DNA from: Nitrosopumilaceae archaeon
Lineage (GTDB): Archaea; Thermoproteota; Nitrososphaeria; Nitrososphaerales; Nitrosopumilaceae
DNA length: 64,000 nt
Direction of reading: 5' to 3'
NCBI GenBank assembly: GCA_965203465.1
Contig: CBDBCR010000001.1
Location: forward strand, 480,001 to 544,000
The notes under the pieces were generated by a model. That model searched no databases and was not told the DNA's origin. It saw nothing but the letters and a program-made list of their open reading frames with translations. The translations under genes and the position numbers were made by a program. Shown piece after piece: positions 1 to 64,000 of the stretch. The first letter of the stretch is position 1. Each line of letters starts with the position of its first letter.

Positions 1-1
1 C

Positions 2-112
2 TCGATAAAGATGGCGCGCGTCTCGGTGGACAAGCCGTCCATGGACCGGATGCCCGACTCCGAGGTGTCGGGGTTCGCCGACGAGGCCCGCAAGCGGTTC
101 GGGCAGGACTGA
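2..112 (+). CDS. 3' end of a CDS truncated by the window edge (hypothetical)
   Basis: Open frame SIKMARVSVDKPSMDRMPDSEVSGFADEARKRFGQD* ends at TGA 110-112, 9 nt before the next ATG. Confidence 0.55.
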   Translation, partial: SIKMARVSVDKPSMDRMPDSEVSGFADEARKRFGQD

Positions 113-121
113 CGCTGCAAG

Positions 122-793
122 ATGGGGCTCGGCGCCGGCTACTGGCCCGAGGTCATGGAAGCGCTCGAGGACATAATACCGGTCTACGACAGGGTCAACA
201 GGTTCATCTCGGCGGGGCGCGCGTGCAGGCACCGCGCGGCCGGCGTGGCCGGGCGCCTGCGCCCGGGCGACGCGGTGCTCGACGCGGGATCGGGTTTTGG
301 CAACATGTCGCGCGCGGCCCTCGCCGAGCGCGCCGACATATCGCTCGTCATGTGCGATCCGCTCATGCCGATGCTGCGCCGCGCGCCCGGGCGGCGCGCG
401 TGCGGCCTCTTTGAGCACCTGCCGTTCCGCGCCGGCTCGTTCGACGCGGCCATGTGCGGGTACTCGCTGCGCGACGCGGTGGACCTGCGCGCGGCCCTCG
501 CCGAGCTGCACCGCGTGCTGCGGCCCGGCGGGCGGCTGGTGGTGGTGGACTTGGGCAAGCCGGACGGCGCGCTGGTCAGGGCCGGCGTGGCCGCGTACCT
601 GAGGTTCGCCGTGCCGCTCATAGGGCTGGCCGCCGGGGGCAGGAGGGGCCTGAGGTTCGGCGAGCTGTACGGCACGTTCAAGCGCTGGCCGACCGTCTCG
701 GGCCTGCGGGCCGCCCTGGAGGAGCGGTTTTCGCGCGTGGAGGTGGCCACCGACCTGATGGGCGGCGCGGTCATGGCCTGCGCACACAAGTAA
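122..793 (+). CDS. Class I SAM-dependent methyltransferase (UbiE/COQ5-like)
   Basis: VLDAGSGFG motif I, LPFRAGSFDA, ELHRVLRPGGRLVVVD. Confidence 0.85.
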   Translation: MGLGAGYWPEVMEALEDIIPVYDRVNRFISAGRACRHRAAGVAGRLRPGDAVLDAGSGFGNMSRAALAERADISLVMCDPLMPMLRRAPGRRACGLFEHLPFRAGSFDAAMCGYSLRDAVDLRAALAELHRVLRPGGRLVVVDLGKPDGALVRAGVAAYLRFAVPLIGLAAGGRRGLRFGELYGTFKRWPTVSGLRAALEERFSRVEVATDLMGGAVMACAHK

Positions 794-818
794 TATGCGG
801 GCGGCCCCGGCGGCGGGC

Positions 819-1127
819 GTGGAGCTGAACATCGGGGGCACCGAGTGGATAACGATAGCGTTCGTGGCCCTCGTCCTGGTGCTGGGGACCGGCCGGCTGC
901 CGGGCGCCGCGCGCAAGCTGGGCAGGGCCGCCGCGCAGTACCGGCGGGCGCGCGACGAGGTCGGCTCGCAGATGGGCGCCGGCAGGTCGCTCGGCGTCTC
1001 GGGGCCCGTCTCGGACGAGCGCCAAAAGCTGGAGCGCATGGCCGGCTCGCTGGGCCTCGAGCCGGAGGGCCTCGACACCGAGCAGCTGCGCCGCAAGGTA
1101 AACTCGAAGATGGGCGGCGGGCCGTGA
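819..1127 (+). CDS. tatA: Twin-arginine translocase subunit TatA/TatB family
   Basis: GGTEWITIAFVALVLVLGTGRLPGAARKLGRA: N-terminal TM helix, G-xx-LP hinge, amphipathic helix; GTG start chosen at 819. Confidence 0.8.
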   Translation: MELNIGGTEWITIAFVALVLVLGTGRLPGAARKLGRAAAQYRRARDEVGSQMGAGRSLGVSGPVSDERQKLERMAGSLGLEPEGLDTEQLRRKVNSKMGGGP

Positions 1128-2266
1128 AAGCCCTGCTTCTGGCCCTGCCGCTGGCCGCGGCGGCCGCAGCGCACGGGTACTCTGTCGAGACCGTGGCGGA
1201 GGACCTCGAGGTGCCCTGGTCGATGGACTTTGCGCCCGACGGCAGGATCTTCCTGACCGAGCGCGGCGGGCAGGTGCGCGTGATACAGGACGGGCAGCTG
1301 CTGCCCGACCCGGTGCTGCGCCTCGGCGTGGGCTCTGGCGAGGGCGGCCTGCTCGGCATAGCGCTCGATCCCGACTTTGAGCAGACGCGCAAGGTGTACC
1401 TGTACTATACGTACGGCCTGTTTGCGCAGAACCGCGTCTCGTCGTTCGTAGAGACCGACGCGGGGCTATCCGGCGAGCAGGTGTTGATAGACGGAATACC
1501 GGGCCACTGGTTCCACGACGGCGGGAGGATAGCATTCGGCCCCGACGGCGCGCTGTACGTGGCCACCGGCGACGCGAGCAACCCCGATCTGTCGCGCGAC
1601 GTCTCGTCGCTGGCAGGCAAGATACTGCGTATAGCGCCGGACGGCTCTGTCCCGCCGGACAACCCGTTCGAGGGATCGCCGGTGTACTCTTACGGGCACC
1701 GCAACCCCCAGGGGCTCGACTGGGACCGGCAGGGGCGGCTGGTATCGACCGAGCACGGCCCGTCCGGCGAGCGCGGCTTCGCCCACGACGAGATAAACGT
1801 CATAGAGGCCGGCGCCGACTACGGCTGGCCGCTGGCAGTCGGCGACGAGAGCGCCGAGGGGGCCGCCGGCCCGGCGCTCCACACGGGGAGCGAGACGTGG
1901 GCGCCGTCGGGCGCCGCCTTCTACTACGGCGACATACCAGAGTGGGACGGCATGTACATGGTGGCCGCGCTGGCCGGCAGGGCCCTGGTGGCAGTCGATC
2001 CCGTCTCCTGGACGGAGGCGGGAAGGCACCTGCAGGAATACGGGCGGCTGCGCGACGCGGTGGCCGGGCCGGACGGCTCGCTGTACGTGCTGACGAGCAA
2101 CAGGGACGGGCGGGGGAGCCCGTCTGAGGGAGACGACAGGGTGCTGAAGATATCGCCGGACGCGTGCTCTCCGGGGCTGGACTGGGTGCAAAGGGCCGCC
2201 GGCGGCGGCGCGTGCGTGCGGCCAGAGACGGCGCGGCTGCTGGCGGAGCGCGGCTGGGCGCTCTGA
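1124..2266 (+). CDS. PQQ-dependent sugar (glucose/sorbosone) dehydrogenase, secreted
   Basis: Signal peptide from GTG 1124 overlapping the tatA stop; motifs GEGGLLGIALDPDF, HDGGRIAFGPDG, SYGHRNPQG, GRLRD. Confidence 0.9.
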   Translation: MKALLLALPLAAAAAAHGYSVETVAEDLEVPWSMDFAPDGRIFLTERGGQVRVIQDGQLLPDPVLRLGVGSGEGGLLGIALDPDFEQTRKVYLYYTYGLFAQNRVSSFVETDAGLSGEQVLIDGIPGHWFHDGGRIAFGPDGALYVATGDASNPDLSRDVSSLAGKILRIAPDGSVPPDNPFEGSPVYSYGHRNPQGLDWDRQGRLVSTEHGPSGERGFAHDEINVIEAGADYGWPLAVGDESAEGAAGPALHTGSETWAPSGAAFYYGDIPEWDGMYMVAALAGRALVAVDPVSWTEAGRHLQEYGRLRDAVAGPDGSLYVLTSNRDGRGSPSEGDDRVLKISPDACSPGLDWVQRAAGGGACVRPETARLLAERGWAL

Positions 2267-2296
2267 CTTAATTAGCGGGGCGCCGCGCGCCCGGCC

Positions 2297-3109
2297 GTGA
2301 AGGCGCTGGTGACCGGCTGCTCGGGCGGCATCGGGTACGAGACGGCGCTGGCCCTGGCGCGCGCGGGATACGAGACGCTGGCCGGCGTGCGGGACCTGGG
2401 GCGCGGCGCGGCACTGGCAGAAGCCGCGGGGGATCTGCCCGTCGAGCTGCTCCGGATGGACGTCGACGATCCCGCCTCGGTAAAAGAGGCGGTCGGGCGG
2501 GCCTGCGAGGGGGGCCTCGACGTGCTCGTGAACAACGCCGGCTACGGGCAGTTCGGGTGCGCAGAGGACGTGACCGTAGAGCAGTTCCGGAAGCAGTTCG
2601 AGACCAATTTTTTCAGCGTCGTGGATATCGTGCGGCGCGCGGCCCCGGCCATGCGGGCGCAGAGGTCGGGCACCATAATCAACGTAGGATCGGTGGCCGG
2701 CCGCATGGGCCTGCCCGGCTCGCCGGCGTACATCAGCTCCAAGTTCGCCCTCGAGGGGCTCACCGAATGCCTCCGCTACGAGCTGGGAAGGTTCGGCGTG
2801 GGCGTGACGGTCATAGAGCCGGGCGTGGTGCGCACGGGGTTCTTTTCGTCCATGCGGGTGCCGGCCTCGCACGCGGATCCGGAATACGAAAAGATCACAA
2901 AGAGGATGCTCTCGGGGCTGGAGCTGATGGTAAAGGCGGGCACGCCGCCCTCCAAGGTGGCAGAAGCCGTCGTGCGCGCCGCCTCGCAGAGGCCGCCGCT
3001 GCCGCGCTACGTGGTGGGCGACGACGCTAGGATGTTCATGGAGGCGCGCCTCTCAAAGTCGGACACCGAGTTCGAAGAGTTCATGTCCGCCGAGCTGTTC
3101 CCCGAATAG
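2297..3109 (+). CDS. Short-chain dehydrogenase/reductase (SDR)
   Basis: TGCSGGIG, NNAG and YISSK catalytic YxxxK motifs. Confidence 0.92.
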   Translation: MKALVTGCSGGIGYETALALARAGYETLAGVRDLGRGAALAEAAGDLPVELLRMDVDDPASVKEAVGRACEGGLDVLVNNAGYGQFGCAEDVTVEQFRKQFETNFFSVVDIVRRAAPAMRAQRSGTIINVGSVAGRMGLPGSPAYISSKFALEGLTECLRYELGRFGVGVTVIEPGVVRTGFFSSMRVPASHADPEYEKITKRMLSGLELMVKAGTPPSKVAEAVVRAASQRPPLPRYVVGDDARMFMEARLSKSDTEFEEFMSAELFPE

Positions 3110-3170
3110 CGCGGTTCGGCGGCCGCGCCGAGTTCGCTAAATTGATATACGCACTTTCGGCCGCGCCGGC

Positions 3171-4985
3171 GTGGCAAAGTGGAAGACGTTCCAGCACGCC
3201 GGCGTCCTGTTCCCGCCGGCGTACGAGCCCAAAAAGACGCCGGTCGGCATAAAGGGCAAAAAGACGGTCCTCACCCCGCTACAGGAAGAGATGGCCTACC
3301 AGTGGGCCAAGAAAAAGGACACGCCGTACGCGCAGGACAGGGTGTTCCGCGACAACTTCGTGCGCGACTTTGCCAAGGAGCTGGGCCCCGGCCACGGCAA
3401 GGTAGGGTTTGCGGATCTTGACTTTTCGGCGATGAACCGGCGCGTCGACAGGGAAAAGGCCGAGCGCGAGGCCATGACGCCGGAGCAGCGCAAGGCCTTG
3501 GCGGCCAGCCGCAAGGAGGCGCGCGAATCCCTAAAGGCCAAATACGGCACCGCGCAGCTGGACGGCAAGCCCGTCGAGCTGGGCAACTACATGGTCGAGC
3601 CGCCGGGCATATTCATCGGCAGGGGGGCCCACCCGCTGCGCGGCAAGTGGAAGCCGCGCGTGGGCGAGGGCGACGTGACGCTCAACCTGGGCAAGGGGGC
3701 CGAGGTGCCGCCGGGCCGCTGGGCCGGCGTGGTCTGCGAGCCCGACTCCGTGTGGGTGGCAAAGTGGACCGACAGGCTGACCGGCAACACAAAGTACGTC
3801 TGGCTGGCCGATACGGCCGAGGTAAAGCAGGACATGGACAGGGCAAAGTACGACAAGGCGGTCCGTCTCTCGGGCAGCATCGACGCGGTGGTCGAATCGA
3901 TGGTCTCGGACATGGCCGGCAGCGACGCCAAAAAGGCGCGCATAGCGACTGCCTGCTACCTGATATACCGCACGTCGATGAGGGTCGGCGACGAAAAGGA
4001 CGCAGACGAGGCCGACACGGTCGGGGCCACGACGCTGCGCCGCGAGCACGTAAAGGTCACGCAAGATTCGGTAGAGTTTGACTTTCTGGGCAAGGACAGC
4101 GTCCGCTGGCAGGAGACCGTAAAGGCGGCGGGCCCCGACGAGCAGTTCCGGCGCAACATGCTGCTGCTCGTCGAGCAGCCGCGCGGGCCCGGCAAAAAGC
4201 CCAACTCAAAGCAGGAGATATTCGACGGCATATCGTCGCGCCACGTCAACGCGTACTATTCGGGGATACTGCCGGGCCTCTCGGCAAAGGTCTTCCGCAC
4301 GTACCTTGCCTCGCGCGAGGTGGCGGGGTACCTGCGCGAGCACGACCGCATACGCGCAAGCTCGCCGCACGCAAAGCTGTACCACGCGAAAATGGCCAAC
4401 CTCAAGGCGGCCGTCATGTGCAACCACAAGAGGACGGTCCCAAAGACGTTCGCGCGATCGCTCGAAAAGCGCAAAGAGTCGCTGCGCGCGGCTCGCGCGG
4501 CCGCCTCCAAGGCCCGGAAAGAGGCGCGCGCGGCTCGCGGCTCCGAGCCAGAGGCGGTCTCGAGGGCGGCGGCCGCCGTCGAGGCTGCGCGCGGCTCGCT
4601 CAAGAAGGCGCGCTCGGCGGCGCGCGGCAAGCCCAAAAAGGCGGCCGGGGCAAAGCGCGCGGCAGCCCAGCTGAAAACCAGGCGCGCCCGCCTCGCAAAG
4701 GCAAAGGAGCAGGCCCGCAAAAAGGCCGAGCGCCTAGCCGCCCGCGCCGAAAAGAGCGAGGCGCGCGCCGAAAAGCTGCGCCTCGACGTGGACTTTGCCG
4801 GCCGCACCCGGGACTACAACATCGGCACGTCGCTGCGCAACTATATCGATCCGCGCGTCTTCAAGTCGTGGATGGACGAGGTCGACGGGCAGTGGCCAAA
4901 GCTGTACACCGCCTCGCTGGCGCGCAAGTTCGGCTGGGTGCGGGAGGCAAAGGACGACTGGAAGACCGTCTCGGGCTGGTACTAG
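3171..4985 (+). CDS. DNA topoisomerase IB (eukaryote-like, thaumarchaeal)
   Basis: KWKTFQHAGVLFPPAY, VEPPGIFIGRGAHPLRG; catalytic pentad motifs MRVGDEK, FLGKDSV, KVFRTY, CNH, NYIDPR. Confidence 0.95.
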   Translation: MAKWKTFQHAGVLFPPAYEPKKTPVGIKGKKTVLTPLQEEMAYQWAKKKDTPYAQDRVFRDNFVRDFAKELGPGHGKVGFADLDFSAMNRRVDREKAEREAMTPEQRKALAASRKEARESLKAKYGTAQLDGKPVELGNYMVEPPGIFIGRGAHPLRGKWKPRVGEGDVTLNLGKGAEVPPGRWAGVVCEPDSVWVAKWTDRLTGNTKYVWLADTAEVKQDMDRAKYDKAVRLSGSIDAVVESMVSDMAGSDAKKARIATACYLIYRTSMRVGDEKDADEADTVGATTLRREHVKVTQDSVEFDFLGKDSVRWQETVKAAGPDEQFRRNMLLLVEQPRGPGKKPNSKQEIFDGISSRHVNAYYSGILPGLSAKVFRTYLASREVAGYLREHDRIRASSPHAKLYHAKMANLKAAVMCNHKRTVPKTFARSLEKRKESLRAARAAASKARKEARAARGSEPEAVSRAAAAVEAARGSLKKARSAARGKPKKAAGAKRAAAQLKTRRARLAKAKEQARKKAERLAARAEKSEARAEKLRLDVDFAGRTRDYNIGTSLRNYIDPRVFKSWMDEVDGQWPKLYTASLARKFGWVREAKDDWKTVSGWY

Positions 4986-4990
4986 GTGTG

Positions 4991-5086
4991 TGCCGGGGGC
5001 GGGTTTCGAACCCGCGACCTCCAGATTATGAGTATTGCCTTTTCGGAGAAAAGCTGGCACTCTAGACCAGGCTGAGCTACCCCGGC
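4991..5086 (-). tRNA. tRNA-Met(CAT), probably elongator, with a 20-nt intron in the anticodon stem (about 5034-5053)
   Basis: Reverse complement GCCGGGGTAGCTCAGCCTGGTCTAGAGTGCCAG[CTTTTCTCCGAAAAGGCAAT]ACTCATAATCTGGAGGTCGCGGGTTCGAAACCCGCCCCCGGCA; removing the intron gives stem CCAGA/TCTGG, loop CT-CAT-AA, 76 nt. Confidence 0.88.
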
Positions 5087-5173
5087 ACGGGGGGCCGCCG
5101 GGGGCGTGTCAAATTAAACGGTTCGGCCGCCTCGAGGGCTTAAATTGGGGGGCCCGCGCGGTGCCGCGCAAGT

Positions 5174-5247
5174 GGGATTGTGGTCTAGCTTGGTATGATT
5201 CTAGTTTCGGGTACTAGGGGCCGCAGGTTCGAATCCTGCCAATCCCA
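5174..5247 (+). tRNA. tRNA-Pro(CGG)
   Basis: GGGATTG...CAATCCC acceptor stem, CTAGT-TTCGGGT-ACTAG anticodon arm, GGTTCGAATCC T-loop. Confidence 0.93.
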
Positions 5248-6063
5248 TCACAGCCTCTCGGCCTCGGCCATGTCCACCTCGTAGGAGAGCCTGGCCCTCG
5301 GGCCGAGGCGCAGCGTCCAGGGTATGCGCGACTCTTCGCCCCGCACCGAAAACCCCCTGGCGCGCAGGTAGGCGCGCAGGCTTTCCGGGCCGGCCTTTTC
5401 CGAGCCGGGCGCGTAGTCGTACGGGCTCGATATTACGAGCGAATCGGACTGGCCGGCCATCGTGTCTACCAGGGCCCGCCAGTCGACCGACTCCAGCATG
5501 TTGAAGCAGGCTGCCGCGCCGAACCTCCTCTTCCCGAACGGGTGCTCCAGCGCGTCGGCGACAGCGTACGTGCCCCCGCCCTTTGCGGCCTCGCGCACCG
5601 CGTAGAACGAGCGGTCGATGCCGAGCACCTCCCTGCCCCGCACGCCGCCCGAGATCCTGCCCACCGAGCAGCCGTACTCTGCTATGCTGCCGCGCGTGCG
5701 GCGCAGGGCGCGCGCGGCCTCGCGGTAGAACGCGGTGCGCCCGCTGGCCAAGTATATGCGCGCCCACCTCAGCTCGGCGGGCGCGCGGTCCTGCGCGACG
5801 GGCGGGCCGCGCATGGACTCTTTGACGAACTCTTTCATTGCCGGGGTGCGGGCCCCCAGCATCAGCCTGCCGCCCAGCGAGGGGCGCGCGCGCACGTATT
5901 CTTTGAAAGACCTCCACATTATGGGCACGCCCTCGGCCACCGGGTATTTGGCGCCGCACCCGCACGACAGAAACCCCTCGTCCACCAGGCCGGAGAGGGC
6001 CTCGAGCTCCAGCCGGCCGGAGCAGCGCACGCAGCGCAGCAGGCGCGCGTCGGATTCCTTCAC
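5248..6063 (-). CDS. Trm112-like zinc finger fused to a SAM methyltransferase domain
   Basis: N-terminal LRCVRCSG...LSCGCGAKYPVAEGVP (Trm112 pattern); C-terminal AEYGCSVG / VLGIDRS / VADAL methyltransferase motifs. Confidence 0.75.
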   Translation of the reverse strand: MKESDARLLRCVRCSGRLELEALSGLVDEGFLSCGCGAKYPVAEGVPIMWRSFKEYVRARPSLGGRLMLGARTPAMKEFVKESMRGPPVAQDRAPAELRWARIYLASGRTAFYREAARALRRTRGSIAEYGCSVGRISGGVRGREVLGIDRSFYAVREAAKGGGTYAVADALEHPFGKRRFGAAACFNMLESVDWRALVDTMAGQSDSLVISSPYDYAPGSEKAGPESLRAYLRARGFSVRGEESRIPWTLRLGPRARLSYEVDMAEAERL

Positions 6064-6162
6064 GAGCGCGGGGCGCCGCCCGGGGGCGCTTTAACCCTTG
6101 GCCGATCGCGGCTGTCGCCTGCAGGGGCGGCGCGGGCGAGGCGGGGCGCAGGCCCGGGACGC

Positions 6163-6719
6163 GAGAAAACAAGCGCGTAAAGATCATAGCTAGGGCGCGG
6201 TTCGACTGCGACGTTCTGGGCATATGCGTGCATGTGGAAAAGCAGAAGGCGATCGACGGCGTATTGCGCCACCGAGCATTCGGCACAAAGCCGAAACACG
6301 TAGCTCGCAACCACTTCAACCACCTGCTCTGGAGATACATGCAGGACGGCATAATGGATTTTGCGGCGAAACACCGTTGCGAGGTGCGAGACATCGAAGT
6401 CGAATGCGACTCGGACATGCGCGACACGGTTCTTGCTTGGGGCATGAAGCCGGCCGCCGGGGCCAAGACGTACGATCTCGCCGACGTGATCGCGTGGAGC
6501 AACGTACACGGCAGAGCAATCAACACATGCAAGGAGCTGGACATCCGCGACAAAATATGGAGACATGAGGCGCGACCTGTTAAAGTGGTGCCCAGAGCCC
6601 ACATTTACACCAGAACAGCAGAACCGCCCGAAAGCTTCAACCATCTGGATAATTCAAGCCCTGATGCCGCGTGCCACACACACGGTTTAATCAACTTATC
6701 GGGTTGGTCAGTACACTGA
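6163..6719 (+). pseudogene. Lower-GC hypothetical gene fragment, probably 5'-truncated
   Basis: Protein-like frame ENKRVKIIARARFDCDVLGICVHVEKQK...DLADVIAWSN in an AT-richer patch; no clear start. Confidence 0.4.
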
Positions 6720-7101
6720 CCAATACAGGGTTGTGGGTATAGTCCCAGGTCGTCAGATTGCGGCTTGGCTGATTTCCAGCTGCCGTACAGGGGGGGGGCC
6801 GGACTGGAGCGTATTCGAGATGTGGCCCCAGCCTGTCCGGCGCGGGGCGGCCTGCGCCGTCGCCTGACCGGTTCGACCGCGCGGATGCGCGCCCCCGCGC
6901 ACTGCCGGGCGCGCCGCCAGTCTGGCGACCTGATACTATATGCCCGGCGCTTAGGCTTTGTTCGGCAATTCGTATTTTCGTGCCTGCGCAGTAGCCGGAT
7001 CGGCCAAAAAAACGGCTCCGTTCAGGCACGGATCGCGGAATTACCGAACAAAGCCGGCGCTTAGGCAGCGTTAAATTGAACCCGCGTTCTCCGGGGCGCG
7101 C

Positions 7102-7623
7102 TTGGACGCGTACGACGCACTGGTCATGACGGTGGCAGAAAACGGCGGCCTGCTGGACAGCCGGACCGCGATACAGAAACTGTGCTATTTCTACACGCTA
7201 AAGATAGCCGGCTTTGCGCCCCGGTACCTGCCGTACCTTTACGGGCCGTTCAGCAGGGAGGTCGCCTCGGCGCTGGTGGATCTGTCCGCATTCTCGTTCT
7301 TCAACGAATACCTGCGGTCTTGCGGCGGGTACACGTACGAGATCACAGAGTCGGGCAGAAAATACGCGGCCCGGGTGTCCGGGGAACTGCCCGGCGAGCG
7401 CGATCAGATCCGGGGCGTCCTGGCCGTCTGCAAAGAGCGCTGCGGCCTAAAGCCGGCGCCCCTCTCTTACGCCGCAAAATGCCACTACGTGCTGCGCAGC
7501 GGCGGGGCCGAGCACACCGTAAAGGAGGCCAGGGACGCGGGCAGAGACCTGTGCTGGGAGATATCCGACGACGATGCCGAGGGCGGGATAAGCCTGTTGA
7601 AGGAACTGGGCCTTGTAAGGTGA
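7102..7623 (+). CDS. YwgA-like/antitoxin-type winged-helix protein
   Basis: SRTAIQKLCYF...YLPYLYGPFS and YEITESG wHTH signatures; TTAAATT TATA about 30 nt upstream. Confidence 0.65.
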   Translation: MDAYDALVMTVAENGGLLDSRTAIQKLCYFYTLKIAGFAPRYLPYLYGPFSREVASALVDLSAFSFFNEYLRSCGGYTYEITESGRKYAARVSGELPGERDQIRGVLAVCKERCGLKPAPLSYAAKCHYVLRSGGAEHTVKEARDAGRDLCWEISDDDAEGGISLLKELGLVR

Positions 7624-7836
7624 GGGCAAAGCCGGCCGCCGGACGCACGGCGCACGGGCCGGGGGACGCCGGGGTCCGGAAAAAAAGCGGGGGGAAATGT
7701 CCGGAGCCGGACGCGCGCGAAAGGATCGCGCCGCGCGTGGAACCACGGCGATTCGGGCAGACGGCGCGCCGCCGGGGCGGCCGGACAGCCGGCGAAAAAC
7801 CAACCGTTAAATCGGCGCCCCCCGGGGAGCTCACCC

Positions 7837-9024
7837 GTGGGCGAGCAGGCGGAATTCGCAGAGGCGCTCTTTGCGCAGCTCGAAGTCGAGACCGGCGAGG
7901 AGGCCCAGATAGCGTCGCTGGCCGAGCGCATCGCCGGCGACGCCGGATTCGGCTTCGAGTTCGAGCCGCTGGCCGAGGCGGCCGGGCGCCTGCTGCCCGG
8001 CGCCGCCGAGAGCCTAGAAAAGCTGGGCCTGGGCGGGCCCGCCCCGCCGCTCGAGATATCGGATCTGCGCGGGTTCAAGATGCTAAAGGCGAGGAAGGTC
8101 TTCGCGCCGCCCGGCTCGCGCGGGTTCGTGGACGATCTGTTCGGGGCCGTGGCCGATTCGGACGCGGGCGCGGTGGCCGGCATCATGGCCTCGGACATGC
8201 AAAAGTACCTGGTGTACTCTACGTACGCCATACAGTACCTCTCCAAGATCTCGACCACGTACGGCGACTGCCTCGGCGGCAAAATATACCTCAACGGGTT
8301 CGTGCTGTCGCGCTACCCGCAGATCATACTGTACCGGCAGGGCCCGCCGTACTCGGGCGCCGATGCCGTCCGCTCCGGCTACGCGGGCGCCCTCAAGATG
8401 GCGCTGCTCGAAGAGTCGGTGCATTCGCGCCAGGGGCCGCTGCAGGAGATGAACGCGGCCGCCGCGGCCGAGGTCAACGCGCTCAACGAAGAGCTGGCCG
8501 GCAGCATACTGGAGATGGACGAGGGCCCGGCCTCGTCGCTGTACAGGCACATGCAGCTGCAGGACGTGCCGCCAGAGTTCCCGGCCGCGCGCAGGGCCAA
8601 CCTCTTCTTCACGCTCAACCCGGACAACTTCGTTGTCAACGTGCTCGGGCCGGACGTGATGACCTACGACCGCATAGAGGTGGACCCGCGCATATCCGAG
8701 GCGCTGCCCGGCCTGCCCGGCCTGTACCGGCGGTGGCTCGGGCCCATACAGCGCCACCACGCCGCCTTTACGGTCATGGAGGGCATGGCCGAGTTCTGCG
8801 TGCGCGAGGCGCTCTCGGGGGACCCCGACTTTGAGGAGTACCTGCGCACGTTCACCGGCGCCGACCCGTCGGCGTACGGGGTGCGCAAGAGCATGGGGCG
8901 CGACTTTGTGGCGTTCGTGCACGCGCGCGCGGGCAACGGGGCCTTCCAGGCCATAATGCGGGATCCGCCCACGACGCGCGAGATAAAGGAGCCGGGGCGG
9001 TACGCCGAGCGCCTCAGTCTATGA
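7837..9024 (+). CDS. Conserved hypothetical protein, DUF2342/zincin-like with a degenerate HExxH
   Basis: LLEESVHSRQ ... TVMEGMAEF ... Y...GRDFV ... PPT..EI.EP.RY pattern; GC3-rich codons; TATA upstream. Confidence 0.65.
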   Translation: MGEQAEFAEALFAQLEVETGEEAQIASLAERIAGDAGFGFEFEPLAEAAGRLLPGAAESLEKLGLGGPAPPLEISDLRGFKMLKARKVFAPPGSRGFVDDLFGAVADSDAGAVAGIMASDMQKYLVYSTYAIQYLSKISTTYGDCLGGKIYLNGFVLSRYPQIILYRQGPPYSGADAVRSGYAGALKMALLEESVHSRQGPLQEMNAAAAAEVNALNEELAGSILEMDEGPASSLYRHMQLQDVPPEFPAARRANLFFTLNPDNFVVNVLGPDVMTYDRIEVDPRISEALPGLPGLYRRWLGPIQRHHAAFTVMEGMAEFCVREALSGDPDFEEYLRTFTGADPSAYGVRKSMGRDFVAFVHARAGNGAFQAIMRDPPTTREIKEPGRYAERLSL

Positions 9025-9184
9025 TGGATTCGACGTCGTTGCCCTTTTTGATCTGCGATATCTCGTGGCGGGCTATCCTGTTGCGCAGCGCCTTTTTGAC
9101 GATGTCCAGCTCTTCGCGGAGCATGGCGAACTCGTCCTCGAGCTTTGCGACCCTCTCGTAGATGGTCTCGGATTCGCCTGACAC
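9014..9184 (-). CDS. Small coiled-coil hypothetical protein (56 aa, not in the ORF track)
   Basis: MSGESETIYERVAKLEDEFAMLREELDIVKKALRNRIARHEISQIKKGNDVESIID*; TTTTTAA box about 25 nt upstream. Confidence 0.75.
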   Translation of the reverse strand: MSGESETIYERVAKLEDEFAMLREELDIVKKALRNRIARHEISQIKKGNDVESIID

Positions 9185-9219
9185 GGGCCGGTGGGCCCGG
9201 GTTTGCGTTAAAAAGGTAT

Positions 9220-9381
9220 CTACAGCTCGAACTCTTGCCTACACTTTTCGCACTTGCCGCGCTCCTCGCCGGGGTGGCCCAGCAGGAATATGCGGCCTAT
9301 GGTCTTGCACTCGGGGCACATGCCGGTGGTCGCGTTGCGCGGGCCCGACCTGATTATCTTCTGCGTCTTGCGGCGCGCCAT
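9220..9381 (-). CDS. Small zinc-ribbon protein, Elf1-like (53 aa, not in the ORF track)
   Basis: MARRKTQKIIRSGPRNATTGMCPECKTIGRIFLLGHPGEERGKCEKCRQEFEL*: basic N-terminus and two CxxC; TTAAAA upstream. Confidence 0.7.
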   Translation of the reverse strand: MARRKTQKIIRSGPRNATTGMCPECKTIGRIFLLGHPGEERGKCEKCRQEFEL

Positions 9382-9437
9382 GGGGCGGGGCGCGGCCGCG
9401 CCCTTTTAAGTCTAGTTTTCGGGCAGCCGCACGAGTG

Positions 9438-9525
9438 TGGCGCGGGGAGGGGGATTCGAACCCCCGCGTCCTTGCGAACATGGGATTAGCAATCCCACGC
9501 CCTGGCCAGGCTAGGCGATCCCCGC
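9438..9525 (-). tRNA. tRNA-Ser(GCT), CCA encoded
   Basis: GCGGGGA...TCCCCGC-GCCA; TGGGA-TTGCTAA-TCCCA anticodon arm; long variable arm. Confidence 0.93.
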
Positions 9526-9605
9526 ACGCGGCCGGACCGCCCGACCGCGCATTAAACTCATCGCGCGGCCCACGAGTTATATGTAAAGCCGGGGGGCCGG
9601 GCGCC

Positions 9606-10637
9606 GTGGCAGGCAGGGCCGCCGTCATACGCGGCGACGGGATAGGCCCCGAGATCGTCGATTCCATGCTGGGCATACTGCGGGGCTGCGGCTTAGAGTC
9701 CGAGATAATAGAGTGCGAGGCCGGCTCGGAGCAGTGGGAAAGATCCGGCTCGCGCGACCCGTCGTACATACCCGAGAGCACCATGTCCGAGCTGGAGTCC
9801 GCCGACGCGTGCTTCAAGGGGCCGACCACCACGATACCGCGGCCCGACGCCCCGCGCAGCGTGGCCGTCACGCTACGGCAAAAGTTCGACCTGTACGCCA
9901 ACATACGCCCCTGCAAGACCTACGAGAGGCTCACGCCGGGCAGGCGGCTGGACTGCGCCTGCTTCCGCGAGGCCACCGAGGGCCTGTACACGGGCGTCGA
10001 ATCACAGGTGACCGAGGACGCGGCCATCGCCATACGCAAGATCACGCGGCACGGCTCGCGCCGCATCTGCGAGGCCGCCGCGAGCTGGGCGGGCGAGCGC
10101 GGCATGAAAAAGATGGTCGCCATAACAAAGAGGAACATACTCAAAAAGACCGACGGGATATTCTGGGAGGAGGCGCGGCGCTCGGCCTCGTCTGCCGGCC
10201 TGGACGTATCCGAGATATACATCGACAACATGGCCCAGCAGATGGTGCTGGCCCCCGAGCAGTTCGACGGCTCGGTGCTGGTAAGCACCAACCTCTTCAT
10301 GGACATCATATCCGAGCTCGCATCGGCGCTGGTCGGCTCCATCGGCCTGATATACTCGGCCAACATGGGCGACAAATTCGCCATGTTCGAGGCAGCGCAC
10401 GGCAGCGCCCCGCAGCTGGCAGGCAAGGGGGCGGCCAACCCGACCGCGGCCATACTCTCCGGCGCGTGGATGGCCGGCCACCTCGGCGAGCGGCACGTGC
10501 GCGACGCGGTCTTTGCCGCGACCGCCGAGACCATCAACGGGGGCAGGTACGTGACGGCCGACATCGGCGGCTCGGCCTCTACGCAGCAGATGTCCGGCGC
10601 TATACTCGAGGCCGCAAAGGCGCGCCTGCGCCGCTAG
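9606..10637 (+). CDS. Isocitrate/isopropylmalate dehydrogenase family protein
   Basis: GDGIGPEI, LRQKFDLYANIRP, NLFMDIISEL, FEAAHGSAP, ANPTAAILS. Confidence 0.93.
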   Translation: MAGRAAVIRGDGIGPEIVDSMLGILRGCGLESEIIECEAGSEQWERSGSRDPSYIPESTMSELESADACFKGPTTTIPRPDAPRSVAVTLRQKFDLYANIRPCKTYERLTPGRRLDCACFREATEGLYTGVESQVTEDAAIAIRKITRHGSRRICEAAASWAGERGMKKMVAITKRNILKKTDGIFWEEARRSASSAGLDVSEIYIDNMAQQMVLAPEQFDGSVLVSTNLFMDIISELASALVGSIGLIYSANMGDKFAMFEAAHGSAPQLAGKGAANPTAAILSGAWMAGHLGERHVRDAVFAATAETINGGRYVTADIGGSASTQQMSGAILEAAKARLRR

Positions 10638-11170
10638 CCCGAGACGGCCCTGACCACCACGAGCTCCTCGAAAAAGAGCCTCTTGCGGCGCTCAACCGAG
10701 GCGTCCATGCCCAGCTCGGAGCAGAGCCGCACGAGGCTGCCGTAGTCGGACAGCGACGAGCTGACAAAGAGCAGCCTGCCGCCGGGGCGCAGCAGCGGCG
10801 CGGCGGTGCGGATCATGGCCGCGGGCACCGGCACGCCGCCGGGCCCCCCGTCGGTGGCCGGATCCAGCACCTGCTCGGTGGCAAGGTACGGCGGGTTGCA
10901 GACGGCAAGGTCGAACGGCCCGCGCAGCGCCGAGGCGCCGTGGCAGCACACGCGCATCCGGGCGGGGTACGTCTGATGCTTTAGCACCCCAAGGTCAACG
11001 TCGGTGGCCACGACCGTCTCGAAGCGCTCCTGCAGGATACCGGCCAGGTACCCCGAGCCGGTCCCCATGTCGAGGGCCGCGCGGCCCGACTCCGATCCGG
11101 CGGCGTCTGCCAGCAGAAACGTGTCCTCCGCCGGAACATACTCACGCGATGCCTTTCGCGATCCCGACAA
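10634..11170 (-). CDS. HemK2/PrmC-like protein glutamine methyltransferase
   Basis: EYVPAEDTFLL, LDMGTGSG, NPPY motif; TTG start estimated. Confidence 0.85.
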   Translation of the reverse strand: MSGSRKASREYVPAEDTFLLADAAGSESGRAALDMGTGSGYLAGILQERFETVVATDVDLGVLKHQTYPARMRVCCHGASALRGPFDLAVCNPPYLATEQVLDPATDGGPGGVPVPAAMIRTAAPLLRPGGRLLFVSSSLSDYGSLVRLCSELGMDASVERRKRLFFEELVVVRAVSG

Positions 11171-11828
11171 TCTCGTCCGCCCCCATCTGCTCCAGCCTCC
11201 GATCCGAATCCGACGAGGCGCCAAACTCTGCCAGCACGTTGGACAGCTTTTTGCGCCTGTACGAAAACATGCGGTTGACCGCCTTTACGGTGGGCGCGTC
11301 CAGCGTCCTTTTCTGCTCCATCCTGAGCACCACCGATTCGACGGCCGGCGGCGGCGCAAAGTCGGCCCTTGCGGCCCGGCAGACCGCGCTCATGTCGAAG
11401 CAGTGGGAGGCCAGCACGGCCGCGGCCCGGCTCGCGCGGGCCAGCTTTTCGTGGAACTCCCTCTGCACCATGATCACCGCGCGCGACATGGGCCGCTGGC
11501 AGAGCCACTCGACGGCCCTCCTGCTCTGCGAGTACGGCAGGCTCGAGACGAAGACGTCGAACGGCCCGGCGTACCCGAACCCGTCGCCGCAGACCAGCTC
11601 CAGGTTGTCGGCGGCAAGGGCCGCGCGCGCCTCCTCGTAGATCCTCCTGTCGGCCTCGACGGAGACCACCCTCCCGGCCCTCTCGCACAGGGCCCGCGTG
11701 AGCGCGCCCCTGCCGGTGCCCACCTCCAGGACCGTGTGCCTTTTGGATATGCGGGCCGACTCCACCATCCTCGAGGCCACCGCGCGCGAGGCCAGGAAGT
11801 GCTGGCCCATGCGCCTCCTCTTGTTCAT
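11142..11828 (-). CDS. ksgA: 16S rRNA adenine dimethyltransferase KsgA/RsmA
   Basis: GQHFL, VLEVGTGRGALT, SLPY, MVQREF, F.PPP.VES, YRRKKL. Confidence 0.92.
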   Translation of the reverse strand: MNKRRRMGQHFLASRAVASRMVESARISKRHTVLEVGTGRGALTRALCERAGRVVSVEADRRIYEEARAALAADNLELVCGDGFGYAGPFDVFVSSLPYSQSRRAVEWLCQRPMSRAVIMVQREFHEKLARASRAAAVLASHCFDMSAVCRAARADFAPPPAVESVVLRMEQKRTLDAPTVKAVNRMFSYRRKKLSNVLAEFGASSDSDRRLEQMGADEIVGIAKGIA

Positions 11829-12394
11829 GGCTTCGCGAAGAGGCGCGTGCGCGCCTCGCCGGTGATCTCGTCGAGCACCATCTGCGCTATCCGGCCGGCT
11901 GCCCCCTCCACGCCGCCCCTCTCCTCGATGTCGCGGTAGCTGGAAAACTTTCTCTCCCGGCGCTCCTCGACCATGTCCATCGCCTGGGACTTGCCGACGC
12001 CGGGCATCATCTCGAGGGCGTGGACGTGCTGCGTGAGCGGGCCGGCCGCGTTGACGTACTCTACGAACCGCCCCTCCTGGTACCCGACTATCTTTTCGAC
12101 CGCGCCGTGCAGCTGCGCCTGCGCGTCAGGCGAGGCCTGCTCGTAGGGGATCCTGCCGAGCACGGCCTCGACGCCGGCGCGCCCCTCTTTTCCGATGCAG
12201 ACGCGCTCGCCGACCTTGGGCGGGGGGCCCTCGGCGGCCATGATCTCGAGCAGGCTGAACCTGCCGTCGCCCAGCGCCGTGACCATGGTGCCCTCGCGGC
12301 CGCGCACCGTCGCGGATCTTGCGCGCATGCGCACGTCGAGGACGAGCGCGTGCTCTTCGTACCTGGACTGCCCGCCGGCCCCGCGCATGAGCAT
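11825..12394 (-). CDS. DUF655 family putative RNA-binding protein
   Basis: YEEHALVLD...LLE...HALEMMPGVGK...F.SY.DI; lies in the usual archaeal rpl21e-rpo4-DUF655-ksgA order. Confidence 0.85.
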   Translation of the reverse strand: MLMRGAGGQSRYEEHALVLDVRMRARSATVRGREGTMVTALGDGRFSLLEIMAAEGPPPKVGERVCIGKEGRAGVEAVLGRIPYEQASPDAQAQLHGAVEKIVGYQEGRFVEYVNAAGPLTQHVHALEMMPGVGKSQAMDMVEERRERKFSSYRDIEERGGVEGAAGRIAQMVLDEITGEARTRLFAKP

Positions 12395-12403
12395 CCCGCC
12401 CGG

Positions 12404-12730
12404 CTAGGAGCTCCCCTTTATGATGGCGAGCATGCGGTCGAGCGTCTCTGCCAGCACGAGCTTTTTCCAGCCGAACGTGAACGAGCGCAGCTCCGCCAGC
12501 GTGGTCGGGCGTATGTTGATTATCTCGACGGCCTCCTCCTCGGTCAGGCCGCACTCTTTTACCAGGTCGTGGCGCATCTTTTTGGCCTCGTCGGCTTCGA
12601 GGGTGGAAAATTTCGAGACGTAGTCGAAAGTCCAGCGCTGTATCTGGTCCATCTCCTCGGGATCGTTGGAGCCGAGTATCTCCTTGACCTCGGCGGCCGA
12701 GACCGGCTTTTTCTTCTTGATCTCCTCCAA
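12404..12730 (-). CDS. rpo4: RNA polymerase subunit Rpo4 (RpoF)
   Basis: EVKEIL...DQIQRWTFDYVSKFS...AVEIINIRP...ELRS; gene order. Confidence 0.9.
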   Translation of the reverse strand: MEEIKKKKPVSAAEVKEILGSNDPEEMDQIQRWTFDYVSKFSTLEADEAKKMRHDLVKECGLTEEEAVEIINIRPTTLAELRSFTFGWKKLVLAETLDRMLAIIKGSS

Positions 12731-13033
12731 CTACTGCACCCCGAACGGCTTTATGTGATCGTACCGCGTTATGAGTTTCTTGGTCTTGTTGCCCAGTTTC
12801 ACGTCCAGCTCGACGGCCCTCCTGCCGGCCTCGGTTATGGTGCCCACCTTGCCGTGGTACCTCCTGTGGGGCAGGCCCTTGTGCTGCCGGGGGTCTATTA
12901 TCACCAGCGCCTGCTGGCCCGCCTCGTAGCGGCGCAGCAGGAACGAGACCCCCCTGGGGCGCTTTTTGGTCATCACCGAGCGCGACTTGTGCCTGAAGCC
13001 GTGCGAGCGCCCCGAGGTCTTTTTGGTCGCCAC
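12731..13033 (-). CDS. rpl21e: 50S ribosomal protein L21e
   Basis: SHGFRHKSR...HKGLPHRRYHGKVG...DHIKP. Confidence 0.95.
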   Translation of the reverse strand: MATKKTSGRSHGFRHKSRSVMTKKRPRGVSFLLRRYEAGQQALVIIDPRQHKGLPHRRYHGKVGTITEAGRRAVELDVKLGNKTKKLITRYDHIKPFGVQ

Positions 13034-13256
13034 GCGCCGGCACTCCGGGGCCCTCTTTTAACGCTTGCCCGGCGCTATCGGACTGCCGTATATACCGCGT
13101 ATGTGCCGGGGTGGGCGGCCCGAGCGCGCCGAGCGGACCTTTTTGGACAGGTACGGCCCGACCGACCGGCCCGAATAGGCCCTGCCCCGGAGCGGCCGGA
13201 CCGAGGGCGCCCGCGGCGGCGGGCTCTCCGCGCGAGCCAAAAAATGAAAAAAGGGC

Positions 13257-14378
13257 CTACTGGCCGGTCTCTGCGTCTTCCGCCTTGCCCGCCTTTTCGG
13301 TAGCCTTGGCTTCCTTGGCAGCCTTGTCGGCGGCTTTTTCCGCCTCTTTGGCGGCCTTGTCGGCTTCCTTGGCGGCCTTTTCTGCCTCGCGGTCTATCTG
13401 CTTCAGATAGTCCTCGTTGTCGTGCACGCCGGCCTCGCCCAGCTCGAACGTGGCGTCGGTCTGCGCGTGGTGGGGGCTGTCGACCATCCTGGCCACGCGC
13501 TTGTTCTTGCTGCCCTTGCGGATGTAGATCCTGTAGGTGCTGGCGTGGCCCAGGACGTTGCCGCCTATGGGCCTGGTGGGATCGCCGAAGAACGCGTCGG
13601 GGCTCGAGGAGACCTGGTTGGTCGCTATCGCGGCGCAGTTGTACGTCTCGGCTATGCGGCCGAGCAGGCGCACGTAGCGCGCGATCTTTTGCTGCCTCGC
13701 GGCGAGCGTGCCGCGGCCGAGGTACTCGACCCTGAACAGGCCCGTCGCCGAGTCGGATATGATCAGCTTTACGTTCTCCTCCTTGATCACCTTGCCGGCG
13801 GCCTCGAGGATCAGTATCTGGTGCGAGCTGTTCTGCGCGCGCGCCACCACTATTCTCTCGAGCGCCTTTGCCGGGTCCATGCCGTTGGCCTTTGCTATCG
13901 AGACGATGCGCTCGGGCCTGAACGTGCCTTCGGTGTCTATGTACAGGACGTTGCCGTCTAGGCCGCCCTCGTCCTTCGGCTTTTGGACGCTCACGCACAG
14001 GGTGTGGCACAGCTGGGTCTTGCCGGACCCGAACTCGCCGTACAGCTCCGTTATGGCCTGCGTCTCGATGCCGCCCCCTAGGAGGTCGTCGAGGCCGCGG
14101 GTGGTGGTGCTGATCTTGCCTATGCTCTGGCGCCGCTCGTATATCTCCGAGGCCGTCGAGAACTCTTTGGCTATGGCCCCCGAGTCGGACAGCTGCCTGC
14201 GGGCGTTGGCGACTATCTTTTCGCACGTCTCCGAGGCCATGTTCGAGATCTCTTCGAGCTCGACGGGCCCCCTCACGACTATGTCCATGAGGGTGTTGAT
14301 TCCGGAGTCTTCCAGCTTTTTCTTCGTCACGGGGCCTACGCCCTCTAGGTCTGAGAGGCTAAAGTTTTCCAATTCCAT
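13257..14378 (-). CDS. radA: DNA repair and recombination protein RadA
   Basis: N-terminal HhH, GEFGSGKTQ Walker A, YIDTEGTFRPERI, LFRVEYLGRG, PIGGNVLGHAS; KAAKEA-rich C-terminal tail. Confidence 0.97.
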   Translation of the reverse strand: MELENFSLSDLEGVGPVTKKKLEDSGINTLMDIVVRGPVELEEISNMASETCEKIVANARRQLSDSGAIAKEFSTASEIYERRQSIGKISTTTRGLDDLLGGGIETQAITELYGEFGSGKTQLCHTLCVSVQKPKDEGGLDGNVLYIDTEGTFRPERIVSIAKANGMDPAKALERIVVARAQNSSHQILILEAAGKVIKEENVKLIISDSATGLFRVEYLGRGTLAARQQKIARYVRLLGRIAETYNCAAIATNQVSSSPDAFFGDPTRPIGGNVLGHASTYRIYIRKGSKNKRVARMVDSPHHAQTDATFELGEAGVHDNEDYLKQIDREAEKAAKEADKAAKEAEKAADKAAKEAKATEKAGKAEDAETGQ

Positions 14379-14409
14379 TACCGTAGGGTACCGTACATGG
14401 TATTATAAA
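14379..14409 (-). promoter_or_regulatory. radA promoter: TATA box followed by a TACCGTACGGTA-like palindromic element
   Basis: Minus strand TTTATAATACCATGTACGGTACCCTACGGTA-ATG; shares GGGTACCGTAC with 50043-50053. Confidence 0.6.
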
Positions 14410-14467
14410 CATTGCCCTCCGGCCCGCTCAAACGATTTTAAGAGGCCGCCGGGGGCCGCCGCCCGGA

Positions 14468-15118
14468 ATGGTGTCGGATTCGGACCTTGCGGCCATGATA
14501 AAGGAGGCCAAGGGCTCCTCGAAGGGGCGCAAGTTCACGCAGGCCCTCGAGCTGATAATGGTCTTCAAGGACATCGACGTCAAAAAGGGCTTCGCCATAA
14601 ACGAGACGGTCCAGCTGCCCAACTCGGGCTCGCCCGCCTCGGTCTGCGTGCTGGCCACCGGCGACATGGGGACAAAGGCAAAGGCCGCCTCGGCAGACCG
14701 CGTCGTCGATTCGGACGAGCTGGCGCGGCTCAGCTCCAACAAGCGGGAATCGCGCAAGCTGATAAACAAGTACGACTTTTTCCTGGCCGACACCAAGATG
14801 ATGCCGGCCGTCGGCAAGGCGCTCGGGCAGCTGCTCGGCCCGCGCGGCAAGATGCCCACGCCGGTCCCGTTCAACGCGCCCATCGAGTCGTTCTTGGAGC
14901 GGTTCCGCTCCTCGATAAAGGTGCGCGTGCGCGGCTCGCTGTCCCTCTCGTGCAAGATAGGGACCGAGGCCATGGAAGATTCGGAGCTTGCCGCCAACGC
15001 GGGCGCGGTGATAAACGCGGTGCGCTCGAAACTGCCCAACGGCGACAAGAACGTACGCCGCATAATGGTAAAGACCACGATGGGCGGCGCGGTGCGCCAA
15101 AAGGAGGCGGGCAAGTGA
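14468..15118 (+). CDS. rpl1: 50S ribosomal protein L1
   Basis: RKFTQALEL, LGQLLGPRGKMP, VKTTMG. Confidence 0.96.
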   Translation: MVSDSDLAAMIKEAKGSSKGRKFTQALELIMVFKDIDVKKGFAINETVQLPNSGSPASVCVLATGDMGTKAKAASADRVVDSDELARLSSNKRESRKLINKYDFFLADTKMMPAVGKALGQLLGPRGKMPTPVPFNAPIESFLERFRSSIKVRVRGSLSLSCKIGTEAMEDSELAANAGAVINAVRSKLPNGDKNVRRIMVKTTMGGAVRQKEAGK

Positions 15119-15981
15119 TGCGCGAAAACAGGAGCGAATACCCGCCCAAAAAGGCGGCCATGCACGCGCAGCTTTTGGAGCTGCCCAGAAAGCGCCGCGT
15201 CATGGCCATAGTGAGGATGGAAAAGGTGCGCGCCTCGCAGATACTCCTGCTGCGCAAGCGCCTCGGCGAAGAGGTGGAGTTTTTCAGCATAAAGGACAAG
15301 ATCGCCAGAAAGGCGCTCTCGTCGGTCGAGGCGCCCGGCGTGGCCGACATGGCCGAAAAGCTAACGGGGCAGTGCATGCTGGTCTTTACGGAGATGTCGC
15401 CGTTCAAGCTCAACGTGCTCTTTTCCAAGAATTCCATAATGATGGCCGCGCGCGCCGGCGACACGGCCAGCATCGATGTGGTGGTGCCGGCAAAGAACAC
15501 CGGCATAGCCCCGGGCCCCATGCTGACCGAGTTCAAGGAGGCGGGCATACCCACAAAGATAGACCAGGGGACCATCTGGATAACAAAGGACACCGTGCCG
15601 GTCCGCAAGGGCGAGCAGATACCCGAAAAGCTGGCCCCGCTGCTCGGCAAGATGGACATAAAGCCCGTCGAGGTCGGCATCGCGCTGGATTCGGCCCTCG
15701 AGGGCGGGCGCCTGTACTCTGCGGCCGAGCTGCGCGTGGACGTAGAGGCGGTGCGCTCGGATCTGGGGCGGGCAGCTCAGGAGGCGCTCTCGCTCTCGGC
15801 AGAGGCCGGCTTCGCCGTGCCCGAGAACGCCGCGCAGCTGCTGCAAAAGGCGGCGGGGCAGGCGCGCTCGCTGTCCGTAGAATCGGGCTTTGCCACCGGC
15901 GAGACGCGCGAGCAGCTGCTCCAAAAGGCATCGGCGCAGGCCAAAGCGCTGGCCTCGGCGGCCGGGTATTCTGCCGCCTGA
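15118..15981 (+). CDS. rpl10: 50S ribosomal protein L10 (P0)
   Basis: ATG overlaps the rpl1 stop; ARAGD.A..DVVVPAKNTGIAPGP, KLAPLLGKMDIKP. Confidence 0.95.
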   Translation: MRENRSEYPPKKAAMHAQLLELPRKRRVMAIVRMEKVRASQILLLRKRLGEEVEFFSIKDKIARKALSSVEAPGVADMAEKLTGQCMLVFTEMSPFKLNVLFSKNSIMMAARAGDTASIDVVVPAKNTGIAPGPMLTEFKEAGIPTKIDQGTIWITKDTVPVRKGEQIPEKLAPLLGKMDIKPVEVGIALDSALEGGRLYSAAELRVDVEAVRSDLGRAAQEALSLSAEAGFAVPENAAQLLQKAAGQARSLSVESGFATGETREQLLQKASAQAKALASAAGYSAA

Positions 15982-16273
15982 CCGGGCGCGGATCGGGGAG
16001 GCGGGCTCGCCATGCAGGCGACTCGCGCGGCCCGGGAGCGCCTCGGCGTGACAGCTTTCGACGGCGGCCTGAACTTTACAACAGTGCGGTCTTGGAGGAT
16101 TTTTATCGGCGTGCCTTGCAACCGCGGCATCTGGGCTTGAATCCTCCATATGGCAGAAGCCTCCGCCCGGCACGCCGCGAGCCAAGACATCGGCGCGCAA
16201 GCCCACCAATTCGCGCGCATGGCGATGTGAGCCCACATCTACCGCCCACCCAGCAGAACCGCCCGGCACGCCG

Positions 16274-18116
16274 CTATGCGGACATCCGCCTCTGGTCGTC
16301 CATGCGCACCAGTTTCTTCTCAAAGTCCTCGTGTATTTTCCTGGCGCGCGCCATGAGGTCTTCGTACGTCCTTGCGTACCTTTTGTTCGCCTTGGCCTCG
16401 TCTATCATGGTCCTCACGGGGCCCTCCGGTATGCTGCCTGCGACCACGTATCCGGTGACATCGTAGTACGGGCTGTCCGGGTGGCTCCCCATCTTGCTTT
16501 TCACAAAGTCGACATAACTCAAAAGCTGGTTCATGTCCGCCGCGCTGACCCTGTGCTTTGGACGCTTTAGCTCCACCACATGCAGCGTGTTGCCTATCCC
16601 GATCGCCAAGAAGTCCATGCGCCTGTCCTTTTCCTCGAGTCCGCCTTCGGGATACTGCTCGGACAGTATCTTGGAGTAGCGCGCCTCGTGCCGGTAGTCC
16701 GTCCACGTCGGATCTAGGATCCACGGCGACTCTAAAAAGTACCTGTGCATCTCTGGCATTTCCCGGGCGTCCCGGTCGACGAGCTGCGCAAGCTTTTCGA
16801 TCGCCCCGAGCCTGCCCCTTACTATGCGGAGCATCTCCCTGGCCTCGATAAGGTTCCATGTCTTGAACACGTCCAGCATTCTAGCGGAGTCTGGCTCTTC
16901 TGGAAGGTCGGCGACCATCTCCTTGAACGCCTGCGCCTCGAACGATCCGCGTATGTACTGCATGATCTCGATCTTGCGCCCGTCGTCAAAGTCGTCGCCG
17001 TGCGCCAGTATCCCTATGATCTTGTCCGCTACTTTTTTTTCGGCCGGCACCAAGCCGTCCAGCCACTTGGCGATTGCGGGATCGCCCCTTATCGGCTTTT
17101 CGGCCCTGCTCTTTCTGTTCGCCAAGATCTGTTTGGAGATGTCCACGAGCTTGCACTTGCCCCATTCCTGCAGCGCTTCCCCCTTCTCGCTCTCCCATAT
17201 CAAGGCCTGCCGGTTTGTAGACACCAGATCCTCTTCCTCGTCGAAAAAATCGGCCGTGATCTCGCCCGTGATGCGCGAGTACGTGTACTTGTCGCCCTGC
17301 CTTACGCCGAATGTGGTGCTCTTCTGCACAAGCTTGCCGCGGGCCATGACAGTCAGCCCCACGTCATCTGCATCCAGCGCCGATTTCATGGCGTATATGG
17401 TGCCCGATACCGTCCAGCCTCGGTTAGGCACTACCCGTTCTGCGTCTATGCGCCAAACGTGCTCTACGTCGTCGTTTCGGAACTTGTCGCCCGGAGCTAT
17501 GTCGGTTCCGTTAACCGCGACCCTGAAACCGCCGTTGATCACGGAAAAATGCCTCGACAGGTCGCGCCTTATACCGTCCACGTTTATCGGCGTCCTCCTC
17601 TTCAGTCCGGTTAGGGTGATCCGGGTGCCTTTGCCGTCGTTCGTGTCGATGTCGTTGTCGACAACGCGCGGCTCGTAGCACATCTGCCCGGTGGCGTGCT
17701 CCAGCATATCGTCAATGTTCATCGCGATGGCGTTCTTTCTGCCGTCTTTTACCGTGCTGACTTCCACGTTTTTTGCTATGCCGAACACAGAAAGTTTGCC
17801 TATGCCCTTCCTACCCATCACTTTCCTGCCGCCCTTGGTGAGTCCGTCTCCCTCTTCGCGCCGCTTCCGTCCTATGCGGAGGTACTTGTTGGCCATGTCG
17901 TCGTACGACATGCCCTCTCCAGTCGCTTATGACTATGGCTGACTCTTCGGTTATGGGACCCTCCGGCAGCGTGATCTCCACCCTGTCAGCGTCGGCATCC
18001 CAGGCGTTTGCCACCATCTCGGATACGACTGGCGGAAGCTTGCCGTACAGCTTTATGCCCAAGTCTTCGATAACCGGAAGCTCGATCTTGATCACTAGCG
18101 GATCCCGCGCATTCAC
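16274..18116 (-). pseudogene. GHKL/MORC-type ATPase fused to a PD-(D/E)xK nuclease, frameshifted at about 17921
   Basis: LGIKLYG...SEMVANAWDADA in the upstream frame continues as GEGMS...MGRKGIGKLS in a second frame; C-terminal RMDFL...VVELKRP; lower GC than flanks. Confidence 0.82.
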
Positions 18117-18267
18117 GGCATGACTCCGGCGCGTGCTCTTATCTGTGTTTGCGCGCTAGGTCGTGCCGGATGCAGGATCATCTGGGGGCGCGGATCGGCA
18201 TCTTGCAACCGGCCTAGCCGGCGCCGAAATAATCCTGCCGTTGCCGAACAGCGCGTCGCCGTGCCGC

Positions 18268-18567
18268 CTATCCGAACAGCGAAGAGAGCCCTTCCATGGC
18301 GGCCTCTTCGCTCTTGCCCTCGTCCTTTTTCTCTTCCTTCTTTTCGGCCGGGGCCTCGGCCTCGCCTGCCGCCGGCGCCGCCGCCACGGCGACGGGGGCC
18401 GCCTTTACGGCCTCGTCGATGTTTACGTCCGCTAGGGCCGCCACGAGAGACTTTACCTGCGCGTCGTTGACCTCGGCGCCCGACGCCTTTACGACGGCGG
18501 TCAGGTTGTCCTCGTTTACGTCCTTTTTGAGCTTGTGCAGCATCAGGGCGGCATAGACGTATTCCAC
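18268..18567 (-). CDS. rpl12: 50S ribosomal protein L12 (P1)
   Basis: [11 protein letters not shown]...[11 protein letters not shown]. Confidence 0.96.
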
Positions 18568-18638
18568 GCGGCGCCCCCCGTCGGTGATAATATAAACCAT
18601 GGATCGCGATATATACGGCCGGGTACGCGCGCGCGCCG

Positions 18639-19976
18639 ATGGGCCTGTTCGGAACCAACGGAGTGAGGGGCGTGTTCCCCTCGGAGCTCGGGCTGCCGGA
18701 GGTGCACGATATATGCTGCGCGCTAGCAGAGCACCTGCGGTTCCGCCGCGTGCTGGTAGGGATGGACGGGCGCGCCTCGAGCGGGGTCGTGGCCGAGACG
18801 GTCTGCTCGGTGCTCAACTCGCGCGGCGTGGACTGCGCGCGCGCGGGGCTGGTGCCGACCCCGTGCCTGGAATACGCCGTCAAAAAGCTGGGCTACGACG
18901 CGGGCGTGATGGCGACGGCCTCGCACAACCCACCCGAGTACGCGGGCCTCAAGGCGTGCGCGGCCGACGGCGTGGAACTGGCGCGCCCCGACGAAGAGGC
19001 CGTCGAAAGGATACACGCCGGGCGTTCGTGGGGGCCCCGCACCGGCGCCTTCGGCACCACCGCGACGGAGGGGCGCGCCGTGGGGGCGTACGTGGAGGGG
19101 GCCGCCTCTCTGCTGGACACGGAAAAGATCGCCTCGCGCCGGCCCAAAGTCGTGCTGGACCTGGGCAACGGGGCGCAGGCCGCCGCCGCCCCGCGGTTCT
19201 GCCGCCTGCTCGGCCTCGAGCCGGATCTGATCAACGGGGACGTCGACCCGTCGTTTCCGGGGCGCGGGCCAGAGCCGACCCCCGAGACGCTCGGCGGGCT
19301 GTCCGGGGCGGTCGCCTCGCGCGGCGCCGACCTGGGCGTCGCGTTCGACGGCGACGGCGACCGGAGCATGTTCTGCGACGAGCGCGGCCGCGTCCTGACC
19401 GGCGAGCAGTCCGCGCTGGTGCTCGCCCGCCACGTGCTGGCCAAAAGCCCCGGCGCGCTGGTGGTCACGTGCGTCAACTCGGGCGTGTCCGCCGAGTCGG
19501 TGGCAGCCGAGTCGGGCGCGCGCGTGCTGCGCACCAGGGTGGGCAGCGTCGAGGTCTCGCGCGCCATGACCGAGACGGGCGCGCTGGTCGGCTTTGAGGA
19601 GAACGGCGGGTTCATGTACGCAAAGCACAACCAGGTGCGCGACGGCGTCATGACGCTGGGCCTCATGCTGGAGGCGCTGGCGGCCTCGGGCTCTTCGGTC
19701 TCGCAACTCACATCGTCGCTGCCCCCCTCGCACACGGCAAAGACAAAGGTGCCGTGCTCGCCGGAGCGGGCCGGGCGCGTCATGGAGCGCCTAAAGGCGG
19801 AGAACCCCGGCGCCGACCTGACAGACGGCGTCAAGGTGGCGTTCGGGCCGCGCGAGTGGGTGATGGTGCGCCCCAGCGGCACCGAGCCCATCCTGCGCAT
19901 ATACGCAGAGGCGCGCTCGAGCTCGCGCTTGGACGAGCTGCTCTCCAAGTATTCGGACGCCGTATCGTCGTGCTGA
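18639..19976 (+). CDS. Phosphohexomutase (phosphomannomutase/phosphoglucosamine mutase)
   Basis: [36 protein letters not shown]. Confidence 0.93.
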
Positions 19977-20076
19977 CGCGTAGGCGCGTTTTCGTCCGCG
20001 CCTTGGCGTCCGCGGCGGCCTGACAGGCGGCTGTGCGGAAAACCAACGGATATTAGCCGCAGCCCGGCGCGGCGCC

Positions 20077-20271
20077 TTGATGCCCAAGTCGCCCAACCCG
20101 TTCCTGAACCTTCCGGAGGACAAGCTGGCCATGGTAAGGGAGTATTTCCTAAAGTCCGAATTCGCCGGCCAGATGGACTTTGAGCGGTATCTTGCGTGGC
20201 TGCACGAGGACGATCTGATCCCGGAGGACGTCTTTGCCGTAATCGAACACGAAAACACCGACCCAAGATAG
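20077..20271 (+). CDS. Small acidic hypothetical protein, possible antitoxin
   Basis: 64-aa acidic ORF directly upstream of a RelE-like remnant. Confidence 0.45.
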   Translation: MMPKSPNPFLNLPEDKLAMVREYFLKSEFAGQMDFERYLAWLHEDDLIPEDVFAVIEHENTDPR

Positions 20272-20362
20272 TGTATTCCTCCGTAGAAAAGCTGCTAGCG
20301 GACTTGAAGAAAGACTAAGTGCGGGTTGCTTGGAGCCGCGCTCCACGCCACGGGAATGCACA

Positions 20363-20591
20363 ATGAGAGATCGGATCGTTGTAAAGGAATCTCAGTTTAG
20401 GCGCCGGTACAAGCGCTTGGGAGATCCGAGGCAAGCGCGCGTAGATCTGGCAATACGGGCTCGACCCGGCAAGCACGGGCGCCTCAAAATTCCTAAGGGC
20501 GTTTGCGCACGAGATCGACAAATCAGACGGGCTGATCTCCCATATCAAATCTTCCCGGATTGACGGGCCACTGCAAACGAGTGTGTGCTCA
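20363..20591 (+). pseudogene. Degenerate RelE/ParE-like toxin, frameshifted and cut by IS110
   Basis: MRDRIVVKESQFRRRYKRL...ARVDLAI, then in another frame DPASTG...AFAHEIDKSDGLI, then KRVC at the IS junction. Confidence 0.5.
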
Positions 20592-21206
20592 GTCAGGCGG
20601 GCGGGCTTTGGCCGCCGCCGCTTTATACTTTCGCTGCACTAGATCCTTGTCCTGCGTCCGGTATTCGGCCATGTCGGTCAGTATGTGCCAGACTACCTCC
20701 GTCAGGCGGCGCGCGATGGCCACCCTCGCTTTCTTTTTGCCTATCCTTTTCGACAGCCGCTCGTAGGTCGAAGACATTCGAGCGTCGTAGCGCGCCGCGA
20801 CGTTGGCCGCCTCCACCATGGCGTTCCTTAACCAGACGGACCCCTTTTTGGTTATGCCGCCGCCGCGCTTGGTCTCGCCGCTGTTCCGGTGGGACGGAGA
20901 AAGGCCCGCGTACGAGACGAGTTTTTCGGCCGTCCTGAATCTCTTTACGTCTACTATCTCTGCGATTATGGTCAGCGCGGTAACGTATCCTATTCCGGTG
21001 ACCGTCATGACGAGCTTTGCCCTATCGTCGTCCATGCATTCGGAAGATATCTCGCGCTCCAGCGTTTCCGTCTGTTTCTGCATCAGCTGCAGCGTGTCGA
21101 GGTACGAGTCCAGCGACAGCCTGTCCACCGGCGAGACGCTTACGGTTCGCATCCACTTCAAGTTGGTCTTTGAGAATTTCGTCTTTGTGGGAAGCTTGTG
21201 CTCGTA

Positions 21207-22316
21207 TAGTTCTGGACAAAAGTTCGCCGTCAAAACTTGGCGTATCTTTTCGGGCGCTGGTTCATGCACTTGATCGGATCTATGTTGTAGTGCACGGTCC
21301 TGTAATGCTCCGACAAGTCTTTGCAAAAGTCTTCGAACGATGCGTGGTACTTGTACGAGACGCTCGATCTGCTCTTGACTAGCCACATGTGCTCGGCCGG
21401 ATTCACGTACGGCGAACCGACGGGCGTATACCGCAAGACGATCTCCGGGTTGTCGCGCAAAAACTCCTGAACCTTGCGCGATTGGTGGTACGACGCGCGG
21501 TCTTCGTATATGAGGAGCGGCCCGAACCGCCTGTGCGCTTCCTTGAGAAAATCGATGAACGTGTCGGAGTTGGCCCTGTCGTACAGCCGGACCATGTGTC
21601 TTGTGTCTTCCAGCAACAGCCCGTGCGCCGACACTTTTTGGGGGTCGTTGGTGAAGGTTCCGCTTACCGGCGTGCCTTGCTCCGTCCAGAACAAGGCGTT
21701 GGACTTGTCGTCCCTGCGGTGGTGCGACTCATCCCCCCACCCCACGGTGCGCCCTTTGCGCCTGTGGTAGGCAATAACGCGCCTTTCGCGCTTCTGCCAC
21801 TTGCTCACGGCGGCCGGGCTGGCGTGGTTTACGTGGACGTACTGTATTTTCTTGGGAGAGAGGTTGCGGCCGCGCATGAGCCTCAGGACATGCCTGCTGC
21901 TGTAGCCCACGCCGGTCTTCCGTTTTATCGCGTCGCTGACCTCGTGCGGCCGCACCCGTTTCCGGGACGCGTCGTCTATGATCTTGTTGAGTTTGTCTTT
22001 CCTTACCTTGGGCGGCCTTCCTGCACGCGGACGGTCGCGGAGGGCGTCCAGCCCGCCGCTCTCGTACCTGTCCACCCACTGCCGCACCCAGTCGTCGGAC
22101 ATCATCAGGCTCTGCGCAACATCGTCGACTCGCTGTCCTTGCACCGCCACCATGTTGACGGCCACTATGCGCAGGCTGACCCGGGCGTCCTTTTCCTTCT
22201 TGAGTGCCTTTTTCAGCACCGTTGACGTGTTAGTCATGGGTGTAGCCTGATCCCGTAGTAAATAAGTGCGTGAGAAAAAAATTGTTGACAAACCGACGAA
22301 TTTTCGTCCAGAACTA
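21207..22316 (-). mobile_element. IS630-family element, 1110 bp, 20-bp imperfect TIRs, TA duplication
   Basis: Left end TAGTTCTGGACAAAAGTTCG vs right-end reverse complement TAGTTCTGGACGAAAATTCG (18/20); TA at 21205-06 and 22317-18. Confidence 0.92.
21230..22237 (-). CDS. IS630-family transposase (intact single ORF, 335 aa)
   Basis: HTH with WVDRY..GGLDALRDRPRAGRPP; DDE motifs GDES, EDRASYH, SPYVNPAEHMW. Confidence 0.92.
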   Translation of the reverse strand: MTNTSTVLKKALKKEKDARVSLRIVAVNMVAVQGQRVDDVAQSLMMSDDWVRQWVDRYESGGLDALRDRPRAGRPPKVRKDKLNKIIDDASRKRVRPHEVSDAIKRKTGVGYSSRHVLRLMRGRNLSPKKIQYVHVNHASPAAVSKWQKRERRVIAYHRRKGRTVGWGDESHHRRDDKSNALFWTEQGTPVSGTFTNDPQKVSAHGLLLEDTRHMVRLYDRANSDTFIDFLKEAHRRFGPLLIYEDRASYHQSRKVQEFLRDNPEIVLRYTPVGSPYVNPAEHMWLVKSRSSVSYKYHASFEDFCKDLSEHYRTVHYNIDPIKCMNQRPKRYAKF

Positions 22317-22789
22317 TATTTGGCCAGAAGCGCAGTTATCTTGTTCTTTTGCTCCGTCGCCGTGCGGACCCGGTCGAGCCTGGTTCTGGCCAGGTTGCGC
22401 AGGTTCCTGTAGCGCTCGTCAGGCACGAACGACTCGTAAACCATGTCTAGGAGCAGCAAGTCCGCGAGCACCTCCGAGTCCACCCTGTCGTCTTTCAGTT
22501 TTGCCTCGGCTATGGCTTTGGTCTTGGACGGGTGAGCCAAGATCGTGTCGATGCCGCACTCCTCCAGCGTGTCGTGCAGTATGATCCAGTAATTGCCGGT
22601 CGCCTCGCAGACCGCCCTGGCGTTCTTGCCGTGCGTCTTCTTTACGTGTGCCGCGAACGCCTCTATGTCTTTTTTGCTGTTCTTGAATTCGGTCTGTTCT
22701 ATTATATCCTTGCCGTTTCCTTTTATTGTCGCCGCGCACATCTTTTTGTGCACGTCTATCCCAATGTTGATCAATGTGTCACCTCCTTC

Positions 22790-22975
22790 GAAGCCATTGG
22801 ATTTGTGGATTTGCCCGATTGAGCGGAAAGCTCCCATTCACCCTCTGTGGGGTAGTACCCCGTCCGCCTATTGTTGTGAGTTAGTCTGCCGGTCACCCTC
22901 ATGCGGGGTAAGAATAGTTCAACTCTCGGGCCCATCTCGGAGAGCCATGCTCCCCTCCCAGATAAGATTTGATAC
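22790..22975 (-). ncRNA. Candidate IS110 bridge RNA
   Basis: Non-coding end upstream of the IS110 gene; contains CCGGCAGACT, identical to the reconstructed empty target, plus small hairpins (GGGGTA-C-TACCCC, CTCTCCGAG...CCCGAGAG). Confidence 0.6.
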
Positions 22976-22997
22976 AGGGTCTGCCGGAGTTCCGCTT

Positions 22998-23486
22998 CCG
23001 GCAGGCGAGGATCGCACGCTACCGTTATTACGCGCCGCGCCGTTGCCCGGACATGGCCCTCGGCCCGGATGCTCGCCCCCGCGCACCGGAAGGCAAACCC
23101 GGAGTCTCGGGGAAATCGATACTGGATCTGACCTTGGAGATCTGCTTCAAGAACCCCTTTACACGCGAGACCGGCGTGACGCGCTACGAGGTCATAGAGC
23201 ACGTCCAGACGTGGATGTGGAGCGACGAGATCATAAAGGCCGAGCGCGGCTTTGACGAGTACGTCCGGACCGGCAGGCTCGTCAAGGTCGGACAAGACAG
23301 GGGCGGAGAGGAGTTCTACAAGCTGGCAGAGCATCTGGACTCCCAGCATCGGCGCTAGGCGCATTCGACTGAAGCATGTATTGTCCCCGGGCAGGCGATC
23401 GCGCGCTACCGATATTGCGCGGCGCCGCCTTGGCATGGCGCCCGGCCCGGCTGCCGACCCCCGCGCGCCGGAAGGCAAAACCGGAG
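22998..23486 (+). repeat. Imperfect ~100-bp direct repeat (22998-23104 and 23388-23486)
   Basis: GCAGGCGA...CGCTACCG.TATT...CATGGC...GGCCCGG...CCCCCGCGC.CCGGAAGGCAAA.CCGGAG occurs in both. Confidence 0.75.
23053..23358 (+). CDS. Small hypothetical protein (possible wHTH)
   Basis: 101-aa ORF from the ATG in repeat copy 1; VTRYEVIEHV...FDEYVRTGRLVKVG...FYKL. Confidence 0.55.
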   Translation: MALGPDARPRAPEGKPGVSGKSILDLTLEICFKNPFTRETGVTRYEVIEHVQTWMWSDEIIKAERGFDEYVRTGRLVKVGQDRGGEEFYKLAEHLDSQHRR

Positions 23487-23542
23487 CCGCGCGACAAAGC
23501 CGGCCGCGCGCGGCCTTTTACGCTCCGGCCGCACGGCGGCCA

Positions 23543-24004
23543 ATGAGAAAGAGACGCGCGATAAGCGGGCTGCTGCAGGTGGCCATGATAGTGGGCATCG
23601 TCATCATATTCGCCGGTATACTGTTCGCCTTTGCCGGCGACATATTCGACGCGCAGACGACGGCCGGCTCGGTCTCGCTGCAAAAGATCCTCATACAGGG
23701 GGCCGGCGCCGACTCCTACCTGTCGGCCAACGTAAAGAACACGGGCAACAGCGAGGTGACGGCGCTCAGCGTAAAGATAATGCTGGACACCGATTCGGGC
23801 ACCGCCGGCATGCAGCCGTTCACGCAGGACCTCTCGCCGCTGCCGCTCGCGCCCGGCATGACCGCCTCTGTGCACGCCCTCGTGGTCGATTCGGCCGGCG
23901 ACGCCATGGCCGTCACGGCCGGCACGGAGGTGGCCGCCCTCATCGAGGCGGCCACGGCGGGGGGCAGCCGCATATCGGAGCCGGTCACGGTCCGGGCCCG
24001 CTAG
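23543..24004 (+). CDS. Archaeal type IV pilin-like protein (class III signal peptide)
   Basis: MRKRRA|ISGLLQVAMIVGIVIIFAGILFAF, then a beta-sandwich with ANVKNTGN and LAPG. Confidence 0.85.
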   Translation: MRKRRAISGLLQVAMIVGIVIIFAGILFAFAGDIFDAQTTAGSVSLQKILIQGAGADSYLSANVKNTGNSEVTALSVKIMLDTDSGTAGMQPFTQDLSPLPLAPGMTASVHALVVDSAGDAMAVTAGTEVAALIEAATAGGSRISEPVTVRAR

Positions 24005-24048
24005 GGCCCGGTTTTCCCCTTTTTACGCAGGGCGAAGCATCGCCGCAG

Positions 24049-24756
24049 TTGGGGTACACGGTCCTTACGGTGCTGCGCGGGGGCGGCTCGCTAGACGAGC
24101 CGGTAATGTCGCTGCCGCTGCTCGGGAGGGTCTCGTTCAGGCAGGCGGGCATCATCATGGGTTTCTGCGTCGCGCTGCCGCTGTGCGTACACTCTTTTTC
24201 CTCCGAGGCGGTCCTGTCCGCGCTGCCCGAACCCGCGCTCTCGGCCGGCCCCGCGCGGCTGGGCTGGGACGCCGTGCTGGCCCTGCTGCCCGTCCCGCTG
24301 GGCCTGGCGCTGGGGGTGCCGCGCCCGCGCCTGGTCCCCATGGACGTGGCCGTGTTCATGGTCTTGAGGTTCGCGCTGCGCAAGAGCTCGGCGCCGCGGC
24401 GCGCCGCGCCGCCGGGCCCGGCGCGCGGGCCGAGCAGGCTGTCCGGCTTTGCGCCCCCCGACCCGGGCCTCGCGGGCGCCCCGCCGGCGCCCGGCTACTC
24501 GATCGCCGCGCCGGACCCGTCGGTACCCAAGAGCCTGACCATCACGCTGTACGGCGCCGACGGCTCGCCCCTCTCGGGCAGGCTGGCCCGCACGTACGTG
24601 GACGGGGAGCTGATAGGATCGGTGACGACCGACGGGGACGGGGCGATGGGGGTCACGTTCGTGCCGGGCAGGTGCGGCACGCGCCGCCTGAGGATAGAGG
24701 TGGAAGGCGAGGACGGGCCGGCCGTCGACGCGCCGCTCGAAATCCGCGGGCCTTAA
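24049..24756 (+). CDS. PrgI/VirB3-like membrane protein with a C-terminal Ig-like domain
   Basis: SLDEPV...GRVSFRQ followed by 2 TM segments and P.D motif (PrgI-like layout); C-terminal ITLYGADGSPL...TTDGDG beta domain. Confidence 0.55.
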   Translation: MGYTVLTVLRGGGSLDEPVMSLPLLGRVSFRQAGIIMGFCVALPLCVHSFSSEAVLSALPEPALSAGPARLGWDAVLALLPVPLGLALGVPRPRLVPMDVAVFMVLRFALRKSSAPRRAAPPGPARGPSRLSGFAPPDPGLAGAPPAPGYSIAAPDPSVPKSLTITLYGADGSPLSGRLARTYVDGELIGSVTTDGDGAMGVTFVPGRCGTRRLRIEVEGEDGPAVDAPLEIRGP

Positions 24757-24779
24757 ATCCGGACGGGGCACCGGGCGCG

Positions 24780-25073
24780 ATGTTTGGAGACGACGACGAG
24801 GGAAAGTCCAGGGGCGACCTCGTGAGGTTCGGAAAAAAGGCGTTCATAGCCATAGTCTTCATCGTGGGGGCCCCGACGATAGTCGCCCCGCTGATGGGCG
24901 TCGACATCGACGGGTTCTGCGTCGAGGGCGACGAGTGCGAGGCCAACGCCGTCTTTTCGGAGGAAGTGGCCGGCCTGGTGGGCGTGGCCCTCAACGCGAT
25001 ACGGATAGGCGGCGCCGTCGTGGTGGTCGTGGCGTTCGGCGTAAAGGGCATACAGTACAGGCTGGCGCCGTGA
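24780..25073 (+). CDS. Small two-TM protein, VirB2/CedA1 pilin-like
   Basis: 97 aa, two hydrophobic helices joined by an acidic Cys-pair loop; own TTAAAT box upstream. Confidence 0.5.
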   Translation: MFGDDDEGKSRGDLVRFGKKAFIAIVFIVGAPTIVAPLMGVDIDGFCVEGDECEANAVFSEEVAGLVGVALNAIRIGGAVVVVVAFGVKGIQYRLAP

Positions 25074-25441
25074 AGTCGGCGCTGCCCGCCGCGTGCGTGG
25101 CGCTCTACTTTTTTTTCAGGCCCGAGGCGGGCCCCGCCGCGTGCGCGGTGGCCGCGGCGCTGTGGCTCTCCTCGATGGTCATGGACCTGCACACCACGAT
25201 GCGGCGCCGCCGGCACATACGGGGGCGCGAGCGCAGCGCCCTGCTGCGCTGTCTGTACGCGCGCTTTCCGGACCGGCGCGCCGCCGCGCTGGCCGGCGCG
25301 GCCGAGTCGGCCTCGGTGGTGCTGCTGCCCGCCGCGCTCCTGGGCGGGTTCGATCCGGGGGCCAGCGCGGCGGTCTGCTTCCTTTTCGCGTGCCTGCACG
25401 CCGAGGCGGTCCTGGCCAACGACAGGCTCGCGGTCGGCTAG
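25070..25441 (+). CDS. Membrane protein, DUF5658-like
   Basis: GTG overlaps the upstream stop; MDLHTT...RERSAL motif between TM segments. Confidence 0.55.
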   Translation: MKSALPAACVALYFFFRPEAGPAACAVAAALWLSSMVMDLHTTMRRRRHIRGRERSALLRCLYARFPDRRAAALAGAAESASVVLLPAALLGGFDPGASAAVCFLFACLHAEAVLANDRLAVG

Positions 25442-25615
25442 GGGCAGCTCCGGCAGGGGCCTGCGCCCCCCGCGCGGAAGAGCCGCGCGGCCCGAAGCGC
25501 CCGTTTCCGGGGGCGCGGCCGCCGCCGGGAAACGGGCCCGGCGCCGCGGATCCGGGCGGATCGCCTGCGTATCGGGGGCCCGCCGCGCCGATTCCGGCCC
25601 GGCGCCCGAATTTGG

Positions 25616-25642
25616 TTTATATAATTGGCGGGGGGGGGGGGG
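25616..25642 (+). promoter_or_regulatory. TATA box (TTTATATAAT) followed by a G13 homopolymer upstream of the giant surface protein
   Basis: tttatataattggc-G13(25630-25642)-agagg...GTG 25660. Confidence 0.75.
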
Positions 25643-25659
25643 AGAGGTGCGGTAGGGTC

Positions 25660-28600
25660 GTGCGGGGAGTCTTGGGTATCTTGGTGCTCGCGGCAGCGGC
25701 GCTGGGGGTTTTGGCGGCCCTGCCGGGCGCTGAGGCTACGACGCCCACACTGTCAACGTTCGTCCACGGCGGCCAAACTTTTGCGGGAACGTTGGACACG
25801 CACAACGACGGCACGTGGGCGTCCAAGCTGACCATAACCTTCAACACCCCGATGAAAGCCCAGACGGACGACGCGACGGCGCTGGCAGGCATCGTAGTAA
25901 AGCAGGGCATTGCCAACAGCAACATAGTCTCCTACGACCCCGTGACGGGCCACGCGATCGAGTTTAGCGGAAACACCGTGATCATACGCTACCTGCCGGC
26001 GCAAGAAGACGGCCTGAGACGGCACCAAGAGCTCGGATCGACTCTTTGGATAAAAAGCGACGCGCTGGCCTCGGCGGACACCAGCACCAACTTTTCGGGG
26101 TTCGGACGATCCGGCACCATTGGCAGCGGCACGGACGTTGACAACTCGAGCGAAGCGCTCAGATGGGCTCGTGACTCGACCACTCCAAAGGTGGCCAGCG
26201 CCACACTCGACAAGGACACCGGCGTGCTGTACATCGTCGCGGACGAGAGCCTAGCATACGGCCAGTACGGCGCCGGCGGAACCAAAACGGCAACCTATCC
26301 GACTACGCTAAACTCGCCCGGCCAGACCGCAAACGCAAACGCCACCAAATTCCACCTGCGCGACGGCGCGACGGCATCGACCGGAGGGATCGACATGTCA
26401 GCATCCAACAGTCCCAGCACGCACCGCTCGCCCGTCCACGAGATACGCTTCACGCTCTCTCCGACCCAGCTCAGCACGCTCATCGCGTACACGAACCCGC
26501 ACCTGCACATCGACGCCGACGCGTTTGAGGGGCTCGACAGCGACGGCGATCCGGGCACGAACCCGAACGCGGCCATCGCAAAGCAGCTCAACTACCTGCC
26601 CAGGCTCTCCGCGGCGGAACTGACGGTCACCACGCGGGCGCTGTCGCTCACGTTCGACGAGTCGGTCACCAAGAACTCGGGCACCTTTTACATACGCAAC
26701 AGCGATACGGGGGCGTACGACTCAAGCACCGACGTGACCGGCACGCTGGCGGTCTCGGGCACGGGCGGGACCGCGACGTTGACCGCATCGGACGTGACCC
26801 GGGTGCTGGGGATGTCCACGCCGCACCTGCACCTCAACGCCGGGGCGGTGACGGACGCCGGCGGCGCGGACAACCTCAAAAAAGTCCGGGCGCTGACCGT
26901 CACGCACCCCTCGCCCGAGCTGTCCGCCGCCGCGCTGGCCGGCACGACCCTCACGCTCACCCTAGACATAGCGGTAAAGTCGGGCGACGCGGACGTGGAC
27001 CAGTCCAAGGTACGCGTCAGGGACGGGGCCGGCACCAGCGGCGGCACGGCGCTGGCCGGCTCGACGGTATCCTCGACGGGCGACAGCGCGACCGTCACGC
27101 TCACGCTTACGTCTTCTCAGGTGACGACCGTCGAGGGGTACGCGGCGCCGCACGTGTACCTGGAGGCGGGCGCCGTCACTAGCACCAACAACGTAGCCGG
27201 CGCCGCCCCCTCGCTGTCTAGGGCGCTGGGCATACAACCAGAGCTGGAATCGGCTTCGGTGGATCTGAACAACTTTACGACCGGCAGCGGCCAAAACACC
27301 GCCTACTACGCGGGCAAGCTGACGCTCAACTTCAACGTAGACGTGGGCGTGAACGCGAGCGATGCCGACACCCTCCCAAAGGTAACGGTGCGCGAGGCGG
27401 ACAACTCGCCGACGGTCACGCTGGATACGAACGCCTCTATTATCACGAGCACGGCCACCGTCGAGATAGGGCTGACCCCGGCGCAAAAGGAGGCGATCCG
27501 GGCCATGTCGGGCAACCTGGAGGTGCTGATAGGGGCGAGCGCCTTCAAGTCCGACAGGGGCTCGCTGGCGCTGCCGGCCGTCGCCGACGGGGACCTGTCC
27601 GTGCCGAGCGGCAGCGTTACGGCCGACGCGACGGCCCCCCGGATAAAGTCGGCCGCCATAAACGAGGGGACCGGAATCGTCACGTTCAACTTTGACGAGC
27701 TGGTGCAGGCGGACGCCGCCGACATCAACCTGGGGAATCTCCAGATATACACGCCCGCCGAGGGCAACTATCCGCTGACCGGCTCGGCGGTCACCTCCTC
27801 GGGCGATGCGGCCGCGATCACGATCGATATGACGGAATCCATACGCCAGAACGTCATCGCGCTGTCCAACCCGCAGTACTGGTTCTCCGGCGGCGCGGCG
27901 GTACAGGATCTGGACGGCAACTTTGTGGCCGCGGGCACGATCGGGGAATCTACGGAGACCGCCGACACCCTAAAGCCGGAGCTCTCGTCGGCTGCCCTCG
28001 ACGAGGGCACCGGGGTGCTGACGCTTACCTTCAACGAGACCGTAAAGGCCGGCGATTCGGACGTGGATCAGGCAAAGATATACCTCGTGAACACCGCGGT
28101 AATCACGGGCGGCACGTCCCTCAACGGGGCGACCGTCTCCTCGACGGGCAACGGCGCGGCCGTGACGATACAACTCACAGAGACGCAGCGGCAGGCCGCC
28201 ATCGGGTACGCCAACCCGTACGTGTACTTTGACGCCGAAGCAGTAAAGGACACCTCGGATCAGACTATCGCCGCGTCCACGACGCAGACCGTCACCAGCG
28301 TAACGGACGAGGCAGACAACGACAAGCCGGCGCTCTCGTCGGCCTCGCTCAACCAGGGGACCGGCGCCTGGACTGTCGCCTTTTCGGAGATCGTCTCTGC
28401 CGGCTCGGCGGTAGGCACCACGATTTACGTCGGCACCAGCACCACGTACAATTCCACAAACGACGTGGCGCTGACCGTCCCCTCGACCGCGGCCTCGGCC
28501 TCGGGCACGCTCTCTACATCGGACATCCAAAAGGTGCTGGCCCTGACGGGCCCCAAAGTGTACGTGGTGGCCAACGCCGTCCAGGATACGAGCAACAACG

Positions 28601-31600
28601 GCATCGCGGCGGCCAACGTATCGCTGGCAAAGGCCGCCGACACAACCGCCCCGACCCTCTCGTCGGCCTCGCTCAACCAGGGGACCGGCGCCTGGACTGT
28701 CGCCTTTTCGGAGATCGTCTCTGCCGGCTCGGCGGTAGGCACCACGATTTACGTCGGCACCAGCACCACGTACAATTCCACAAACGACGTGGCGCTGACC
28801 GTCCCCTCGACCGCGGCCTCGGCCTCGGGCACGCTCTCTACATCGGACATCCAAAAGGTGCTGGCCCTGACGGGCCCCAAAGTGTACGTGGTGGCCAACG
28901 CCGTCCAGGATACGAGCAACAACGGCATCGCGGCGGCCAACGTATCGCTGGCAAAGGCCGCCGACACAACCGCCCCGACCCTCTCGTCGGCCTCGCTCAA
29001 CCAGGGGACCGGCGCCTGGACTGTCGCCTTTTCGGAGATCGTCTCTGCCGGCTCGGCGGTAGGCACCACGATTTACGTCGGCACCAGCACCACGTACAAT
29101 TCCACAAACGACGTGGCGCTGACCGTCCCCTCGACCGCGGCCTCGGCCTCGGGCACGCTCTCTACATCGGACATCCAAAAGGTGCTGGCCCTGACGGGCC
29201 CCAAAGTGTACGTGGTGGCCAACGCCGTCCAGGATACGAGCAACAACGGCATCGCGGCGGCCAACGTATCGCTCGCAAAGGCGGCAGACACCACGGCCCC
29301 GACCCTCTCGTCGGCCTCGCTCAACCAGGGGACCGGCGCCTGGACTGTCGCCTTTTCGGAGATCGTCTCTGCCGGCTCGGCGGTAGGCACCACGATTTAC
29401 GTCGGCACCAGCACCACGTACAATTCCACAAACGACGTGGCGCTGACCGTCCCCTCGACCGCGGCCTCGGCCTCGGGCACGCTCTCTACATCGGACATCC
29501 AAAAGGTGCTGGCCCTGACGGGCCCCAAAGTGTACGTGGTGGCCAACGCCGTCCAGGATACGAGCAACAACGGCATCGCGGCGGCCAACGTATCGCTGGC
29601 AAAGGCCGCCGACACAACCGCCCCGACCCTCTCGTCGGCCTCGCTCAACCAGGGGACCGGCGCCTGGACTGTCGCCTTTTCGGAGATCGTCTCTGCCGGC
29701 TCGGCGGTAGGCACCACGATTTACGTCGGCACCAGCACCACGTACAATTCCACAAACGACGTGGCGCTGACCGTCCCCTCGACCGCAGCTTCTGCCTCGG
29801 GGACTCTGTCGGTGTCGGACATCCAAAAGGTGCTGGCCCTGACGGGCCCCAAAGTGTACGTGGTGGCCAACGCCGTCCAGGATACGAGCAACAACGGCAT
29901 CGCGGCGGCCAACGTATCGCTCGCAAAGGCCGCCGACGCGGACGCCCCGACTCTTTCGTCGGCCTCGCTCAACCAGGGGACCGGCGCCTGGACTGTCGCC
30001 TTTTCGGAGATCGTCTCTGCCGGCTCGGCGGTAGGCACCACGATTTACGTCGGCACCAGCACCACGTACAATTCCACAAACGACGTGGCCCTGACCGTCC
30101 CCTCGACCGCGGCTTCTGCCTCGGGCACGCTCTCTACATCGGACATCCAAAAGGTCATCGCCATGACCGGCCCCAGGGTGTACGTGGTGGCCAACGCCGT
30201 CCAGGACACCTCGAACAACGGCATCGCGGCGGCCAACGTAGCGCTGGCAAAGGCCGCCGACAACACCGCCCCGACCCTCTCGTCTGCCTCCATACACGAG
30301 GGGACGGGCGCCTGGACCGTGACGTTCTCCGAGATCGTCTCTGCCGGCTCGGCCTCTGGAACGGTCATGTACGTCGGGGAGAGCAGCACGTACGACTCTG
30401 ACACGGACGTGGCCCTGACGGTGCCGTCCCTGGCCGCGTCCTCTTCGGGCACGCTAGGCGAGGCAGACCGCCAGAAGGTGATAGCCATGGGCACACCGAG
30501 CGTCTACGTCGTGGCCAACGCCGTAAAGGACACCTCGGACAGGCAGTTTGCCGCGACCGCCGGCGTCGGCGCCTCGATAACGCAGGACACCACCCCGCCG
30601 GCGCTGGACTCGAATACGGTGCCGGACTTGGACGAGGGCACCGGCACACTCACGCTGACCTTCAGCGAGACGGTAAAGGCGGGCGACGGCGACGTGCAGC
30701 AGAACCTGATATACATCAGGGACGGGCCCGGCACCACCGGGGGCGTCTCGCTGAGCAGCGCGACCGTATCCTCGACTGGCAACGGCCTGGTCGTGACGCT
30801 GGAACTGAAAGAGCCGGAGCGGCAGTCCGCCATCGGGTACGCCGATCCGCACGTGCGCTTCGCGCCCGGTGCCGTAAAGGACACCTCGGACCAGGACGTC
30901 GCCGCGGCCACCGTCCGCATCGACGACGATACGACAGACACGATACCGCCACAACTCCTGTCGGCCGCGTTCGACGAGGGCACCGGCATACTGACGCTGA
31001 CCTTCGACGAGACCGTAAAGGCCGGCGACGCGGACGTGGGCCAGGCCAGCATGCACGTGCGCGACGGCGCGGGCCAGTCTTCCGGCGGCACGCAGCTGAC
31101 CGACGCGGAGGTCACCTCGACGGGCAACAGCGTGCGGGTTACCGTAAAGATGGGCGAGGAGCAGCGCCAGGCCGTGATCGGGTATTCGAATCCGCACTTT
31201 TACTTTGGCGCCGGGGCGGTGCAGGACACGTCGGGCACCGCCCTCGGATCCCAGATCTCGGACGCCGACATTTCCGTGACGGCCGATTCGGTCGATCCGG
31301 CCCTGCTGACGGGCCAGACGACGAGGCCCGAGATAAACGAGGGCACCGGCGAGTACACCGTCCGGTTCTCGGAGACCGTCTCTGCGGGCACCGCCTCGGG
31401 CACCTCGGTGTACGTGCGAGACGGCGCCGGCGCATACGATCCGGCCACCGACGTGCGGCTGGCCGTGCCCTCCTCTGCCGTCTCGGTCAGCGGCACGCTG
31501 GGCGAGGCCGACCGGCAGAGGATCGTGGCCATGGCCACCCCGACGGTACACGCCGTGGCCGACGCCGTCCAGGACACGCGCGGCAACGGCAGCGGCGCGG

Positions 31601-34600
31601 CAAGCTCGGCCGCGGCCATAACGCCGGACACCATAAAGCCGGAACTCTCGTCGGCTGCCCTCGACGAGGGCACCGGGGTGCTGAGGCTGACGTTCGGCGA
31701 GACCGTAAAGGCATCAGATTCGGACGTGGTCCAGTCGGGCATACACGTGGCCGACGGCGCCGTGATCGCGGGAGGCACGTCGCTGGACGGGGCGACCGTA
31801 TCCTCGACGGGCAACGGCCCGGTCGTGACAGTGCAGCTTACGGAGGTGCAGCGGCAGGCCGCCATCGGGTACACCAATCCGCACGTGTACCTCGACGCGG
31901 GAGCGGCAAAGGACACCTCGGACCAGACGGTCGCCGCGTCCACCGCGCAGACCGCCGTCCGCGTGGCCGACGAGGCCGACGACGACAAGCCGACCGTCGT
32001 CTCTGCAGAGCTGGACGAGGCAGAGGGCCGGCTCACCGTCGAGTTCAGCGAGACTGTACACGTGACCGGCGTGTCGCCCGAAATGGTCAGCATAACAAAG
32101 AGCGGAGACGCCTCCATGTCGCTGGCGCTGGGCGAAAACCAGAGGTTCGACCTGGTCTTGTCAGACGGCGCCACAAAGTCGGTCCGGTTCATCATGACCG
32201 AGCAGCAGAGGGTGTCCGTATCCGCGCTTGCGCCCCAGACGGTCGTGCTGTCGGCCGGGGCCGTAAACGACACGAGCGACAACGACCTGGACGCCGAGAC
32301 GCTGATCACTCCGGGCAAGCTGACCGTCGTGCAGGACAGCACGCCCCCGTCTGTCAGCTCGGTCAGCATGATCCTCGACGCATCCTCGCCGAGCGCCTCG
32401 GTCAGGTTCACCGAGTCGGTGCGCAACCTGGACACCGCGCAGCTCTCGGTGGCCGAAACGTCGCCGCGGACCGGATCGCAGGCCCTCTCGCGGAGCGCGG
32501 CGCTCCACAACGGCGACAGGCTGGCGGTCATACCGCTCACCGAGGCCGAGCGCACCGCGATCTCGGGCTTTTCGGGGACGCTGCGGCTGGCCGGCGCGTC
32601 CGGCGCCTGGTCGGACGCGGCGGGCAACTCGACTCCGGGCGACTCGGAGGACATCGACATGCGACGCATCGGCCAGGACACGCACGCCCCGGCGCTCTCG
32701 TCGGCGGCGGTGAACCTGTCGGGCCTCACCATGTCCATGACGTTCGGCGAGACCGTCGACGTCTCGGAGTTTCAGCCGGCCAGGATAACCGTGCTGTCCT
32801 CGAACAACAAGTCCGGCACGCTGCTCTCATCGGTCACGTCGACGGAGGACGGGAACACCGTCGTGCTGGGCCTGAGCGGCTCCGAGGCGCTCAGCATATC
32901 GCGGGCCTCGCAGCTTTCGGCTCCGGCGGGGACCGTAAAGGTCTCGTTCGAGTCCGGAGCATGGAAGGACCTTGCGGGCAACCCCAACGCCGGCGGCCAG
33001 CTCGCGGGGGTGCCAGTCTCGGGCTCGTCCTCCGAGACCGTCCGCTTGGTGTACTCTGTCCTGAACGTGGAGGGGCGCCCGTCGCTCGATCTCTACTTTG
33101 ACGGCCAGGTGGACCTGTCTGCGTTCGACGCCTCAAAGATCGACGTAAAGGACGGCAGCGGCGCCAACAAGATGGACATGTCGGGCAGCCCCTTGCCCGA
33201 ATCGACCAACAACTTTTCGCCGTCCGGCGCGATCCCGTCTTCCGCCGCCTCCAAGGTGGTGCTGCCCCTGTCCCTCGCGCAGAAAAAGACGGCAAACGGG
33301 TACTCTAGCGCCACGCTCGACGCCGACCAGGGGGCGTGGACCAGCGTCCACGGCGTGGGCAGCGCGGCGCTCTCCGCGGTATCCGTAGACGGAATAGAAA
33401 AGGACGGCGCCGGCCCCCTGCTGGCCTCGGTCCACATGGCGTACGGCGCCGGCTCGCAGCCCGGCAAGCGGCTCCTGCTGACCTTCGAGGAGCCCGTCGA
33501 CGCCGCCACGTTCACGAAAGTCCACCACGCCGCGCTTTTCCTAGACTCGCTGCTGCTCAAGACGAACCTGTTCCAGTACAACGAGCCGGTGCGCGACAAC
33601 GGCGCGATCGTAAACTACGCCACCCAGGCGGCCGCCGACGCGGTCAGGCCCGGCGACTCTGACTGCGAGACGCGCCGCTACGACGCCAACATGACGACAA
33701 TATTCAGGCGCTTTTGCGTAGAGACGCTGCCAGAAGGACACCTGGGATCCCTGCAACTTAACAACTCATTCTCGGGCGCCCCGTCGCCCTCTAGCGGGTT
33801 CACCAGGACCATTACGATCGGCGTATACAACAACTTCGTCCAAGAGATGATCCGCGATCTGTTCGACCCGGCCACCCTCGGGGGCAACACGTACGATCTG
33901 AGGCCGGGCGCCACCTCGCTCCCACTGCGCCTGTGGGTGCCCAGCAACACCGTCTCGGACGTGGCGGGCAACCCGACGTCGCCGACCAGGGCGTTCACGG
34001 TGCAGAGCTCCAGCACCGACGCGATGCCGGTCTCTGCCTCGCTGGACCTTTCTGCGCCCAGCCTGACGCTGACCTTCGACAGGAAGCTCAGCTCGCTCGA
34101 CCCCTCGAAGATATACGTCGGGGGCCCGGCCAGCACGTCGGCGACGGCGCTGGACGGGGGCACCGCGCTCTCGGGCTCTGTCACCGGGCCGTCGGTAGTC
34201 GCTTCGAGCGCGTCTAGCACCGCCGTGATATCGCTGAGCGCCGCCGAGCTTTCGGCGCTGACCAACATGGTGACGGCCGACGGGTACCCGCGGCTCATCC
34301 ACTCGGACGCGGGGGCTTGGAGCGTGGCCGGCATCGCCAGCCCCAATTTCTTGCGCATGATGCCGGTACCGGTGAGCGCCGCCGCCGCCATGGCGTCGGC
34401 CCCGTCGCTGACTTCGGCATCGCTGGATCTCTCCTCGGAGCCGGCGGCCCTCTCGCTGGCCTTCGACCGGGCCGTCGACGTCTCCGAGTTCCGCACGTAC
34501 CAGCTGCACGTCTCGGCCGACGCGGCCGTCTCGGACGACGACGCGTCGCTCTTTCTGCCCACATCGACGGCCGCCGACGGCGCGGCCGTCTCGGTGCCGC

Positions 34601-37600
34601 TCACCGGCGCGCAAAAGGAGGCGGTGCAGGCGATGAGCGGGAGCCCGGTGCTGCTCTACGAGGCCGGCACGTGGCAGGACGCGCAGGGCAACAGGCTGGC
34701 CTCGGGAGGCTCGCAGGCGCTCTCTATAACGCCGGACGCCTTGAGGCCGTCGCTCTCGCGCTCGGAGCTGGACCGGGGCGCGGGCCTGCTGTCGCTGACC
34801 TTCAGCGAAAAGGTGGGCCTGGGCGGCGGGAGCGCGCTTTTGGTGGCCTCGGCCGGGCAGAGCTCGCAGACCTACACCATTCCGCAGGGCGCCTCGTCGG
34901 TGGCAGAGCCGGGCGCGCAGCATTCGACCCGGATAGACGCCCTTTTGACCGAGGCGCAGCGCTCGGCGATGAACGCGTTCCTTGCCGCGCCCGGCTCTAG
35001 CGTCTCGCTGTCCCTGGAGGCGGGGTACGTCTCGGACGTGACGGGAAATTCGCTGGCCGCCGTCTCTGGGGCAAGCTTGGACACCGACACGCCGGACACG
35101 CAGGTTCCGCTGCTGCTCAGCGCCACTGTCAGCACCGCAGACAAGATGCTCACGCTGGTATTCGACGAGACAGTCGATGCGGGTTCGCTGGACTTGACAA
35201 AGTTCGCGTTCAGCAACATCGGCGAGACCAGCCAGCTGTACCTCGACGATTCGGGCACGCTCGACGACGCGGCCCTGGCGGCCGGCCAGCAGGACAGCCC
35301 GACCTTGGTCGTCGAGCTGACCGACGCGCAGGCCGACTTTGCGGCCTCCCAGCGCGTGCCGCACCTAGATATAGATTCGGGCGCCTACCAGGACACGGCC
35401 GGCAACGCGCTCGCGTCCAACGCGCACGATCTGGACCTGCTGGTGCAGCAGGATACGGTGCCGCCGGTACTGCAGAGCGCCTCGCTCGAGGCGCATTCGG
35501 GCGTGCTAACGCTGGTCTTCGACGACGCCATCGACGCGGCGCCCTCGTACAACGTGGATCTGGCCGCCGTGTACCTGAGCCGGCCCGGCCAGGCAGACGA
35601 GCGCTCGCTGTCGGGCGCCTCTCTGGTCACCTCGACGGACACCGACACGCTCAGCGTAAGGCTCGACGAAAACTCCCGCAGGCAGGCCATAGACTGGGCC
35701 GGACAGGGCGGCGTAGAGGTGGACGTCTCGGCCGGCGCGTTTTCCGACATTTTCCGCAACAGGATAGGAAGCCAGCCGGACACCGGCGTGGCCTACTCTG
35801 CGGACGCCACGCCGCCCGAGCTGGTCTCGGCCTCGCTGGACGGCGTTACCGGCAGGCTGGTCATGACGTTCAGCGAGGCGGTGCGCTCCCCCGACCTGGC
35901 CAAGATTCTGATATCGTCGGACACCGGCACCGGCCTTGCCGGCGGCACCGTCGATACGGCCGGGCCCGGCGCGGCCGTGATCGCCACGCTCTCGGAGCGG
36001 GCGCGCCAGGACATAGCCAAAAAGACCGGCGCGCTGGACATCGAGCTGCAAAGCGGCGCCGTGGCAGACTATGCGGGCGTGCCCGTCGGCGCCCGCGCAA
36101 AGAACCTGGCCTCGCCGCTGCTGGCGTTCTCGCCCGACGCGTCTGCCCCGGCGCTGGAGCTGGCCGTGCTGAACCTGGGCTCGGCCGAGCTGGCATTGAC
36201 GTTCTCCGAGCCGGTCTGGCGGACCGACCTCTCAAAGATAACGGTGTCAGGCCAGGGCGGCAGCCACGCGATGACCGGAGCCAGCGTCGGGCGGCCCGCG
36301 CTCGATTCCGAGACCGTCACGATATCGGACATACCGGAGGCGACCGTCTCGGCGCTGGTGCAGCTCTCCGGCCTGTCGCTCGACCTGGGTTCGGGGGCCG
36401 TATACGATTCCTCCAACAACCCCGTCGCGGCCGCCCAGGGGCTGAGCCTGCGCACCTCGGCCGATTCCACCGCGCCGGTCCCGCAGTCGGCCTCCTTCGA
36501 CGAGGAATCCGGCGTGCTGACCGTATCGTTCGACGAGTCGGTCCGCAACCCCGACGCGTCCATGATCTCCATGTCCGTCTCCCTGCAGGGGGCGCAGGCC
36601 TCCGCGTCGGGCAGCGACGTGACAGTCTCGCTGACCGAGCAGCAGCGCCTGCGCGAGGTGGCCGCCATCGGGGGATCTTCCTCGGTGCGCGTATCCTTGC
36701 AGGCCGGCGCCGTGCTGAACCTTTCCGCTATTTCGGTCGAGGCCTCGTCGATCGACGCGGCCGTGTCCAAGGACTCTACGCCCCCGTCGCTCGTCTCGCA
36801 GTCGCTGGATCTAAACGACGGCGCCCTCGTGCTGCGGTTCAGCGAGACCGTGATCGTATCGAGGCTGTCGGGGATCTCGGCCGGCGGGCAGAGCCTCGGC
36901 TCTGCCAACCTCTCCGGGGACCGCACGGCCGAGCTGACCGTCTCGCTTCCCGAAAGCGCGCGCCAGGCCCTCATAGGGCAGAGCTCGCCGTCCGTCTCTA
37001 TAGAGGCGGGCGCCGTCTCGGACGCCTCGGGCAACGCCCCCGCGCTGAGCGGCGCGCTGTCCGTCGCGCCCGACACCACGGCGCCGGAGGTGCTCCGGGT
37101 CGGCGTCAACCTCAACACCGGCCTGGTGCGCATAGTGCTCGACGAGTGGGTTCAAAGTTCTGGAATAGACGCGTCGCTCATGGCCGTGCGCGGCGGCGGC
37201 GCGCAGGTCACGCTGGGCGGCTCGGCCTCGGCGGCGCAGGACACCGTGCGGCTGCAGCTCTCCCCCGAGGACCTGGCCACGGTGGCATCGGTGCAGACGA
37301 GCACGCTCGACTTTGTGATCGCCGGCGGGGCCGGCATCGCCGACACGGCCGGCAACGCGCTGGCCGACACGACCCGGATACTGCGCATCGACGATCCGGT
37401 GCCGCCGCAGCTCGTATCTGCCCGCATAACGGGGCCGTCGAGCATACTGCTGGAGTTCAGCGAGGACCTGATGGATTCGTCGGTATCGACGTCGGCGTTC
37501 CGGGTGGGCCAGCTTGCTATAACGTCGGCCGTAGAGACGTCGGGCGGCGCGGTGCTGCTGACAGTGCAGGACTTGCCGGAGGGCCAGCCGCAGCAGGTCA

Positions 37601-40005
37601 CCGCGCTGGCCGGCGGCGTGCGCGACAACTCGGACAACGCGCTGGCCTCGGACATGACGGTCAACGCGCCGTGGAGGCCGGCCACAATAGACATAGTCTC
37701 GCTCGAAATGTACTCCGACGGCCCCAACCCGCTGCTGGCCGGGATAGGGGACACGGTCAGGCTGGTCTTTTCGACCTCGACGGGCGTCTCTGCCATATCG
37801 GGCGCCGAGATCCGGCTGTCCGGAAAGACCACCGAGGTCTCCGTGACCGAATCGGGGTTCACCGCCGCGTACACCGTCTCGGCCGGCGACAGCGAGGGGC
37901 CCGTCTCGGTAGCGGCCGTCGTGCGCAACGAGGCCGGCTCGCTGCTGGCCCTCTCGGGGGCGGACCTGCGCGGCGAGCCGGTGCGCATAGACACCTCGCC
38001 CCCGGAGCTGGAGACTGCAATGTTCGCCGGATCCCGCTCTGTTCTGCTGGTCTTTTCCGAGCCGGTGCTGACCACCAGCAACGACTACGATCTGAGCGTG
38101 GACGGCTCGCCGGTCACTGCCGGCGCGGCCAACTCGGGCCTGCCCGTCATAATGCTCGTATGGACAGGCTCGGTGACGGCCATGTCGGGCACCTCGACTG
38201 GCACCCTGCAGGTATCGGCCTCGCTTACCGACGTGGCCGGCAACGCGTTCGAGGCGCGCGCGGTATCGGTCTCGGGCGCCCAGACGGAGATCTCGGTGCG
38301 GCCCCTGCAGGCAGCCGACGCGCCCGGCTCGGCGCCGGCCGCGCAGACCGGCTCGGGCAGGGCGCCGGTCACGCCGGTACCGGTCTCCGAAGAGGTGCGC
38401 TCGGTCTCGTTCGAGCCGGTCGGCGGGCCGGCGGTCCCGGCCATCGACCTTTCGCAGCTGCCCGACCTGAGCGCGCAGCAGGCGCAGCAGCTGTGCGCCG
38501 AGGCGGGCAGGCAGCTGAGCGCGGGGTGCTCTGCCAACACGGCCCTTGTCGGCCCCCTGACGGTCAGCGTGGGCGGGCTGGTAGAGCGCGTGGAGTTTGC
38601 CGCCGGCACGCGCGTGGCCGGGCTGCCGCCCAACGAGCAGCTGCGCGTGTACGCGGCCGCCGAGGAGCGCGCCGGCATCGCGCTCTCCGGATACGACCGC
38701 TCCGACGAGGCGCGGGGGTACCGCGTGGAAGATTCCAGGACGGTCGAGCTGGGCTCGCCGCAGGACAACGTGCTGTTCAGCGAGCCGGTCCGCGCCGTGT
38801 TCGATCCGCTGGCGCTGTACCGCGGCACGCTGGTGTACTCTATAGACGCCGACGGGCGCGTGCTCACTGTCCCCGAGTGCCGCGACGTATCGGATTCCGG
38901 CTCCGCAAAGGCGTTCATCGAGGGATCGGACGCGCGCGCCTGCGTCGACTACGGCAGCTCGTCGGTCTGGACGATGCACTTTACCGTGTTCGGCGTCGCC
39001 GAGCCGGTCCGCGGCGGCTCCGAATGCGACGACTGCACGCCGCCCACGCTCGGCTACGACGCGTACGGGGCCAGGCTGGTATCGGGCGGCTTTGCGTACA
39101 ACGGGCTGGTCTCGGACGTAGAGTACTTTTTCACCCCGTACCCGCTCATCGAATCCGAGGTCGGCAAGCAGAACAACATTACGCTAAAGATGTACGAAAA
39201 CGAGGGGCCCGGCAACGTGGAGCGCGTCTCGGTGGCGTTCGGGCTGCGCTCCGGCGAGGTCATATCGGAGAGCAGGGCGGTCATAAACTACGACATTTCG
39301 TTCGACGGGACCGGCTCCCTTTCGGCCATAGACCCGGAGAACGCCATCGACCTCGAGACGCTCTCGGCCGAGCACCGGACGGTGCAGTGCTCGCCCGGCT
39401 CGGAGCTGCAGTGCCTGTCGGTGTCGATAAGCCACTCGTTCCGCGCGCCGCTCGAGTTCGACATCGTGGGCACCGACGTGTGGGACACCCAGCGCAACTC
39501 GTGGCAGAACTACTTCAACCACGGCATACGGGTGACCGGCGAATCGCTCAACCCGGTGCCGGGCGTGCGCGTCAACGGCGGCGAGCTGCTCCTCCGCCCC
39601 TTGGTGGAGGGCTCCAACAACGTGGACGTGATGGCCGGCGAGGACGGCGCGCTGTACCGGCTGGCCCCCGACGGCCTGTACAAGCCGCTGCGCAACATCT
39701 CGTCGCTCTTCCACGAGGTAGACGAATCCATGTACACCTACGACGGAATACCGATGCAGGGCTACGACAGGTCCGATCCCCAGTTCCAGTCGGTCCTGGA
39801 GGAGCAGCTGGCGCTGGCAAGGGCGGTCCTGGAGCAGATGAACCTGGGCAGGCAGGGCTGGCAGGAGGGGTTCGAGGAGGCCGAGCAGTCCGTGCACACG
39901 GCCATAGACAGGATGGAGGCGCTGCGCGCCGACATACAGGCCGAGCGCGAGAGGGCCGAGCGCCTGTTCCTCGAAAGGTACGGCCCGACCGACAGGCCCG
40001 AGTGA
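25660..40005 (+). CDS. Giant (~4780 aa) secreted Ig-like-repeat surface protein/adhesin with a thaumarchaeal C-terminal domain
   Basis: Signal peptide MRGVLGILVLAAAALGVLAALPGAEA; more than 30 repeats of D..P.L.SA.L....G.L.LTF.E.V; C-terminal CDDCTPPTLG...GFAYNG...FFTPYPLI...YFNHGI domain. Confidence 0.9.
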   Translation: MRGVLGILVLAAAALGVLAALPGAEATTPTLSTFVHGGQTFAGTLDTHNDGTWASKLTITFNTPMKAQTDDATALAGIVVKQGIANSNIVSYDPVTGHAIEFSGNTVIIRYLPAQEDGLRRHQELGSTLWIKSDALASADTSTNFSGFGRSGTIGSGTDVDNSSEALRWARDSTTPKVASATLDKDTGVLYIVADESLAYGQYGAGGTKTATYPTTLNSPGQTANANATKFHLRDGATASTGGIDMSASNSPSTHRSPVHEIRFTLSPTQLSTLIAYTNPHLHIDADAFEGLDSDGDPGTNPNAAIAKQLNYLPRLSAAELTVTTRALSLTFDESVTKNSGTFYIRNSDTGAYDSSTDVTGTLAVSGTGGTATLTASDVTRVLGMSTPHLHLNAGAVTDAGGADNLKKVRALTVTHPSPELSAAALAGTTLTLTLDIAVKSGDADVDQSKVRVRDGAGTSGGTALAGSTVSSTGDSATVTLTLTSSQVTTVEGYAAPHVYLEAGAVTSTNNVAGAAPSLSRALGIQPELESASVDLNNFTTGSGQNTAYYAGKLTLNFNVDVGVNASDADTLPKVTVREADNSPTVTLDTNASIITSTATVEIGLTPAQKEAIRAMSGNLEVLIGASAFKSDRGSLALPAVADGDLSVPSGSVTADATAPRIKSAAINEGTGIVTFNFDELVQADAADINLGNLQIYTPAEGNYPLTGSAVTSSGDAAAITIDMTESIRQNVIALSNPQYWFSGGAAVQDLDGNFVAAGTIGESTETADTLKPELSSAALDEGTGVLTLTFNETVKAGDSDVDQAKIYLVNTAVITGGTSLNGATVSSTGNGAAVTIQLTETQRQAAIGYANPYVYFDAEAVKDTSDQTIAASTTQTVTSVTDEADNDKPALSSASLNQGTGAWTVAFSEIVSAGSAVGTTIYVGTSTTYNSTNDVALTVPSTAASASGTLSTSDIQKVLALTGPKVYVVANAVQDTSNNGIAAANVSLAKAADTTAPTLSSASLNQGTGAWTVAFSEIVSAGSAVGTTIYVGTSTTYNSTNDVALTVPSTAASASGTLSTSDIQKVLALTGPKVYVVANAVQDTSNNGIAAANVSLAKAADTTAPTLSSASLNQGTGAWTVAFSEIVSAGSAVGTTIYVGTSTTYNSTNDVALTVPSTAASASGTLSTSDIQKVLALTGPKVYVVANAVQDTSNNGIAAANVSLAKAADTTAPTLSSASLNQGTGAWTVAFSEIVSAGSAVGTTIYVGTSTTYNSTNDVALTVPSTAASASGTLSTSDIQKVLALTGPKVYVVANAVQDTSNNGIAAANVSLAKAADTTAPTLSSASLNQGTGAWTVAFSEIVSAGSAVGTTIYVGTSTTYNSTNDVALTVPSTAASASGTLSVSDIQKVLALTGPKVYVVANAVQDTSNNGIAAANVSLAKAADADAPTLSSASLNQGTGAWTVAFSEIVSAGSAVGTTIYVGTSTTYNSTNDVALTVPSTAASASGTLSTSDIQKVIAMTGPRVYVVANAVQDTSNNGIAAANVALAKAADNTAPTLSSASIHEGTGAWTVTFSEIVSAGSASGTVMYVGESSTYDSDTDVALTVPSLAASSSGTLGEADRQKVIAMGTPSVYVVANAVKDTSDRQFAATAGVGASITQDTTPPALDSNTVPDLDEGTGTLTLTFSETVKAGDGDVQQNLIYIRDGPGTTGGVSLSSATVSSTGNGLVVTLELKEPERQSAIGYADPHVRFAPGAVKDTSDQDVAAATVRIDDDTTDTIPPQLLSAAFDEGTGILTLTFDETVKAGDADVGQASMHVRDGAGQSSGGTQLTDAEVTSTGNSVRVTVKMGEEQRQAVIGYSNPHFYFGAGAVQDTSGTALGSQISDADISVTADSVDPALLTGQTTRPEINEGTGEYTVRFSETVSAGTASGTSVYVRDGAGAYDPATDVRLAVPSSAVSVSGTLGEADRQRIVAMATPTVHAVADAVQDTRGNGSGAASSAAAITPDTIKPELSSAALDEGTGVLRLTFGETVKASDSDVVQSGIHVADGAVIAGGTSLDGATVSSTGNGPVVTVQLTEVQRQAAIGYTNPHVYLDAGAAKDTSDQTVAASTAQTAVRVADEADDDKPTVVSAELDEAEGRLTVEFSETVHVTGVSPEMVSITKSGDASMSLALGENQRFDLVLSDGATKSVRFIMTEQQRVSVSALAPQTVVLSAGAVNDTSDNDLDAETLITPGKLTVVQDSTPPSVSSVSMILDASSPSASVRFTESVRNLDTAQLSVAETSPRTGSQALSRSAALHNGDRLAVIPLTEAERTAISGFSGTLRLAGASGAWSDAAGNSTPGDSEDIDMRRIGQDTHAPALSSAAVNLSGLTMSMTFGETVDVSEFQPARITVLSSNNKSGTLLSSVTSTEDGNTVVLGLSGSEALSISRASQLSAPAGTVKVSFESGAWKDLAGNPNAGGQLAGVPVSGSSSETVRLVYSVLNVEGRPSLDLYFDGQVDLSAFDASKIDVKDGSGANKMDMSGSPLPESTNNFSPSGAIPSSAASKVVLPLSLAQKKTANGYSSATLDADQGAWTSVHGVGSAALSAVSVDGIEKDGAGPLLASVHMAYGAGSQPGKRLLLTFEEPVDAATFTKVHHAALFLDSLLLKTNLFQYNEPVRDNGAIVNYATQAAADAVRPGDSDCETRRYDANMTTIFRRFCVETLPEGHLGSLQLNNSFSGAPSPSSGFTRTITIGVYNNFVQEMIRDLFDPATLGGNTYDLRPGATSLPLRLWVPSNTVSDVAGNPTSPTRAFTVQSSSTDAMPVSASLDLSAPSLTLTFDRKLSSLDPSKIYVGGPASTSATALDGGTALSGSVTGPSVVASSASSTAVISLSAAELSALTNMVTADGYPRLIHSDAGAWSVAGIASPNFLRMMPVPVSAAAAMASAPSLTSASLDLSSEPAALSLAFDRAVDVSEFRTYQLHVSADAAVSDDDASLFLPTSTAADGAAVSVPLTGAQKEAVQAMSGSPVLLYEAGTWQDAQGNRLASGGSQALSITPDALRPSLSRSELDRGAGLLSLTFSEKVGLGGGSALLVASAGQSSQTYTIPQGASSVAEPGAQHSTRIDALLTEAQRSAMNAFLAAPGSSVSLSLEAGYVSDVTGNSLAAVSGASLDTDTPDTQVPLLLSATVSTADKMLTLVFDETVDAGSLDLTKFAFSNIGETSQLYLDDSGTLDDAALAAGQQDSPTLVVELTDAQADFAASQRVPHLDIDSGAYQDTAGNALASNAHDLDLLVQQDTVPPVLQSASLEAHSGVLTLVFDDAIDAAPSYNVDLAAVYLSRPGQADERSLSGASLVTSTDTDTLSVRLDENSRRQAIDWAGQGGVEVDVSAGAFSDIFRNRIGSQPDTGVAYSADATPPELVSASLDGVTGRLVMTFSEAVRSPDLAKILISSDTGTGLAGGTVDTAGPGAAVIATLSERARQDIAKKTGALDIELQSGAVADYAGVPVGARAKNLASPLLAFSPDASAPALELAVLNLGSAELALTFSEPVWRTDLSKITVSGQGGSHAMTGASVGRPALDSETVTISDIPEATVSALVQLSGLSLDLGSGAVYDSSNNPVAAAQGLSLRTSADSTAPVPQSASFDEESGVLTVSFDESVRNPDASMISMSVSLQGAQASASGSDVTVSLTEQQRLREVAAIGGSSSVRVSLQAGAVLNLSAISVEASSIDAAVSKDSTPPSLVSQSLDLNDGALVLRFSETVIVSRLSGISAGGQSLGSANLSGDRTAELTVSLPESARQALIGQSSPSVSIEAGAVSDASGNAPALSGALSVAPDTTAPEVLRVGVNLNTGLVRIVLDEWVQSSGIDASLMAVRGGGAQVTLGGSASAAQDTVRLQLSPEDLATVASVQTSTLDFVIAGGAGIADTAGNALADTTRILRIDDPVPPQLVSARITGPSSILLEFSEDLMDSSVSTSAFRVGQLAITSAVETSGGAVLLTVQDLPEGQPQQVTALAGGVRDNSDNALASDMTVNAPWRPATIDIVSLEMYSDGPNPLLAGIGDTVRLVFSTSTGVSAISGAEIRLSGKTTEVSVTESGFTAAYTVSAGDSEGPVSVAAVVRNEAGSLLALSGADLRGEPVRIDTSPPELETAMFAGSRSVLLVFSEPVLTTSNDYDLSVDGSPVTAGAANSGLPVIMLVWTGSVTAMSGTSTGTLQVSASLTDVAGNAFEARAVSVSGAQTEISVRPLQAADAPGSAPAAQTGSGRAPVTPVPVSEEVRSVSFEPVGGPAVPAIDLSQLPDLSAQQAQQLCAEAGRQLSAGCSANTALVGPLTVSVGGLVERVEFAAGTRVAGLPPNEQLRVYAAAEERAGIALSGYDRSDEARGYRVEDSRTVELGSPQDNVLFSEPVRAVFDPLALYRGTLVYSIDADGRVLTVPECRDVSDSGSAKAFIEGSDARACVDYGSSSVWTMHFTVFGVAEPVRGGSECDDCTPPTLGYDAYGARLVSGGFAYNGLVSDVEYFFTPYPLIESEVGKQNNITLKMYENEGPGNVERVSVAFGLRSGEVISESRAVINYDISFDGTGSLSAIDPENAIDLETLSAEHRTVQCSPGSELQCLSVSISHSFRAPLEFDIVGTDVWDTQRNSWQNYFNHGIRVTGESLNPVPGVRVNGGELLLRPLVEGSNNVDVMAGEDGALYRLAPDGLYKPLRNISSLFHEVDESMYTYDGIPMQGYDRSDPQFQSVLEEQLALARAVLEQMNLGRQGWQEGFEEAEQSVHTAIDRMEALRADIQAERERAERLFLERYGPTDRPE
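28327..30270 (+). repeat. Six near-identical 324-bp (108-aa) tandem repeats, followed by a diverged seventh
   Basis: Units start at about 28327, 28651, 28975, 29299, 29623 and 29947 (SSASLNQGTGAWTVAFSEIV...AANVSLAKAAD). Confidence 0.95.
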
Positions 40006-40013
40006 TCCCGGCC

Positions 40014-41471
40014 CTACGCGGCCCCCGGATCCTCCACGCCGTAGTATTCCGAGGCGGCCGCAAAGACGCCCGCAGAGCCGCCCGAGCACCCCGAGACTAT
40101 GCGGGCCCTCCTCTCCAGGTCCGCGGCCGCGTCGCGTATCCCCAGGAACCGCGCGGCGCGCCCCAGGCGCAGGCTGCGGCGCGCAAGCTCGCCGGCCGAG
40201 CCGGGCAGCAGCGAATCCGAACCGGGATCGTAGCGGAACACCTCGCGCAGCGACGGGGCCCCGTCTCCGGGGACCACCTCCGAGACGCCCAGCACGCGCC
40301 TGGCCAGCCGGCCGCCGGGCAGCCGCGCCCTGCCGGCGTGCACGACGTAGTCTATGGCCGAGATCTGGGCACCGGGCACGCCCATGCCCTCGCCGCCGAG
40401 GCGGGCCAGCAGCTCGGCGGCCCCCGAGGCGTGCGCGCTCGAGGTGCAGCCGTGGCCGGTCAGGGCCACCTGGAAGAGCTGCCTCGCCTCCTCGCCGCGC
40501 ACCTCGCCGACTATGACCCAGTGCGGCTTTTTGCGCATGGCCGCCATGCCCAAGTCCATGATGCCCACGTCGTACTCGGACCTGACCAGCTGCGGGCTCT
40601 GGCGGGTCACCAGGTATTCGGCCCAAAAGTGCGGCAGCGAGAGCTCGCGCACCTCCTCGATGGCCAGCACGTGCCAGCGCGGGTTGGACAGGCAGGCCAG
40701 GGCGTTTATCAGCGTGGTCTTGCCCGCGCCGGTCTGGCCCACCACGAACGAAAATGCCCTCGCGTCGTTCATCAGCCAGACGTAGGCCGCCAGCAGCGGG
40801 CCGAACGTGCCGGCCCCCAGCAGGTCGGGCACCGCGTACGGCCGCTCGGGGAACTTGCGCACGGCCAGCGTGGAGCCGGGCCGCGAGACCTGGTCCCTCC
40901 ACGTTATGGTTATGCGGCTGTTGTCCGGCGCCGAGCAGCACAGCACGGGGCGCGCCGTGGTGGGCGCCTGGCCGTTGCGCTGCGACATCACCTGCAGCAG
41001 GCCGTCGAAGGATTCGCGCGTGGCGAACCGGACGTTGGTCTTTAGCATCTCGAATTCCTGAAAGTCGCGGTGTATCACCGCCGCCTCCCTGTCGTGCCTG
41101 GTGCATATGACGTCCTCCACGCGCGGATCCCTCATGGGCACGTCCAGCTCGCGGTACCCTTCGACGTCGCGCACCACATAGTACTCTACTGCTTCCCTCT
41201 CTTTGGCGTACTCTTCGTAGAGGCCAGCCTGCCTGGCTTCTGCCTCGAGCGATTCTATGACGGGGCGCGCCCCGCCGCCGCCCGAGTACGAATAGTAGAG
41301 GTTCTCCATGAGGCCGCGCCAGACCTTCTCTGCGCCCGAGCTGAGCCGCGGCTCGCAGACCAGGTACCTGCCCCCGCGCGTCACCCAGACCCTGGCCGGG
41401 CCCACCGAGTACGAGGCCGCTATCCGCGCCGGCTCGGCGGACTCTAGCCTGGCTATGGCGAACCCGCGCAC
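40014..41471 (-). CDS. Type II/IV secretion ATPase (TadA/VirB11/ArlI family)
   Basis: MRDPRVEDV, TLAVRKF, GQTGAGKTT, IEEVREL, VIVGEVRG, LTGHG...HA. Confidence 0.93.
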   Translation of the reverse strand: MRGFAIARLESAEPARIAASYSVGPARVWVTRGGRYLVCEPRLSSGAEKVWRGLMENLYYSYSGGGGARPVIESLEAEARQAGLYEEYAKEREAVEYYVVRDVEGYRELDVPMRDPRVEDVICTRHDREAAVIHRDFQEFEMLKTNVRFATRESFDGLLQVMSQRNGQAPTTARPVLCCSAPDNSRITITWRDQVSRPGSTLAVRKFPERPYAVPDLLGAGTFGPLLAAYVWLMNDARAFSFVVGQTGAGKTTLINALACLSNPRWHVLAIEEVRELSLPHFWAEYLVTRQSPQLVRSEYDVGIMDLGMAAMRKKPHWVIVGEVRGEEARQLFQVALTGHGCTSSAHASGAAELLARLGGEGMGVPGAQISAIDYVVHAGRARLPGGRLARRVLGVSEVVPGDGAPSLREVFRYDPGSDSLLPGSAGELARRSLRLGRAARFLGIRDAAADLERRARIVSGCSGGSAGVFAAASEYYGVEDPGAA

Positions 41472-41494
41472 GCAGACGCGTGCCGCGCGCGCCT

Positions 41495-41732
41495 TTAAGG
41501 GCGGGCCCGCTTTTTGCCGAACTCCAAGAGCCACTCGCGCGTCTCTTGGTCCAAGTCCTCCAGCCTAGTGATTCGGGGAGGCTCGTTGTCGATGAATATC
41601 CGCCTGGCCTCCTCCTCGGAGTAGCCGGTCCACTTTGTCGCGTAGTATATGGCCGTCTCCAAAATCTCCGCCTCGGGCGCGCTCCTTCCGCATATCTCGC
41701 GCGCGTTCTCTCATCCTGTCTCGGTATTCCAC
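41495..41732 (-). pseudogene. Small paralog copy A, 2-nt deletion near 41711
   Basis: VEYRDRM / ENAREICGRSAPEAEILETAIYYATKWTGYSEEEARRIFIDNEP...REWLLEFGKKRARP*; ATG-A-GAG where the other copies have ATG-ATA-GAG. Confidence 0.8.
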
Positions 41733-41817
41733 GCAGGTTTCCCGGCGAGCGCCAATTTATGGCTTGCATCCGCGCCGCAAAGGAGCACGTTCTGCGCGCC
41801 GGCAATCTGCACGACTT

Positions 41818-42090
41818 TCACGACGCGCCGGTTCTGGCGGGCTCAGCCTTGCGAGCCGCGGCCTGCTTTTTGTCAAACTCCAAGAGCCACTCGCGTGAAC
41901 TCGGGCTGAGATCGTCGAGCGTCACAATCTTCTCCGGCTCGTTGTCGATGAATATCCGCCTGGCCTCTTCCTCGGACAGGCCCGTCCACTTTGTCGCGTA
42001 GTATATCGCCTTCTCCAAGACTTCCGCCTCGGGCGCGCTTTCGCCGCATATCTCGCGCGCGTTCTCTATCATCCTCTCTCGGTACTCCAT
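41818..42090 (-). CDS. Small paralog copy B (90 aa, intact)
   Basis: MEYRERMIENAREICGESAPEAEVLEKAIYYATKWTGLSEEEARRIFIDNEP...; TATAAAA about 25 nt upstream. Confidence 0.8.
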   Translation of the reverse strand: MEYRERMIENAREICGESAPEAEVLEKAIYYATKWTGLSEEEARRIFIDNEPEKIVTLDDLSPSSREWLLEFDKKQAAARKAEPARTGAS

Positions 42091-42148
42091 GTGGGGGATT
42101 ACAGTCATGGTTTTATATGGTTTGTGATCGTGCACTCCGCAACCCCAG

Positions 42149-42907
42149 TCACAGGCGTATCAAGCGAACGCTCTCAGCGCGCGTTCTTGCCTCCAGCAGC
42201 CGGAGTACATTTCCATCGATCCGATCTACAAAGACCGCGATCGCCTCAAGCTCGGGGCCAGGCGCCATGACTGGAATCCGTGCCTCCCTTTCAGGCACTA
42301 GCGCAATCGCCATGGGGGTTCCAATCTTCTCGTCTGCGTCCAAATGCACGTGGCGGTATGTGTATTCTACCAGCGTGGCCCCTTCAACGCCGCGGATCGA
42401 GTCACCATTATACACAAGGAGGGCGTTTCTGAAATAGCGTTCGGCAGATCCAACGTCCCACGAGACTGCCTTGAACGGGTATTTTCCCATGTGGCCGCTA
42501 GTTCTAGTTTCTAATACGTCTAGCGCTTCTCTGACACTCGTTCCCCTAAACATGGCGGAGGCATTCCCATAGTCCCTCTTGTGCGCAGCGGCAACAGACG
42601 CCAAGTGCGCGTCCATCTCTTCCATGAGCTCTCTGCCGGCCGGCACGCGGGATACTTCCTCCCAGCTAGAGCCGTCATCGTCTGCCTCGCTGTAGCGCCC
42701 CAATATGCCCGCTTCCAGTTTTTTGGTTTTTTCGAGCCCCAAGTTTCTGACAGACTCGACATAGCCTGCGATCCGTAATTTGTGGACGCGCCGCCTCTCC
42801 CGCGTGCGCGCCTTTTCTCTATCAAACACGAGCCTGATCTCGTCGCGAGTTCCTCTGCGCCAAAAACTACCGCTGCCCGATCTGCTTCCGAACCCGTTCA
42901 CGTGCAC
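42149..42907 (-). CDS. Putative R-S-E clade ADP-ribosyltransferase-like protein
   Basis: MFRGTS ... FKAVSWDVGSAERY ... PEREARIP in the canonical order; markedly lower GC. Confidence 0.6.
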   Translation of the reverse strand: MHVNGFGSRSGSGSFWRRGTRDEIRLVFDREKARTRERRRVHKLRIAGYVESVRNLGLEKTKKLEAGILGRYSEADDDGSSWEEVSRVPAGRELMEEMDAHLASVAAAHKRDYGNASAMFRGTSVREALDVLETRTSGHMGKYPFKAVSWDVGSAERYFRNALLVYNGDSIRGVEGATLVEYTYRHVHLDADEKIGTPMAIALVPEREARIPVMAPGPELEAIAVFVDRIDGNVLRLLEARTRAESVRLIRL

Positions 42908-42941
42908 GATGCCCGCTCCGCACCGACGTAATTAAAACAAC

Positions 42942-43160
42942 CTACCCGTCCGGCTTTTTGTCGAACGACAAGAGCCACTCGCGCGACCTCGGGCTGAGAT
43001 CGTCTAGCGTCACGGGCCTTTGCGGCTCGTTGTCGATGAATATCCGCCTGGCCTCTTCCTCGGACAGGCCCGTCCACTTTGTCGCGTAGTATATGGCCGT
43101 CTCCAAAATCTCCGCCTCGGGCGCGCTTTCGACGCACACCTCACGCGCGTTCTCTATCAT
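42942..43160 (-). CDS. Small paralog copy C (the start codon used by the other copies reads GCG at 43176-78; internal ATG used)
   Basis: (EYRER)MIENAREVCVESAPEAEILETAIYYATKWTGLSEEEARRIFIDNEP...REWLLSFDKKPDG*. Confidence 0.7.
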   Translation of the reverse strand: MIENAREVCVESAPEAEILETAIYYATKWTGLSEEEARRIFIDNEPQRPVTLDDLSPRSREWLLSFDKKPDG

Positions 43161-43245
43161 CCTTTCCCGGTACTCCGCGGAAGCTGCCGGCGCCCGCCAA
43201 TTTATCGCTTGCCGCCCCCTTAAAGCCGGCCCGCGCCCGCGGGCC

Positions 43246-45021
43246 GTGGAGTACACGGTCACGCCGGGCAACTTCGCCACCCTGCCCGAGGCCGAGCAGA
43301 GGAAGAAGGTCGGCGCGTTCCTGGAGCTGCTCAGGGCCATGACAAAGCCCGCGCGCATCACCCTGTCCCGCAAGGTGCTGCGCGTGCCGGTCGGCGGCAG
43401 CGAGACGGGCATGCCCGTGCTGCAGGTACGGATATCGAGCCCCGAGCCGCTCGGACGCGCGCTCGAATCGCTGCGCTACGAGTACGCCGAGAACCTGGGC
43501 TCGAGGGGGGCGCGGGCGGTGCGCGAGCACCTGGACTGCGTCGAGATAGAGGCCGGCGGCGCGCGGGCGTGGGCCAGGTGCCTCACGCTGGCCTCGGTCC
43601 CGCGCGAGCTGCCCTGGGGGTGGCTGGCCACGTCGGTCTTTCCGGCGTGCCACGAGGCATCCGTCTGGGTGGAGCCTGTCCCGCACGCCGAGGCGCTCTC
43701 GCGCGTGCGGCGCCGCCGCGACCTGGTGTACGAGGCCTCGCTGCGCTCGCGCGAATCGGCCGACGAGTACGCCGCGCTCGGGAGGGCCGAGGAGTCGATG
43801 CGCGCCAGCCGCTCCGGCCTGTACCGGTGCCGCGTGGTCTGCACGGCCGCCTCGCGCGAGCGGCGGGGCCTGAGGGGGGCCGTCCGGGCGCTGCGCGAGG
43901 CCGCCTCGGCCTCGGGGGCCGCCTTTGCCTGGCAGCGCGGCATGCAGGCGGCCACGCTGGGCGGGTGGGGCAAAAAGCTGGACTTTGACCTGGGCAGCAT
44001 GTCGTGCCTGTACCCGTTCGTCTCGGGCGACATGCTCGAGGTGCCCAACGGCCTGGCGCTGGGCATAAACGCGGACAGCGGCGCGCCGGTCATATTCGAC
44101 TTTGCGCGCCGCTCCAACTACAGCATGGCCATAATCGGCACGTCCGGCTCCGGAAAATCGTTCACCGCGAAGATGATCCTGCGCCGCCTGCTCTCAAAGC
44201 ACCCAGACAGCCTCTGCTTCGTGATCGACCCGATGGGCGAGTACCACCAGATATCGGCGGACTTGGGCCTCGAGGGGGTGCGCCTGACCGGCGGCGGCAG
44301 CCTGGGGCTGGACCCGTTCCGGCTGCTGGCCCCGGCCGACGCGGCGGACATACTGGGGCGCGTGACGCGCGCCCCCGAGGAGATAGTCAAGCAGTTCCGG
44401 CGCTTTTCGGACAGGGTCGGAAGCGTCGCGCAGCTGCACGCCTCGCTGGACCCGTCCTCGCGCAGGTGGCTCGACGATCTCGTCGAGGGCCCGCTCGCCG
44501 GCCTCATGCGCAGCGAGCCGCGCTTCCCCGACAGGCTGGTCATGTCGATGAGGAGGGCCGACGGCAAGCCCCACGAGGCGATGCTGCTGGTGCTCGCGCT
44601 GGCGCGCGTCTGGCGCCGCATAGAGGAGCTGCCGCAAAAGGCGCAGAAGATAGTCCTGCTCGACGAGGCCTGGATGCTCTTCAAGATGGAGGGGGCCGCG
44701 CGGTACGTCGAGCAGCTGGTGCGGATGGGCCGCAAGCGCAACGTGCTGTTTTTGTTCGTCTCGCAGAACGTCGGCGACGTGGCCGGCGGGGGAGGCGGCG
44801 CGCCGCGCATCATAGACAACATGGAGACCAAGATACTGATGAGCATGGAGGAGGACGCGGCCGACGAGTCGGCCCGGGTGCTGGGGCTGTCCGAAGAAGA
44901 GTGCTCGAGGCTAAAGTCGTTCGAGCCGGGCCACGCGATACTGATCACCAAAAAGCACCGGCTCCACGTGCGGCTCGAGCCGTCCGCCGAGGAGCTGGAG
45001 CTGTTCGACACGTCGCCATGA
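43246..45021 (+). CDS. VirB4/TraC/CedB-like ATPase
   Basis: YPF...LGINADSGAPVIFDF...NYSMAIIGTSGSGKSF, VIDPMGEY, LLDEAW, GRKRN...SQN. Confidence 0.9.
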   Translation: MEYTVTPGNFATLPEAEQRKKVGAFLELLRAMTKPARITLSRKVLRVPVGGSETGMPVLQVRISSPEPLGRALESLRYEYAENLGSRGARAVREHLDCVEIEAGGARAWARCLTLASVPRELPWGWLATSVFPACHEASVWVEPVPHAEALSRVRRRRDLVYEASLRSRESADEYAALGRAEESMRASRSGLYRCRVVCTAASRERRGLRGAVRALREAASASGAAFAWQRGMQAATLGGWGKKLDFDLGSMSCLYPFVSGDMLEVPNGLALGINADSGAPVIFDFARRSNYSMAIIGTSGSGKSFTAKMILRRLLSKHPDSLCFVIDPMGEYHQISADLGLEGVRLTGGGSLGLDPFRLLAPADAADILGRVTRAPEEIVKQFRRFSDRVGSVAQLHASLDPSSRRWLDDLVEGPLAGLMRSEPRFPDRLVMSMRRADGKPHEAMLLVLALARVWRRIEELPQKAQKIVLLDEAWMLFKMEGAARYVEQLVRMGRKRNVLFLFVSQNVGDVAGGGGGAPRIIDNMETKILMSMEEDAADESARVLGLSEEECSRLKSFEPGHAILITKKHRLHVRLEPSAEELELFDTSP

Positions 45022-45437
45022 GGCGCGCCGTCCACGGCCTGCTCTCCGTGGCCATGCTGGCCGGCATGTCGCTGGCGCTGGCCGGCGCCGTCGCGGCGGT
45101 CATGTCCGACGCGTCCGACGTGGCCTCGCGCGAGGCGCGCTGCCAGGTCTGGCGCGCCGAAATCCACGCCACGTCCGACTCCACCTCGTACGCGGCCGTC
45201 TCGGCGGCAAACCTCGGGTCCGTCCCGTGGTCCTCGGCGTCTGCCAGCTTTGCCGGCGACGGCGGCGCGCCCGCGCGGCTGGCCGCGGAGGGGCCGGTGC
45301 CGGCCGGCGGCTCGTGGCGCGCGGCCGGGCCGGTCGCCGCGCAGGTCAGCCCCGGCGCCGAGTACCTGGTGCTCGTCTCGGCCTCGGCCGGGGACGGCTC
45401 CGAGGCGCTGTGCACGCGCCTGGCGCGCGCCAGGTAA
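45018..45437 (+). CDS. Archaeal type IV pilin-like protein (class III signal peptide)
   Basis: MRRA|VHGLLSVAMLAGMSLALAGAV...; ANLGS...VSPGAEYLV; ATG overlaps the VirB4 stop. Confidence 0.75.
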   Translation: MRRAVHGLLSVAMLAGMSLALAGAVAAVMSDASDVASREARCQVWRAEIHATSDSTSYAAVSAANLGSVPWSSASASFAGDGGAPARLAAEGPVPAGGSWRAAGPVAAQVSPGAEYLVLVSASAGDGSEALCTRLARAR

Positions 45438-45575
45438 GTAGTATTCAATGGGGGTACCGGAATCGGCGAGGAGTTAAATGAATGGCATTTAAGCCGGCCG
45501 GAATCGGCGCACCAAAACGCGAAAACGGATTTTGTACAGAGCCTGCCTTAAATAACGCGCGCGGCGGGGCGCCGC

Positions 45576-45911
45576 GTGGAGCCGGTGAGCAGGTTTTGGG
45601 CGTGCTTTTTCGCCGCCTCGATCTTTGCGCTGCTCTGGACGCAAAAGATGAAAAAGACCAGGCGGTGGCTTGCGGTGTCGGCGCCGTTTTCGGCCGCGCC
45701 GTACTTGGTGATACTGGCAATGTCGTACCTCGAGCCCGGGTTTGCCGGCTTTGACGAGGCGCTGGCCGTGCTGCTTGCAAGCGTGGCGGTGTTCGTGTGG
45801 GTTCCGCACGTGGCCGTGGCGGTCTTGCTGATGTTGCGCTGGACGGCGCGCTACAACCTCGAAAACTTTGGCGCGCGCTCCAAAAAAGAGTGGAAGGCCG
45901 GCAGGCCCTGA
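45576..45911 (+). CDS. Small three-TM membrane protein
   Basis: Three hydrophobic segments; TTAAATA about 25 nt upstream. Confidence 0.6.
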   Translation: MEPVSRFWACFFAASIFALLWTQKMKKTRRWLAVSAPFSAAPYLVILAMSYLEPGFAGFDEALAVLLASVAVFVWVPHVAVAVLLMLRWTARYNLENFGARSKKEWKAGRP

Positions 45912-45919
45912 TCTCGGCC

Positions 45920-46315
45920 TCAGCCGAACTCGAACATCTTGCCGCTCTCCGAGATCACGCGGACCGCCCCCGTCCCGTTGACGGCCAGCGTGCCGAGGCC
46001 GCCCGATTCTATGTAAGAGGCCGGCGCCCCGGCCTGGTCGGAGAGCGCGTAGGGGACGGCCGCCCCGTTCAGCACCACTCCGGAAACCGCCACGTCGCGC
46101 TCGCCTATCGACGACAGATAAACCGTGGTGGTTCCGTTGGCCGAATAAACCCACGTCTGGACCAGCAGCTCGCCGGCCCGGTTGCGCGAATCCTCCATCA
46201 TCTCCGAGACGCCCTGCGAGTGCGAGCCTATCTGGCGGCCCGATTCGGCCACGAGCGGGCCGAGCACCAGGGCCGCCACGCCGAACAGGGCCGCTGCCGC
46301 CATCACCTGGTTCAC
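45920..46315 (-). CDS. Minor pilin / FlaF-FlaG-like protein
   Basis: N-terminal TM, RAGELL, VYLSSIGERDVAV..VVLNG, VRVISESGKMF. Confidence 0.65.
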   Translation of the reverse strand: MNQVMAAAALFGVAALVLGPLVAESGRQIGSHSQGVSEMMEDSRNRAGELLVQTWVYSANGTTTVYLSSIGERDVAVSGVVLNGAAVPYALSDQAGAPASYIESGGLGTLAVNGTGAVRVISESGKMFEFG

Positions 46316-46373
46316 GCATGAAGCGGCCCGGGCCCGTTAAAGGGCCCTTTAAGCGGCCCGCGCACCGACCCCG

Positions 46374-48053
46374 ATGCTCCACTGCCTGCTGCGGGCGGCA
46401 AGGCGCCGCCGCCGGGGATTCCTGTTCACGATGCCGCTCATGCTCGGCATGGGCGTCATCATGCTCGCCGCCATGGTTGCCATATCGCAGGTCTTCGTGA
46501 CCGTCGGCGGGCCGGCCGTCCCCGACCTGCTCTCGGACATGCCCACGCTCTTCGAGTACGAGGGGGGCAGGAGGGTGCCCGAGGGCCTGCCGCCCCTGTC
46601 GGGCCCGCCGGGCCCCGAGCTGGCAGAGAGCCACCCGTCGCTTGCCATGTACGGGCTGACCGTCCAGATAGCCTTCGGGATATTCGCGGCGCTGCTGATG
46701 CTGGCCGGCGTCTCGTACTTTTTCGAGGAGATGAGCCTGGTGCGGCCCGGCACGGCGCAGGCCATGGCCGCGCGCATGGCCGTGCTGGCCCCCCTGTACC
46801 TGGCCCTGCCGCTCGTCTGGGACACCGCGGCCCTGCTCATCGAATCCTCGTCCCTGTACCTGATGGATCCGTTCGGCGGCGACCCGCACGGCCGCGCCGC
46901 CCGGCTGTGGTGCATGATGGGGTCGGCAGCCTGCACGGTGGACGGGACCACCGTGAACCCCGTAGACGCGTTCGGCGAGATCGGCGCGTTCGACCGCGAA
47001 TCCGCGCTGAGCCTCGACTCGTGGAGCGGGGCCCTGCAGAGCCCGCTTGCCGGCGAGGGGTTCGCGGTCAACGTGCTGCTGGCCCTCTTCAAGGGGTTCG
47101 CGGTCATGTTCATGACGGCCATGATGTTCGTGCTCTCGGCGGTGCGCGTGGTGCTCACCGAGGTGGTCGTGGTTTCCTTTCCGCTCGTCACGGCCGTCGG
47201 CCTCATACCGTGGATAAACACGTCGGGCATCTCGGACATGTTCCAGCGCAACCTGGTGGGCCTCTCGCTGGCCCCGCTCATGTCTGCCGTGGTCCTGTCT
47301 GTAGGGATGTCGGCCATCGACTCCCAGCAGGTGCCGCCGCTGCGCGCTTGGTTCCAGATGCTCTCGGTGGGGTTCCTGGCCGTCTTCTTTCCGGTCATGC
47401 TCTCGCCGATGCTGGGCAACCTCTCCTCCAAGGTAGGCGAGATGGTCTCGACGTCGATAAGGTCGGCCACCTCGGCCGGCTCGGCGGGCCTGCAGGGGGC
47501 AGCGCGCGGGGCCGCGCGGGCCTCGGAGGGCCTGGAATCGGCTGCCGGGGGCGTGCCGTCCGCCCTCATGGGCTCGTCCGCTTCCGTCCCGCTGGGCGAG
47601 CGCGTGCGCGCGTACGCCGGGGCCGGCGCGGCGGGGATGCTGGGCGGCCTCGGCTCCGGCATCCTCTCCTCGTCGGCCGCGCGCCTCGGCGCCGGCGCGG
47701 CGGGGGCCTCGGCCGTGGCCTCGGCGGCCGACGGGAGGGCGCGCTCGGCGGGCCTCGGGGCCGGCGCGCGCGCCATGGCAGCGGCGGCCGCGCGCGACAT
47801 CGGGCCGGCGCTTCGGCCCGAGCCGCCGCGGGTGAGCGGGGCCACCCTGATGAACCCGGCCGTGCAGCTGGCCTCGCTCGAGGACGGCTCGGTCGATGCG
47901 GGCATGAGGCTGGCAGGCGACCCCGACGGGGGCGCGCGCCTAGCCCGCGCGTACTCGGGCCGCTCCAAGGTCTCGGCGGAGGAGGCGCGCGAGATGTCAA
48001 AGCTCATCGGCGCGAACCCGGCCGGCGCGGCCCGGCTCCTGGGCCGGAAATGA
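46374..48053 (+). CDS. VirB6/TrbL/CedA-like polytopic membrane protein
   Basis: About 8 TM segments with AVRVVLTEV...FPL..AV.LIP (VirB6-like core) and a long Gly/Ala-rich C-terminal tail as in TrbL. Confidence 0.75.
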   Translation: MLHCLLRAARRRRRGFLFTMPLMLGMGVIMLAAMVAISQVFVTVGGPAVPDLLSDMPTLFEYEGGRRVPEGLPPLSGPPGPELAESHPSLAMYGLTVQIAFGIFAALLMLAGVSYFFEEMSLVRPGTAQAMAARMAVLAPLYLALPLVWDTAALLIESSSLYLMDPFGGDPHGRAARLWCMMGSAACTVDGTTVNPVDAFGEIGAFDRESALSLDSWSGALQSPLAGEGFAVNVLLALFKGFAVMFMTAMMFVLSAVRVVLTEVVVVSFPLVTAVGLIPWINTSGISDMFQRNLVGLSLAPLMSAVVLSVGMSAIDSQQVPPLRAWFQMLSVGFLAVFFPVMLSPMLGNLSSKVGEMVSTSIRSATSAGSAGLQGAARGAARASEGLESAAGGVPSALMGSSASVPLGERVRAYAGAGAAGMLGGLGSGILSSSAARLGAGAAGASAVASAADGRARSAGLGAGARAMAAAAARDIGPALRPEPPRVSGATLMNPAVQLASLEDGSVDAGMRLAGDPDGGARLARAYSGRSKVSAEEAREMSKLIGANPAGAARLLGRK

Positions 48054-48340
48054 TATTCCTGCGCCCCGGCGAGAGGCTCGCCCTGAAAGCCCGGGTGCTC
48101 TCGCGGCACGGGCGCGGCGCGCTGTGCGTCACGGACAGGGCCGTGGCATGCGAGATAGACGGGCGCGGCCTGTTCCTCAACTTCGTGCCGCGCGGTTCCC
48201 TGCGCCCGCTCGAAAGGATGGGGCGCTCGCCGTCGGGCACGCGGCTGCGGCTGTCGTGGGAGGAGGGCGGCGCCGTTCACCGCTTCGAGTTCCGCGCCGC
48301 GGATCCGGGGCCGCTGCTCTCCGAGCTAGGCGGCCGGTAG
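48050..48340 (+). CDS. Small PH/GRAM-like domain protein
   Basis: MIFLRPGERL...GALCVTDRAV...; ATG overlaps the upstream stop. Confidence 0.6.
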   Translation: MIFLRPGERLALKARVLSRHGRGALCVTDRAVACEIDGRGLFLNFVPRGSLRPLERMGRSPSGTRLRLSWEEGGAVHRFEFRAADPGPLLSELGGR

Positions 48341-48684
48341 GCCGGGCCGGATCGCGCCGGCGGACGGCGCGCGGCCAAGACGGCGGACCGCCTTGTCTGC
48401 CAGATCTGAGGTATGTTTTCCGATGGCGCCAAAATTGGCCCGCAGCACTCGGCGCTTTTCCTCGCCCGTCATGCCCTTCCCCGTCGCGGGCCACACGACG
48501 CGCATGACGCTTTCTACCGCCTCGCGTTCTAGCTCCCCGCGGATCTCTGGGCCTTCTATGGGCAGAGGCACGATGACGTCGACGAGCTCTTCGGATCTTT
48601 TTTCCACTCGACGGACTTTTTGTCGACGGCGGGGTCGCGCTTGACCGCCTTCAGCCTCGCGATCTCCCCATTCAAGCCTTCCAC
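48326..48684 (-). pseudogene. Frameshifted hypothetical gene
   Basis: VEGLNGEIARLKAVKRDP... shifts frame near the T-run at about 48600 into RSEELVDVIV...; lower GC. Confidence 0.4.
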
Positions 48685-48895
48685 GGTACGGGAGGGTCGG
48701 GCCTTTTGCACGCCCCCGGGGCCGTTTTTGGGCGTATAAAAGATCTGGATCGGGGCAAAAACCGAGCATGCGCCTTGCCCCCCGCTGTCCGTACCGCGCG
48801 CCGGGCGGGGCCCGCCGTGCGCGGCTGCCCGAGCCGGCCGCCCCTTTTCGCAGGCTCGGCCAACGTTTATCAGCTCTGCGGGAGCGCGCGCGGCA

Positions 48896-49577
48896 TTGGG
48901 GCGCGACTTCATCGAGGCGCTGGGACGCCGAATACGAGCGCGGGCGGTACGCGGGAGAGCCGCCAGTAAAATTCACCGAAACGATACTGGAGGCGGTGGC
49001 CGGCTCGGCCGGCCTGTCGGGCGGCAGGGGCCTGTACGTGGGGTGCGGGAACGGGCGCGACTTCGCCCGGCTCGTATGCAGAGGGCTAAATCTAACGGGA
49101 ATCGATCCGTCGCCGGCGGCGATCGGGCAGCTTGCCGCGCGGTGCCCGTCGGCCGCCGGCCGCATGAAGTGCACCGACATGGAGAGCTTCGAGCCCGGCG
49201 CCCGGTTCGACTACCTCGTAGCCATACAGGTGTTCCAGCACGGGGACGCCGCTTCTGCGGCGCGGCATTTCGAGCGGGCCGCGCGGCTGCTCCGGCCCGG
49301 CGGCGCGCTGTTTTTGCGCGTAAACTCCGCGTCCACCGACGTCTATTTCGGCCACCGCGTAAAGGAGACGACGGCCGGCGGCAGCTCTACCGTCAGGTAC
49401 CTAGAGGGACCCAAGAGGGGCACCGACGTGCATTTCTTTTCCGGGCGGGATCTTGCGGGGCACCTACTGCGCGCCGGCTTCGAGCTTGAGGCCGGGCCCG
49501 ACGAGGACAGGTTGGCGCGCAGGCCGCCAAAGACCGGGACGTGGTCGCAGTGGGAGGCGGTGGCCAGCAAGGCGTGA
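48896..49577 (+). CDS. Class I SAM methyltransferase; probable +1 G frameshift just after the TTG start
   Basis: WDAEY...GLYVGCGNGR...GIDPS...FDYL...LRPGG; TTG at 48896 (30 nt after TTTATC) is in frame only if the G4 run is G3. Confidence 0.75.
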
Positions 49578-49642
49578 TCGGCGCAGCGCCGATGCCGCGC
49601 GATCCGCCCGCCGGCGTTTCGCCGCCAATCCTGCCCGGCGCC

Positions 49643-49924
49643 CTAGGACCGGCCCGCACCGCCCGGGACGGGAGCGCGGCCCGCGCAGCCGGCCAGCAGC
49701 AGCTCGTGCAGCCTGCGCGCGCCGGGCGCCTCTACCGAGTACAGCACCAGCCGCCCGCCGATCTCGGCGTTGACCGTCAGGCGCCGCCGGCGCCTCTGCA
49801 CGCAGCGCACCGCCGAGTACGGCACCTCGCGGCAGCCGGCCCCGTGCTCTATGCGGAGCCTGTCGGCGCCCGCGTGCACCACGCAGGCGCGCCCGTTGAC
49901 CTCGGCCCTGAAGGGGGTATCCAC
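49643..49924 (-). CDS. Small PH-like domain protein
   Basis: MDTPFRAEVNGRACVVHAGADRLRIE...EVPYSAVRCV...LTV...; beta-rich with a C-terminal helix. Confidence 0.5.
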   Translation of the reverse strand: MDTPFRAEVNGRACVVHAGADRLRIEHGAGCREVPYSAVRCVQRRRRRLTVNAEIGGRLVLYSVEAPGARRLHELLLAGCAGRAPVPGGAGRS

Positions 49925-50034
49925 GACTGCCGCCGCCCGGTTCCGTAAAAGGGCCGGCCCCGCCCGGCCCCCCGGGGCCCCGCCTCGGGGTGCCCCCGCG
50001 GGGGGCCCCCGGCGCGCGCGTTTTTCCGCCGGCC

Positions 50035-50064
50035 ATAAATAGGGGTACCGTACGGTACGGTACC
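50035..50064 (+). promoter_or_regulatory. TATA box plus a perfect inverted repeat GGTACCGTAC-G-GTACGGTACC immediately before the TFB-like gene
   Basis: ATAAATA 50035-41; 10-bp arms at 50044-53 and 50055-64; TTG at 50066. Confidence 0.75.
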
Positions 50065-50065
50065 A

Positions 50066-50755
50066 TTGGCCGAGCCGTGCGCCCACCAGTCGCGCCTGAC
50101 CCGCACGCCCGACGGCGAGCTGGTCTGCCGGTGCGGCGTGGTCGTCTGCGAAAGGCTGCCCGACGAGGGGCCCGCGGAGCTGCCCGCGCGCGTCTCGCTG
50201 TACCACCGCGTGGAACTTGGCGGCAGCCAGACCGACGCAAAGAGGGCCGTCGGCAGGCGCGTGCACACGCACGCGCAGGTCTCGTCCGAATTCTCCAACA
50301 TCTGCTGCAAGCTGGGCATGCCCGAGTTCGCGCGGCTGCGGGCCTGGTCTGCCTACCACAAGCTGCGCAGCCGGACCGCCTACACGCGCGCAAAGTGCGC
50401 CATGTACGCCGTGTACGGGGCCTGCCGCGCGGCCGACTTTCCGGTCTCGGAGGAGAGCGTGCGCGAGGCGGTCCTGTCCGTCTTGTGCGTGCGCCGCGCG
50501 CCCACGATGCTCGGCGTGATATCAGAACTCCACGAGGACGCCGAGGCGCTCGGCCTGGATTCGGGCGGCCACTCGCCCTGGTTCTACCTCAACCTCGAGA
50601 TATCCTCGGCCCAGGGCTTCTTTTCGGACGACGGCGATTTCGACCGGTTCCGGGCCGCGGTCATGCGACTGTACCAGTCGCTGCGCGGCACCCACAGGAG
50701 CCGGGCGCGGCGGGCCGTCCAGTTCGCCCTGGACAGCATGGCGGTGATCCAGTGA
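50066..50755 (+). CDS. Divergent, shortened TFIIB/TFB-family protein
   Basis: Zn ribbon CAH...DGELVCRCGVV; cyclin-repeat-like FSNICCKLGMP...A...Y.KL...AVYGACR; 229 aa with a degenerate second repeat. Confidence 0.75.
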   Translation: MAEPCAHQSRLTRTPDGELVCRCGVVVCERLPDEGPAELPARVSLYHRVELGGSQTDAKRAVGRRVHTHAQVSSEFSNICCKLGMPEFARLRAWSAYHKLRSRTAYTRAKCAMYAVYGACRAADFPVSEESVREAVLSVLCVRRAPTMLGVISELHEDAEALGLDSGGHSPWFYLNLEISSAQGFFSDDGDFDRFRAAVMRLYQSLRGTHRSRARRAVQFALDSMAVIQ

Positions 50756-51816
50756 CGGAGAGGGTGCGGCTCTCGTCGGTCGGGCAGCTGCCCGCGCGCG
50801 CGAGGCACGTCTCGGAGAGGCTCGTCTCGGACGTGTCCAGGAATCCGGGCTCGGCCAGGCCGCTGCGCCTTGGCAGGGCCGGCGGCGCGCTGTACCCGCT
50901 CAACGACGACGAGACGGTCATGGGGCTGAGGCGCGCCAGAAAGGCCGAGGCGGCCGCGCACGTCTACGAGTACGGCTCGGTCCCCGAGCTGGTCGCCGCG
51001 CACGTAATGGAGAACACGCACCCCTCCTCGATAGACGCCCTGCTGATAGGCCCCCTGATGGGGTACCTTGCCGAGAGCGGCATGGGCGAGGCCGAGGCGC
51101 GCCGCAGGACGGGCCTGGAGCGGCGGCCCGAGCTGGCGGCGGCCGCGCGCGCGCCGGTCACCGACGAGGCGCGCAGGGTACTGCTGGACATGTGCCGCAG
51201 CTTCGCTGCCCGCCTGCACGATCCGGCCACGCCCCCATACGTGGCCGTGCAGCTGGGCAGGATCAGGCCCGAGCGCCAGGCGGCGGCCGCGCAGGCCCTG
51301 GTGGTGGCCTGCAGGATGACGATGAGGTCGGGCGCAAAGGCCTCGTGGCCCAGCGCCAACGGGGTCGAGCAGGTGCTGCGCGGCTTCGAGGGGGGCCGCC
51401 CGGCGCCGCCGGCGCGCGAGCGCGTCTGCGTGCCGGGCCCGGTGGGCGAGCTCAAGAAAAAGGGGCCGGCGCGCCCGGCCCCCGGGCGGGCGGCGGCCGG
51501 GGCGGAAAAGTACATCCGCGACGATCCAGACCTGCGGTACGTGCCGGCCAGCGGCTCGGATCTGTTGGTGAACAGGAGGACCGGCAGGGTGGCCGAGGTC
51601 TCGGAGGGCGGCTCTACGTACGTCGTCTCGGGGGACTTGGGCAGGCCGGTCCACTTTCTTCCCGACCACGTGCGCGAGTACCTGGGCGCCGACGGGGGCT
51701 CGGCCATACGGGTGACCCGGTACCCGTCGGCCGCGCGGGCCTCGCGCGCGCTGGCCAGGGCCGCCAAGAGCGGCGCCCGCGTGGTGGTGCTCAGCTCCTG
51801 CGCGCTCCCGCGATGA
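50752..51816 (+). CDS. Degenerate ParB-like protein
   Basis: LVSDV...ARPLRL...LYPLNDD...HVMEN resembles the ParB N-domain without GxxR; followed by an HTH-like segment; GTG overlaps the TFB stop. Confidence 0.5.
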   Translation: MTERVRLSSVGQLPARARHVSERLVSDVSRNPGSARPLRLGRAGGALYPLNDDETVMGLRRARKAEAAAHVYEYGSVPELVAAHVMENTHPSSIDALLIGPLMGYLAESGMGEAEARRRTGLERRPELAAAARAPVTDEARRVLLDMCRSFAARLHDPATPPYVAVQLGRIRPERQAAAAQALVVACRMTMRSGAKASWPSANGVEQVLRGFEGGRPAPPARERVCVPGPVGELKKKGPARPAPGRAAAGAEKYIRDDPDLRYVPASGSDLLVNRRTGRVAEVSEGGSTYVVSGDLGRPVHFLPDHVREYLGADGGSAIRVTRYPSAARASRALARAAKSGARVVVLSSCALPR

Positions 51817-52379
51817 CCGATTCCATGGCGCGCGCCCGCGGCGCGAGGCGCCGCCTCGCCTGCTCCTGGGCCGAGGCGTGGGTAGGGGCCGCGCTGCGCG
51901 GCACCTTTTCCAGCTCGGATCTTGCCGGCGGCCGGAGGGGGTACCGGGCAGCCTGCGTCCTGTCCCGCCTGGGCTACGCCGAGAGGCTGGGCCGGCGCTC
52001 GTCGGGGTGCAGGTACCGCGCCACGCTGCTGGGCAGGTGCATGGCCGCCGGCGCCCGCCTCGGCGTCGGGTTCGTGCCCCTGTGCGTGGCGGCCGAGGCG
52101 CGCGCCATGCACCTGATGCAGGACGAGTGCGGGGCCGACCGGGCGTACCCCGTGTACCTGCTGCAGGAGGCCCTCGAGGGGCTGTACTCTGCAAAGACGG
52201 TGCGCAACTCGGCGTCCGCGCTCTGCTCGGCGGGGATGGCCGAGCGCGTGCGCGGGGGGGCCCTGCGGCTCCTGACGGACGACTTTGGCGGGTTCGAGCC
52301 GGCGCTGGCCGAGCTCCACGAGTGGGTGGCCGGCGCGCGCGACCGGGCGGGCGCGCCGCGCCCGGGGGCGCGCCCGTGA
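51813..52379 (+). CDS. Tandem winged-helix DNA-binding protein
   Basis: ACVLSRLGYAER...YRATLLG and SAKTVRNSASALCSAGMAER. Confidence 0.55.
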   Translation: MTDSMARARGARRRLACSWAEAWVGAALRGTFSSSDLAGGRRGYRAACVLSRLGYAERLGRRSSGCRYRATLLGRCMAAGARLGVGFVPLCVAAEARAMHLMQDECGADRAYPVYLLQEALEGLYSAKTVRNSASALCSAGMAERVRGGALRLLTDDFGGFEPALAELHEWVAGARDRAGAPRPGARP

Positions 52380-53020
52380 CGGAACTGCGGCTGGCAGCGG
52401 CCCTTGCGCTGCTGCTGGCGGCCTCGTGCTGGGACGCGCGCAGCCGCGAGGTGCCCGACTGGGCGTGGATGCTGGGCGGGGGCCTGGGGGCCGCCCTGTA
52501 CGCGCTGGACTGGGGGGACGTCGACGCGTTCTGGGTTTTTTCGATGGGCTCGGGGGCGCTGGTGTCCCTGTTCGCGTGGAGGCTCTTGCCGGTCGGCGGG
52601 GCCGACGTGCTGGCCGTCGTGTCTCTGTCGGTGCTCTGCCCCGCCTGGGGGCCGGTGCCGGTGCCGCCTTTCGTCTTCTTCGGGGGGCTGATATTGGAGC
52701 ACATGGGGGCGATGTGCCTCAACCTGCGCTACAACCTGGCCGACCTGGCGCGGGGAACCTCCCCGACGCGGGGCCTCGGCGGCTCTTTGTACGAGCGGGC
52801 CATGGCTTTCCTTTGCGCGCACCGGCGCAGGCCCGGCGAGCGGTTCACGTTCCGTGCAGAGTCGGGCGAGGGCGGCGAGAGGAGGATAGACCTGTCGGCG
52901 CCGCGGCCCGACTCGGAGTTCGAGCGGCGCGAGGGGGTATTGGTGAGCTGGGCCATGCCGGCCATGCCCTTTTTGTGCGCGGCGCTGGCCCTCGCGGCGC
53001 TTGTAGGCTCGCTGGCCTGA
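52376..53020 (+). CDS. A24 prepilin/preflagellin peptidase (PibD/FlaK-like)
   Basis: SCWDARSREVPD and GGAD catalytic aspartates; C-terminal VSWAMPAMPF. Confidence 0.88.
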   Translation: MTELRLAAALALLLAASCWDARSREVPDWAWMLGGGLGAALYALDWGDVDAFWVFSMGSGALVSLFAWRLLPVGGADVLAVVSLSVLCPAWGPVPVPPFVFFGGLILEHMGAMCLNLRYNLADLARGTSPTRGLGGSLYERAMAFLCAHRRRPGERFTFRAESGEGGERRIDLSAPRPDSEFERREGVLVSWAMPAMPFLCAALALAALVGSLA

Positions 53021-53023
53021 GCG

Positions 53024-53353
53024 CTAGAAAGTCCGGCACGGATCCTGCCAGTAGATGTGGTCTGTGAACACGCGTCTTCTGTCGATCCCTTTTCTGTCGA
53101 TCTCTTCGAGAACTTCCGGAAAGTCCTCGTGGCTGGCGCGGACTTTTTGATCGAGGACGGCTATGTACTTGCCGGCGTAGTCTTTTTTGAGCGCCTCGCG
53201 GTTGTCCGCCACCCAGTCCGCGTTGGCGCTGAATTCTGCAAGCTCGGCGCGCATCTTGTCCCAGTCTCTTGCGATCATCTTTTTTACCTGTTTTATGTGG
53301 GGGGAGGATGCCGCGTCGCCCACGTAAATGATGTCTGGTTCAGAGCCTGTCAT
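53024..53353 (-). CDS. DUF5678 family protein
   Basis: NADWVADNREALKKDYAGKYIAV...V.AS. Confidence 0.7.
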   Translation of the reverse strand: MTGSEPDIIYVGDAASSPHIKQVKKMIARDWDKMRAELAEFSANADWVADNREALKKDYAGKYIAVLDQKVRASHEDFPEVLEEIDRKGIDRRRVFTDHIYWQDPCRTF

Positions 53354-53584
53354 TGAGCACCGTGCCCACTTGCGCAGCGTCGAATAAAATCTCTTCTGGT
53401 TCCAAGAGGCGTGCGTACGAGCCTGTCCCGAATCCGGGAGGCACCGGCACGCGGGCCGGGTTAAAAGCGGGGCGCGCTTGTACGACGACCCTTCCGGGAC
53501 GCGGCCCCCCCTGCGGGGTGCATGCCGGGAGGGCGACTCGGCGCCGGGGGCGGATTTTAATACGGCCCGCCCGCGCGCGGGCGC

Positions 53585-53803
53585 ATGAGCGAGCCGGAGC
53601 TGTTGCCAGCAAAGTGCCCCGAATGCGGCAGGCGGAAGGGGGCCGAGATATTCTACGGGTACCCGGCACCCGACGCCTGGCCCCGGATAGAAAAGCTGGT
53701 CGAGGAGGGCAAGGCGGAGCTGGGAGGGTGCTGTGTGTCGGGTGAGGATCCAAAGTACAGGTGCGGCTCGTGCGGGCACGCGTGGGGCAGGGCGGAGCTC
53801 TAG
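53585..53803 (+). CDS. Small zinc-finger protein
   Basis: CPECG...IFYGYP...LGGC...PKYRCGSCGHAW; TTTTAATA upstream. Confidence 0.75.
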   Translation: MSEPELLPAKCPECGRRKGAEIFYGYPAPDAWPRIEKLVEEGKAELGGCCVSGEDPKYRCGSCGHAWGRAEL

Positions 53804-53926
53804 TCCTGTATGCCGGCGTGCCCGGATACGATGAGGCTTTTTGAAACGCGCACGCAAGAACCACAAATGCCGCCCGGCCGGTAGTCGGTTTTGGCGGCGC
53901 GGCCCGGGATCGATCGTCTGTGGCGT

Positions 53927-55345
53927 TCAGGCCGCCTTTGGCGTTGTTGCCGAGCGCGTGTATCTCCAGCGGTCGAAGCCGTACTCTGAGCACACGTCGT
54001 AGTGGTGGCGCATCTCCTTCTTCCAGGTGTTCTTCCCCCTGGCAGAAAGCTGTAGTAGCGACACCCTCATTTCCGGCATGTTCTCTGCATACTCTTCGTT
54101 TCGCACCACCAGCTCCCCGAAATAGGGCTTTATCGGGGGCAGCAAGTCGCTCTTTTTCAGGTTGCATTCTGCGCAGGAGAGCACCAGATTCCACGCGTCG
54201 TCGTCGTAGATGTACGAGAAAGGTATGAAGTGATCTACGTGCATCCCGGATCTGTTGAACGAATTGAGGCAGTAAAAGCACGCGCGCTCCCTTTCGTAAA
54301 ACATGTTCCGGTACTTGGTGAGGGGCCCGCGCTTCCTTTCTTTCGACATGATCTTGGAGGCCAGCAGCGGCAGTCCGTGGTTCGCCTTTTCAAGATACAG
54401 CACCCACTCTGCCAGCAGGGCCTGGGTGAGAAGGTGGTTGTTCCTCCTGAAGAACGAATGAGCTTCGGGGCGCAGCGTGATCACCTGCCTGTCGTCGTCG
54501 TAATCGTAGAACAAGCCGCTGTCGCCCGCCCCTCCGTCGTCTGTCTCTTGGAACTTTGACACCACCACGCCCGTGCCTGTAGAGTGGCCGAAGACGCTGG
54601 ACAGGATCTGCTCCCTTGCCGACTTTAACTGGCCGTTCGGTATGTCCTCGTACCGGACGGGGGGCCTGTCCCCGAACGCCTTCTCCAGTATGCTTATGAC
54701 CACCGGCTGCCTCTTGGTGTGGAAGTCCTGCTTCATTCTGAACCTGAACCGCTGGTGCCAGTAATGCTTGAGAAATTCGCCCGCAAGATAGTCGTACGGT
54801 ATGTCGCGGGAGGCGCCGTCCGGCGCGTTGGCCTTGCAGTAGTCCAGCAGCGTCTTGCCCAGCGCGAACTTGTACGTGTTGTCTTTTTTGGACTTGGATA
54901 TTATCGACATGAACAGCCTTCTCATACCGGCGTCGGTTCCCTCGGTTGCGGCCTCCGGCGCGCAGGGCGCGCCGGCCACGGCGGGCCGATCCGCGCGCCT
55001 GTGCGGATCGGACAGCCTAAAGACGTTGATCCGCCTACCCTTGCGCCAGTCGACCAGCTCGCCGCGCCCGCGCATCTTGATGATTTCCCTGACCGTCGCC
55101 CTCCTCAGGTCGTTCGACTTGCGATCGGGCCCGTGCAGGGACGGCGGCAGGCGCAGCTCCTCTGCGACCATGGCGTCCAGCCCCGCCTTCGTGTGCCAGA
55201 TCCGCCTGGACCGCAGCCCAATCTGCGGCCGGTCTCCGGCTAAATCCGCGCCCAGCTCGTCTACGGTCCGGCCCCTGTTGGCCAGCACGTACGCCACCAT
55301 CTTGGGAATCGCGTCCCTCTGCTGGCGGGTTAGGGTTTTTTGCAC
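53927..55345 (-). CDS. HNH endonuclease (type IV restriction-like)
   Basis: DNTYKFAL domain; CFYC...HVDHFIPFS...WNLVLSCAECNLKKSD. Confidence 0.85.
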   Translation of the reverse strand: MQKTLTRQQRDAIPKMVAYVLANRGRTVDELGADLAGDRPQIGLRSRRIWHTKAGLDAMVAEELRLPPSLHGPDRKSNDLRRATVREIIKMRGRGELVDWRKGRRINVFRLSDPHRRADRPAVAGAPCAPEAATEGTDAGMRRLFMSIISKSKKDNTYKFALGKTLLDYCKANAPDGASRDIPYDYLAGEFLKHYWHQRFRFRMKQDFHTKRQPVVISILEKAFGDRPPVRYEDIPNGQLKSAREQILSSVFGHSTGTGVVVSKFQETDDGGAGDSGLFYDYDDDRQVITLRPEAHSFFRRNNHLLTQALLAEWVLYLEKANHGLPLLASKIMSKERKRGPLTKYRNMFYERERACFYCLNSFNRSGMHVDHFIPFSYIYDDDAWNLVLSCAECNLKKSDLLPPIKPYFGELVVRNEEYAENMPEMRVSLLQLSARGKNTWKKEMRHHYDVCSEYGFDRWRYTRSATTPKAA

Positions 55346-55469
55346 TGTCCGGGGTCGCGATCGGTCTCATAAAAATGCGGGCGGCGGGGACCAGCTTCGG
55401 CGCGGCCGGGCCAGCCTCGCAGCCGGCGACCGAACCGGCGGCGCCCCTCCGAATCCGCGCGCGGACGGA

Positions 55470-56337
55470 CATGCATACAAGCGCCAGATCTCGTCCGCGC
55501 AGGCCGCGAACAGCTCAGCGCTCCGCGATGGCGTTTCCAGCTCGCCTTGCACATCCCTGTCACCGCCGGCCCTGCCCAGCACGTGGTTCTTGATCAGGTT
55601 CGCCCTAGCCCAGCCCAGTCGTCGAGGCTTTTGACCACCTGGAACGCCGCCTCGTCGTCGGGCACCTGCGCGTTTATTACAAAGCCGTAGTTCCTGACGC
55701 AACGCGCGAAACTTGCCAGCGCCCGGGCATCCCCGGGCGGTTCTGCGCCCCCGAAGCCGCCTGCCAGCGCCTCGCTTATGCGCCCGTGCAGGAAAACGTA
55801 GTTGCTCTTTAGGAGCCTGGCCGAATCGGCGTCCGGCTCCATTTTCCGGAGGCGCGCCAGCTGGGTGGCGTGGCCACCGAGCTCGCGGCGCTGTATCTCC
55901 TCTAGCAACGCCCCGTCGTCTCCGTTGAGCACGAGCTTCCAGCCCACGCGGCGCCCGTCTATGTGGGTGTTTTCTATCATCGATTCTGCCAGCGCGTCGG
56001 CCTCGGCCCGGGCCCCGGCGTCCTCTGCAAGCACGTCGCGGATCACGCAGAACAGCAGCGTGAGGGTGGTCAGGATCTGCTGGCCCTCGACGACGCACAG
56101 GGCGTCTTTCTTGCAGGGCACCAGCACCACCCAACCCAGCAGGCGCTGCGCGTCCCTTGCCGCGCCCGGGGAACTTTTCGCCGCGCCGAACGCGCCCGCT
56201 AGCACGTCCCACAGGTGCTCCGCCGCCTCTTGGCTCCACGGGCAACCTCGCTGGAACTTTGGCACCTCGAACGTTACGCTGCCCGAGAACATGCCGTTTA
56301 CGGATTCGGTTCGGGTGTTGGAGAATCTGTTGATCAC
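55470..56337 (-). pseudogene. DUF262 (GmrSD N-terminal) remnant, frameshifted and truncated
   Basis: FEVPKFQRG.PW, VVEGQQ.LTTL; frameshift near 55620 into ANLIKNHVL; no DUF1524 part. Confidence 0.75.
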
Positions 56338-56481
56338 GAGAGGGCCTTGGGCGGCTCTCTTAATAATCTTGCATCGGGATTGTACGCTTGCATTGACTCT
56401 TCCTGATGGCATGCGCCGAAAGGCGCGCGCGGCGGACCGCCTTTGGACTGATTTTTAAGCAAGTACCTGCGCGGTGCCTGC

Positions 56482-57312
56482 GTGGACGATCTCGCATTGC
56501 GCCGTGTGGACTTGGACGCGATACTTAGGGGATCGTCGCACGCAAGGCAGACCAAAATAGATGTGGGCGTGACCGATCTGGCAGCCAGCATAGAGTCTAT
56601 AGGCCTGCTGCAGCCCATACGCGTGGCAGAGACGGGACAAGAGGGCGTCTACGAGCTGTTGGACGGCCAGCGCAGGTTCTTGGCATTCTGGCTGCTACGT
56701 AAAAAAGAGCCCGGCCGGTTCTCAAGAATACCCAGCCTCGTACATCCGGCAGAGATGGAAGAGTGGGAAAAAAAGGCGATCTCGCTGCACGCCAACCTGT
56801 CCCAGGTGCCTATGAACAAAACAGACAGGGTCAACGCCATGACCGTGGTCTTTGACAGGTTTGGGGGCGTGGAAAAGATGGCAGAGGCCACCTCGCTGCC
56901 GCGGCACGCCATACGCAGATACGTGGAGGCATCGCGCCTGCCCGGACTCCTGAAAAGCGCCGTGCTGGACGACGGGCTTGCGATGCGCGCGGCGCTCGAC
57001 GCTACAGACCTGCACGCGCGCGACCGTGACGATCCGGCCCTGATGCTCCAGACGGCCAAGGATCTACAGTCGCTCACGGGCAGGCAGATTTCATACGTAA
57101 AAAAGGCAAAGGCCGACAAGCCGGACAGGCCGGTCGCCGACATAATAGCCCACATAAGATCGCTTGATCTAGGAAGGCACGACATTTTGATATCCGCAGA
57201 CTCGGATACGTACTCGCGCATACAGCTTCACGGGGAGCAGAACAAGGCTTGGACGGTGGCCGATGCCGCGGCGGATCTGGTGGAGGACGGCCTGGCAGCC
57301 AACGAGGCGTGA
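56482..57312 (+). CDS. ParB/Srx N-terminal domain protein with HTH
   Basis: LAASIESIGLLQPIRV...YELLDGQRRF...SLHAN. Confidence 0.85.
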   Translation: MDDLALRRVDLDAILRGSSHARQTKIDVGVTDLAASIESIGLLQPIRVAETGQEGVYELLDGQRRFLAFWLLRKKEPGRFSRIPSLVHPAEMEEWEKKAISLHANLSQVPMNKTDRVNAMTVVFDRFGGVEKMAEATSLPRHAIRRYVEASRLPGLLKSAVLDDGLAMRAALDATDLHARDRDDPALMLQTAKDLQSLTGRQISYVKKAKADKPDRPVADIIAHIRSLDLGRHDILISADSDTYSRIQLHGEQNKAWTVADAAADLVEDGLAANEA

Positions 57313-57522
57313 TTTGGAGCCGCGCAAGCCGGGTCGGACGGCCCGGCAAAGTAGCGGCGCCGGGGAGCTCGTGCGGGTATTTCTGCCGGCCGGGCCGGAA
57401 CCGCGGGGCAACTTTGGCCGCATAGAGCGGTGCAAAAAGGCGGGCATGCCGATCATGGCGTTTCTTAGACGCAAGATGGGGCGCGCGGCTAAACCGCGCC
57501 GTAATGTCGGGGGCCGCCGATC

Positions 57523-58254
57523 ATGCCGCAGCTGACAGACGACTTGGTTCTTTACGCGAAACTGCTCTGCAGCGTAAACGCCTCCGGCAGGAACCGTCCG
57601 CTGTCGCCGGCCGAAGCGGCAGGACTGATCCATAGGATGATGAAAGAGGGCATGTCCGTGCAGGAGGTGTCCAAACGCGTGTCGGTGTCCGAGGACACGA
57701 TAAAGCGGTTCTTGAGCCTCTCAAAGTTGCCTCCCGAGTACTGGAACGCGGTCGTGTGGGGAACGTCCACCGACTGCGGCGTGTCGTTCAGCACGGCTGC
57801 AAAAGTCGCGCAACTATCTGAACTAGGCGACATGAGGATATTGCTGGGCGCGCCGATGGAGCACAAGTTCACCAAGAACTAGATCGAAAACATCGTGGCG
57901 CTGAGGCGGGCCAAGCGCGGCCCAGACATGGCCGGCTGTATAGAAAAAGTCAAGAGCGTCAGGGTGCGCGCGAGCCCCAAATACGTGTACGTGATCACGG
58001 TAAGCAGGGAGACGATGTCAAAGCTCGGGGCGTCGGCCCCGCCCGACGAAGCGACAGCTCTGCGCGGCGCCGTCTCAGAACGCTTGGGGCCGGACAACGT
58101 GCTGGCCGTGGTCGTCCGCGGGCTGCGGGTGGCGCTGAGCCTGAACGGCGAGGGCGCCGAGCGGTTCGCCGCGCTGCTGGAGCGCAACGGGCTGACGCTG
58201 GGCGACAGCGTGGCCCACTTTGCCGACGGACTGCGTGGCCAAGCTCCGGCTTGA
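57523..58254 (+). pseudogene. ParB-like HTH protein with an in-frame TAG at 57880-57882
   Basis: LSPAEAA...GMSVQEVSKRV..SEDTIKRFLSL.KLP; frame continues past the stop as IENIVALRR. Confidence 0.7.
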
Positions 58255-58486
58255 GCCTCGAGCGCACTAGAGCGCAATCTTTGCCCGCCGGGAATCCAGC
58301 TCCGCCCCGAAGCTCGGGCGCCCTTTTCGCACCGCGCGTCGGATCGTGCGGCACAAGCTGCGGCTGCCGGCCTTGCGCCGGCCTCGGGCAACCGCCGCTT
58401 GCCCCGCGCTCCCGGATCCGGCGCGCCAAACGAGCAAACTGTAGGCCTGGCAAGCTTATTACGAATGCGGCGCAGCGTCCCCACCC

Positions 58487-60328
58487 ATGACAGAGGCGCG
58501 CCGGGAGCTGTTCCGGGATCAGATCTCGGACATATGCGATCGGCTGGACATACCGGCCGGCGAGGCTTTTGCACGCTGGGTGCTCGGAAACGTGCTGGGC
58601 ATAACGGACGAGGCGGAGATCAACGAGTCGGTCTCGATAAGGGGAGGGGGCGGCTTTGGCATCGACGCATTCTGCGCCTACGAGAGCGGGGACGCCGGGT
58701 ACGTGTGCTGGATCCGGGCAAAGTACGGCGACGGCCACGATCAGAGGGTCACCAGGGAGGACGCGGAGTCTTTTGCCTCCACGCTGGACCACCTGCGCCG
58801 GTGCCCGGACGGCGCCAACGCGACTTTCCGGCAAAAGTCCGCCGAGTTTGAAATGGCGGAGGCGCGGCACCCGCCCATCAGGAAGCGGATGATCCTCGCC
58901 GTCACCGGAAAGGCGGACGGCCAAGTCCGGGCCCTGTCGGCCGATCCGAGGTGGAACGCAGAGAGGCTGGACGGAGGGCCAGCCTACGGCACAAGCTTCG
59001 AGATTCTGGACATGGACGGCATCCTGTCCCGCGTGAGAGTGCCGCACACCCCTGCGCTACAGGTAAGATTCGACGGCAAGACAATCTGCAGAAAAGACGG
59101 GGCCGACGGCAAGTCGGTCATAGGGCACATCGCCGCCGGCTCGCTGGCGGATCTGGCAAGGGAGTACGGGGAGGCGCTGTTTATGGGAAACCCGCGGCAG
59201 GCGCCGGAGGACGAGTCCCACGCGTACAAGGCCATGCTCAACACGCTGCGCGACGGCGGGGCGAGATCCAGATTCTGGAAGATGAACAACGGGATAACGG
59301 CGGTCTGCACGAGGCTCGACGCCGTGGACGGTTCCACTTACAGCGTAGAAAACTTCAAGATAGTCGACGGGAGGCAGACCGTGCGCGCTCTGGAAAACAC
59401 GACGCACCCGGCCGACGGCGTGCTAGTCTTGCTGTCCGTACACGAAGCGGCCGGCGACGGGGAGCGCCGCCTGATCGGCGAGGCTGCAAACACGCACAAC
59501 CCCGTCGAACTTGCGGCCTTGGTGGCAAACTATCCTGAGATGACCGATCTTGCCTCGCAGTGCCGGCAGGATTTTCCGGAGTTTTACTTTGAGCGCCGGC
59601 CAAACGGGTTCGCCTCGGCCATGTCCGCTGTCCGGAACCGGGTGACACGCCGGCGCGTCATGGAAACGGGTGCGGTGGCCAGGGCGTACTGCGCGTACGC
59701 CATAGACCCCAACGACGCGATCGCGCCGGACAAAGTACTGTTCTCGACCACAGACGGCCATTACGACCAAATCTTCAAGGACAGGCACATTCGGGATCTG
59801 ATCATACCGCACATATTCATGCAGCTGTTCGGTGAGCTCCACCGCAAGTGGTGTCGGGATCTCAAGGACGACCCATCCGACAAGGTGGCGCGAGCCAAGG
59901 GAATCATCAGCAAGGATGTCGTAAAGTACTACGCTTTGAGGTTCGTCTACGAGTCCATGATCGGACTAGACGGCTCCGTTCGTGTCTCGGTCGAAGACAG
60001 CTTGATAGAGACATTCCGCGGTCTGAAAAGGAAGGATCCCGTACCACAACAACTATTGGATGCGGCGGAGGCCGCCTACGACTTGTTTATGTCCGTCTTT
60101 AACATGGAGAGAAACAACACGTGGCCTGCCAATCTGATCAAAAAGATCGGAGCCAAGGGCTACCGAGCGACTGCCGACGGCGTGCCCAGCCCGTACGACA
60201 TTATGCAGGCGCTAAGGCAAAACGGGGACAAACTACTCCCGCACATGCTTCGTACGCGAGAGTACGCGGCAAAGCAGCTTGGCGATCCGGTGCAGGAAAA
60301 ACTACGCAGGCTCGCGGTTCAGCGGTAA
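58487..60328 (+). CDS. AIPR family protein
   Basis: GFGIDA...AKY; LFMGNPR; FWKMNNGITAVC; KIVDGRQT; AANTHNPV. Confidence 0.85.
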   Translation: MTEARRELFRDQISDICDRLDIPAGEAFARWVLGNVLGITDEAEINESVSIRGGGGFGIDAFCAYESGDAGYVCWIRAKYGDGHDQRVTREDAESFASTLDHLRRCPDGANATFRQKSAEFEMAEARHPPIRKRMILAVTGKADGQVRALSADPRWNAERLDGGPAYGTSFEILDMDGILSRVRVPHTPALQVRFDGKTICRKDGADGKSVIGHIAAGSLADLAREYGEALFMGNPRQAPEDESHAYKAMLNTLRDGGARSRFWKMNNGITAVCTRLDAVDGSTYSVENFKIVDGRQTVRALENTTHPADGVLVLLSVHEAAGDGERRLIGEAANTHNPVELAALVANYPEMTDLASQCRQDFPEFYFERRPNGFASAMSAVRNRVTRRRVMETGAVARAYCAYAIDPNDAIAPDKVLFSTTDGHYDQIFKDRHIRDLIIPHIFMQLFGELHRKWCRDLKDDPSDKVARAKGIISKDVVKYYALRFVYESMIGLDGSVRVSVEDSLIETFRGLKRKDPVPQQLLDAAEAAYDLFMSVFNMERNNTWPANLIKKIGAKGYRATADGVPSPYDIMQALRQNGDKLLPHMLRTREYAAKQLGDPVQEKLRRLAVQR

Positions 60329-60541
60329 GTCCAAGCCATTCCGCTTCGCGAGGGCGAGCCGAAGCCCACGATCTGAAACGCACCATGATCGGATCGCGCA
60401 GTCCGGGGGTGCGCGGCAGGCCGGAAAAGGGGCGCCGAGGCGATTGTCCAGGCCGCAGGCAAGACATGCCCGAACCTATTCTGCCGGTCATGGAAGATTT
60501 CGCCCCCGCCTGTCTGATGCGTGGAGGGGAAGGCGAAATTT

Positions 60542-63115
60542 TCAATGCTCGCTAGAATAGGCTTGGGTTCTGCACGGAAGCCGGGGCCACAGGCGCCGCT
60601 TCAGCAGCGCTGCCGACGATGCGGGTATCCCTACGTACATTGCGGCGTTGGCTAGCAGGACGGCGGCGCCGTAGGCCGCAATTTCGGCGTCCGACGAGGT
60701 GTCCGCGTGTTCCAGAACGGAAAGCGACCAGAGCATGGGGGCCAGCGCGTACAGCACCGCCTGCCTGAGAGCGGGGCTCTGCCGCTCCCAGTCGGACACC
60801 GTAGGCGAGAACGCATAGTACGCTAGGTTGAACCCCGTAATGAACGCCCTCCCGGATTCGGTGCCGTACACAGCGCCGTCGCGGATCTCGCGGAGCCGCT
60901 GCACCTGCGGCGCCAGCTCGGTGCCGTACGCCGCGGTGGCCACCAGGCATCCGCCCCCGCTTGGGGCAGAGATCAGCTGGCATATTCCGTCCCGGTCGAG
61001 CTCTTGGCCGGGCCCGCATCGGGGACTTGGTTCTTCGGTCGCGCCTGAACCCGTCTCTGCGGATCCGTCTTCGAGCGCCCGAGATCCGGCGTCAGGCGCA
61101 GGCGGGAGATGCCGTTGCGGCTCTTCAGGCGCGCCGTCAAGCTCCGCCTGCATGTCTTCGAGCGCCCCAGATCTGGCGTCGGGAGCCTGCGGCTCGGCGC
61201 CGGGCGTTTGTGGGCTCTGCGTGCGCGCGATCATCTTGCATGTCCCGTCCAAGCCGAGATATTCGTCAGGCCCGCACAGAAGACCGGGATCGGCCGCGCC
61301 CGCATCGACCTCCGCGGGCCCGTCCAAAGATCCGACGCCTGCGGGCGGAGGTTGCACCACATCGAACGAAGCCGTCCCGATTATCCTGTCTGCCACGGAT
61401 GCCATGACTTCGTACGTGCCCGCGGGCGAATCGTAGTTCAGGGGAATCGAGGCCTCAAAGTCGCCCGGCGGCACGTACGAGATCATTTTTCCATCGGTGC
61501 GGCCGTCCGGATACGTGTAAGTCAGCGCGACGCGTATTCCGGCATATCGGGGATCCACGGTTCCGCTCACCTTGACCTCCGTGTAGCCCTGCTGCCATAC
61601 GTCGTACATGTCGCGCTCTACCTCGAGCGTGCCGACCTCACCGGTTGTCCTAGACTCGGGTTCGGCTCTCGTGGGGATCGCGTTTGGCGAGCCGCCTTCG
61701 GAGACCAGCGCGGGAGCAGTGAACGTAAACGAGCCGATGACAGAATCGATCAGATCGTAAAACAGCGTGCCGTTCTCCAAGTCCGTCTCGGCCACCATGT
61801 ACCATGCAGTCGTTCCGGAATGTACCTCGGCCACCCTAGTGAACGTCTCGTAGCTCTGCCTATCCTCCCAGTGCGTCCACCCGTACTCGACGTTGTACGC
61901 CTTGAGGCCAGAGTCCAGCACGGACGTGTACGTGTCGAATACGAAGAAATCGGAGCACGCGTATCCGCTCTCGGCCGCCGTTTCACAAAAATACCTCTCG
62001 TCGTCGACTATCATGTCCAATATATCAGAATCGCCCAGCGTCGCGTAGTCGATGTCGTACAACAAGAGGGTTATGTTAGCGTACAGCTCGTCGTCAAAGA
62101 ACGTCACCAGACTAGGTCCATCGTACGCTTCGCCCAGCGTCTGATCGAGCGCCGGATCGTAGATAGACCACGACGATGGGTATTTTACGGTGTACATTTT
62201 CATCGGATCTACGAACAGCGTCAGCGACTCGTCCGCACTGAAAGCCTCGGGTTGCGCGGGTGCCTCGCGCTCTGGCTGTGCGATGCCCCTGGCAAAGCTG
62301 GGATCTACTTCTTGGAACTGCACCGTTATCGAGGTGAGCGGTTCTGTCAGTGTGTCGGGGCTAAGTATCAGCAGGCCCGCGTTCCTGGACACGCCGCTGC
62401 ACGTGCCACCGTAGCTCAGATAGTTTTCCCCAAAGCACGCGCTGTCGGCATAGTATTCGAACGACTCTCCATCGGCCCAATCGCTTAGCGCCGAGCCGTC
62501 GGGCACCACGTACACGTCTAACCCGTAGGTGGGATCCTCGATCGAGACATGGTAGGCGAACGAGCTCACGTCCTTTACGGTGCAAAACGGCTCAAAGTGG
62601 CCGTAACCTTCGGTGGTAGTTATCTCCCGCTCGACAAGGCCGTATTCTCTGTTCAGCGCTATCGGGTACATTATGTCCGACGGATCGTCGCTGTGCCCAT
62701 AACCGAGCACGTGCCCGATCTCGTGAGCCATGATTTCGGTTACGTACCGCGAAGAGTACGGCGACCATCTTCCCTCACAATCGCTGTCACCCAGACCCAC
62801 TTCTATAAACTGGGTTCCAAGGGCATACCCAACGTGCTCTACGCCGAACTCCTTGACCCACTGGACCCTAAAGTCCGCCTGCGCGGGATCGTCTACCTGG
62901 TAGAACGCCATTCCGGGCAGCCGTTCTTCCCAGTACTGCGTAGCTTCGTACATTACGTTCCCCGCGTACGAGGCCCATTCGGGAAGATCGTCAATGTACA
63001 CATACCTGTCGGTCTGGGCGTGCGCGTCCCAGACGCACGCGGCAGAAAGCGACGCAAGGGCCAGCGCGGCCAGCGAGGCGCCCAGAATCCCCCGCGCGGA
63101 CGCTCGGCGTAGCAC
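60542..63115 (-). CDS. Matrixin (M10)-like zinc metalloprotease with a CFI-box-CTERM sorting domain
   Basis: Signal peptide; HEIGHVLGYGHS...IMYP; PsbP-like YTVKYPSSW domain; GGGCLVATAAYGTELAPQVQRLREIRD, C-terminal TM and basic tail. Confidence 0.88.
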   Translation of the reverse strand: MLRRASARGILGASLAALALASLSAACVWDAHAQTDRYVYIDDLPEWASYAGNVMYEATQYWEERLPGMAFYQVDDPAQADFRVQWVKEFGVEHVGYALGTQFIEVGLGDSDCEGRWSPYSSRYVTEIMAHEIGHVLGYGHSDDPSDIMYPIALNREYGLVEREITTTEGYGHFEPFCTVKDVSSFAYHVSIEDPTYGLDVYVVPDGSALSDWADGESFEYYADSACFGENYLSYGGTCSGVSRNAGLLILSPDTLTEPLTSITVQFQEVDPSFARGIAQPEREAPAQPEAFSADESLTLFVDPMKMYTVKYPSSWSIYDPALDQTLGEAYDGPSLVTFFDDELYANITLLLYDIDYATLGDSDILDMIVDDERYFCETAAESGYACSDFFVFDTYTSVLDSGLKAYNVEYGWTHWEDRQSYETFTRVAEVHSGTTAWYMVAETDLENGTLFYDLIDSVIGSFTFTAPALVSEGGSPNAIPTRAEPESRTTGEVGTLEVERDMYDVWQQGYTEVKVSGTVDPRYAGIRVALTYTYPDGRTDGKMISYVPPGDFEASIPLNYDSPAGTYEVMASVADRIIGTASFDVVQPPPAGVGSLDGPAEVDAGAADPGLLCGPDEYLGLDGTCKMIARTQSPQTPGAEPQAPDARSGALEDMQAELDGAPEEPQRHLPPAPDAGSRALEDGSAETGSGATEEPSPRCGPGQELDRDGICQLISAPSGGGCLVATAAYGTELAPQVQRLREIRDGAVYGTESGRAFITGFNLAYYAFSPTVSDWERQSPALRQAVLYALAPMLWSLSVLEHADTSSDAEIAAYGAAVLLANAAMYVGIPASSAALLKRRLWPRLPCRTQAYSSEH

Positions 63116-63194
63116 CGCCGCCCGGCCCCCCGCCGCCCTTTATAGCCAACCCCCGACCGGCACCGCTATAAGGAGGGGCCGTTCGCGCGGCGAC

Positions 63195-64000
63195 ATGAAG
63201 GCGAGGGGGCGCGGCAGGCCGGCGGGCAGGCGCGCACGGCCGCCGGGGTACCGCGCGCAGGCGCCCGGCTCGTGCACGCGCCTGTTCGGCGACGAGTGCG
63301 CCAAGGTGCTGGAGGGCCTCGGGCCCAAGGAGGCCGCCGCGGCCGACCGCATGGGGGCGCTCGCCTCCCGCATGAGCCGCAGGTACCCGTTCGTGTTCCT
63401 GCCCGACTTTGCAGAGGACCTCATGGACGGCATGTCGGGCAGCGCCATGCGCTCAAAGTACTGCATAGAATCGCCCATCGACTTTGCCAACCTCGTCCGC
63501 TACACCCTGAAGCTGGAGGGCTTCCGCTCCAAAAAGCACGGCGCCGACAACAGGCGCCGCAACCTCGCAAAGCCGGGGTGGAAAAAGACCTACGAGCTCA
63601 TATCGTCGCAGGCCGAGCTGCTGCGCGCCCCCCTCACCTCGCTGCTCTCCTGCCGGATACTGACCGCGGCGCTCTGCGAGGCGGTCCTCGAAAAGGGGAG
63701 CGTGCCGCTAAAGGACCTGGGCGCGCGCGTGGCCGCCTCGCACGCCCGCATGAAAAAGAGGGTCCACTTTCCGGCCGGCGCCCGCCTCTCGTACAGCGCG
63801 GCCCAGCTCGACTCGCTGGTCGAGCACCTCGTGGCGGCAAAGCGCCTAAAGAAGGAGGGCGGCAGGCTGCGCGCCCCGCCAAAGTACTCTGGCCTGCAGG
63901 ACGTCATGTACAGGATACTCGATTCGCGCACGGACGGGGCCTCCTACCAGAGCCTGATGACATCGACCGCGAAGGCGCTGCCGCTGCTGCGCTTCCTCCC
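63195..64000 (+). CDS. Hypothetical protein (wHTH-like segments), runs off the window
   Basis: Open frame from ATG 63195 to the window end, GC3-rich; TATAAG about 28 nt upstream. Confidence 0.6.
   Translation, partial: MKARGRGRPAGRRARPPGYRAQAPGSCTRLFGDECAKVLEGLGPKEAAAADRMGALASRMSRRYPFVFLPDFAEDLMDGMSGSAMRSKYCIESPIDFANLVRYTLKLEGFRSKKHGADNRRRNLAKPGWKKTYELISSQAELLRAPLTSLLSCRILTAALCEAVLEKGSVPLKDLGARVAASHARMKKRVHFPAGARLSYSAAQLDSLVEHLVAAKRLKKEGGRLRAPPKYSGLQDVMYRILDSRTDGASYQSLMTSTAKALPLLRFL

Follow-up and report, generated by a model that had tools for sequence, protein, structure and literature searches.

The IS110-family insertion sequence found in the window (the whole stretch of 64,000 nucleotides analysed here) carries non-coding regions of 209 nt upstream and 50 nt downstream of its transposase gene, and the question raised by this locus is whether the upstream region encodes an RNA that would guide the element to its insertion site. 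The initial annotation had proposed such a guide from letters shared by the non-coding end and the insertion site. These letters were located as claimed (AGTCTGCCGG at 22883-92, GATTGAGC at 22817-24, CCCGTCCGCCT at 22858-68 and, as letters only, GTC at 20592-94 and 22979-81), and the central proposal stood: the fold of the region and the covariation between guides and flanks argue that the non-coding end upstream of the transposase very probably encodes a bridge-RNA-like guide. The boundaries, the second guide and the guide spacing had to be revised, as described below. The features are collected in Table 1.

Table 1. Features of the element and its flanks, in window coordinates
Feature	Position	Strand	Basis or remark
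IS110-family (IS1111-like) insertion sequence	20539..22980	(-)	four-copy comparison and contig break points
Left target (LT) flank CCGGC	22983..22987	(-)	outside the element; common to all 5' junctions
Core dinucleotide AG, left-junction copy	22981..22982	(-)	both junctions of every copy carry AG
Left subterminal inverted repeat TATCAAATCTT	22964..22974	(-)	11-bp perfect repeat with 20543-20553
Bridge/seek RNA candidate, five helices	22808..22946	(-)	covariance model R1
Right target guide (RTG) CUAUUCU, putative	22911..22917	(-)	5' strand of target loop; complementary to top-strand AG+AATAG
Left target guide (LTG) CCGGCAG, putative	22886..22892	(-)	3' strand of target loop; same sense as LT+core
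Donor-loop 5' strand GGGGUACU	22854..22861	(-)	possible weak right donor guide
Left donor guide (LDG) AUGGGAG, putative	22831..22837	(-)	donor-loop 3' strand; same sense as the element's last 5 bases + core
Transposase gene, N-terminal piece	22317..22774	(-)	TTG start 22772-22774, GGAGGTGA before it; PF01548
IS630-like insertion splitting the transposase gene, TA-flanked	21205..22316	(-)	joint 21204->22317 skipping 1112
Transposase gene, C-terminal piece including stop codon	20589..21204	(-)	PF02371
Right subterminal inverted repeat AAGATTTGATA	20543..20553	(-)	partner of 22964-22974
Core dinucleotide AG, right-junction copy	20537..20538	(-)	copy comparison and other-run contigs
Right target (RT) flank ATCAG of the window copy	20532..20536	(-)	3/5 bases fit RTG

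Ends, core and copies of the element

Copy comparison revealed four copies of the element in the genome, among them the intact C3a. These copies diverge from one another only below 20536 and above 22987, and contigs from other sequencing runs leave the window exactly at 20536/20538 and 22987/22988. The left junction of the four copies reads CCGGCAG|ACCCTG... and the right junction ...ATATGGG|AG|N, and in an IS-free junction present in run X5 the AG occurs once. The element thus ends at 20539 and 22980 and its core is AG; its own DNA amounts to 1330 bp, to which the 1112 bp of the interrupting IS630-like element are added. In one clade of relatives (Methanophagales) the core has changed from AG to TG jointly in the flank, the LTG, the RTG, the LDG and the RE.

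These boundaries replace those of the initial annotation, which had removed the element at a GTC core to give the empty site GTGCTCA-GTC-TGCCGGAG. The sequence common to all four copies runs 53 nt past that left boundary, the contigs of other runs break elsewhere, and the GTC at 20592-94 lies one base past the transposase stop codon, inside the element. Since the left boundary was wrong, the tenth base of the 10/10 match claimed at 22883-92 and the whole of the 7/8 match of GATTGAGC had been scored against element-internal sequence; what remains of the former is a real 9/9 match between 22884-92 and 22979-87. Different boundaries in other copies, together with unrelated targets, had been named as evidence against a guide. 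The boundaries do differ, both in the copies and at the IS-free junction, whereas the target is still related to the 9-mer CCGGCAGAC. With the corrected boundaries several rearranged flanks in the genome are explained.

The terminal extensions outside the subterminal inverted repeats measure 8 and 4 bases, or 7 and 3 when the repeat is taken to include the outermost, mismatched pair, and extensions of exactly 7 (5 plus core) and 3 were found in 11 of 20 end pairs of the relatives. The same repeats contain AT-rich, TATA-like words, which are mentioned here as an idea only; by its SSU the host is archaeal, with model scores of 1441.8 against 1088.5 bits. No joint of right end to left end, as expected of a circle junction, was present among the other-run contigs, a material that cannot show its absence.

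The transposase gene and its interruption

Both halves of the encoded protein gave domain matches above the curated cut-offs (PF01548, 1.2e-25; PF02371, 1e-25). Among the solved recombinases, IS621 was matched at 2e-16 and ISCro4 at 1.6e-12, and the IGID, EATG, D..VD and SG stretches are conserved in the alignment. The N- and C-terminal pieces add up to 1074 nt, the same as in the intact copy, and the joint between them ('skips 1112, TA..TA') was found in four of four runs. The interrupting IS630-like element is present in six full copies in the genome and its encoded protein carries DDE_3 and HTH domains. Two other copies of the IS110-family element, the intact ones at C3:326856-328185 and C3:937090, have open 378-codon frames. 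The window copy, whose transposase is broken, could move only with protein supplied by these two.

Fold of the candidate guide RNA

The candidate RNA of about 130–140 nt is encoded within the 209-nt 5' non-coding end, where model R1 scores 109.7 bits (E 6e-25). In its predicted layout, an outer helix (P0) surrounds one module for target binding (P1, P2) and another for donor binding (P3, P4), each of them built as stem, internal loop and hairpin. Of the 17 pairs predicted by RNAalifold, 12 show compensatory change. When the five-helix structure was laid on the MAFFT alignment, 86.5% of the cells were paired and both sides changed in 20 of 33 pairs; none of 500 shuffles matched the observed fold score, and controls in which the structure was slid along showed 26.5–44.4% pairing. 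In the model-fitted alignment the pairing rose to 87.9%, with compensatory change in 23 of the 33 pairs. The putative five-helix fold is thus supported by covariation. No Rfam entry matched the RNA region at E up to 10, Rfam 15 held no matching family, and a search of the whole window at gathering scores returned nothing over this region; no family of bridge RNAs figured among the hits.

Folding of the window RNA alone did not recover the consensus fold (MFE -41.5 kcal/mol, z = 0.08 against shuffles), which evaluates to -33.6 kcal/mol. Such unexceptional single-sequence folding, and the position of the structure directly upstream of the invariant GGAGGTGA and the start codon, would suit a structured 5' leader through which transposase translation is regulated, while the protein itself picks the target. 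Covariation with both outside flanks and with the far end of the element, as seen in this region (see below), is not what one would expect of a leader, and this explanation is considered very improbable.

The pairs themselves point to the strand of the RNA: the G-U pairs, 22 of 24 at pair 27-75 and 16 of 24 at pair 37-63, fit only the transposase-sense strand. As far as covariation goes, an RNA and the same strand of DNA in single-stranded form look alike, so that guides acting as folded single-stranded subterminal DNA, as in IS200/IS605, and not as a transcript, have to be weighed. Built of two modules and with frequent G-U pairs on the transposase-sense strand, the fold resembles those of the bridge and seek RNAs, and in members of the family the recombinase was shown to copurify with an RNA of the non-coding end and to depend on it, namely in IS621 (PMC11208160) and in ISEc11, ISKpn4, ISPa11 and ISEc21 (PMC11187229). 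A DNA guide is therefore regarded as improbable, only marginally less so than a leader, and an RNA guide is preferred.

Target guides and insertion sites

The 9-mer CCGGCAGAC at 22884-22892 of the minus strand matches the right-hand junction at 22979-87 in all nine bases: it comprises the LTG followed by AC at 22884-22885, identical to the two bases with which the element begins. The word occurs five times in the 64-kb window where 1.36 occurrences are expected, so the pairing of 22884-92 with the junction has to rest on covariation and not on chance arithmetic. Among the archaeal relatives, the LTG matches the left flank at 137 of 160 positions (permuted mean 53); all five variable bases agree in 20 of 32 events, seven have at most three LT matches out of five, and none of 20000 permutations reached the observed sum. 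The compared elements are often kin, so that these counts overstate independence. At the level of classes, the 18 distinct LTGs gave a sum of 78 out of 90 (permuted mean 28.5; 0 of 20000 permutations). Eighteen different left guides on one scaffold amount to natural retargeting. The reading of 22884-92 as the left target guide, which would base-pair with the target's bottom strand, is supported by these comparisons of sequence.

The second guide of the target loop was found on its opposite strand. The RTG fits the right flank in seven of seven positions for copies C3b and C3c, in six for C3a and in five for the window copy. In the relatives, 148 of 182 positions match (permuted mean 88.6); of the 26 events, 11 are perfect and nine show no more than five RT matches out of seven, and again no permutation out of 20000 reached the sum. 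The two putative target guides therefore lie on opposite strands of one internal loop with a 17-nt hairpin between them, in place of the unusual spacing of about 60 nt that had been suggested before. That spacing had been based on a second guide at 22817-24, a segment that proves to be the place where the 3' strands of P3 and P0 meet; around two matches of 7 out of 8 are expected by chance (~5200 placements x 25/65536). Likewise, the resemblance of 22858-68 to the 3' end of the element falls on P3's 5' strand and the beginning of the donor loop. Both readings were rejected because these segments belong to conserved stems, i.e. they are structural parts and not variable guides. A same-sense AAUAGGC at 22869-75, resembling a second match to the right target, was also discarded, since relatives with other right targets keep the same bases at the aligned positions.

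CCGGC is present in unoccupied sites and at the IS-free junction of run X5, where one contig runs from the right flank of the window copy across a single AG into the left flank of C3c. The genome also has four CCGGCAGAATAG sites with no element in them; these perfect 12-nt sites, and the repeat family that carries them, contain CCGGC-AG. One of the four, C3:202378, agrees with the right flank of a copy seen in run X5 in 28 of 30 loose letters, the two differences being among the last three. Copy C3b is preceded by 104 nt of a partial 5' end, which breaks off at the 9-mer that encodes the LTG, an arrangement that points to a self-target.

These sites bear on another explanation of the 9-mer, by which it would form, together with the terminal CCGGCAG, a transposase-bound subterminal direct repeat kept alike by concerted evolution; the element would then be 7 nt longer and would have no guide. 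CCGGCAG is indeed identical at the junction of all four genomic copies, which alone cannot separate flank from element, and AGAC, four of the nine bases of the 9-mer, is constant across the family. CCGGC-AG is nevertheless found without the element, in the four 12-nt sites, in their repeat family and at the run X5 junction, and on the RT side an empty allele that retains it was seen for C3:202378 and run X5. Moreover, one MAG chromosome holds co-resident copies with the same LE whose outside 5-mers differ, each matching its own LTG, and a direct repeat does not explain why the right flank covaries in antisense with the second strand of the loop. We consider a direct repeat hardly credible, and the 9-mer is treated below as the coding sequence of a target guide.

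The poorer fit of the window copy to its right flank and the split of its transposase by the 1112-bp IS630-like element raise the possibility that the RNA gene in the window is a relic, i.e. that this copy is dead and its flank match only history. Its RNA region has the same model score as those of C3b and C3c (109.7 bits), and the two copies with open 378-codon frames make protein in trans, and a trans-acting RNA from the window copy, possible. That the gene is a relic is judged somewhat unlikely, although far less so than the explanations discussed above; in any case it bears on the activity of one copy and not on what the sequence is, namely a probable guide RNA gene.

Donor module

Of 20 distinct end pairs, 19 have an LDG identical to the end of the RE plus the core, and the three LDG states (ATGGGAG, ATAGGAG and ATGGATG) covary with the RE. 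The opposite strand of the donor loop gave a different picture. In this element, GGGGUACU would pair with AG+ACCCU only with an A left bulged. Seven family representatives were scanned by exact words against their joined ends in search of a right donor guide, and the LDG alone turned up at a constant position; inspected by column, the donor-loop 5' strand gave partial fits here (with the one bulge) and in Bathyarchaeia, while most other relatives gave none. In some clades, though not in the present element, the same strand can pair with the subterminal repeat in 5–6 of 7–8 bases.

Proposed mechanism

By analogy with IS621, ISEc11 and their relatives, we infer the action of the guide as RNA, its binding by the recombinase, the formation of a circle and the chemistry of the exchange. 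The DEDD/serine recombinase together with the RNA would hold the joined ends of the excised circle (RE-AG-LE) against the CCGGC-AG-AATAG site. The circle junction is expected to read ...GATATGGG-AG-ACCCTGTATC..., with a single AG. Strands would be exchanged at this AG, and the element would then be inserted with one AG on each side.

The element adds a clear archaeal example to a mechanism known from bacteria. At the level of sequence, it and its relatives in Nitrososphaeria, Bathyarchaeia and Methanophagales offer an archaeal bridge/seek RNA with exact ends, core, guides, and both empty and occupied sites. In the papers searched, archaeal IS110 recombinases have been counted and their guide RNAs not described, and large surveys may hold them unnamed. 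The ISfinder-wide tables (Siddiquee et al.) and the covariance models (Durrant et al., 2026 preprint) may already contain this family. As a compact pair of recombinase and RNA occurring in high-GC and low-GC archaea, the system could be tried as a programmable recombinase.

Comparison with known systems

The guide geometry of IS621 was taken from PMC11208160. Like IS621 (Durrant et al. 2024, Hiraizumi et al. 2024), the present element has a DEDD + serine recombinase with PF01548 and PF02371 domains, a candidate RNA encoded by the upstream non-coding end, and separate stem/internal-loop/hairpin modules for target and donor; in both, the left guides have top-strand sense, the right guide is antisense, and the core dinucleotide is present in every guide. 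The two recombinases are only distantly alike in sequence (63.7 bits, chiefly over the C-terminal half). The order of the target-loop guides is reversed, with the RTG 5' and the LTG 3', so that the IS621-like rule placing the LTG 5' of the RTG does not hold here. Furthermore, both modules are enclosed by an outer helix, the core is AG (TG in one clade) whereas that of IS621 is CT, and the subterminal inverted repeats span 8–12 bp in contrast to the 2–3 bp of IS621. The two extra bases that match the right side of the donor follow the LTG, whereas the IS621 handshake follows the RTG, and no clear RDG turned up here.

The comparison with the IS1111 seekRNAs (ISEc11, ISKpn4, ISPa11 and ISPst6) gave a complementary result. 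In these RNAs, as described in PMC11187229, the complement of the top strand lies 5' of the match to the bottom strand, and the same order is found here. Subterminal inverted repeats (about 11–13 bp in the IS1111 group) with terminal extensions of 7 and 3 bases (the core counted on the left), insertion with no duplication beyond the core, and targets in repeated palindromic DNA are also shared. Almost all IS1111 members have their long non-coding region downstream of the gene, with ISMtsp17 named by Siddiquee et al. 2024 as one of a few exceptions, whereas in the present element it is upstream. By tblastn against ISEc11, the only named IS1111 member compared, residues 114-327 aligned with 24% identity. 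The combination of an upstream RNA with IS1111-like ends and guide order bears on the divergence of IS110 and IS1111 and on which strand is exchanged first.

A bacterial relative, ISAtu7 from Agrobacterium pTiBo542 (name taken from the annotation), has a transposase 32.6% identical over 97%. A 7-kb search gave a weak R1 match directly upstream of its gene (12.3 bits, E 0.031), and the target-loop 3' strand GTTGTTATC recurs there, 9 of 9 bases, 142 nt upstream at the would-be left junction. Its core differs in not being AG. It is tempting, if doubtful and a little less likely than the relic discussed above, that this clade and bacterial relatives such as ISAtu7 represent a third RNA-guided layout of the IS110 family, the mirror image of IS621. 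This layout would combine an RNA upstream of the gene, the guide order of IS1111, both modules inside one outer helix and a two-base 'handshake' that is appended to the LTG and matches the right side of the donor. Co-resident copies that differ in their target loops and share the donor loop would then be able to retarget each other in trans. A handshake on the LTG would imply that the bottom strand is exchanged first, and in place of a base-paired right donor guide the subterminal inverted repeat or the protein would serve to recognise the donor's right end.

Structure of the transposase gene

An IS110-family transposase gene lies on the minus strand, and the candidate RNA region is in its 5' non-coding end. 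This gene is interrupted by a 1112-bp IS630-like element (21205-22316), which codes for a DDE_3/HTH transposase and has TA on either side (TA duplication). In four of four contigs obtained from four other sequencing runs, position 21204 was joined straight to 22317, and there are therefore other copies of the gene that lack the 1112-bp insert. Six full copies of the IS630-like element are present in the genome, and its depth in the other runs was far above that of its surroundings. Both family domains were found in the IS110-family protein, which resembles the solved IS621 and ISCro4 recombinases remotely but clearly. The host is an archaeon, its SSU rRNA gene scoring 1441.8 bits under the archaeal model as against 1088.5 under the bacterial model. 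Searches of public genomes gave 45 related loci. Of these, 44 come from archaea (Nitrosopumilus/Nitrososphaera, Bathyarchaeia and Methanophagales/Methanosarcinales MAGs), the exception being a weak match in a Bryobacteraceae bacterium. At positions 168967-169968 of contig C1, the same genome carries a diverged transposase relative with 58% identity and an open frame; upstream of it most of the target module is gone, and the RNA covariance model (R1) has no match there.

Boundaries of the element

Genome comparison revealed four full copies (the window copy and three others, C3a, C3b and C3c) plus one 104-nt partial 5' end. In element orientation, the left junction common to all copies consists of CCGGCAG followed by ACCCTGTATCAAATC, the first bases of the element, whereas at the right junction the element ends in GATTTGATATGGG and is followed by AG and then A. 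The copies diverge outside both points. Contigs of other runs depart from the window at 20536/20538 and 22987/22988, their loose ends being the flanks of other copies, and a contig of run X5 passes from the right flank of the window copy through a single AG into the left flank of C3c, with the element absent between. These three observations fix the ends listed in the table.

Features of the element and its candidate guide RNA (window coordinates)
Feature	Position	Strand	Remarks
IS110-family element	20539-22980	minus	AG on each side, 22981-82 and 20537-38
Transposase gene pieces	22317-22774 and 20589-21204	minus	sum of 1074 nt equals the intact gene length
Candidate bridge/seek RNA	22808-22946	minus	sole R1 place in the window, 109.7 bits
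Right target guide (RTG)	22911-17	minus	CUAUUCU, specifies AG-AATAG
Left target guide (LTG)	22886-92	minus	CCGGCAG
Unoccupied perfect 12-nt target	60476-60487	read on minus	one of the four genome sites

The initial annotation had proposed a bridge RNA in this non-coding end, and that central idea holds, whereas most of the anatomy assigned to it was wrong. All the letters it quoted are present in the window. The GTC at 20592-94, taken as a boundary, is one base beyond the stop codon, and all copies go on to share a further 53 bases. Nine bases of the 10/10 guide match at 22883-92 are real (five from the left target, two from the core and two from the start of the element), but the tenth is not. 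The matches reported at 22817-24 (7/8) and 22858-68 had both been scored against element-internal sequence; by our arithmetic, about two such as the former are expected by chance.

Conserved fold of the candidate RNA

The non-coding ends of 24 elements (the window copy, C3a and 22 relatives with 36-66% protein identity) were aligned, and conserved blocks with variable stretches between them were observed. RNAalifold returned four helices, in which 12 of the 17 pairs changed on both sides. These helices were extended, and an outer one was added by reading the alignment, to give a five-helix structure in which P0 surrounds all the others, P1 and P2 form one module (stem, internal loop and hairpin) and P3 and P4 form a second such module. 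This structure was scored on a MAFFT alignment made without reference to any fold: 86.5% of the cells were paired, and 20 of the 33 pairs changed on both sides. None of 500 column shuffles of that alignment reached the observed fold score, and in the control with partners slid by 1-3 columns pairing dropped to 26.5-44.4%. The model-fitted alignment, which leans towards the model, gave 87.9% paired cells and compensatory change in 23/33 pairs. G-U pairs are frequent and are compatible with the transposase-sense strand only. Folded alone, the window RNA adopted a different structure (-41.5 kcal/mol, z = 0.08), which counts against the fold; the consensus fold evaluated on the same RNA gave -33.6 kcal/mol.

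Model R1, built from the 24-element alignment, found 41 places in 75 sources, and its search of this genome gave four. Among 151 sampled genomes of the phylum it had matches in six, including this one.

Target guides match the flanks of the element

The variable stretches of the RNA are both strands of the first internal loop. In the 3' strand, or LTG, AGAC follows five variable bases, and these five recur together with AG about 95 nt upstream, directly outside the element's left end. This correspondence was scored over 32 events, namely the 41 model matches minus 10 (duplicates of one locus or flank, contig ends, truncated RNAs and weak matches) plus the flank of the partial copy, with left ends placed by a conserved left-end word independent of the guide. 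All five bases agreed in 20/32 events and at least four in 25/32. The sum of 137/160 (permuted mean 53) was reached by none of 20000 permutations, and the same was true when one event was kept per distinct guide (18 classes; 78/90 against 28.5; 0/20000).

The 5' strand, or RTG, has CU at its end; it reads as the reverse complement of AG and the five bases that lie beyond the element's right end. In the 26 events with a right end (15 matches were dropped), seven of seven bases agreed in 11 and at least six in 17. The sum was 148/182, against 88.6 after permutation, and 106/130 against 58.2 when the constant core was left out; neither was reached in 20000 permutations. The right flank reads AATAG at C3b and C3c, ACTAG at C3a and ATCAG at the window copy. 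Elements of the Methanophagales clade have a TG core, and they show it together in the flank, LTG, RTG (as CA), left donor guide and right end.

Two loci on one 'Nitrosopumilus sp.' MAG chromosome (L054 and L067) each carry a left guide fitting the flank class of the other (TACAC vs TTGAT), a pattern consistent with trans-guiding or with recombination close to the left end.

Donor module

The left donor guide, which is the 3' strand of the loop in the second module, repeats the element's final five bases and the core in 19/20 distinct end pairs, and guide and right end change together across three states (ATGGGAG, ATAGGAG and ATGGATG). A right donor guide at a conserved place was not found in the family elements examined. 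In the window element GGGGUACU (22854-61) could pair with AG-ACCCU given one bulged A, and Bathyarchaeal elements have CCG-A-CU opposite AG-A-CGG; most relatives have an A-rich strand there that gives no right-donor-guide fit. The segment 22808-22946 very probably encodes a guide RNA for this element that matches both target and donor.

Empty sites and rearranged flanks

The 12-mer CCGGCAGAATAG, that is, the CCGGC-AG-AATAG target, is unoccupied at four genome sites, all at the 3' edge of a ~55-60-nt repeat (11 BLAST hits) that forms a ~80-nt palindrome beside C3a. Targets at the foot of hairpin-forming repeats are a feature of this element, as with other IS110-family elements. The left target of the window copy is the 3' arm of a small palindrome at 22986-23013 (CTGCCGGA-AGCGGAAC-TCCGGCAG). 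The left-flank DNA also contains a 74-nt direct repeat (23036-23109 and 23418-23491; 78% identity, 382 nt apart), at which contigs of runs X4 and X5 have a joint going back 332.

When the empty site at C3:202378 was compared with the right flank of a copy seen in run X5, 28 of the 30 loose letters matched by our own count, the two differences being within the last three. As far as the right side shows, the two are the empty and the occupied allele of one site.

Copy C3b directly follows the 104-nt partial 5' end, which stops exactly at the LTG-coding 9-mer (C3:936988-938420; loci L003, L005 and L019). Guide-coding DNA resembles a target by construction, and the simplest reading is that an element inserted into that of a resident copy, after which the two copies recombined.

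The X5 joint connects the 20200-20538 side of the window to C3 at ~728600. It would represent either an empty site in that strain or, in the present genome, flanks that were swapped between copies or joined differently by the assembler. For C3c and the window copy it points to recombination having exchanged their flanks, or to a different joining of copies in the assembly, which would also account for the poor right-flank fit of the window copy.

Comparison with known systems

Bridge and seek RNAs are established, and this archaeal element would be a further case of that known mechanism, with some features of a variant. Of two preprints, one counts 662 archaeal IS110 recombinases (10.1101/2024.06.21.599552), and the other, from 2026, reports 86 covariance models that together cover 32,190 bridge RNAs in genomes of bacteria and archaea (10.64898/2026.10.21.760802). 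An explicit archaeal bridge RNA, or this layout, was not found in the literature searched, supplements aside.

In IS621, according to PMC11208160 and PMC11208158, the two RNA loops recognise target and donor by pairing; left guides bind the bottom strand, right guides bind the top strand, and the core is part of every guide. The archaeal element follows the same guide logic with a reversed order inside the loop. The LTG is followed by two bases (AC) identical to the first two of the element; in locus L069 both pairs are AA. By analogy with the IS621 handshake bases, although on the other strand, these two could base-pair with the incoming donor strand once exchange has taken place.

Exactly this reversed order is described for IS1111-family seekRNAs by Siddiquee et al., whose definition of the family rests on subterminal inverted repeats extended by 7 and 3 bases (PMC11187229). 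Such repeats are present here, 11 bp and perfect in the window element, and the extensions are 7 and 3 in 11/20 of the relatives' end pairs. The long non-coding region, in contrast, lies upstream in this family, an arrangement that the same paper gives as a rare exception. A bacterial relative, ISAtu7 (pTiBo542; L082 452-460 and 546-667), has a weak R1 match just upstream of its transposase gene, and the 3' strand of its first loop gives a 9/9 guide-to-flank match with a place 142 nt upstream. This indicates that the upstream-RNA layout is probably not confined to archaea.
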